DNA from: Callorhinchus milii
Taxonomy: Eukaryota
Reading direction: 5' to 3'
DNA length: 64,000 nucleotides
Assembly: GCF_018977255.1 (NCBI RefSeq)
Contig: NW_024704742.1
Span: 4,776,001-4,840,000 of the forward strand
This document shows, piece after piece, positions 1 through 64,000 of this stretch. The notes beneath the pieces were generated by a model, which saw only the letters and a program-made list of their open reading frames with translations, was not told where the DNA came from and made no database searches. A program made the translations under genes and the position numbers. Numbering within the stretch: position 1 is the stretch's first letter; each line of letters starts with the position of its first letter.

Positions 1-103
1 TCATCATCAGACGGGGAGACGAGGACGTGTAAATTGTTGGCATTCACATCAAAGTAGCTGCGTGCTCAGATCACAACTTCAATCTAACTCAGGAATAAGA
101 TTT

Positions 104-208
104 CACCCTGCAGGGGTAGAAGAATTTCAACATGTATGCAATGTCGTCAAAGCCCTCTTGCATCCTGCAGATGTAGAAGAATTTCAACATGTATGTAATG
201 TCGTCAAG
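104..208. repeat. 57-bp tandem duplication
   Basis: ca(c/t)cctgcag..gtagaagaatttcaacatgtatg(c/t)aatgtcgtcaa starts at 104 and at 161. Confidence 0.9.
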
Positions 209-741
209 ACTCTATGCCCTCTTGAGTTCAAATATTTATTCAAGCACTGGTCACTTTTGTGAAGAAAATAATGACTAAAATAATGACTAACTATGGTAAC
301 ACTTGTTCAATTGTTCAAACGTGCTAAAAGTGGAAAAGCTCAGTTCATTCAAATGCAAGTTTTGTTTCAGTAAAGGTGATCACACAAGAAGAGTTTCCAT
401 TTCCCTTCCCCCAGATTTGATCACATTAATCTTCCCTCCAACAAAAAGAAGTATTGAGGGTCTTTAACTCAAATAATGAAAATCCCAATTCACTGTTATA
501 CGTTGAAGAAAGGAGAACCATCATGTCCCAATTTATCCACATCATTCACATCAATTTAATTTAATTTAATACTGAGAGTGGCTGCTATTCATCAGGGCAT
601 TAGTTGACTCATCAATCACCTTGTAAACTGTGTGAGGCAGCAATAAATGAGGCAGACAGGATGGTACACTAACTTTATTGCTAAATCAGTTGAATTCAAT
701 TCCCATACCCAATTCAGTATGTTATTTTCGAGATGCAAAGT

Positions 742-1938
742 ACCTCATTGAATTCTTTGGAAGGGGTAAACAGAACGAGTAGACAAGGGTAATGCGGTAG
801 ATGTAATATATTTAGATTTCCAAAAGGTATTTGATCAGGTACCACACAATAGATTAATGAATAAGGTCAGAGCATGTGGAGTCAGGGGAAAAATAGCAGA
901 ATGGATAGCAAGCTGCTGCAAAACAGAGAGCACAGGTAAAGGGCGTCTACTCAGACTGGCAGGGGGTGGGCAGTGGTGTTCCACAAGGATCGGTATTGAG
1001 ACCCCTGTTGTTCACAATATACATTATCGATTTGGATTCGAGAATCAGCAGAACAATTTCAAAATTTGTGGATGACACCAAATTGGGGGGAATGGTTAAT
1101 ACAGAGGAGGACTGCAACACATTGCAGCAAGACATGAATACACTTGCTGAAAGGGCATTTAAACGGAAAATACATTTCAATGTAGAAAAGTGTGAGGTGG
1201 TACATTTTGGTAGAAGGAATAAGGAAGTCACATGCATCCTGGAAAATAAAAACCTAAATGTGGTAGAGGAGTAAAAAGGACCTAGGGGTACACAAACACA
1301 ATTCAGTAAAAGTAGCAACGCAGGTTAATAAGGCGATAGAAAAGCAAACCAGGCATTGGGGTTCATTTCTAGAGGGATAGAAATGAAAAGCAGGGAAGTT
1401 ATGGTAAACTTATATAGAAGCTTGGTTAGACCATACTTAGAATATGTGTGGTCTAACCAAGGTTCTATGGAAGTTTAGTGCAAAGGGTGCAAAGGAGATT
1501 CAGAAGGATGATCCCAGAACTGAGAGGTTATACCTATCAGGAAAGGGTAAACACGCTTGGACTCTTTTCTCTTGAAAAGAGGAGGGTAAGGGGTGACCTG
1601 ATAGAGGTCTTTAACATGATGAAAGGTTTTTGATAGGGTAGACATAGGGAAGATGTTTCCACTTGTGGGGGAGACCAAATAGAGAAGTTAGAAGAAATTT
1701 CTTCACACAGAGAGTAGTGGGAATGTGAAAACTGCTACCACAGGGAGTTGTTGAGGCAAATAGCGCAGATGTATTTAAGGAGAACGAGATAGGTACATGA
1801 GGGAGAAAGAAATAGAAGGTTATGCTGATGATCTTAGTTGAGGAAGGACAGGAGGAGGCTCATGTGGAGCATAAACACCGGCATAGACCAGTTGGGCCAA
1901 ATGGCCTGTTTCTGTGCTGTATATTCTAATGTATTCTA
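742..1938 (+). mobile_element. 5'-truncated, decayed CR1-clade LINE (RT and 3' end)
   Basis: Reading frames give DVIYLDFQKVFD, SGVPQGSVL.PLLF.IYI.DLD, ISKFVDDTKLGG, FNVEKCEVVHFG; ends in CR1-type tail gggccaaatggcctgtttctgtgctgtatattctaatgtattcta; frameshifts and stops present. Confidence 0.93.
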
Positions 1939-2029
1939 GTGTAAAGTGTTCTGGTAAGGCTGTACTTGGATTCCTGCATATAGTTCTGGTTACTGTGACA
2001 TAAGGATGAAGTCCAGGGGTAGAGGTAGT

Positions 2030-2400
2030 GAGTAGATCCCCAGTGTTAGAGAAATGAGCTGTGAGCAACGACCCGAAAGGTCAGGCTGTTCAGTCTTCAA
2101 AGTACATGCCTCAGAGAGACCCTATAGAGATGTATAAGATTTTAATTGGGATTGAAAAATAAACCCAGAGCTTTACTTTTGGATTTACCAAGATTGCAAA
2201 ACAAAGAGGATACAGGTATGCAGTTGAAACAGGCAATTTCAGAACAGTCACCAACATCTTTATCTTTATCTGAAGAGTAATTAACGTCGGGCACAGGTTA
2301 CCGAGAAGAGTGGTTGAGGCAAGGAGGCTGGACTTATTTTAAAATAAAATTTAACGCTATGATAGGAGGAAGATACGATAGGTGTGCTGGAAGGATAAGA
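2030..2400 (+). mobile_element. Older CR1-like LINE 3' fragment
   Basis: Degenerate similarity to the 3' part of the neighbouring CR1 (ctgttcagtctt..gagagaccctatagagatgtataagat..agtggttgaggc). Confidence 0.55.
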
Positions 2401-2534
2401 TCATCTCACATCTCAAAATACTGCGCAGGATTTATCTATAAAATGTAGTGACTGTATTTTCTAGGCATAACAATATCCCATCAAAAGCTGTGAAGTGAAT
2501 GACCAATTTTATCTCGGGGACTGTGGGCCAGGAG

Positions 2535-2690
2535 TACAGTGGAAGCCATTTTAGCTGGACTGCAGTTAACCCCTGGACGCCGAGTAAACCGGACAAAACT
2601 CCCGGCCCTGATTAATTTGTGTTCTCGGCTATTTTAAATATGCCGAGTAATTCGGACAATAATCCAGTTATTCCGGACAAAACAGCATGC
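2535..2690 (+). mobile_element. Possible pogo/Tigger-like DNA transposon end
   Basis: TA followed by CAGTGGAA, then repeated subterminal ccggacaa / gccgagtaa motifs; no matching right end found. Confidence 0.35.
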
Positions 2691-3574
2691 TGATCGCCAC
2701 TCGGGCAATTCACTGCTCCAGACTGTCAATCACCTCGGAGCTGCCGTCAATTGGTCCCCTTCCCCTTTCAGCCAAATTAAATAAAAGGCAGACTGATTTG
2801 GGTAGGGGAGGTACTAAGAGCAAGACATTGATTTTAAAAGATCTACCAAGATTCACTAGACTGATGGAACAAGCTTGACGGGCTAAATGGACTTTTCCAG
2901 TTCATGGTTTCTTAAGTCCCTAATTGGTTAAATTGCATCGAGAGGTTGAAATTAGGTTACATTTGCAAAAAAAAAACCAAAGCCATTTTGCTCCGTTGTT
3001 TTTCTTTGCTCTTTATCAGCAGTTGGATGCTGTGCAATGCTCCAAGACTCTATCCTTCGTGAAGGGCGGTATATAAAATGCAAGTTGCTGTTGTTGTTGT
3101 TGGGATTAACAATCGAACGTCTTGTGAATCTCGCAATTTGCTGTTTGTGGGACACAATTTGATTCACGAATATCGCAAACTAGATCACAATAAATGCATA
3201 AACCAAATCAAGTTTGTAGCGAATTTTTTAAGACGAGAAGCCAGAATTAAAGAATTAATTGATCAGATAATTAATTTGTGTCAGTTAGAGTTTCTTTTTA
3301 ATGGATTTCTTTACTTTTTAAAGCCGGTTCGATATTGAAATAAGAATACACTGCAGAATTTACTCTCTGCCAGCAGATGTTGCTATTGGACGTAGAAAAT
3401 GGTCCACTGGGGAATATTTTCCAGTTGTATAGATCTAACAGTAATGATGTTATAATAATCCTTGCATTTGGTACTACGCCTTTCATGTCAGGAGGATGTC
3501 CCAAAGTGCTTCACAGGATTTATTGTGAAGTGGAATGACTGTATATTTGTAGGCAAATGCAATAATTTTGGGGG

Positions 3575-3985
3575 GTCAGCCAAGCGTCTGACACATACGG
3601 AAACTCATCACCGTGCTTAAGAGTATCCAGACTAATCTTAAATTTCCATGCGTCCCACCTACACGTGGAAATCCCACCTACACAGGGAATGGAATGCACA
3701 ATCTCTCCCTGGAGGGACACATCCTGTTTACCTAATTCCGGAAAGGATTAGGCGCAGGTTGGCAAGATCCAAGGCTTGGGGACCTCAGAGTGTGCGTTGG
3801 GGTAACTGCTGGAGTCTAACCAGCTAAAACCACACAGCTTGCCATTGATATTGCTATCCGGCAAGCTTTCCCGCTGCTTGTCCAGCTAGGACCACCCTAT
3901 CCGTTAGGGCTTTGGCTTGCAGGGTTAACGGGAGCTGAGTAGGATGACTCCCTGCCCCCAGTGACTGGTCTGCCCTTCCAGGTCC
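3575..3985 (+). repeat. Unclassified interspersed repeat, copy 1
   Basis: Matches 8561-8750 directly and 57640-58015, 39180-39462 and 19840-19926 in reverse complement. Orientation is arbitrary. Confidence 0.85.
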
Positions 3986-4284
3986 TCCTTCTATGTCCAC
4001 CTGAACAGGCAGACAGGACCTTGATTTAATGTCTCATTTGAAGGACAGGATCTCTGACAATGCAACCCCCACTCTCTGTCCCTAGGATTGCAAAGGAATG
4101 TCATCTTAGACTATATGAGTTCAAGCCCTGATGTGGGACTTTTTCCCGGTGACTGAGCTAACAATTAATCACTTACTTCCTGGCTATTTATAGGGTATTA
4201 CTGTGTACTAACTGGCTGTCATATTTGTCTACAAAATGCACAGTCACTAAACTTTTCAGTTAATCTTGTGAAGTGGTTTGATAT

Positions 4285-4615
4285 CATAATAATCCTCGTA
4301 TTTGACATGGCCCTTTTCACATCGTCCAGACGTCTTAGAATGCTTATTGGAAAGTGGGCTGACTGTGTACTTTTTAGACAAAACACGGCAGCCAGTTTGT
4401 GTCCAGCAATGTCCCACTGACAGCCACGGAGTGAGTGACATCCAACTGAACAGGCGGACATCTCAGTTTAACATCTCACCTGACGGACAGCACCTCTGAC
4501 AACCCCCAGCACTACATTGGAGTGTCAGCTCAGACAATGTGATTCCAAATCCCGAGGTGGGGCTTGAACCCACAACCTTCTGACTCAGAGGTGAGAGTGC
4601 TACCCACCACTGAGG
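4285..4615 (-). mobile_element. Older DeuSINE-like SINE
   Basis: ctgaacaggcggac..gtttaacatctca..gacggacagcacctctgaca..gtgtcagc..ggggcttgaacccacaaccttctgactcagaggtgagagtgctacc resembles the Deu-domain SINEs known from sharks (recalled similarity). Confidence 0.75.
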
Positions 4616-4977
4616 CCAGACTTAGATGCATGTTTTGACTACATAAGGCACTGGATTGTTAGAATTTTAACTCCCAAATTGGGTTAGATTAACATTAGCG
4701 AGGAAAAAAAATTCAAGTTTAAAAGTGTGAAAGTAGGTTACACTTGGGAGAGAAGAAACTATAAAGGAGACATAAGTGCAAAAGGGTGTTCAAAACCCAA
4801 ATGTTTTAATTTTGTAATATTTAAAGATTAATATTCCATTAACAAAACATTCTAACTCTCAGCCACCCCCCCACACCCCCCCCCCACCCCACCGCCTCCA
4901 CACCCCCAACATTGAACGATTACAGATCGATGTGACTGACTTTGATTTGATAGCAAGGGGGCAGCGTATTGCATTGT

Positions 4978-5100
4978 GGAGCCCTGTAGCTCAGAGGTTA
5001 GAGCACTCGCCTCGCAAGCGAGAGACCTGGGATCAATTCCTGGGCAGGGCGAAATGTTGAGCAAGTTTCCTTGCTCCACACCCTTATTATTCGGATTATT
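4978..5100 (+). mobile_element. tRNA-derived SINE, head-only copy
   Basis: gccctgtagctcagaggttagagc...gggatcaattcc (A and B boxes) followed by gcaagtttccttgctccacac. Confidence 0.85.
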
Positions 5101-6194
5101 ACTATTAATGCATTGTACCACACGGCGGTAGGTTTCAAGATCGTAACTAATTCTGCGCACAACACATTTTCAGCCTTGATGACAACATCAGGACCAGAGA
5201 CAATCGGAGGCATTGTCCTCTGGGGGGAGGACAAACATCAAAGAACACGCATCCCGGGCAGCTGGCACTTCTCTCCTGAATCACTGGCTACACACTGGCT
5301 GCATTGTGGTTGGCTGGGAATTGGGCATCCAACACCCTTTCAGTCAAGGAGTAGTGCGAGAACAACAATTTTCATTTACATAGCCCCCTTCACGCCGGAC
5401 AGCATCTCGGAGCGCTTAAAGAGAAACAGAGGAAGCCCGTGGAGGTGAGAAGGCCACTCTATATTGCTTAGAAGCTAAGGAAAATCTTTGGAAGCAACCT
5501 TGTAAACCGAATTAAAATTCCTGTTTAAATCAGATGCTCTTATGAGCTGAAAGTGCTCTTGAGACGCTACTCACTTGAAGGGCGCTATATAAATGCAAGT
5601 TGTTGTTTGACATTCTACCTCGACTTCAAATTTATGTTTGTTTAGAAGAGCATTCAATTATTAATAATAGTAATAATCCTTATATTTGGTACAGCACCTT
5701 TCATGTCTGGAAGACATCCCAAAGTGCATCACAGGATATCTAATTCTTTGAGACGTCCTCCCAATGTGAAAGGCGCAAAGTAAATGTAAACTTGCGTTTT
5801 ATATCACATTCCCTTTCTTTTCTAATCAATTATATTTTGCAAAGTGCTTTGGAGACATTTATTTTACAGAAATGCAAATTATTGTTGCCACTATTATTAT
5901 CTGGAAGCTGGATTTCTGCAGTTTATAAACTTTAAGACAAAATGGTCTTACAGTCATGGAATTGTGAGCCTCGGGTTCTTATTTTCTGTTTATTTTCCTT
6001 TTGGCTAAAATCATGGATTTCCTATTATAAATAATTAACAAAAGCAAATGTAGTCATGAACTCCACTGACTCATCAGAACAGCAGTGCACTTTTAAGAAG
6101 CACAGTACTAGTTGTTATCTTTAACAATAAATCAATCAATAAAATCAGTCTTTCCTCCTTACTCCTCAATTTGCTGTGACTGGAATTATGTTCC

Positions 6195-6510
6195 TAGCAG
6201 GTCTGAACTCCTCAAACTCCCCGGCCTCTGTCTCAGACTCACCGAACCCATGCGTTACTTAGGCATCAGTTTCGAGCCCCGGCTTTCCTTTCTACGCTCA
6301 CATCCGTTCCCGGACCAGGACCACTCTTTCCCATTGCCGTCACGTTGCCCGTCTCCGTCCGTACCTCACAACAAAAGCGGCCAAAACCCTCGTCCACGCC
6401 TTCGTCACTTCCTGGCTGGACTATCCCAATGCCCTCCTAGCTCCAGCGTACACAAAACCAGTTAATTCAAAACTCCGACACCTGAATACTCACCCGCACA
6501 AAAGGCACTA
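6195..6510 (+). mobile_element. L2 LINE fragment (older subfamily, post-RT region)
   Basis: Shares tctgaactcctcaa.ctccc.gg..t...ctcagactc block with 7505-7560; gtccacgccttcgtcacttcc..ctggacta is typical of L2 ORF2 C-terminus. Confidence 0.75.
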
Positions 6511-7304
6511 TATAAATGTAGATTGTATTGTGCTTTGTAGGTGTCATTCTTTTCCCTGTGCACCGGTGTATGTTTCTATATCAGACAGACTTCTTAAAGG
6601 GCCACAGCTGTGTTTTTTGTTTGGAAGAAGGGAAGAACTGAGCTCCATTTTCAACACAATAGCATTGCGTACCCAGGATGTATTTATAAGATTTATCATA
6701 ACATTATGTGCTTGTGGAAGAAATGCCCACTACTATATTTAATAAGCCTTCATGAAGCCTTATGAAGGTTGCGTAGAGTAGAGTAGGGGCAGAGTAATCG
6801 GCAAACAGTGGTGAACAGGTTCACGTGACAGGTCGTAGAAGTAATCACAACCTAATACCGACAAAGAATACATTTGAAGGAAGAAAATACTTTAAAGTTT
6901 AAATTAAATCCCAAACTGTTCTCCGCAACATCAAAGTCTTTTAGTAAATCTGCTGGCTGTTCATGCCCAGACACAGCAAGCTGCTTAAATTCTTTCCTCG
7001 ATATCCAACAGCTTTGGGCAAGGGGGAAAGTCAAGGGGATGTTTTGTGCATTATGCACTGTCCTAAGATACCAGTGATTGAAGCATATAAATGGCACAGT
7101 TTACCCAAGATCACAAGATTGGTCTGGATGAAGAAGGCCCTTCAGCCCATCCAATCTAGAACACCCACTCTTCTGTTTCTCCCGCCCCTCGCCCCCCGCC
7201 CCCCGCTTCAAGCTGCTTTTTAAATGCTTTAAAGTATTGATCTGGGTTACGTTTTCAATCCCACTGCAAAAAAAATGACACCTCTATGGAGTCCTCAACT
7301 ACAT

Positions 7305-7865
7305 GCTCCTCTTGGTGAACTTCCACATGTATGCGGATGACACACAAGTCTACTTTGGCTCCTCCAGCTGCGACTCAGGATCAGCTGATGTATCAGCTTG
7401 TCTGGCAGTCATCAAGGCCTGCATGAGTGCAAACTTCCTGCAGCTGAATGTTGGCCAGACTGAAGCCATCCATGCTCCTTGGCTCCCATCAACGTCTCCT
7501 CTCCTGCAGATCTGAACTCCTCAACCTCCCTGGGCTTTCCCTCAGACTCGCTGAGCCAGTCCGGTATCTAGACGTCTGGTTCAAACCCCAGCTGTCCTTC
7601 CTCCCCCACATCCAGTTCGTGGACTGGACCAAAGTCCATATTTACATCTCACCAGTTCTGGCCAGGTTCCATTGGCTTCCCATCACCGAACAGATCGACT
7701 TCAAGATCCTCTCACACTCTCGCGTTCAAATCGCTTTACTCCCTGGCACCTCCCTCCCTCTCCGACCTCCTCACTCCCCAATTCACCACGAGGCGCCCCC
7801 ACTCGACTGGCACCGGCCTCCTGCTCGTCCCTCGCGCCCTCCGCTCCACCATCGGAGGTTGCACG
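7305..7865 (+). mobile_element. L2 LINE fragment (RT C-terminal part)
   Basis: FHMYADDTQVY...MSANFLQLNVGQTEAI and LHWLP-like RFHWLPITEQIDFKIL; abuts a SINE at 7871. Confidence 0.88.
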
Positions 7866-7870
7866 TTCGT

Positions 7871-8222
7871 GGAGTCCTGTAGCTCCTGTAGTGGTTAGAG
7901 CGCTCACCTCCCAAGCGAGAGACCTGGGTTCGATTCCCGGCCAGGGCGAAACTTTGCGCAAGTTTCCTTACTCCGCACGCCTGATAATAATCCCTCAAGA
8001 AATAAAAAAAATAATAATTTGGTCACTCAACCCACGACTGTCTATGGGACGCTACTGTGCGCAACTGGCTGCCGCGTTTCGCCCATAAAAATACATTCAA
8101 TTCACTTTACAGTCTATTCTGTGAAGCGCTTTGAGACGTCTATACAAATGTAATTTTGTTGTCGTCGTCTAGAAGGTGTGAAAAGTGCTACATCAAATGC
8201 AAGGATTATTATTATTATTATA
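7871..8222 (+). mobile_element. tRNA-derived SINE, short subfamily, full length
   Basis: A/B-box head, body ctgtgcgcaactggctgccgcgtttcgccc, L2-like tail and (ATT)n. Confidence 0.9.
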
Positions 8223-8560
8223 TTAATATGTCATGTTTAACACTGCACATCAGGATGACATGCTTCAGTGCCAGTAACTTATCAGTCTTTTTGATCAGTC
8301 TTTACTCCAGGCCTAGTTAAACTAGTTTTATTCCAATAAATGCTTCCTGCAGAGTGTGTTCTTTGTTGCTGATACCACAGAAGTTATACAAAAGCCAAGG
8401 ATTACAGCTGGGATCAGCTGCACCAAGCACACTGCCAGCTGCTAGGCTCAACTCTCAATTCCGCCCCAGAGGGAAGGTGAAATCATCGTGTTTGCAGCAC
8501 ACAGGGACGCAATTGGGTCCAAACTATTTTATTCCAAATAAAGGAATGAGGAGCCAACTC

Positions 8561-8750
8561 CCCAGAGTGTGCGTTGGGGTAACTGCTGGAGTCTAACCAA
8601 CTAAAAGCACATAGCTTGCCATTGATATTGCTGTCCGGCAAGCTTTCCCGCTGCTTGTCCAACTAGCCTAGCCATTAGGGCTTTGGCTTGCAGGGATAAC
8701 AGGAGCTGAGTGGGATGATTCTCTGCCCCCAGTGACTGGTCTGCCCTTCC
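8561..8750 (+). repeat. Unclassified interspersed repeat, copy 2
   Basis: cagagtgtgcgttggggtaactgctggagtctaacca...cccccagtgactggtctgcccttcc is nearly identical to 3786-3979. Confidence 0.88.
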
Positions 8751-10644
8751 GGGTCTGGCCAATGAGCCAGGCTGGGCTGTGCTCCCATCAGCAGTCCAGA
8801 CTTGCTTGGCTCAGGGTGCGAGACCGCCACAGCGGGTGGGCTCAATTCTGACATTCTGTTGCTCCACCTTGGAGCCAGTTGCTTACGTCCCCCAACCTTA
8901 CCCCCGCCAGGAGAATAACAATCGAAACTTCACGACAACCAGCAAACATTACATGAGCAACCTTTTCGAGACTTTGCGGAGGATCCACTGCTGTCAGTAA
9001 AGTCTTGCGGTTTTAAACTTGTTGGAAGAGAAAGGATTGTTGAGGGAAACCTGATCATGTCTAAACTGGCTGTCGGTTACAAGGCTAAGGTTTTTGTACA
9101 GCTCTGTGTAGACACTTAGACTGGTGATTACACCTAAACACACCACAAACAGACAGGTAGAGAAAGCAATGATACACAGAGATACGCAACGTATGAAAGT
9201 AAGAAATCCAACACCAAAGAATCAAAGGAGACTTGGGTTGGGGGGGAAACAATAGAATACATGGAACAGTTTGGATTGACTTGAGATGATTTATTAGTAA
9301 CAATGACTACACTAAGTGTTCTCTGCGGAACGGGGATTTCCAGCTCGTGATTATTTATGAGAGACTGCCATCAAATTTCAGTGCAAGCAGCCACACGCTC
9401 CGTCTTCATCTGTAAGCTGCTTTGAATACCACAGATTCACCCTGAAATGCTTCACTATCAAAAAGAATTTTCCTACATTAGCAGCGGCTGACTGCCTACC
9501 TGAAAGGGCTTGGCGTTGTCAGCTAAAATGGGGCGCGGAAGAAAAAAAACTCTGAGCGCTTTGTCGGGGCTTAAGTAGAGGTTCTGAGCTGGGCTGCACG
9601 GGTGATAAGTGCCAACAGGGTGGGGGACTTGAAAAATTTCCGGGTTTCCCATATAGCCAGTGCACCTCTGTACATTAGTCACTGGTTTGAAATGTACATT
9701 AGAAGAACAGTTAACACATTCCTTTTGTAAATGAAGTGCCAGCAACCGCCTCCCCTGGGAATGCTGCTACTGGTTGTGGCTTCTAAATGCTATTGCAACT
9801 TCTTGATAGCAATTTCATGGTGCAAGTGGACGTGAATTTTAGATAAATGGCAAAATGTAGGAGAACTGGCGCTATCAAGTACCCTTTTCTGCCTTTGATT
9901 TGGATAAATTATCAGGGTGGTCCAACCCTTTGGCTGCTGAGGGCTGTTTGAGAAATGCCCACTGCAATATTTTTGTGTTTCCCTTCCAGAAACCTAACAT
10001 AAGTTAGGGTTACGGGTTATGGAGGGAGCAGGTGGGCCTGATGAAATGGAGGGGGAGAGGGCAGGGGGGGATAAGATCGACCTTAAACTATTGATTAAAA
10101 ATATGATGTTGTGCGAGCGTTGCTTCTGTTGAAGGAATCACTCAAACCGTGTAACTTTATTAATAACAATCATTTGTATTTGATACGGTGCCTTTCACGT
10201 CAGGAGGATGTCTCAAGCTGCCTTACATGATGTGTTGTAAAGTGCAGTCATTGTGTGTTTTCTAGGTGACATAGCAACCAACTTGCACACAAGACAGACA
10301 TGAAGTGACTAAGAAGAGATTATGATTTCTCCAGAAAGGGACTGTTGGCCCACACCAAGAGAAAAACTCCCTTTTTTTTTTCGAACGGTGCCATGGGATC
10401 TTTAACACCCACCTGAACAGGTAGGTGGGGCATGGGCTTAACATCTCATCCGATGGACAACACCTCTGACTTTATAGAAAGGCTGCTGAATATCAATTAG
10501 GCACGAAGCAGGAGTTGTTTCACACTTACCCACACTTTTCCCCATTTCGCCCACGAAATATACAGTCAATTCACTTTACAGTGTATCCTGTGAAGCGCTT
10601 TGAGACGTCTCGAAGACGTGATAAGACGCTGTATAATCCTAATA

Positions 10645-10954
10645 TAATAATAATCCTTGCATTTGATGTAGCGCTTTTCACGTCTTCGAGACGTCTCAAA
10701 GCGCTTCACAGAATACACTGTAAAGTGAATCGACTGTATATTTGTGGACGAAACGCGGCAGCCAATTGCGCACAGCAGCGTCCCACGAACAGTCGTGGAT
10801 TGAAGTGACCAACTTATTATTGTTTGTTTTCTTGAGGTATTATTATCGGGCGTGTGGAGTAAGGAAACTTGCCCAAGGTTTCGTCCTGCCGGGAATCATA
10901 CCCAGGTCTCTCGCTTGCCAGGTGAGTGCTCTAACCACTGACCTACAGGACTCC
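10645..10954 (-). mobile_element. tRNA-derived SINE, short subfamily, full length
   Basis: Reverse complement of the 31462-31775 copy, from (AAT)n tail to ctacaggactcc head. Confidence 0.9.
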
Positions 10955-11260
10955 TGTAATTATTTTATTGCACTGGTGCCACATCTGATTGCACGCCTCA
11001 TTGGGGTGGTGCTCATTTCACGGCACTAGCATTTGCGTTCACTTCCTTCGGGCTTCCCACCTACTTGGGGTCGCCTTGGCCTTGCCTCCAACATCAACAT
11101 CCACAAGAGGACAGTACTCGTGAGGGACCTGATGAGGTCAGACTGAGTCTCGTGTCAGTGGCCAAGGGAAGTGGGGGCTTCGCTTGATATTTCCAAGAGA
11201 GGTTTTGTTTCTATTGGATCTAAGCTCTTACAAAATAGGCTGTGGGGGGGTTCCATAATT

Positions 11261-14200
11261 AACAACAACAACAACAAGAAGATTACATTTGTATAGCACC
11301 TTTCACTTCGGGAGGACGTCCCAAGGTGCTGGACAGAGTACAGCATTTCAGACCCGAGCTGGGGTTGGGGGGGGGAAGAGAGCCGAGGGGAAAAGGGGGT
11401 GGCCGATGGTGTGGTCGAAGAGGAGGGTCTTGAGGCGAGACTTGAAGGAGGCTAAGGACGGGGCGAGGCGGAGTGATTGGGGGATGGAATTCCAGAGGTT
11501 GGGGGCAGAGTGGCTGAAGGCTCTCCCGCCAATGGTGGGGCAGGTGGGTCGGGGGATGTGGAGCAGGTCAGAGCCGGCTGAGCGGAGGGAGCGGGCGGGT
11601 TGGTAGGGTGTTAGGAGGTCGCAGAGGTAGGGTGGGGCGAGGCCATGGAGGGCTTTGTAGGTGAGGACCAGAATCTTGAACTGGATCCTCTGAAGGATAG
11701 GGAGCCAGTGGAGTTGGGCGAGAGTGGGGGAGATGGGGTCACGGAGTTTGGTGCGGGAGAGGACACGGGCTGCAGAGTTCTGTATTATCTGCAGCCTGTG
11801 GAGGGAGGAGTTGGGAAGGCTGACAAGCAGGGCGTTTGCATAGTCGATCCTGGAGGTGATGAAGGCATGAACAAGAGTTTCAGCGCCTGAGGGGTGAGGT
11901 AGTAGTGGAGTCGGGCGATGTTACGGAGGTGAGGGAAGGCAGAACCGGTTATGGCTTGAATGTGGGGGAGAAAAGACAGTTGAGGGTCGAACAAGACACC
12001 TCGGTTCCTGACTGGCTGGTGAGTTGTGTAGTGTGCAACCATGGAGGTTGATGGTGCCAGAGCCTGAGGTGCAGAGGCACTTGCGTGAGCCAATCAGGAG
12101 GGCCTCAGACTTGTTCACATTCAACTTTAGGAAATTTGCCCTCATCCAGGACTTGATGTCCGACAGGCAGTCGGTCAGGACAGCAGTGGTCCCGGAGTTG
12201 AGGGTGGAGGCAGAAAGATAGAGTTGGGTGTCATCTGCATACATGTGGAAATTGTCCCATGTCTGCGGATGATGTCACCAAGGGGGAGCATTTAGATATT
12301 AAAGAGGAGAGGGTCAAGGACAGAGCCCTGGAGGACGCCAGATGTGACCGTGTGGGGGCTGGAGGAGAAACCGTTAGAGGCAACGAAGTGGAGACGGTGA
12401 GAGAGATAGGAATTGAACCAGGCAAGGGCAGGTCCGCGAAGATTGAGTAAAGCGGAGAGGCGGTGTATGAGGATGGAGTGTTTGACAGTGTCGAAAGCGG
12501 CAAAGAGGTGGAGGAGGACAAGGAGGCAGAGGGAGCCCTGATCACAGATGTTCAGAATGTCATTAGTGACTTTGACCCCCAGGGCTGTTTCTGTGCTGTG
12601 GGCAGCACGGAAGCCGGATTGGAGGGGTTCAAAGAGGGAATGGCGAGAGAGAAAGGAGTGGAGCTGGGACGCGACGACTCGTTCCAGGACCTTGGAGAGG
12701 AATGAGAGGTTAGAGATGGGGCGGTAGCTGGAGAGGAGGGATGGATCCAGGGAAGGCTTTTTCAGGATGGGGGCGATGATGGCTGTTTTTAGGGGTGTGG
12801 GAACTGAACCAGTGGACAGGGAGAGGTTGATGACATCGGACAGGAGAGGGGCCAGAAAGTGGAGCTGGGAGATGAGGAGAGAGGTGGGGATGGGATCGAG
12901 GGAGCAGATGGTGGGTTTGAGCTTGTAGATAGTCGTGGTGAGGGAGGAGGAAAGGATAGGGTAAAAGGAGTATAGAGGAGGATGGGTGGGGGGGGTGGGT
13001 ACCCTCGATTTTAGATTAAGGAAGTCAGCATCTCCTCACAGTTGGAGTTTGAGGAGAGGATGGGCGAGGGATGGGAAGGTGGACAGAGGAGATGGTTTGT
13101 GGTGGAAAAGAGAAACCAGGGGTTGTCCTTTGCCTCCAAGATAGGATTTGGCGGAGGCGAGAGTGCAGTGGTAGATCTTTGTGTGGTGAAGCCAGATCTG
13201 CCGATGGACCGTTAGTTTGGAATTGGTCCAGGCGCGTTTGGCAGCTCGCACTTGTGCCTTGAGGGAACGGAGTGGCTGGTGTACCAGGGGGATTTACGGG
13301 AGTATGAGGCAGTTTGGGAGGTGAAGGGGGCAAGGGAGTCAGAATGAAGGAGAGGGAATTGTGGAGAAAGGAGAGTGAGGAGGGGAGATCGGTCAGTGAG
13401 GGCCAGAGGTGTAGGAGTTCATATGACTCCAGGGCAGTGGAGAGGGAGGAAATTTTTTTCCATGGACGGGATGTAATGGTTGAGGGTTGGGAAGTGGGAA
13501 GGGGTACAGAGGTGTTGAGGGAGATGAAGTGGTGGTCCGAGATGGCTTTATCGATGATGGTGATGTCCGAGATGGTGAGGCCCCGGGTGATCACCAGGTC
13601 AAGAAGGTGGCCACGGACGTGGGTGGGGGAGTGGATGAGGAGGGAGAGGTTTAGGGAAGAGAGGAGTGGGGAGAAATTGGCAGAGGTAGAGCAGGAGGGG
13701 GTGAAGTGGAGGTTGAAGTCACCTAAGATAAGGAGGCATTCAGAGCAGAGGGAGAGGGAAGATAGGAGGGTGGAGATGTCCGAGAGGAAGGTGGGGGAAG
13801 GCTTGGGGGGACGGTAAACAAGGAGGAGTTTGAAGGAAAGCCTGGAGGGGTGGTAGAGGGTAAGGTGTTCAAAGGAGGGGAAGGTTCCGGAGGAGTAAGG
13901 GGGAAGGCCGAGGGGGGACGGAGAGATGAGAGCCACACCACCGCCACGGCGATTAGGCCGTGGGGTTTGGTGAAAGGTGTAACCTGGAGGTGTGACCTCA
14001 ACTAGTGGGAAGGTGTTGCCTAGGGTGACCCAGGTTTTGGTGAGGACGAGGATGTCGAGGGACTCGACGGTGAGGTCGTGAATTGTGAGGGACTTGTTAG
14101 TTAACGAGCGAACGTTCTGCAGACCGATGCGGAGGGGACAGTTAGTGGTGGGAGCGTGGGGGGGGGGTGAGGGGGAGGAGGGAGTGGGCAGGCAGGTTGG

Positions 14201-14400
14201 ATGGGGATGTGAGTGAGGGGGGGAAAGGTTGGCTCCCGTGAGTGAGGGCCGGTGGGCAGTCAGGGTGGGTGCTGTAGGACAGCCAACGGCATCTACCACG
14301 GTGGGCACGACGGAGAATGTGAAGGGAGGAGCAGGGTGGGGGGCCGTGGGGGAGTCAAGGAGGAATAGGAGTCGGGGCGGGCGGAGGGAGAGGAGGGTTA
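11261..14400 (-). mobile_element. Large (~3.1 kb) decayed L2-clade LINE with APE endonuclease, RT and intact 3' tail
   Basis: ORF 13025..14497 has APE motifs (QNVRSL, RRGGGVAL, VYRPP, ILGDFN, PTHVRGHLLDLV, SDHH); ORF 11921..12244 has L2-type YADDTQLY..WM.ANFLKLN..KSE; 3' end ...gtgaaaggtgctatacaaatgtaatc + (TTG)n. ORF2 is broken by frameshifts. Confidence 0.95.
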
Positions 14401-14699
14401 ACACGTTTTGACACAACTTTTGTTGACAGTAGGGGGAGATATCTGAAAAATGGGTGTCAACGTCTATACCATTAAATATAATAACAATAATAATCATTGC
14501 ATTTGATGTACAACGGTGCCTTTCAAGTCAGGAGGATGTCTCAAAAAGCTTCACAGGATTTATTCTAACGTACCCTAGGGTGTCTTTCGTAGGCAATACT
14601 TAGAGCTGTTTGAAAAGTAAGAATGAGTTTAGTTGCTTTGAAATGTGAGGAAAATAATCCATTACTGGCAAATTTATAATTAGGTTTAAGGTGCCGTCT

Positions 14700-15130
14700 T
14701 ATCGCGAGTTAAAAGCCTGAATCATGTTTAGAAAGTGAAAGCTCTTAAAGCGTCCTTTCCGAACTACATTCCATCTAATGTGAGTTAGCACGGAAATCAC
14801 ACTGCAGCACTAGTTCGTCTTGTCCTGCGGTGAAATCCCCGTGGAAAACTAAAGTAACGCGGCACATTCCTTTTAAAGCGCGCAGGTAGTTTTGACAGGT
14901 ATTGCACGGTGGTGTTGTTTCTGGAGGCTGCGAATAGGGCAATGTTCGTATCAGCTGCTCGTAACGACAAAGTACTGTGAGCACTCCCAAAGTGCACTGA
15001 GGCACCTGGCAGATGGGAGTGTCATGTTTCCAGCCCGAGACTGCCTCTCAGTTTTTCGCCGCTAATCATTAACTTTCTCCTGAGGCTTTTCCCCATTTTA
15101 GAGGTGAAGTGAACTGACAGGTAACTCTTA
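14700..15130 (+). promoter_or_regulatory. Candidate RASSF6 promoter/enhancer and non-coding first exon
   Basis: Repeat-free, locally CpG-retaining segment with IRF-like GAAAGTGAAAG (14731), TEAD-like ACATTCC (14766, 14864), HNF1-like GCTAATCATTAAC (15061) and a donor-like ACAG|gtaact at 15120. The RASSF6 ATG exon has an acceptor, so an upstream exon is expected somewhere. Confidence 0.3.
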
Positions 15131-16277
15131 ATAGTTGTCATGTGTCCTGGAAGGTTAAGTAAAGGAATCCTTGAGCACCTGGATGCTGCTGTCGACCTGT
15201 ACGTTTCTTAAGGTGGGTAAAGGTTCGTTGACTCGAACTGTTCACAGTTGTCCTGATGTTTCTTCTCATTGTTTGAGTGTTACGTTAATGTTTGAAGGGG
15301 AAAGTCAGAGCTTGAGGCTAACTAAATCAGTCGGGTGATTCAAGAGATAAGTTACGCAAAGACATTTAAAGCAGCGACTGGCTAATTGGAGACTTTCCAG
15401 TAACTTGAAATCATTCCATACTGCTTCGGACTTTGCTATAGCCTGACATCATTGCATCAATAATTCATGGCTAAGATTCAGGTTGAATGCTTCCGTGAAT
15501 TATGCGGAAGTTTTACCATCTTTTCTGTTTAAACAGAAAGGTGATGCAGTCTACTTTCAGATCTACATTAAGTACACCGTAAAGGGTTCTGATAACACAC
15601 TCTTGCTTCGAACCTGACCGGTTTGCGTATGACCACAGACAAAGGCTAAGCTTCTACTCGTGTTACATCATGGTGAAAATTGTGGTTTTTAAAACAAAGT
15701 CGATGTGTTAATTGACGCATCAGCAGCTCAAACTTTCTAGTGATTTAAGCCTTTACGCCATTGACTTAAAATGTAAAATCTTGCACAACATTAGCTGATT
15801 CTTAAATCCATTGTGATTTTGGCAGCTGTTGTGCGTAAGTTCTAGTCATTAAGAGCAAGTTCCAAAATTCTGCTCTTATCTAAAATGTTACCACCATGGT
15901 TTTAAGGCTTTGACTGTAAGAATCTTCAGACCTCAAATCTGTTAAGAAACATCCGTTTTCACCTCAATATTTCTTAATATTCTTCTGAAAATGTGGCGCT
16001 TTTCAAAAAAAATAAGTCAACATTCCTATTGTTCTGACCTGTCTGAATGCCACAACGAGCTGCAACTTGTGAAAGAAATGCGATTGCTTCCTATCGGGTT
16101 GTGCGGTGGGTGTATTTTTTGTACCTGTAAATGTTTGAAATATTTCCTTTCAGTAAGCTTACCGCCTAGTGCCAGTTGTGAATTTGAAAGTTAAGCAAAT
16201 TATTCCACAAGGAGTGAGAACTTAGAAAAGGGAGAAACCTTGTCACGGGTTATGGACTTCAGATTAACACATATCAT

Positions 16278-16612
16278 GATAATAATAATCCTTGCATTTG
16301 ATGCAGTGCCTTATCACGTCTTCGAGACGTCCCAAAGCCCTTCGCACTGTGACGTGAATTGCCTGTATATTTTACGCGGCAGCCAATTGCGCACAGCAGT
16401 GTCCCACAAACAGTCGTGGATTGAGTGACCGCATATTTTTATTTTATTTTGTTTTTTTACGGGATTATTGCCCCCAGAGAGCAATCTGCCAATCGCCTAA
16501 CAACCGGGTTCCTACTTACTGCTGGGTAAACCAAGGTTTGAGGAGTAAGGAAACTTGCCTAAGGTTTCGCCCCTCCTGGGAATCAAACCCAGAACCTCTC
16601 GCTTGCGAGGCG
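16278..16612 (-). mobile_element. tRNA-derived SINE, long subfamily
   Basis: Contains ctaacaaccgggttcctacttactgctgggtaaac middle segment plus head and tail. Confidence 0.88.
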
Positions 16613-17999
16613 AGTGGTCATATCTTGTGGAAAAGCTAGACTATTATAACGTTGATCAGTGCCTAGATTGAGGTACACCAAAATATAAAGCAAAGTTTCA
16701 CCTTCACTTTGTTTAAGATGCTGACTCATGGGGCATTGAACTTGGCAGTGATTGTTGGCAAGCTTTGCAACTGAAGGGAATATCACCAGCGAGTGTAATC
16801 CTATCCTCATCCGATTTCTACGACAGGGATCACAAAAAACAATCTGAAGGTAGAATCCTAACTGATTTCCCCCTCGCAAAGCGAGGGGCAAGGATTCTTT
16901 TTGCTGTTCCACCAGAAATCAGCTGTCTCGATATAGACTGGAGATTGGCTTAGGCTCCTGGTTGGTGTAGGTTGATAGTCCATTGGGAAGTACCTTTCTC
17001 AACCAAGTCACCAGTCGCACAGAGGAATTCATTTTTTAAGCTGAAAGCCGGAAATATTTCTGTACATTTCAGTCTTTAAAAGGCTAAGGGACATTAATGC
17101 TACTTGTTGCAAATAAATTCGCCCACAAATATACAGTCAATTCACTTTACAGTGTGTTCTGTGAAGCGCTTTGGGACGTCCTCCCGACGTGAAAAGCGCT
17201 ATATCAAATGCAAGGATTATTATTATATTATTATTATTTCAGTTCAATAAATTAGGCAATGCAGGTATTCTTTTTATATCCCCATTGGTTTACTGAAGCT
17301 GTGTTTCACTAGAGTTACGTTCACTTTTAGTCAAAACAGTCTTATGGTAAGATCCTGTGTGTGAGGTTGCGTTGGTGTGATTTTATTGTGCCTAAATGTT
17401 ATGCATTTTACGGGGCACACTCCAAAATTGCTGAATTAATTGTGAGAGTGATCATTAAAATGCTGATATAACTATTAATATGGTATCTTATCCTGTAAAA
17501 ATAAAAACATAGCGTGCATGGTGTATCGGGAGACACAGATTTCCCATTGTAACAAACTCTCTCGCCTATCGTTTATTTGCTTATAACAAGTTTCATTTTC
17601 ATTTTCACTGTCTCTAAACAATGGGATTCACGATGGGGATTTTCTCCTGTTGTCGCTGGTGAATTAAAGGTGTGCTAAGGACGAAACTTGATTTAATGAA
17701 ACGTAAATGAAGCCACTATTTTTACTTTTGAGGCACCATCATTATTCTTCACCGTAGGGTTAACTGCAGCAGTGATACCAGAAACGTAGTCCTCGATGGT
17801 AGAACAGATGCATTAAAGCCGAGTGAGAAGTTGGTGTCAGATGGCATTTACGTCACTATGGCCAATTACTGTCAGCCTGGTTGAGTTGGTGGCTCTCTTA
17901 GCTCTGAGAGAGGCCCCATATTGGGACTTCGAACTCATAGTCTAGGTTGATATTCCAATTTATCACTGGGGGGGTGCACATGTTTTTGGAGGTGTCGTC

Positions 18000-18330
18000 C
18001 TTCCTCTCTCTCCCCCTCCTCCCTTCCCCCTCCTCTCTCCCTTCCTCTCTTCCCCCTCCTCTCTTCCCCCTCCTCTCTCCCCCCTTCTCTCTCCCCCCCT
18101 TCTCTCTCCCTCTTCTCTCTTCCCCACTTCTTTCTTTCCCCCCTTCTCTCCCCCCATCCTCTCTCTCCCCCTCCACTCTCTCCCTCTCCTCGCTTTCCTC
18201 TCTCCTCTCTTTCTCTCCCCTCCTCTCTCTCCCTCTCCTCTCTCTCTCCCTCTCCTCTCTCTCATTGACCCCTCTCCCCCCTGTGCCCCCCCCCCTCTCT
18301 TCCCCACTCTCTCTCCCAATCTCCCTCCCG
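18000..18330. repeat. Polypyrimidine (CT-rich) low-complexity tract
   Basis: About 330 nt of almost pure C/T on the + strand. Confidence 0.95.
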
Positions 18331-20294
18331 AGCTCGTATCCCTATCTGCAGCGGTAGATTGGTTCCTAAGGACACGGTTGGTAAGAGAGGCGTTTGCTTT
18401 CCTGACAGACCGCAGTAAAGGCTCTGCGATTGCGGTGCATCCTTCCAACCACCGGATCCTGCCGCTGCCCTGGGAGGACGTCCACCAGAGAGGGAGGGAG
18501 GGAGCGGAAGGGTGGAAATGCTCGGGGGCCAGATAAAATCAACCGCCTGTTGGATCACGCTGGCTTAGACTACGTGAGTTCAAGTCCTGACCTGGGTCTC
18601 GAACCCACAACCTTCTGACTCGGAGGTGAGAGAGCTACCAACTGAGCCAGGCTGTACACAAAAAATGCGCAGAGATATAAATCTATATTGGAGGGACAAC
18701 TCCAGCCAGCATGGACAAAGCTGGGATGTACATCACTGCAATTTTTGACAGAGTCCGTAGAAACAACCAACCCATCTCGCTTTGGGTTACAGTCCAAACT
18801 AACAACCTGAAGCTGGAGGGAAAACTCTTTCAACTGCCCTTGACCACAAGCTCTGTCACAGTTCACAGGCTACACCGTTTCGAGATACTTGGACATAACC
18901 TTTTGACTGTCCTGCAAATGCTACGGAACGTATAAATGATCATGCTCAGTTTGTTCCAGACGACCTTGGTAAATAACCTGCAAGGAACGGGTTGCAATCT
19001 GTGGATGTGTAAATATCGTTGTCAGCTGTTCGTGATGATATCATTGTGAGTTACAATTACTTGCATTCTTCATATGGTTGTGATAAGTTTGGGAGGCATA
19101 TTTATATCTCTGTGTATTTTTTTAACGTGTGTACACTTGGCTTTGCTTTGTACGTGGATACAGTAGATATAGTAAACTCTTGATCTACTTCTATATCTAT
19201 AAATACATTCATAAATGCAGCTGGGATATTGACAATGTGATGTCTTAAGTGGTAGTTGTGATAAGTTAGGGTTCAGTTACTGGGTGTTTACAGTATAGGG
19301 ATTACCATGTCGTTAACGGCATTATTTATACAGCACCCTTGACATCAGGAGGGTGGCTCAAAGAGCCTCATAGATTTTATTGTAAAGCACAACGATAATA
19401 ATAATAATAATAAAAATAATAAAACAATAATAATCCTTGCATTTGATATTGCGCTTTTCATGTCTTCTGGATGTCTCAAAGTGCTTCACAGAATATACTG
19501 TAAAGTGAATTGACCGTATGTTTGTGGGATGTCTATTTTATAGAGGAATGCTGCAGAAAATTTGATGAACGCAGCAGCCAATGTCCCAAAAACAACCAGA
19601 GAAACAATATCAGGTTTTAGTGAAACACAAACAACACACTGTTTTAATTAATTCAGAATTTCTTTGTAAAATGAGACACTTTTTTCTTTAGGTATGACTA
19701 AGTATTTGAGCGTCAGCCTGTTAATACTCCTGCCGCTGAGTCAGGAGGGTTCTGTGTTTCAGCCCCGTATCAGGACATTTTGTCTCGGCTGACACTCTGA
19801 CATCCAGGGAGAGAGTGTGATTCCATTCCAACAATCTTTCTCTGGGATTTCCACGTGCAGATAGGATGCACGGAAATCTCAGCTTGGTTTGGATACAGTG
19901 CATGAGCCAGACATCTGGCTGACTCCATTTTTTTTCAAAAAAAAATGACAGTATTGGGAAGTGCTGCACTGTTGGTGGTGGCGTCCCTCAGACGAGATGT
20001 GAAATCGAGGAACTGTCTGTCTGTTCGGTATTCGAAAACAGAAGTGAGTTTGTCCTGGTGTCCTGGCCAACAATTCCCAGTTAAGATTGGTCACCCATTT
20101 CATGGTTGTTTGTGGGGCGTTGTTATGTGCGAATCACCACTATAGCCTATAAATACATTGTTTCTACACTTTACAGTAAAATCCTGTGAAGCGCTTTGAG
20201 ACGGGTTCAACTATAATAATCCTTGCATTTGATGGAGCGCCTTATTAAGTCTTCGAGACGTCTCAAAGCACTTCACAGAATAGACCGTAATCCA

Positions 20295-20617
20295 CCACTC
20301 GGTCAGAGCCTCCGCTCGACTGCGCACCAGCCTACTGCTCGTCCCTTGCACCCTCCGCCCCACCATCGGAGGTCGGGTTTTCAGCAACTACACCCCGAAA
20401 CTCTGGAACACTCTCCTTCAATCCCTGCGCCTTGCCCCCTCTCTCCCCTTTTTCAAGGCCTGCCTAGAAACCTTCCTTTTCGACCGTGCTTACGGTCACC
20501 TCCCCACTCCCCCCACTCCCACCCCGGCTCGGAGACAGGCTGCGCCACTGTTAAGCGCTCTGAGACGCTATCCTGCGAGGAGGGCGTTATGTAAGTGCAA
20601 ATTGCTGTCGTCGTCGT
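20295..20617 (+). mobile_element. L2 LINE 3' end with (GTC)n tail
   Basis: Similar to the 3' region of the large L2; ends agcgctctgagacg...gggcgttatgtaagtgcaaattgctgtcgtcgtcgt. Confidence 0.8.
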
Positions 20618-21299
20618 AAAACCTGACGATCAGAGCACGTATTAAGCCAGAAAACATCAACCAACACGGGTGAGCAAACTGGAATGAGAGCAGTTGAATG
20701 AGCTGAAACTGCACTTAGTTGATCACGCTGAAGGTTACAGGATGAGATGGAGGCAATGGTTATGGGATGGGGGTCAAAGGATACACAGGGCAAGGTGCAC
20801 ACCTCTTCTTGACAGATTACATTTGACCCCTTTGCACACTGGTTGATAGGCAGGTGTAAGAGCTGAGTGCTTATCTCACATGCTTGGCTGGTTCAGTTTT
20901 GCTTTGTTGTTTATAGATTAAACAGGGAGGAGCTGGACTATTGTAAACACGCAGACGTGTCGACAATACCTGCAATGAAAGGTGGGAGCAATTCCAAGAC
21001 TGTGTGAAATGCGTGGGGCTTTGCCAACGCAACGTTACGTTGCACCTGTGATTAAAGTGGCTCAGAGCAGTGTTGCGGCCTTTAACACCCATCCCCAAAA
21101 CGTGCAGTAATACCCAACAACAGCAACTTGCATTTTGTACAGCACCCCTCACCCAGAGGAGCGCCCCAGAGGGCTACAACGACCACAACAATTTAGAACA
21201 TAAAGCACCCATCGCACAAGGAAACCATCTCGAAGTGTTTTACAAAAAACGAGAGTTGGAGTCCAAGCTGGGAGGGAGCGTAAGAGCGGTTAAGGGTTG

Positions 21300-21800
21300 G
21301 TCATAGTGCCTGAAATCACGGCCGCCGATGGAGAGGACGCGGGACGTGAAGGGGGCAGGTAGAGGAGTGGGATGTAAAGATGTTGGAGAGGTAGGGAGGG
21401 AGGTGCCAGGCCGTGAAGTGATTTGTAGGTGAGTGTGAGAATTTTTGAAATCGATCTGTTCTGTGACAGGGAGCCAGTGGAGCCCGGCAAGGACTGGGGT
21501 TGATGGGGATCCAGTATTTAGAATCGGTGAGGGTATCGTAGCAGAGCATTGAGTTAGTTGGACTTTGTGAAGTGTGGAATGAGTGCATTGGAAAACTCGA
21601 AGCAGGAGATGCCAAAAGCGGTGTTGGGTATGAGATACGGTTGAAGGCGGGTATGAGATGGAGGTGGAGGAAAGCAGTCGGGGTCCAGGACTGAATGTAG
21701 GGTAGACAGGACAACTAGGGATCGAACCCGGATATCCAGATTACACACAGGTTCAGTGGGTCTGAGGGATAGACTGAGGAGGTTAAGGAGTTCTAATCTG
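21300..21800 (-). mobile_element. L2 LINE fragment
   Basis: Minus-strand frames give KILTLTYKSLHGLAP and related L2 ORF2 C-terminal motifs. Confidence 0.8.
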
Positions 21801-24800
21801 GTTAATCCTATTAAGCAGTTCTAATCTAATCTCCAGTTAATCCTCATCAGCAATTTTGGAGAGAAGAACTTTTAATGTAAAATATGCATTTCAGTCTCAG
21901 ACATTTGCCCAGTTCTCTACTTACAGTCCTCATGAAAAAGTGATTAAAGTATTATTAAAATGTTTATGCTGAGAGAGACACTGGGGTGGTTGCCCAAGTC
22001 TCAGAGGAAGCTCCAGTCTCTTGGAATAAAGCAAGGAAGCATTAGATAAATTCTAGGTCAAAGGTTAGAATATATTTTCCGGGTGTAACACTTTAGTGAT
22101 CTTTCATCAAAAGAAATCACTTTAACCACTGCGCTGATGGACTGCAGTTTTCCTTCGGTAAGTCTAAGAATCAACGGCAAAGTGCGTGGTTTTTTGCGTG
22201 CTCGAATGAGTTTAATTTACAAGTAACAACCCTGATTGAAAATGAACCCTTGTCCTCGTTACAAAATTCCAGCAGAATTCAAAACACAGGGACGCTTCAA
22301 CCCTGCTCTCGTTCCATTGAAATTAAACCGCTTTCGGTCATCTTTCCTCTCTCTCTCTCCACAGCTCCCACTCCCGGCTCATGTGCCCACCCAATACTGA
22401 GAATAGGCTTTGGGTTGTCCTCTTGATGCGAAAGGCGTTGTATAATTAATGTAAATTGGATTAGATTGTATTAAGTCACGAAAGTCACACCATGAACCGA
22501 GAGTCAGGTCTGCCACATAAAAACCCTGTAACTTGTGGTGGGGGTGTGCAATTATGCCCATTAGAAATTGGATTGAGACATGTCAATCGAATCATTTTGG
22601 ACCCTAACACGAAGCAGTGTGAACAGCAGAAATAAATATTTTACCATAGAAATGCAATGTATTGTCAGGTTTTGAAGCATTAGTTTGGCTCAGTTTTTGT
22701 ACTCTTTGTGTCCAAAGGTTGTGGTTTAACATTGGGAATTGACCTGGCAGTTTAAAGTCTGTCTATCAGATTATGTGATGATAATAATAATACTACTACT
22801 ACTAATAATAATAATAATCTTTGCATTTGATACAGCGCCTCATTACATTGTTGAGACATCTTAAAGCGCTTTACAGAATATTTTGTAAAATGGACTGATT
22901 GTGTATTTTGTGGGCGAAACGCGGCAGTCACTTGCACACAGCAGCGTCCCACAAACAGTCATAAAACAAGGCCATACCTGCCTCTTCAGGTTGACACTAT
23001 TTGGAATTGTGTTGATATGATAACATAAGTCCTCCCAGTGTGAAAAGGGCTATATAAATGTAATCTGTAGTTATCGTTGTCTTTAAGCTACTACAGAAAT
23101 GCAAATTCTTTCTTATATTGCTATTTGTAATAGACTACAAATTGCTCAGCACAGCACTATTGGAATGATGTGTGATAACTGAGGACTTTTATGTTGTACT
23201 TTAGTAAACAATTCTAAATATAATTGTGAAATATAAACCATGTGGAGATTTACAAGACAACACTTGCCGTTTGCTTTTGAACGGTATTATCAAGACACTT
23301 TGAAAGTCACTCGTAGACGCCCAGGATTATTTTAAGCCATATTTCTGTATGAATGGGTCTTACTGTTAATTCACGAATCGCTCAAGTACAAATTGTTCTT
23401 TCCTAGGTTCAATCCATCTTGTTTGTTTCAGTTACAGTTTAAGTACAATTCTCTACGGCTGAAATTGTAACTCAAAAACTAAGGGTGTCCAGTGGACAAA
23501 TGGCGGAAGAGTTAAAGCCCATGTACATTATTTGGCGCCGTTTCAAATGTGTTCAGATATTCCAAGGGGAGATGTAGAAGTTCCCTGGAACCGTTCAGCA
23601 TGTGGGGAGTGACATTGCCAAACACAGCCTGGCTTGAGGGCAGAACCTCTGACAGACTAGTTGGGGAGCTCAACAAGGCACTTCACAATCACACAAGGTG
23701 GAGGATCTTCCCAAGGCTGGAGCTTAGAGCGATCCACCTCTCTTAGGAACCAACATTTTATTAGCTCTTGCGCAAGCGATGTGGGATGTTCTGTTCAGAA
23801 TTCATGCCCTCTAGCTATGCATTCTTATGCTGCACCCTTGTGTCATGGTACCCCTCCCACTCTTGTCAATCTCCGCACAGTTACTCTAACGAGGGGCGAA
23901 ATTCCAAATACATTGCACGTACTTCCATAGCATCACTAAAGGTTTAAACCTTTGCCTTTATCGATGTCCTGAAAGAGCTGCCCCTTCCGGCCGTTTCCAT
24001 CAGTAATGATAATCCTTACATTTGATCTCTCACATCTGGAAGATGTCTCGTAGCACTTCATAGGATATAAAGTGCAGTGACTATCTTTTTGCAGGTGAAC
24101 GCGGCAGTCAATTTGCGCACAGCAGTGTCCCACAAACAACCATGAAATAAATGATCAATTTTAACTGGATTGTTGGCCTCCCTTCTCTTTTCAAATAACG
24201 CCATTGGATCTTTAACGTCCACCCGAACAGGCAGACAGAACCTTGGTTTAACATCTCATCCAAAGGATGCCATGTCCAACAATGCAGCACATCCCCAGCA
24301 CCGCATATACTATATGAATTCCAGGTTCTTCTCAGCCTCTGCCAAAATGGCTGAGATGTACACATGAGCTTCCTCGATGCTGCCTGGAGCCATGCTAGTT
24401 TGCTGCTCCTCTGGCACTTCATCTGAAGGATGCTCATTGCTGTTGAAAGTAGCCGTCCGCCTCTGGTGATTTGGAAAAGTGCTTTGAGCAAAGGAGTAGC
24501 TGAGGTGGAAGGCATCAGTTCCAAGCACCAAGGGTCTCGCAGACGAAATGGGGGTTATGGGATCAGTAGAGGTGAAATGGGTTCCTGAGGAAAGTTGACA
24601 CCAGCAGAATCTGGATTTTGATCGAACAAGATACGCTGGAGTATATTCAAAGCCATTCCACAACTCCAACACATGGCAGGAGAGCGAGCCACCACGGAGA
24701 TCATGTCAGAGCTATTGTTCTCCAAGCGATTCCAAACCTTTTGAACAAAAATGTTGACCTGCTCATTGAGATACAAACATCCTTTCTTCTAAAGTACTTC

Positions 24801-25706
24801 AACAGTGAGGCCGCCATATCTAGAAATGTGATTTCAGGAGCTTGGTTTCAAACATTCCGAATATTTGCTTTTGTATCAAAGCAGATGAATCTAAAAGTCT
24901 TGCCTGAAAGCTGCTTTCTTAAAAATGTGTTCTTCTGCACGCTTTGAAGGGTAACCTCCCCCTGGATTGCTCAGCTCCGGCAAATCTGAACCATTGTTCT
25001 GTGGTGCAATGATTTATAATATCTTGAGTCGAATGTTTTATCAACAGTAACCGGTTCTGTTAGATCTGGCTCCTCCAGGTCTCCTCAAGGTCAATAAAGT
25101 CAGTCAAGCTCCAAGACACACAAGGCTTGAAGGGCGAAGTTGTTGTTGTTGTTGCAAGATGATATCTGGGCAGAGGAAGATTTGATAAGAGGTGGTGCAA
25201 CAACTACACACAGAGCTGACTTCTGTCTAAGACATAGAAATTTATGGGCGAAAGCAGAAATAGCTGAAAAGAATGCGTTAATTGAAGGAATCTGTTCCCA
25301 TTGTCCCTGCTTTACAAACTGCCATCTTTGTTTCTTCCACATCAGCCCGCAGATTGCTTGTGTCAATGGTTAACAACTGTGAATTCATCGTCCAAAATGA
25401 CGGAATGACTGAGTCAACTCACGCTGATCTGCAGCTCAATGGAGATTCTCATCTCTTACCTTCAAATGCCTTCGCGGTCCCGCCCCATCTTACCTTTGTG
25501 TCTTCGTCAAACTGTAGGAACCCAATCTCTCCCTTTGCTTAGCAGTCTGGTTCATGCTTCCGCCCTAAGGCCTGAAAATCTGAGCAAATGTGGTCCATAA
25601 TATGGTAATGTTTTTATTTATGGTATTTATCACAATGAGTTTTGCTTTTTAATCTTCTCTTCTTAGGTTTTCCTCATCTATGAATAAATAAACAAAAGTA
25701 TTTGCC

Positions 25707-25765
25707 ATGAACACCAGCCGCCAGCAGCCTTCAGTCCAAGTTGGTGAAAACAAATACATTTCCAG
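25707..25765 (+). CDS. RASSF6: RASSF6 coding exon 1 ([19 protein letters not shown]), exon begins at 25667 with 5' UTR
   Basis: Acceptor tcttctcttcttag at 25666, gccATGa start, donor AG|gtaatc; phase 2 fits the next exon. Confidence 0.85.
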
Positions 25766-28700
25766 GTAATCAGTCAAAACTTTATCATTTGTATCCTTTT
25801 GCTAATATGTGAAAGCTTTATTTTCCGCCTTTATTTTTGATTGATCAGAATGGTGGTTGAACAGCGAAACAATGTTCCATGGCTTAGAATCGATATACTT
25901 ATGTGCAAGGATCTATCTATGTTGGTATTAATATTCACAATTAAGAGCTAGGTATTAATATTGATAAATTTCAATCGATATTCCAGAGTCGTTACAGCAT
26001 TGCTCTTGTCCAATATACAACTTCAGATGCACATTATTTCTTGGTAAACATACAGTTATCAACGCCAGGGATATTTCAGTGTGAATATTGTAAGGTATCC
26101 AATATGGAAAATGTACTTTACAGTTCTGTTTCCACACTGACAGCCTCCATCAGCACCAGAACAAACTCAAAGCTACATAAAGGTGGCCATAAACTTTACA
26201 GCCAGCAGTATAAAAATATAATTTTCACCGCAACAATTACGCGTGTCATGCATGTGTGTGAATCTTTGAACCATATAATTTACAGTACAGAAGGCCGTTC
26301 GGCCCATCGTGTCAGTGCTGGCTCTTTTAAGAGCAATCCTTCAGGTCCATTTACCTGCCCTTTCCCTATACTCCTGTAGTTTACTCCATTTTAGATATCT
26401 TTCTAAATATCTATCCCATTTGAAAGCAAATATGGTCATAGGCCAAACTACCCAGCCTCGGTATCATCCGGGTAAACCTTTCCCCCCACTCTATTGCCTT
26501 GATGTCTTTTTTAAAGTAGGGAAATCGGATTTTGAGTGGGACGAAGGTAGCCTTCACCTGTGAGAAGTGTCTTGCTCTAGCTGTAGACTCCTAAGGAAAT
26601 TGAGTTTGAACCTCCTCAAGCCAGTTCCTGTGGACGTGAAACAAAATGCTTGTAAGTTGGCATTTATTCGAAGTTGAACTCACCGAGGCCTTAAGGTGAC
26701 TGGTGTTGAAGGGAAAGGGAAAATTGTTCTATGAGAACTTCATCCTTTTTATTAACGCTTTGTATGTGTGCTATGAAAGTCTCGCTTTGAAACTTTCCAA
26801 TCTATTTCCATTATTTTCAAATGGTTTAAATGGATTACGCATATTCATATAACACACACACACTATAATATATTATTTATGTTATAATATGTTAATATTT
26901 AACTTCTACAGAGCTGAGTTTTCATCATTGCTAAAAACGTACAACTGTTTTTATGAAGATAAGAAGAATTTGGAGCTGAAGGTTCATGAGGTAGGTAATC
27001 TTTGTAGATTGATTGGATATCCTGGACTATTTATTACTGAACTTCTATTAGTGGAAACATGTTCCTTTCCATGAGATAATAATAATAATAATAACAACAA
27101 TAATAATGATCCTTGAATTTGATATAGTGCCATATCACATCTTCAAGACATCTCAGAACCCTTCGCAGAACATGTTGTAGAGTGAATTGACTGTATCTTT
27201 CTTTGTTTCCAAAGGTGCCTGTTACATAAAAGTGGCATAAACTTTACAGCCAGCGGAGTAAAAATCTAGTTTTCACTACAACAATTATATGGACAAAGCG
27301 TGGCAGCTAATTGCACACAGCAGTCTCCCACAAACAGTCATGGATTGAGTGACCAAATTATTTTATTTTTTTGAAGGAATTATTATTACCCCCGGAAAAG
27401 CGATCCGCCAATCGACTAACAACCGGGTTCCTACTTACTGGTCGGTAAACAGAGGCGTGTGGAGTAAGGAAACTTGCCCAACATTTCGCCCCCTGCCCGG
27501 GAATCGAACCCAGGTCTCTCGCTTGCGAGGCGAGTGCTAAGGTGCTATGTCAATCGCAAAGAGTGTTAAACGTTATAAAATGCAAGTGTGTTTGTACTTT
27601 CGTTCTTTGAGAAGGAAGAATGTGAAAAGAATGGTATAACTTCTTGTTTAGGTTCTTTACACGTGACACTATTTCTTCTGCAGGACAAAGGAAAAATAGT
27701 CATAGAGGGGCTATTAGATATTTCATGGGGTATACACCAGCCAATAAGATTACAAATTGATGACGAGAAATTATCAGCATCACCCAGCCCGTTGCAACCT
27801 CCAACAGAACCCTTCAACAAGGCAAGGTAAGCAAATTATAGTGAAGAGAATGCAACAACCTTTCAACAGCTGTGTGCATTTTTCCTTGCCAACTTTTTCT
27901 CGTTTCAGTGGAAGCTGCTGTATTTTAACAGCCCAGAGTCCTGGCAACCTGTTCCAGTTTTTTTTACTTGTTCAGTTCCTCTGAGATGTCTCCTTTTAAG
28001 ACCGAAGAGCCCTAACTCGTCTAATCATTCCTCGTAGTTCATTCCTCTAACATTGGAGATTATCCTGTTGTTGCTCTCTTCTGTACTGCCTCCAGGGCCT
28101 GTGCTATATCCTGGATCAAAATTGTTTATAAATGTACCTTCCTCCCCACCGAACAAATAAACAAACACATACTCAGGCTTTCCTGCTAGCTGTAATATGT
28201 TAATACAAGCCCAGTAGTAAAGCCATGATTTTTTTTTGCAGTGGAATGACTCGATGGGGCGAGTTTGATGATCTGTGCAAAATTGTTGAACAGGAAGAAG
28301 AACACGAACCTTTGGAAACAGAGAAAATCCAAGACATGGGTAACTTGCCAAAAGTTCAGGGCACTATATGTTGGAAAGAGCAGAAACAAAACACATACCT
28401 GAAAGAAAGAAACACTAAATACACACCAGTTACATTTAGTTCGTCAACTGTATTGGGGGGAAAAGAATAAATGTAAGTCACGCTTTCGAGTGCTTTAATA
28501 TTATCTGTTTTGGGAGAAATTGTGGTATGTGATATAATTAGCACACTGATAACTATCACATAGACAAAATGCATATAATGCTTAAAATCTGTCTTTACGA
28601 ATAGACTGAATACCATCCCCTCCCTTCTGCAGAATGGTTTAACTCACAGTACTCTACAGGTCCACAATCTGTAGTATAGGGTATGGGGAAAAGGCAGGTA

Positions 28701-31700
28701 AATAGGACTGAAAAGATCCAGCAAAGACACAATGAGCCAAATGGCCTTTTCTGTGCTGTAAATTTCTATAACTATAGTCGGTGGGGGTGAGTGGGGGGAG
28801 GAGAGAGTCCAGTCCCAGATTTGTGGCCAAGGATAGGTTTTAAGACAATGGTTTAACTGCATGTTTTTAAATTCAAGTGATAATTGTTCCGTAACATATA
28901 GCATTCCACTCTTCCCTTCCCCCCCTCCATCTAATGATCCTACTCTATTGGAAGAGCGAATGAAAGATGCCAACCAACTGAGAAGCAGTTGGAAACCTAA
29001 CATGTAAGATTTAGAATTGAATGACGTGCAAGGCACAATTTCCTCACTGTTTCCTCTCCCCCATCTCTATTTAACCTTCAGTGTATGAGAGTAGTACGTT
29101 AAAGCCGAAACGCTATCGAGAACCAGAAAATTTCAACTTAATACGTTCCATGAGCGAAGTAGCGTTGGTGAAGATGAGAGTGAAGAGCCAAGCCAAACTT
29201 GCAGCACAGAAAGCTCAGCGCCATAGGTTTTCAATTAACGGACACTTCTACAACTATAAGGTGAGCGTGAAAAAAACAATAATTAAATTGGTCATTTTCA
29301 ATGTCTGTGGGACATTGCTGTGCGCAATTGGCTGCCGCGTTCGCCCACAAATATACAGTCAATTCACTTTACAGTGTGTTCTGTGAAGCACTTTGGGACG
29401 TCCTCCCGACGTGAAAGCGCTATATCAAATGCAAGGATTATTATTATTAAGGAGAAGTGCGATGACCCTCCACAGAGCATAACAGAGAGAGTTTGTGATG
29501 TAACGTGAGGACATGACTTGTACCTTAAAGTAGTCTTTCCAAAGCGTAAAGCAACATATCTTGTAACAAAGCTTAGTATCATCAGAAATGTTATGTTCTC
29601 CTGTAGCTCAGTGGTTGGAGCACTCGCCTTGCAAGCGAGAGACCTGGGTTCGATTCCCAGCAGGACAAAATGTTGGGGAAGTTTCCTTACTCCACACGCC
29701 TCTGTTTTCCTAGCAGTAAGTAGGAACCCAGTTGTTAGTCGATTGGCGGGATCGCTTTTCCGGGGGTAATAATTTCTTCAAAAAAAATTAATAACAATGA
29801 TAATAAATCGGCCACTTCAATCCACGACTGTTTGTGGGACGCTGCTGTGCGCAATTGGCTGCCGCGTTTTCCCCACAAAGTATACGGTCAATTCACTTTG
29901 CAGTATATTCTGTGAAGCGCTTTGAGACGTCTCGAAGACGTGATAAGGAGCTACATCAAATGCAAGGATTATTATTATCAGGTACAAATAGTTTGAACAG
30001 CTATGGACCCAGAAGAGTCTTGTTCTAGCATTAGATGGTTTGCAATTTTGATCTTCATAAAGCCAAAGTCATTACTCCAGTATTAGGGACAGAGAAACAC
30101 ATGTAACCACCAGAATTCAGCTGCTCAGTAGACGAGCAGGGATTGGTACCTACCCACCAGAACAAGAGAGGATATGATTTTTTGTATTTTAAAGAAAACG
30201 GATCCCTGTTCCCGAGAACGGGTTCTTTAACTCCCAATGTCTTATACATCTATAGTCTTGGTGCTCCAACAAAAACAGTGGTGTGAAAGCAAGCGAGGAA
30301 GACAAAGTGCCACTTAGACTAGTTCCTCGATGTAGTCTGCACCTTGTCACCTGATGATAATAAATGCCAAAGGAATTTATTTTAATGTGAAGTACTAACT
30401 CTCTTTTGTCTCTTAGAACCTGATATGTCTGCGAACAAACAGAAACCCTTGAAACCTCAGTTATTGGGAGTCTAAACATAGAATCTACTGCCATATAAAA
30501 GATAGGAAATGTTAGGAGATGCGAAACTGTTATTCACAACTCATTGCGCTTAAATGTGTTGGCAATCTGTCTCACCCTTGCTCATTATAAATCTTACTCT
30601 GCTTCTCATGTTGACAGCTCCCGAACAGCAAATGACTTCTCGCTTTCTTGACCACATTTTGCTGTGTCGGCGGATACCAGTTTACGGTGCATGTTCAGGA
30701 TGCGTTAAAACTTTGAATAATTATTGTGTGAAAATGAGCTTTCCGGTGAACATGTGAAGACTGGAACAGACATTAATTTGGGCCTCTGGGAACTATGTGA
30801 CTCGAAATTCCACCTAATCTCAGTCCTAACCTGACCATTTTGTCTTAAAGTTTGTGCAGTATTGTGGAAAAGTCTTGAATTCAAGTTTTACTTTGAAAGC
30901 CTGCCTTCTCTGCCAGTGCAAAGAGAAATTTGAAACCTTCCTTTAAATGTTTAAAGAGTTCTCAGGGTTCAGTTGGACTGCCTTCAATTGTAAACAGTAG
31001 TTAACAGAACAGGCAGCTCTTGAGAAAGATTACGTGTAATACACAGAAATTCAGAAATCAGTGATTGGAAAAAACCATTGATACATTTTATGCAAACTTC
31101 ACTTTTTAATAATGATAATTCTTGCATTTGATATAGCTCCTTATCATTGAGACATCTCAAAGTGCTTCACAGGATATCCTGTAAGCAGTGTGACTGTATT
31201 TCAAGGTTAACGCAGCAGCCAATTTGCCCAGAGCAATGTCCCACAAATAACCAAGAAGTAAATGACCAATTTATTAAATGCAGTGCAAGTGTCAAACCGG
31301 TTCCTGCAGAAGAGCTGCAGTTATGAGCTATAAATAAGAATGATCCTTAGATTTCTTATAGCACCTTTCACATCAGGAGGTGCGTCCGAAAATGCTTCAC
31401 GGTAGATACTGTACAATCTTGTATGATTTGTGGGCAATGTGGCCGGCAGTTTGTGCAAAGCAGTCCTGTAGCTCAGTGGTTAGAGCGCTCGCCTCGCAAG
31501 CAAGAGACCTGCGTTCGATTCCCGGCAGAGCGAAACCTTGGGCAAGTTTCTTTACTCCACATGCCTGATAATAATCCCTCAAGAAAAATAATAATACAAT
31601 AATAAAATTGGTCACTTCAATCCAAGACTATTCGTGGGGACACTGCTGTGTGCTCTGCTGCGTTTCACCCACAAATATACAGTCAATTCATTTTACAGTA

Positions 31701-34700
31701 TATTCTGTGATGCGCTTTGAGACGTCTCGAAGACATGAAAAGTGCTATATCAAATGCAAGGATTATTATTATAATAAAGTAAATTAAATCTCATTAAGTG
31801 GTAGCCTGACTACCTGATGTGTCAGGCTGGCCAAATCCCTTACTGTCCAGCGCCTTGGGACGTCCTCCTGACGTGAAAGGCACTCTACAAATGTAATTTG
31901 TTGTTGTTGTTGTAAACAGCATTGAGTTGAATGACCAATTTTATTTGGGGAATTGTTGGCCAGAAGCTGCCTTCTGTTTTCGAATAGTGTCATGGGATCT
32001 TTAATGTTCCACCTGAACAGGCAGATGGGGCCTCAGGAATGTGAGGACAATTGCTGGGATACCATACCGTAATTAATTGGTCGGACTTTGTTTGACGACT
32101 AACACTGAGAAACTACAGAAATTCTACAACATAGACAATTCGTTTTATCTGAATGCTGGTCCTAATAATAATAAGAATAATATAATAATCCTTGCATTTG
32201 GTGTGGTGCTTTGGACATCCCAAAGTGCTTCACAGGATCTTTTGCTGAGAAATGGAGTGACTGTGTATCTGTAGGCCAACACGCCAGCCCAATAACACAC
32301 AGCAATGTTCCACAAACAGCCATGTAACGAATGACCAATTTTATTTGGGAGATTGTTGGCCAGGACACCAGTGGAAACTCCTTTCTCTTTTTGAATAGTA
32401 CCATGTGATCTTTAACGTCCACCTTAACAGGCAGACTGCACCTTGGTTTAACGTCTCATGCGCAGGTCAACATGTCCGGCAATGTAACCCCACTCCCCCA
32501 CACCCCCCAACCCCAGCCCTAATCAGTTTAGATTATGTGAGGTCAAGTCTCGACTTGGGGCTTGAACCCACAACTTTTTTGACTCAGAGGCGAGAGTGCT
32601 ACCACTGCGCCGGGCTGGCAATGTTTCATGTGACACGCACTCATGTGATTTTGATTATCAGATTGTTGTTTATTGCAGAATATTACTGTCGTACCTTCTG
32701 TTGTAAAACGCTGGAGGAATGTAAAAATATTGGCTTTATGTTTTTGCAGACAGCTGTCTTCACGCCAACCTATGGCTCTGTGACCAATGTAAGAATCAAC
32801 AGCACAATGACAACCCAGGAAGTAATAGAGCAACTTCTACAGAAATTTAAGGTGACTTGCTTAGTTTTACCTTGTGCATGTATAGATGTTAGTAAGATAC
32901 TTGTGCTTACAGTGGCACAAACGCCAGGAGCAGATTCTAATTTGCTCCAAGACTTGGAACCCCTTACGGCTGAAATGGGATTGAGAAAGGAAAGGAACAG
33001 TATTTTTAAATGTGGCAAGGCAGCAGAACGAGAGGGCGCGTGTTTAGGGTATTTAAAGATTGGAACTGGTTACTAAGAAGAGTAGTTGAGGCCAAAACCT
33101 GGACTCATTTAAAACAGCTTGTGCTGTGATGGGTGGACTTTAGAGTTGGGTATTCTAGAATGAGATCAGATGGGTCAAAACACTTTCTTCATCTGAACGG
33201 CTCTTGTGATTTAGCAATAGCTTTTCCTGTTAAACAGCAAATATTGGTAAAAATTCTGCCTTTGTGGTAATTAGTGCCTGTGATGGTTATTGCACAGCAT
33301 GATTTAGCAACTGAATGCTCATTCAGATACAATTTTCACCCTATTCTGTACATAAATTATGACTGATAAACCAGGTGCTAATATAATATTGAGATTGCAG
33401 GAGTAGCAATAAATTCACACAATTTGGAAAAACTTAAATGTACTGAAACAACTACGTCTATGTTTTGTTTATCTTAATACAGTATTTGGCTGGTGATTCA
33501 TCCACAGCTACATAAAACATTTATGTTTGATATAGTTGAACCCGACTTCTTGATGTGATTTACAAGGGGTTCGCTGAAGACATTGCTCTTTATGTGCTTT
33601 TCTAGGGTCATTTCTACTGCTTTCCAATAAGTGCATTTTCAGCACTAACAGTCGTCAGTAGTACTATACAAAGCAATTTTGTGTGATACAATATGGGATT
33701 GAATAAAATCCATTTGATTTAGTTTGCTGTGATACATCTTCCCTTTCCCTACAGATAGAAAATGATCCTAATGAGTTTGCACTGTATGTCGTTCATGCCA
33801 CGGAAGGTAAGCTATCTAAAGGGTTTCTCCTTTTGTGTTTGGTTTGTTCTTCCTTTTAATATTGACCGTTAGAAATTACTTATCCATTTGTAGCTGGAAA
33901 CAGTAATACAAAACTAAACACCAATTGGCTCAGTAAGTAGGACACTTGCCTTTGAGTCAGAAAATTGTGCAATCCAGCCCTATATCATGAGACCTCATAG
34001 TCCAAGCTGACACTTGGTGCAGCACATGGGTGTCCGACTGATAAAAGAGGTTTTAACTGGACAATAAAGACCTCATGACACTATTCAAAAGAGAAGGATA
34101 TTGTCCTGGCCACAATCTTCCTGCTAAAATTACTCAATAACTTCATGGCTGTTTGTGGGACTTTGTTGTGCGTAAACTGATTCATTTGCCTACAAATGCA
34201 GGCTTTACATCTGACAACAATTCCATATTAAGTTATAGTGCGTTGAGGCACTATATTACATGCAAGTATTTGATATCAACTAAATTTAAGAATTTACTGC
34301 AATTTTTCTCCATCTTAAACGTTAAGACAAAATGGTCTCACAGGCTAAGACGGGATACAAGTTTAGGTCTCAAGTGAGCGGTGATATTGTTGGAGCGTGA
34401 AAGGGCAAATGTCAAAGTCACGTGTGCTACATCTCATCAAATTGTATGGATTTATGGTCTTTTACTTTACAGAAAAGAAAAGGCTTAATGATACAGCATT
34501 CCCACTCTGGGAAAGGCTGCTTCATGGACCATCAGGGAAAATTGTGAAAATATTCCTAATGGACAAGGGTGCAGAAGAAATTAGCAATGCTGTGAGGTTT
34601 TTTTTATATATGAACGTACATTTTAAAGTTTGCCATTAAGAAGGTTTTTATTCTCACTCTAGAATATTATTACTTTCAACAGGTGGCTCAGTATATCAAG

Positions 34701-35996
34701 TTTGAACCCCCACTTCTGGAAGTAATTCTACAGAAACTAAATGAGGAGGAGGACAAATACATTAGCAATATAGTTTTCAAGTAATACATTTTTAATGATT
34801 TAAAACGCGTTGTTGTCTGTTGAAACGATTGCTTGGAGTAATGTTGCAGTCATGTCACTAACAGCTGTTTGTTGCAATACTCACATTGGCTGCCGCATTC
34901 ACCTACAAAATACACCGTCTATACAATAAACCCTGTAAAGTGCTTTGAGGCATCCTCCCGACATGAAAGACTCTGAACCAAATGGTAGGATTGTTATTAT
35001 TCTAGTTTTACAGCAATGAATTTGGAGTCTAACAAAGTCTGCAAACCAGATTATTTGAGTCAATTGCAATTTCTGGGACATCATTTTGAAATATCCAGTC
35101 AACGTTCCAATACCACAAAGACCAAAACACCACAAAACATCACACCATCCTTTTTTTTTTATTTAGCCTTGACTGACTTTCAGGGTCAGAAAGTTGGCAA
35201 TTTTTGGGAGGCTTGAATCACAATCTATAAATTCATGTGACACAGCAAATGCGGTTTGCAACTGTCACTTCAATTTGCCTTTCAGCTAACGCTGCAGCTG
35301 TCGTGCAGTAAATCAACAGAGCAGAGAAACAACAGCAGCAACTTAGACTTGTGTGTCAGCCTGCCTCATGTGGTAGCGCTCTCGCCTCTGAGTCAGAAGA
35401 TTGTGAGTCAGAAGCCCCCAAGTCAGACTTGGAACTCATACTCTATTGGGGTGTGCTGCACTGGACGTTAAAGATCCCATCGCACTATTGGAAAAGAGAG
35501 GAGATTTTCTCTCTCCCAGCGTCCTGGCCAACAATCTCCAAATAAAATTGGTCACTCACTCCACCGCTGTTTGTGGGACATTGCCGTGCACAAAATTGGT
35601 TGCCCCATTTGCCCACAAAACACACAGCTACTAAACTTTACAGTATATAAAGTATAAAAATACAAATATATGATGTGATACTTATCACCAGCAATTGTCA
35701 CATCACACGTCACAATTTACAGCATCTACTTTTGGGCAGAAAATGTTTTACACTTCCCTGCTCTTTTGTTGACAAAGTTTGGATAAACTTTAAATCTTAT
35801 GCCATCGGAATCAATGTGTGAAAGCATAATCAGTAAAAGTGATATTTTTGTTATTCATTTAACGGTTAATTATAATTATTGCTTGTTTTACTAAAAAACT
35901 CCTTGTGTGATGTATTTCAGGTACAAAAGAGAAAAAAGATTTTTAGTGCAGCAACTGCGGACACGGTTGATGGTAAGGGCTGAAACCAGCGTTTAA
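25707..35996 (+). CDS. RASSF6: Ras association domain family member 6, complete spliced CDS: join(25707..25765,26912..26990,27684..27826,28242..28339,29082..29260,32750..32851,33755..33806,34473..34591,34683..34780,35921..35996), 334 aa
   Basis: Ten GT-AG bounded exons with consistent phases sum to 1005 nt ending in TAA. Translation has RASSF2/4/6 motifs ([69 protein letters not shown]) and the RASSF6-type [11 protein letters not shown] and C-terminal ETSV. Confidence 0.95.
26912..26990 (+). CDS. RASSF6: RASSF6 coding exon 2 ([26 protein letters not shown])
   Basis: ttctacag acceptor, GAG|gtaggt donor, LLKTYN motif. Confidence 0.93.
27076..27538 (-). mobile_element. tRNA-derived SINE, long subfamily, carrying a ~95-nt foreign insert
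   Basis: Tail 27076-27200, non-SINE insert ~27200-27295, body and head to 27538. Confidence 0.88.
27684..27826 (+). CDS. RASSF6: RASSF6 coding exon 3 ([29 protein letters not shown]...)
   Basis: cttctgcag acceptor, AAG|gtaagc donor, EGLLDISWG motif. Confidence 0.93.
28242..28339 (+). CDS. RASSF6: RASSF6 coding exon 4 ([14 protein letters not shown]...)
   Basis: tttttgcag acceptor, G|gtaact donor, [10 protein letters not shown] motif characteristic of RASSF6. Confidence 0.93.
29082..29260 (+). CDS. RASSF6: RASSF6 coding exon 5 (YESSTLKP...[10 protein letters not shown]...[12 protein letters not shown])
   Basis: ccttcag acceptor, AAG|gtgagc donor, SINGHFYN motif. Confidence 0.95.
29619..29978 (+). 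mobile_element. tRNA-derived SINE, long subfamily, full length (a 3'-half copy lies at 29285-29448)
   Basis: cctgtagctcagtggttggagc..gggttcgattcc head, middle segment, tail atcaaatgcaaggattattatt. Confidence 0.92.
31462..31775 (+). mobile_element. tRNA-derived SINE, short subfamily, full length
   Basis: gtcctgtagctcagtggttagagc head joined via actccacatgcctgataataatccctc to the common body and tail. Confidence 0.92.
32180..32620 (-). mobile_element. Older DeuSINE-like SINE, near full length
   Basis: Tail, shared body, Deu-like block gatctttaacgtccacc..aacaggcagac..ttggtttaacgtctcat and tRNA-like head. Further copies at about 10165-10470, 19712-20200, 24005-24330, 33925-34200, 38118-38400, 40000-40250 and 49615-49945. 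Confidence 0.8.
32750..32851 (+). CDS. RASSF6: RASSF6 coding exon 6, RA domain ([34 protein letters not shown])
   Basis: tttttgcag acceptor, AAG|gtgact donor, RA domain motif. Confidence 0.95.
33755..33806 (+). CDS. RASSF6: RASSF6 coding exon 7 ([17 protein letters not shown])
   Basis: ccctacag acceptor, G|gtaagc donor. Not in the ORF track; translated by hand. Confidence 0.93.
34473..34591 (+). CDS. RASSF6: RASSF6 coding exon 8 ([39 protein letters not shown])
   Basis: tttacag acceptor, GCT|gtgagg donor, RLLxGP..IFLMD motif. Confidence 0.94.
34683..34780 (+). CDS. RASSF6: RASSF6 coding exon 9, SARAH domain ([32 protein letters not shown])
   Basis: ttcaacag acceptor after a 91-nt intron, AA|gtaata donor. 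Confidence 0.93.
35360..35645 (+). mobile_element. Older DeuSINE-like SINE in the last RASSF6 intron
   Basis: gtgtcagcctg..ggtagcgctctcgcctctgagtcagaag head; ggacgttaaagatcccatcgcactatt block. Confidence 0.75.
35921..35996 (+). CDS. RASSF6: RASSF6 terminal coding exon ([24 protein letters not shown])
   Basis: tatttcag acceptor, phase matches, TAA at 35994-35996, class I PDZ-binding end ETSV. Confidence 0.92.
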
Positions 35997-36458
35997 AACC
36001 AGGACGTTCAATACAGGATCCAGTCTATCTGAAGGCATTAATCAGTGATCATATAAGTCTGCAGTAGTATCCCATTCCACTACTAGGATCTTACTGTTGT
36101 ACTTTCTATTCCCATTTTATTTCCCTCTCCCTTCAAATTATACAATTGTAAAATATTGTACTCTGTAACCCTTCTGTTTAATTGCACATTTCTGTTTTTG
36201 TTCACTGGATATACAGTAATTTGATTGTGTAGTTTTATATAAAGCTTGAGATTTGCATCACAATGAACATTGTAAATACAATGATGTGGAACTGTTGAGT
36301 TCCCGACACGTCCTGCTAGTTATCGTTCACTGAATTGTTCCCATGTAAAGAGTTGTAACTTGATTTGAGTTATAATAATCCTCTCATTATATTATTTTAC
36401 TGTACGGTGAGTAGTTTGATGTTTTATCAAGCTCGAGAAACACTGCGTCTTTGTTAAC

Positions 36459-36543
36459 AAAAACAGAAGTCGCTGGGAACACTCAGCAGGTTCAGGCAGT
36501 ATCTATGGAGAGAGGAAAGTGAGTTAACGTTTCAGGTCGATGA
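36459..36543 (-). mobile_element. Penelope-like element terminal fragment with half of a hammerhead ribozyme motif
   Basis: Minus strand reads tcatcgacctGAAAcgttaactc..ctctctccatagatactgcctgaacctgctgagtgttcccagc..ttctgtttt, as I recall the terminus of chondrichthyan Penelope-like repeats. Confidence 0.6.
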
Positions 36544-36568
36544 ACACAAGCTTTGAATTTATGGAACG

Positions 36569-36942
36569 AGTCCTATAGTAGTTAGAGCACTCGCCTCACA
36601 AGCAAGAGGACCTGGGTTTGATTCTCATTAGGGCAAAACATTGGGCACGTTTCCTTAATCCACACGCATCTGTTCACCTAGCAGTAAGTAGGAACCTGGT
36701 TATTAGTTGATTGGAGGATCACTTTTCCGGGGCTAATAATCCCTTTCCAAAAAATTACAATAATAACTCGGTCACTCAATCCACGACTGTTTGTGGGGAC
36801 GCTGCTGTGCGCAATTGGCTGCTGCGTTTTGCCCACAAAATACACAGTCAATTCACTTTATAGTATATTCTGTGAAGCGCTTTGAGACATCTCGAAGATG
36901 TGCTAAGGCGCTATAACAATTGCAAGGATTATTATTATTATT
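36569..36942 (+). mobile_element. tRNA-derived SINE, long subfamily, ~570 nt downstream of the RASSF6 stop
   Basis: Head, middle segment ctgttcacctagcagtaagtaggaacc, body and (ATT)n tail. Confidence 0.9.
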
Positions 36943-39179
36943 TTATTTGTTAACCTGGATTCCTTAGTTAGGAGTATGAGTCACACAAGTTGTGTCACAA
37001 GTTATGTCACACAGAAACTCGACTCTGCTGCAGTCGACTTCTAGAGAAGAGTTCCCACAGATTGATGGTAATTCTAACAGCATTCTTTTAAGAAATCCAG
37101 TTTATGCAATACTGCAAATCAGTTCCCTCTCCCACAATGTGACAACTGAATACAGGGTGTGAAATTAAATCAGAATCAGCAAATATGGATTATATTTCAT
37201 CTCGCATGTAAACAAGTGCCCTTGAAACTGATGTTTTATTAATCTCTATTGTTCTGACTTTGTAAGGAGACTTGTTTGTCCCTTCATGTATTTTGTTTCC
37301 CATTTAAAATGAGTGGGAAAATCACAGGAACATTTTCCAATTCGGTAAGCATGAAGCTTTTCAGCCCTGCTTGTTTACCTCTCATTGTTTTAGATGAGAG
37401 AGATGAATTGAATACAATTGTGACCCTAATGTTACTATTGAATTAGTCGCTGTTTATTATTCTTTTTCTGTTGATATTATATTCTGTTTATTTTGCTATA
37501 TTTGTGATCTGGACAAATTAAGTTTCTGTTAACCTGCTCCGAGATACAGAACCTATGAATTGCCGTTTCTGGATCAAGCTTCACTATTTATGGAAGCCGT
37601 ATTCCATTTGCTGAGTTTTGCAGCCTATGCATTTAATAATAAAAAATGTAAAGAAGAAACAAACATCCGTTGTTAATTTATTAAGCATACAATGGAAGCC
37701 CATTCTGATGGGTTGGTCCTCTGATCCACTTAAAGTCTGCATTCATGGTTATTTCTGTGATATTATACATTTGTATTCCAATAACTGGTTACGATGAGCT
37801 TCGTGTGAATTCCTGCTGGTTGGTAAAGTTACCTGCTTTGCCAGCCGTGCAGTTATAATGAAGAAATTTCTTTACAAGTGCACACCTCCAAAGTCAGTTT
37901 TTTCTCTCTTGCAATAAAGATTAGTGTAACTTGGATCTTTCTAGGCTCCGACTCGCAATGTTGCAGGAATAGTTGGTGCGATCAACCTGTGAACAAGAGC
38001 TGGTCACTAAATCCGTTACTACAGAAACAATCAGGAGCAGAATTTCTTCAATGTAGCAGTGTTCCCACATGTACAGAGGTAATACAATTGCCTCTAGAGC
38101 CCCATCAAGGAATATAAAAATAATAATCCTTGTATTTGATATCACCCTTATCACGTCTTTGAGATGCTTCAAAGTGCTTCACAGGTTACACTGTAAAATT
38201 GTGTGACTGTATTTTGTGGGCAAACCCGGCAACCAATTTGCACACAGCAATGTTGCACAAACAGCTATGGCGTGAATGACCAATTTTATTGAGTGATTAT
38301 TGGCCAGGACAAGGGGATGAACTCCCTTCTCTTTTCGAATAGTGCCATGGGATCTTTAACGACCATCTGGACAGGCAGACGGGACCTTAGTTTAAGATCC
38401 CGGAATGCACAGACCTATTATAATATCAAGTGGTGTTATTCTCTATCGTTAGTACAATAGTATGTTTGTACGTTCATTAGTACTCCCCACCTTAAAAACC
38501 TGCCTTAAAACCCATCTTTCTGACTGCACTTTCGGCCACCATCCTGCTTGTGCCTGGAGGATGAACCGAGCAGGCAATGAGGGTAGAGGAACCTGCATAG
38601 CATGAGCCACTTAAGCAGCTTAGTCACACCAACCAATGTTATCAGTGTAATTGGGGAACCTCAGAAGTGGCACTGCATAAAGAAAATTACCCGTTTAGGT
38701 CCAACCCCTCGTTCACAGTGGCTGAGGGAATTTGCACCCAATAAGAATTAATCTGTCTGAAAGCAGATTAGTGCACTTGTTTAAGGTTGTTGAAACTCTG
38801 GGAGTTTTCTGTGATCTCCTAGTGAGTCTAAGCTTTCTGTGATCTATTTCCTAATGACCCCAAGCTACCCTTCACTCGGCCCTCACTATTAGTTGTACCT
38901 AATATCTGCCACCAAAGGGTGATCCAACACTTCAATACACACATAGATTGAGTATTACAAAGGGTTACTGCCTTTTCACATCTGTGACCAGAGTATCAAT
39001 CTGGGCCAGACCGCTTGAATGAAAGGCTGAATGAAAGTTTTGTTGTCTTCTCTCTCCTGACTTTGAATCCTCTTAACCTACGGGTGAAAACTGGTGATTC
39101 TTAGCAAATTTTCAACCCAAATCTTAGCCCGAAAGACTATTTTATCTTAAAATTTAAGATTGCACAAGATTGTCAAAGG

Positions 39180-39462
39180 GTACTAGGATGTTCCTAGCTA
39201 GAAAATTGATGGGACACTTGCCAGTAAGTGCTTTCAATGCTATGCAAGTTTAGCTGGTTAGACTTCAACAGTACCCCAATGAACTCTGCCAATCTGCACC
39301 TAATACTTTCTGGAATTGGATAAGCAGGATGTGTTTCTCCAGTGCGCATATCATTTCAATAAATGGGATTTTTCATGTGTAGGTGGGATGAATGGAACTC
39401 TCGGTTTGGTTCGGCTACACTTGAGCGCGGTGATGGGTTTACACATGTGTCAGACACCCTGC
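39180..39462 (-). repeat. Unclassified interspersed repeat, diverged copy
   Basis: tttagctggttagacttcaacagtaccccaa..catgtgtaggtgggatg..cggtgatgggttt..atgtgtcagac matches the reverse complement of copy 1. Confidence 0.75.
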
Positions 39463-39469
39463 TAATAAT

Positions 39470-39700
39470 AGGTGAGGAAAATGAAGCTGGCTAGTGTTTG
39501 GTTGAAGCTGGCTAAATGAAGCTCCACTAAGTGGAGTGAGCATATTTCAGGAGGTTGCGGAGATAGAAGGGGCCTCACAGAGCTGGTGCGGGAGAGGACA
39601 CTGGCTGTAGAATTCCAGATAATCTCCAACTTGTCAAGGGAGGTGATGAGGAGTCTGACAGGCAGAGTGTTGGAAGAATTTAGCCTGGTCATAACGAAGG
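39470..39700 (-). mobile_element. Old L2 LINE fragment
   Basis: Minus frame TRLNSSNTL...LDKLEIIWNSTASVLSRT resembles L2 SRLDY.N.L...LQ..QN.AAR.L.RT. Confidence 0.6.
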
Positions 39701-40297
39701 AAAATTCAGTTTTAAATCGGAAGTTGGTTCTTTTTAAGAGTGCAAAAAACTGGCTTCCAAATTTAGATTAAATTTAAGAATTTTCCACAGTTCCATAATA
39801 ATATCTTAAAACAAAATTATCTAAACAGGCTGTAACTAAGGTGTATTTCAGGTCCTTGATATGTTAACTAAAAACTATGTCCAGCTTTGTGCTGCACAAG
39901 CTGAAGAAGCCCACAAGAAGGTTTACAATTTTCACCCGAAATTTCTAGTTGAACAGCTTCTACCACACAAAAGTGTTTATCGTCCTAGCAATGATACAAT
40001 GCTTTCATGGCACAAAGATATCTCAAAGGCCATAGAACATAAAGTATAATGACTCCGTATTTTGTAGGCAAAATGCAGTAATTAATTTGCACACAGCAAT
40101 GTTCCACAAAGAGCCAGGAAGTAGATGACCAATTCTATCTGGGAGATTGTTGGCCAGAATACTGGGAGAAACTACCTTCTTTTCAAATAGTGCCATGGGA
40201 TCTTTAACATCCACCTGAAAATGCAGACAGGATCTTGGTTTGACGTCTGACCACTGAAGAAACCAGTTTGTCTAAACCTTGATCATCATAGCTCATT

Positions 40298-40903
40298 CCT
40301 CATTTATCGTCCCTCCAAACCCTCCCCGGCCTTCATCTCTGACATCTCCGCCCTTCTAGCTTCCCTCTGCCTCTGCTCGTGTACTGTCCCGCACCAGACA
40401 CCGCGACCACATCACTCCCACCCTCGCTCGCCTCCACTGGCTCCCCATCCCCCAGAGGATCGAATTCAAGATCCTCATCCTCACCTACAAGGCCATTCAC
40501 GGCCTCGCTCCCTCCTACCTCTCCGACCTACTATCCCCCTACCTACCTGCCCGTACCCTCCGTTCCTCTGGCTCCGGTCTGCTCCACATCCCCCGCCCCA
40601 ACCGCCCTACCATCGGTGGCCGGCCTTCAGCCTCTCAGCCGAGCTCTGGAACTCCATCCCCCAGTGCCTTCGCCGCCTCCTCCCTTTCCTCCTTCAAGGC
40701 CGGTCTCAAGACCTTTCTCTTTGACCGTGCCTTCAGCTCCCCTCTCGACTCTCTCCCCCTCCTCGCCCCCTCCCTTCCCTCCCCTCACCCTGACCATTTC
40801 CCCAATGCTCGGTCCCGACCCAACTGTCCAGCGCCTTGGGACGTCCCCCCGACGTGAAAGGCGCTCTACAAATGGAATCTTGTTGTTGTTGTTGTTGCTG
40901 TTG
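40298..40903 (+). mobile_element. Internally deleted L2 copy (endonuclease piece fused to 3' end) with (TTG)n tail
   Basis: 40298-40378 matches the YRPPKPSP.F.SDIS.LL.SL.LCS segment of the large L2; 40379-40903 matches its last ~500 nt including the tail. Confidence 0.88.
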
Positions 40904-40924
40904 CTCTGATCGCCTCCGTATCCT

Positions 40925-41230
40925 CGGCAACTTCCAAGTTTCCTTACTTCGCACGCCTGTGTTCACCGAGCGGGAAAGAGGAACCGGGTTGCGAGTCAAC
41001 TGGCCGATCGCTTTTCCGGGGCTAATAATTCCTTTTAAAAGAAAATTGATCGCTTCGACCCACGGCCCTCTGCGGGGGCCGCCGCCGCGCGCAATCGGCT
41101 GCCGGGTTTTCGCCCACAAAATATACGGTCCATTCGCTTTACGGTCGAAGCGCTTCGAGACGTCTCGAAGACGCGATAAGGCGTTGTATCAAATACAAAG
41201 ATTATTGCCATTGTTGTTATTATTATTATT
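40925..41230 (+). mobile_element. tRNA-derived SINE, long subfamily, headless, GC-shifted copy at the CpG island edge
   Basis: Collinear with 29670-29978 and 56370-56655 but with many A/T to G/C differences. Confidence 0.88.
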
Positions 41231-41261
41231 GATCAGTGAAAGACCAGAGAGGGGCGTGTCC

Positions 41262-41467
41262 TTCTCTGTGACGTCAGCGCGTCGCCGCCCACATCGGTCC
41301 GGGAGAACCGACGGGCGCGCCCCTCTCTGTGACGTCAGCGCGTCGCCGCGCGCATCGGTCCGGGAGAACCGACGGGCGCGCCCCTCTCTGTGACGTCAGC
41401 GCGTCGCCGCGCGCATCGGTCCGGGAGAAAAGACGGGCCCGCTCCTCCCTGTGACGTCGGCGCGTCC
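41262..41467. repeat. 61-bp tandem repeat, about 3.4 copies, each carrying a CRE
   Basis: Unit ctctgTGACGTCAgcgcgtcgccgcgcgcatcggtccgggagaaccgacgggcgcgcccct; CRE starts at 41269, 41330, 41391 and 41452 (last is TGACGTCG), exact 61-nt spacing. Confidence 0.95.
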
Positions 41468-41575
41468 CGAAGACGGTTGATGAGCGCCGAGTCCGACCGT
41501 TGCTGCGCACGCGCAGTCCCCACCACCACAGCAAGTCACACACGGAGACGGCGGTCTCTCTCCCGCATCGCCGCC

Positions 41576-60943
<19,368 letters not shown>

Positions 60944-61720
60944 TAAGAATCTTTCGGTTTCGCCTTTTTCATTTGGGGTAGATCTCCTACAGCACATCTG
61001 TTCCGGTTGTTCTTTGAGACCACAACTGGTGAATTAGGGCATTATTTTACTATACTGTAAAGTATTGTATAGCGCCTTGGGACTTCCTCCCGACGTGAAA
61101 GGCGCTATACAAATGTAATCTTGTTGTTATTATAGAAAGGGTATTGGCCAACAACTGCTGTGTTGGATATGAGAGCTGTTTAAATCCAAAAGCTCCTTTA
61201 TCAATCAGTAAGTTTGTTTGACTAATTCTGTTACGGAATGCTCATTATCGTCAGAATTGATTTTGTCCTAAAATTTGGGTAATTATGCAAGTTCGTGAAT
61301 ATCGAATATGAAGCATTTGTCGGCTTCCTTTCTGATTTCTGTCCATATCTAAAAGGAACATCGATAGTGCACAATCTGAGACCAGGTTATATTATGGAAC
61401 CGTTTTCATTTGAGCTGTGAACATACAGCAAGATATATTTCAATCAGCAAATAGTTAGGATTGCAATGAAACACCGGTACTTGGTTCTTCTTTGGTGCCT
61501 ATTATGGAGCACGTGAACCTGAAGCTGCGAAGTTACAGTTGTATGTAGATTGTCTTGTACAAACAAACTGTACAAATGAAAGTCCAGTCCTCTCTTCGAA
61601 TTGTACCATACTGTTCTAGTTATAAAGCGACTCCCACTATGCTATTACTATGTCATTTTGGTTAAATTGTCCAAATCTGTCAACGTAATTGCTAATCTAC
61701 TTATTTTCATCATCTCACAG

Positions 61721-61753
61721 TGGCCAGGTTTCCTTGGTGAAGAACAAATCGAG
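61721..61753 (+). CDS. FSD1L: Probable FSD1L 33-nt alternative cassette exon (SGQVSLVKNKSR)
   Basis: gctaat branch motif, pyrimidine tract and ctcacag acceptor, GAG|gtgaca donor; phase 2-2, open and frame-preserving after exon 9. Confidence 0.65.
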
Positions 61754-64000
61754 GTGACATATCTGCTAGCTTTGTAGTTTGAGCTTAACTAGCTGTAGCA
61801 AACTACAAATAACCATAGTATAGATAACTATGATGGTACTACCAACCTAAGGATCTACCAACTTATCTCAGTTCTTTACTGTTTTTTTTTCAGTTTGATG
61901 GTTCTACCATTCTAGCATGCAGAGAGTGAGTAGATAAATTCTTGAATAAATAATTCTATCATTCCTTCGCCCCACCAAAAAACTAAAGTTGTAATTTATT
62001 AATGGAATCACTCAATCTTCTTAAAATGAGCCCAAATAATTGGAATATCTCTACCCATGTATGAAACATGGACCTATTTATTTCCATGTAATCTGCAGTT
62101 CATTTTCCTCTCACATTCAAGGCTTGAGTATCCAACAAACTGAAAAAAAAATCTGGAACTGGAAATTGATTTTCAAAATTGAAATCAAAGTATATTGTCA
62201 GCAAACTTAATATTGAGTTAATGAACAGTCTCTTGCACAGGTGAGCAAGTTCTTTATAAGATCCACAAAAAAATTGTAACTTGAGAAAAAGGATAAAATC
62301 ATTGCATTCTTGGGCAATGATCGATCCAATTGAAGATTCTTTTCACACAATCTTATCACCACATTTTCTTCACCAGTTAATTATACGGCAGCTTCCAGCA
62401 ATTTCAGACGTTTGCTTGTGGCTAACAGAACCACATTTTAGTTGATTATGAAATAACCCCTTACGAATGCTGAATCACAGGGTTATTGTGAAATCTTTAC
62501 TAATGTAAACTATTAGTACAGGGTAGTTGTGAAATCTAAGTTCCAATCACAAGTATCATTTGCAGTGTCTTTAACGTTGACATTTAAAGCACCTGATTAA
62601 TGATGACCTGTATTTAATAACTTCCAGCATTCAAATTTGCACCAATCAATAGATTATATTCTTAAGAAGTCTTACACATTGAACCAAATTGTTCGATTAA
62701 TTTTTCTTGGTCTGCATGTTCTAAACCTTAAATTTAATATATTTTAAAATATTTTGTCAAATTCTTAAATTCAGTCTTATTTTGGAAACTAGTTTTCTGT
62801 GTTAGTGTTTTTTTTAACAGAAGAAAACTTTTTCGTGTTACTTTTTTTTAATAATCGTTGAAAAGTTCAGAATGAATTTTTTTTAAAAATCAAAATTTCT
62901 GAATGTTAAATATTAAGGTGATTGTCAGGTCCATAGCCTTGGATTTGATATAGTGCCTTTCATGCCAGGAGCATAACTCAAATCACGCTGGGAAGATGTC
63001 TCAAAATGCCCGTTGCCTGCATGCCCATAGGAGAACATTTACAGCCATAAAGTAAATGTGCACTGAATAGACTGATTGTTAGAAATTCACATTGCCCTAT
63101 ATAGGAGCAAATTGTGAATGCACGTGTGCACATTGTATGCCTGGAGAAATTTTTAGTTGTTTGAATAGTTGCTACCATACGTAGTAATAATATCTTAGCA
63201 TTTCTTTGAGAGCTACTTATTCGAAAGGATATAATTTGTATGGCTTGAGAATTGCACTGCATACTTTTTTCTTGGGTAGATGTGCAGTAAGAACAGTTAA
63301 TCAGAGACGAATGAACCTTGGAGCCTTAAAAGAAAATCATATATGTGGAACCAGGTTGCATTGTTTTGTTTACTTGAATAGGCTTGCAATAACTTGGGCA
63401 CGATAGTGTTTTTAAAAAATCAGATGCTAATCTCAGTTTTCCTCAATGTAGTTGTTGGGGGCATTTTGGATGAGGTAAGTGAAAATTACAGATGGGCCTT
63501 TGCAATGGCCTTTGAGCTTTCAAAATGTATATGTTTATACATCAGTCAATCTAAAGCAAAATATAAGATGAAGCAAAATCGCTGGAAATGTCAGATTTTC
63601 ACTCCAATATAACTTCAATATAACTCGACAAGAATGTGAAACCATAAACAAATATTTAGGAGAAGGATAGTTTAAGTACAATACAATACATATTATATTT
63701 ATATAGCGCCTTTGATGTCGGCAGGACGTCCCAAGGCACTGGACAGTCAGGGGATGTCCTCCCGTGAGTAACTTGCTGTTGATTTAATTACTTAACACAA
63801 GACTACTTTTTATTTTCAAGAAATTAATTTTGGACAGACATTGTATTGCAGACCTCAACTAAAATTGCACCGTTCCAAATCTAGCCTTTAAGGTGATCAA
63901 TGCAAACCGTTTCCGATGCTGCATTTCCCTGTGTAAAATCCTTAGGCTGGTAACGTTTCATGCTTTAGGGAAGGTACAATCTCCCTGGCTCACATGGCCC

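Follow-up and report, generated by a model that had tools for sequence, protein, structure and literature searches.

A local cluster of gained CpG sites in a SINE copy beside the FSD1L promoter of Callorhinchus milii

The window analysed here, a stretch of 64,000 nucleotides (64 kb) of Callorhinchus milii, carries the promoter, the first coding exon and a fibronectin-III exon of FSD1L (Table 1). The gene was identified as FSD1L because the exon at 59211-59423 is 100% identical to C. milii FSD1L; a Pfam search of the three exon-bearing frames gave no match, and the name was taken from the protein search instead. The promoter CpG island is densest over 41001-41500 (72 CpGs, observed/expected ratio (o/e) 1.57), which is the maximum of the window as well as the maximum upstream of a C-rich minisatellite. 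That minisatellite (41707-43088, FSD1L intron 1), with a 25-bp unit, about 47 copies and a GC skew of -0.9, forms the downstream border of the island. The preliminary description, made from the DNA letters alone, had placed a SINE copy at the edge of a CpG island, and this copy (hereafter the focal SINE) does lie inside the promoter island, of which it makes up the upstream half, 350-640 bp upstream of the FSD1L start codon. The island also holds a 61-bp tandem array, whose TGACGTC core we take to be CRE-like; compared with its unit 1, units 2 and 3 have two changes that add CpGs (unpolarised). Contigs of two relatives (organisms C and D) each match about 41237-41283 once with small gaps, thus the start of the first 61-bp unit is conserved among relatives.

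Table 1. Features of the FSD1L promoter region, its SINE copies and the neighbouring controls, numbered from the first letter of the window.
Feature	Position	Strand	Remarks
Older SINE copy	39977..40250	-	control without bias; about 700-950 bp further upstream
L2-type LINE 3' fragment	40297..40905	+	control; abuts focal SINE
Promoter CpG island	40891..41690	.	200-bp windows, GC>0.55 and CpG o/e>0.75
Focal SINE, CmiSINE type, longer variant	40935..41225	+	profile alignment; without tRNA head; 8-bp internal deletion near 41145
16 TpG/CpA>CpG gains	40951, 40972, 41052, 41057, 41067, 41073, 41083, 41086, 41088, 41096, 41127, 41136, 41143, 41146, 41156, 41174		
61-bp tandem array, 3.3 copies	41263..41466	+	TGACGTC core per unit; CpG o/e 1.44
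FSD1L first coding exon	41576..41590	+	encodes MDPQR, then GT donor; C. milii FSD1L protein starts MDPQR
FSD1L fibronectin-III exon	59211..59423	+	protein search: 100% to Callorhinchus milii FSD1L, at most 82% to sharks/rays
Three sister SINE copies quoted in the preliminary description	29596-29983, 36577-36947, 56291-56664		nhmmer

Members of the SINE family were collected with a profile built from seven near-complete sisters; nhmmer returned 45 hits in the window, 10 of which fell under 30 bits and were dropped, and the resulting 35 copies (the focal SINE, 19 young and 15 older copies, with the young/older split made by eye) were aligned. The family has two structural variants, since four copies (7871-8224, 10636-10954, 31460-31780 and 52735-52983) share a clean internal deletion of 61 bp relative to the longer variant, and the focal SINE, which starts at model position 85, carries this 61-bp segment. 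ARAGORN called the heads of sister copies as tRNA-Ala (four) and tRNA-Val (one), and an Rfam tRNA was found at six heads; the head at 29596-29669 scores 66 bits as a tRNA (tRNA-Ala, TGC), and such heads are prone to be miscalled as tRNA genes. Model positions 302-362 show a weak match to four L2 3' ends (E 2e-4 to 7e-4) and the tail is of TTA type, that is, an L2-like 3' tail with a simple repeat as in CmiSINE. Some structural oddities were also seen among the copies. A SINE at 27096-27538 (minus strand) has its 3' body split by some 85 bp of unrelated sequence, two inverted SINEs at 10541-10634 (plus) and 10636-10954 (minus) lie tail to tail and nearly abut, so that a fold-back is possible, and the truncated 5' end of a SINE carries an exact 18-bp tandem duplication (52720-52755), which a degenerate duplication at about 40921-40941 of the focal SINE resembles by eye.

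The C. milii genome size is taken here to be near 0.95 Gb, with sequencing runs of 885-963 million letters. With this size, the published copy numbers (PMC5499810) would give about 20 young and about 15 older copies in 64 kb, and 20 and 15 were found. CmiSINE (SINE2-1_CM/SINE2-1B_CM) was described with an Ala-tRNA head, an L2 tail, two close variants and 302,861 copies in C. milii, while SacSINE1-CM is an older family with 218,294 copies and 3' 160 bp in common with CmiSINE; their activity peaks were dated to about 105-163 million years ago on that study's own clock (PMC5499810). The family of the focal SINE matches CmiSINE, as assigned by description and not by alignment to the published consensus (figure/Repbase), in the L2-shared tail, the two close variants, the density and the presence of an older family sharing the 3' part, and, as far as the tRNA calls of the sisters go, in the Ala-tRNA head. 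The older copies of the window probably form this separate family (compare PMC5499810). Unlike typical members, the focal SINE is headless, and its CpG count is two to three times that of its sisters: it has GC 0.52, 32 CpGs and CpG o/e 1.63, against GC 0.40-0.43, 11-16 CpGs and o/e 0.87-1.16 in the three sisters of Table 1.

The preliminary description held that most differences between the focal SINE and its sisters run from A/T to G/C (weak to strong, W>S) and that many create CpG. All five changes it quoted were found in the alignment, and the statement was borne out by the counts. Against the consensus of the 19 young copies, with sisters scored leave-one-out and A-rich linker columns excluded, the focal SINE has 42 differences at 249 sites, comprising 30 W>S, 7 S>W, 5 S>S and no W>W changes, whereas in the 19 pooled sisters S>W changes (171) outnumber W>S changes (96; Fisher p 2e-7 for the contrast). 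The changes are thus not balanced once counted against the family consensus. When the counts were split by context (SINE tail excluded), however, the excess proved to lie almost wholly in CpG-creating transitions, and a general rewriting from A/T to G/C, as had been proposed, was not found. TpG or CpA became CpG at 16/32 sites in the focal SINE and at 16/383 in the sisters, a rate about 12 times theirs, while the other A/T transitions (7/97 vs 54/1141, p 0.32) and the non-CpG S>W transitions (6/83 vs 49/922, p 0.45) stay near the sisters' rates. Within the focal SINE itself, the contrast between 16/32 and 7/97 gives p 5e-7, and T>C changes on either strand depend on the 3' neighbour (G 16/32, A 2/29, C 2/27, T 3/39). 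The gains occurred on both strands (9/16 TG and 7/16 CA sites). None of the other 34 copies has more than two such gains, and chance was rejected as their source, the excess having p 2e-10 after multiplication by the 35 copies. CpG decay was observed at 1/32 positions, compared with 59/341 in the sisters (p 0.04), and three of the 32 CpG positions were struck by a transversion. Slightly raised W>S transversions (5/129 vs 18/1524) suggest some general GC bias, and S>W transversions number 0 in 115 sites.

The CpG specificity was examined further with a GpC mirror control, in which the raw excess of CpG-creating changes (15/31) over GpC-creating changes (8/31) is not significant (p 0.11). GTG sites create both dinucleotides; with these set apart, changes were found at 9/22 CpG-only and 2/22 GpC-only sites (p 0.034), at 7/10 sites creating both and at 5/70 creating neither (p 5e-4 vs CpG-only). 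Stricter consensus thresholds left 15/30 and 14/25 gains (at 0.85, 14/25 vs 8/315 in sisters), and the long variant alone as reference gave 15/30. The gain site 41146 adjoins the 8-bp deletion and is alignment-ambiguous; after removal of three doubtful sites, the contrast between CpG-creating and other transitions still has p 1e-5.

The two repeats upstream of the focal SINE served as controls for the extent of the signal. The older SINE has 6 W>S and 13 S>W changes, with CpG gains at 2/33 sites. The 3' end of the L2 fragment shows 0/11 TpG/CpA gains and three other W>S changes; its body has 17 W>S and 19 S>W changes against the L2 copies of the window, a comparison that is uninformative at 67-83% likeness, these copies probably belonging to other subfamilies. 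The fragment is probably a younger insertion, because it differs from the depth-majority at few sites among those listed, and it may have been inserted later at the SINE end where the tRNA head is missing. It is GC-rich, and its 5' part is, by eye, apparently an open reverse-transcriptase C-terminal stretch. The signal is thus limited to about 650 bp from the FSD1L start codon, though the L2 fragment may be too young to show it.

Models with the sister rates as baseline were then compared; their p values are optimistic, since sites are taken as independent and the baseline as exact. It had been argued that simple protection from CpG decay does not explain the pattern, and this was upheld: an unmethylated-only model was rejected in favour of a uniform GC bias (B about 1.5) with p 6e-5 to 3e-4, and the changes are most simply derived (see below). 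Uniform B is in turn outperformed once CpG sites receive a term of their own (p 6e-6), and this holds with the TpG mutation baseline doubled, which allows for back-decay in the sisters (p 1e-3). The fitted B is about 4-6 at CpG sites (5.8 in the base fit) and about 0.6 elsewhere; once the CpG term is included, the general GC term has p 0.15-0.17, so that a weak general bias (B about 0.6) is compatible with the data. The fitted age of the focal SINE is 1.8-2 times the sisters' divergence.

These results bear on the suggestion of strong GC-biased gene conversion (gBGC) at the promoter, of which one part stood, namely a derived W>S excess in a promoter island, while the context-blind form did not, the non-CpG transitions being near normal. 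Instead, we tentatively favour a CpG-preferring repair bias, by which T:G would be turned into C:G in meiotic heteroduplex at a promoter recombination site, as the driver of the gains. A CmiSINE copy would have been inserted at the upstream margin of the FSD1L promoter, coming within its unmethylated zone, where CpG loss would cease, as the single decay among 32 positions suggests. In a TpG/CpG heterozygote, recombination at this promoter could then place a T:G mismatch in CpG context within the heteroduplex, and CpG-preferring thymine glycosylases, presumably TDG/MBD4, could resolve it to C:G. T:G in CpG context is known as the preferred substrate of both enzymes (PMC4510005), and in somatic tissue of the elephant shark, transposable elements are hypermethylated and expressed transcription start sites hypomethylated (PMC5437953). 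Where PRDM9 is inactive, recombination falls by default on promoters; C. milii PRDM9 was reported to be without SSXRD, to have a slowly evolving zinc-finger array and to be undetected in testis expression (PMC5519329), whereas a later survey found it complete (PMC8892340). The gains are confined to transitions, with 0/43 for transversion routes of net CpG gain, as T:G-specific repair predicts. A higher gain rate after C/G (13/18) than after A/T (3/14, p 0.011) is unaccounted for by the T:G repair model.

Context-blind gBGC at the promoter, accompanied by lost methylation as in dogs, is an improbable alternative, under which the concentration at CpG would be a small-sample accident. It would account for the ratio of 30 to 7, for the better fit of uniform B than of the unmethylated-only model (p about 1e-4), for the mildly raised W>S transversions and for the absence of S>W transversions, and dog islands do gain GC by gBGC (PMC4350167, PMC3861134, PMC11323403). 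It is opposed by the contrast of CpG-creating with other transitions in the same copy, even without the doubtful sites, by the non-CpG S>W transitions, which are not lowered, and by the rejection of the uniform model (p 6e-6 to 1e-3).

A local mutation bias acting without recombination is comparably improbable. Here glycosylases would excise the correct T of replication-born T:G in TpG, and the CpG product would be kept unmethylated. Since the same enzymes acting on replication errors give the same spectrum, namely transitions in CpG context on both strands with other S>W changes not lowered, conversion and local mutation bias are inseparable from these counts; the preference of MBD4 and TDG for CpG context fits both (PMC4510005). 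However, the sisters have no TpG excess (16/383 vs 54/1141), so such a bias would need to operate in islands alone, and there with a 6- to 16-fold effect, and a literature search found no report of such a rate. In human islands, methylation of sperm DNA goes with a slightly higher TpG/CpA>CpG rate (PMC4417305).

Selection for more CpGs, with the SINE co-opted as an extension of the island, had also been raised in the preliminary description; it is mildly disfavoured and we consider it distinctly improbable. Such selection on CpG number could act via CXXC proteins that read CpG, or through a methylation boundary. The specificity of the excess for CpG creation, the rarity of decay (1/32) and the short distance to the start codon are what it would predict. 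On the other hand, transversion routes to CpG contributed nothing where 3-7 gains would be expected (2.8-7.1 under an 8- to 16-fold boost, P 0.054 to <0.001, on a baseline of few events), CpG positions were themselves struck by transversions (3/32), and the rest of the copy is unconserved, at 1.8-2 times the sisters' divergence.

The gained CpGs might instead have been present from the beginning, either because the focal SINE came from a minor CpG-rich source lineage or because ancestral CpGs were lost by the main source genes and the changes are wrongly polarised. Of the W>S changes, half exactly reverse CpG decay, and CpG sites are prone to polarisation errors that mimic this signal (PMC4510005). 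Nevertheless, we regard this explanation as very improbable. At 15 columns separating young from older copies, several of which are CpG decay sites themselves, the focal SINE agrees with the young copies at 13 and with the older ones at one, and has a gap at one. The older copies (n=15) cover 14 gain sites, and there they match the young copies in carrying TG, or CA, with CG rare and in one direction at each site, unlike most true CpG sites, where both decay products are present. Since young and older copies share TG/CA at these gain sites, the CpGs of the focal SINE would most simply be new, that is, derived. Trees of 22 copies, of low support, place the focal SINE among the young ones (bootstrap 64-75), which is a consistency check only.

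Contig depth in sequencing runs was also considered with respect to a source subfamily. Contigs of runs X15 and X16 (organism A, taken as C. milii) and of one run each of organisms C and D, four of 23 listed runs in all, were aligned at 85% likeness, where repeat copies swamp the alignment and summed depth does not equal copy number. Organisms C and D yielded no usable SINE orthologue at this likeness, though missing cover is uninformative there; an exact SINE-family motif had 0 matches in the metagenome contigs. Summed X15 depth is 6,888 over 41058-41105 against 522,397 over 41154-41201, the rewritten core thus reaching 1.3% of the tail. At 41143, which lies beside the focal SINE's own deletion, the non-family letter accounts for 33.5 of 638.8 depth units in X15 and 32.6 of 465.5 in X16, where single-copy contigs have 7-12. 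The depth at 41143 fits the focal copy plus a 4% background gain, so that only a large dispersed subfamily is argued against. The dispersed GC-rich subfamily that the preliminary description had named as a counter-case was therefore rejected in its large form, of which X15 and X16 show no sign; this is a weak test, with which a subfamily numbering between a few and some hundred copies, like the single diagnostic site in the older state, is compatible. In X14, the run of organism D, the non-family share at 41143 is 159 of 363 depth units, equal to roughly one contig; this may weakly hint at an orthologous SINE that carries the gain too. An assembly or sequencing artefact is scarcely credible: among the contig pieces listed none bridges the 16 gain sites, but the changes are dinucleotide-specific and on both strands, and 41177-41321, including the focal tail variants, is identical in the contigs of X15 and X16.

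Returning to the CpG-preferring repair bias that we favour, several known systems invite comparison. Promoter gBGC in canids after PRDM9 loss is alike in the W>S excess and the reduced CpG decay within a promoter island (PMC3861134, PMC4350167, PMC11323403), both of which were found in the focal SINE, and alike in that C. milii PRDM9, of disputed status, may not direct recombination. However, the dog signal persists without CpG-related sites (PMC3861134), while that of the focal SINE nearly vanishes. Because it lacks a similar bias outside CpG context, as the canid or bird type of promoter gBGC would have, the focal SINE was not filed as plain canid-type gBGC.

A closer likeness in spectrum is offered by the honeybee, in which gBGC is CpG-favouring and transition-biased, with CpG o/e near 1.6, and base-excision repair was suggested (PMC4406589). 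The focal SINE similarly favours CpG- over GpC-creating changes (9/22 vs 2/22, with the raw p of 0.11), gained CpGs by transitions only and has o/e 1.63. The honeybee case differs in being genome-wide, in a sparsely methylated insect, and based on allele frequencies, with a CpG:GpC ratio of 1.17 rising to 1.72 (PMC4406589), whereas here the effect is larger, local within a methylated vertebrate genome and read from fixed differences at one locus. Human CpG beacons, too, are clusters of CpGs that arose in one lineage within hypomethylated islands, where they exceed new GpCs and overlap gBGC tracts, but they were explained as gBGC plus protection from decay, and the available text does not claim a CpG-specific repair bias (PMC3469460). 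The focal SINE further resembles the excess in apes, including humans, where B of CpG transitions is about twice that of other transitions (10.1101/2020.09.25.313411), and conflicts with a human analysis in which gBGC was blind to CpG context and base excision repair was argued against (PMC4510005). No work on how substitutions are biased, or CpGs gained, at promoters of C. milii turned up in a literature search that largely lacked subscription papers, and the accessible portions of PMC12047795 and PMC13712754 hold nothing on CpG-specific bias.

Taken together, the focal SINE shows a real, derived and local CpG gain beside a promoter, apparently by a variant of a known process with unusually sharp CpG specificity, at one locus that was picked for its oddness and with small counts. 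The wider proposition, that a bias of repair or conversion specific to T:G in CpG, 6- to 16-fold above background and far exceeding any general GC bias, is at work in unmethylated elephant shark promoters and actively creates CpG islands there, is possible though we think it unlikely. The matter bears on whether gBGC originates from base-excision or mismatch repair, and on whether CpG islands are merely preserved by the lack of methylation or actively built. A known starting sequence, in which half of the TpG/CpA sites became CpG and little else changed, separates these models. If the CpG specificity fades in pooled data, the focal locus would represent ordinary promoter gBGC. If the wider proposition is true, C. 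milii would depart, as a vertebrate, from the human finding that gBGC ignores CpG context, and the roughly 300,000 CmiSINE copies, with their one known start sequence, would form a genome-wide assay of the selection-free origin of CpG islands. A pooled CmiSINE analysis would also hint at the sites of recombination in a cartilaginous fish with doubtful PRDM9.
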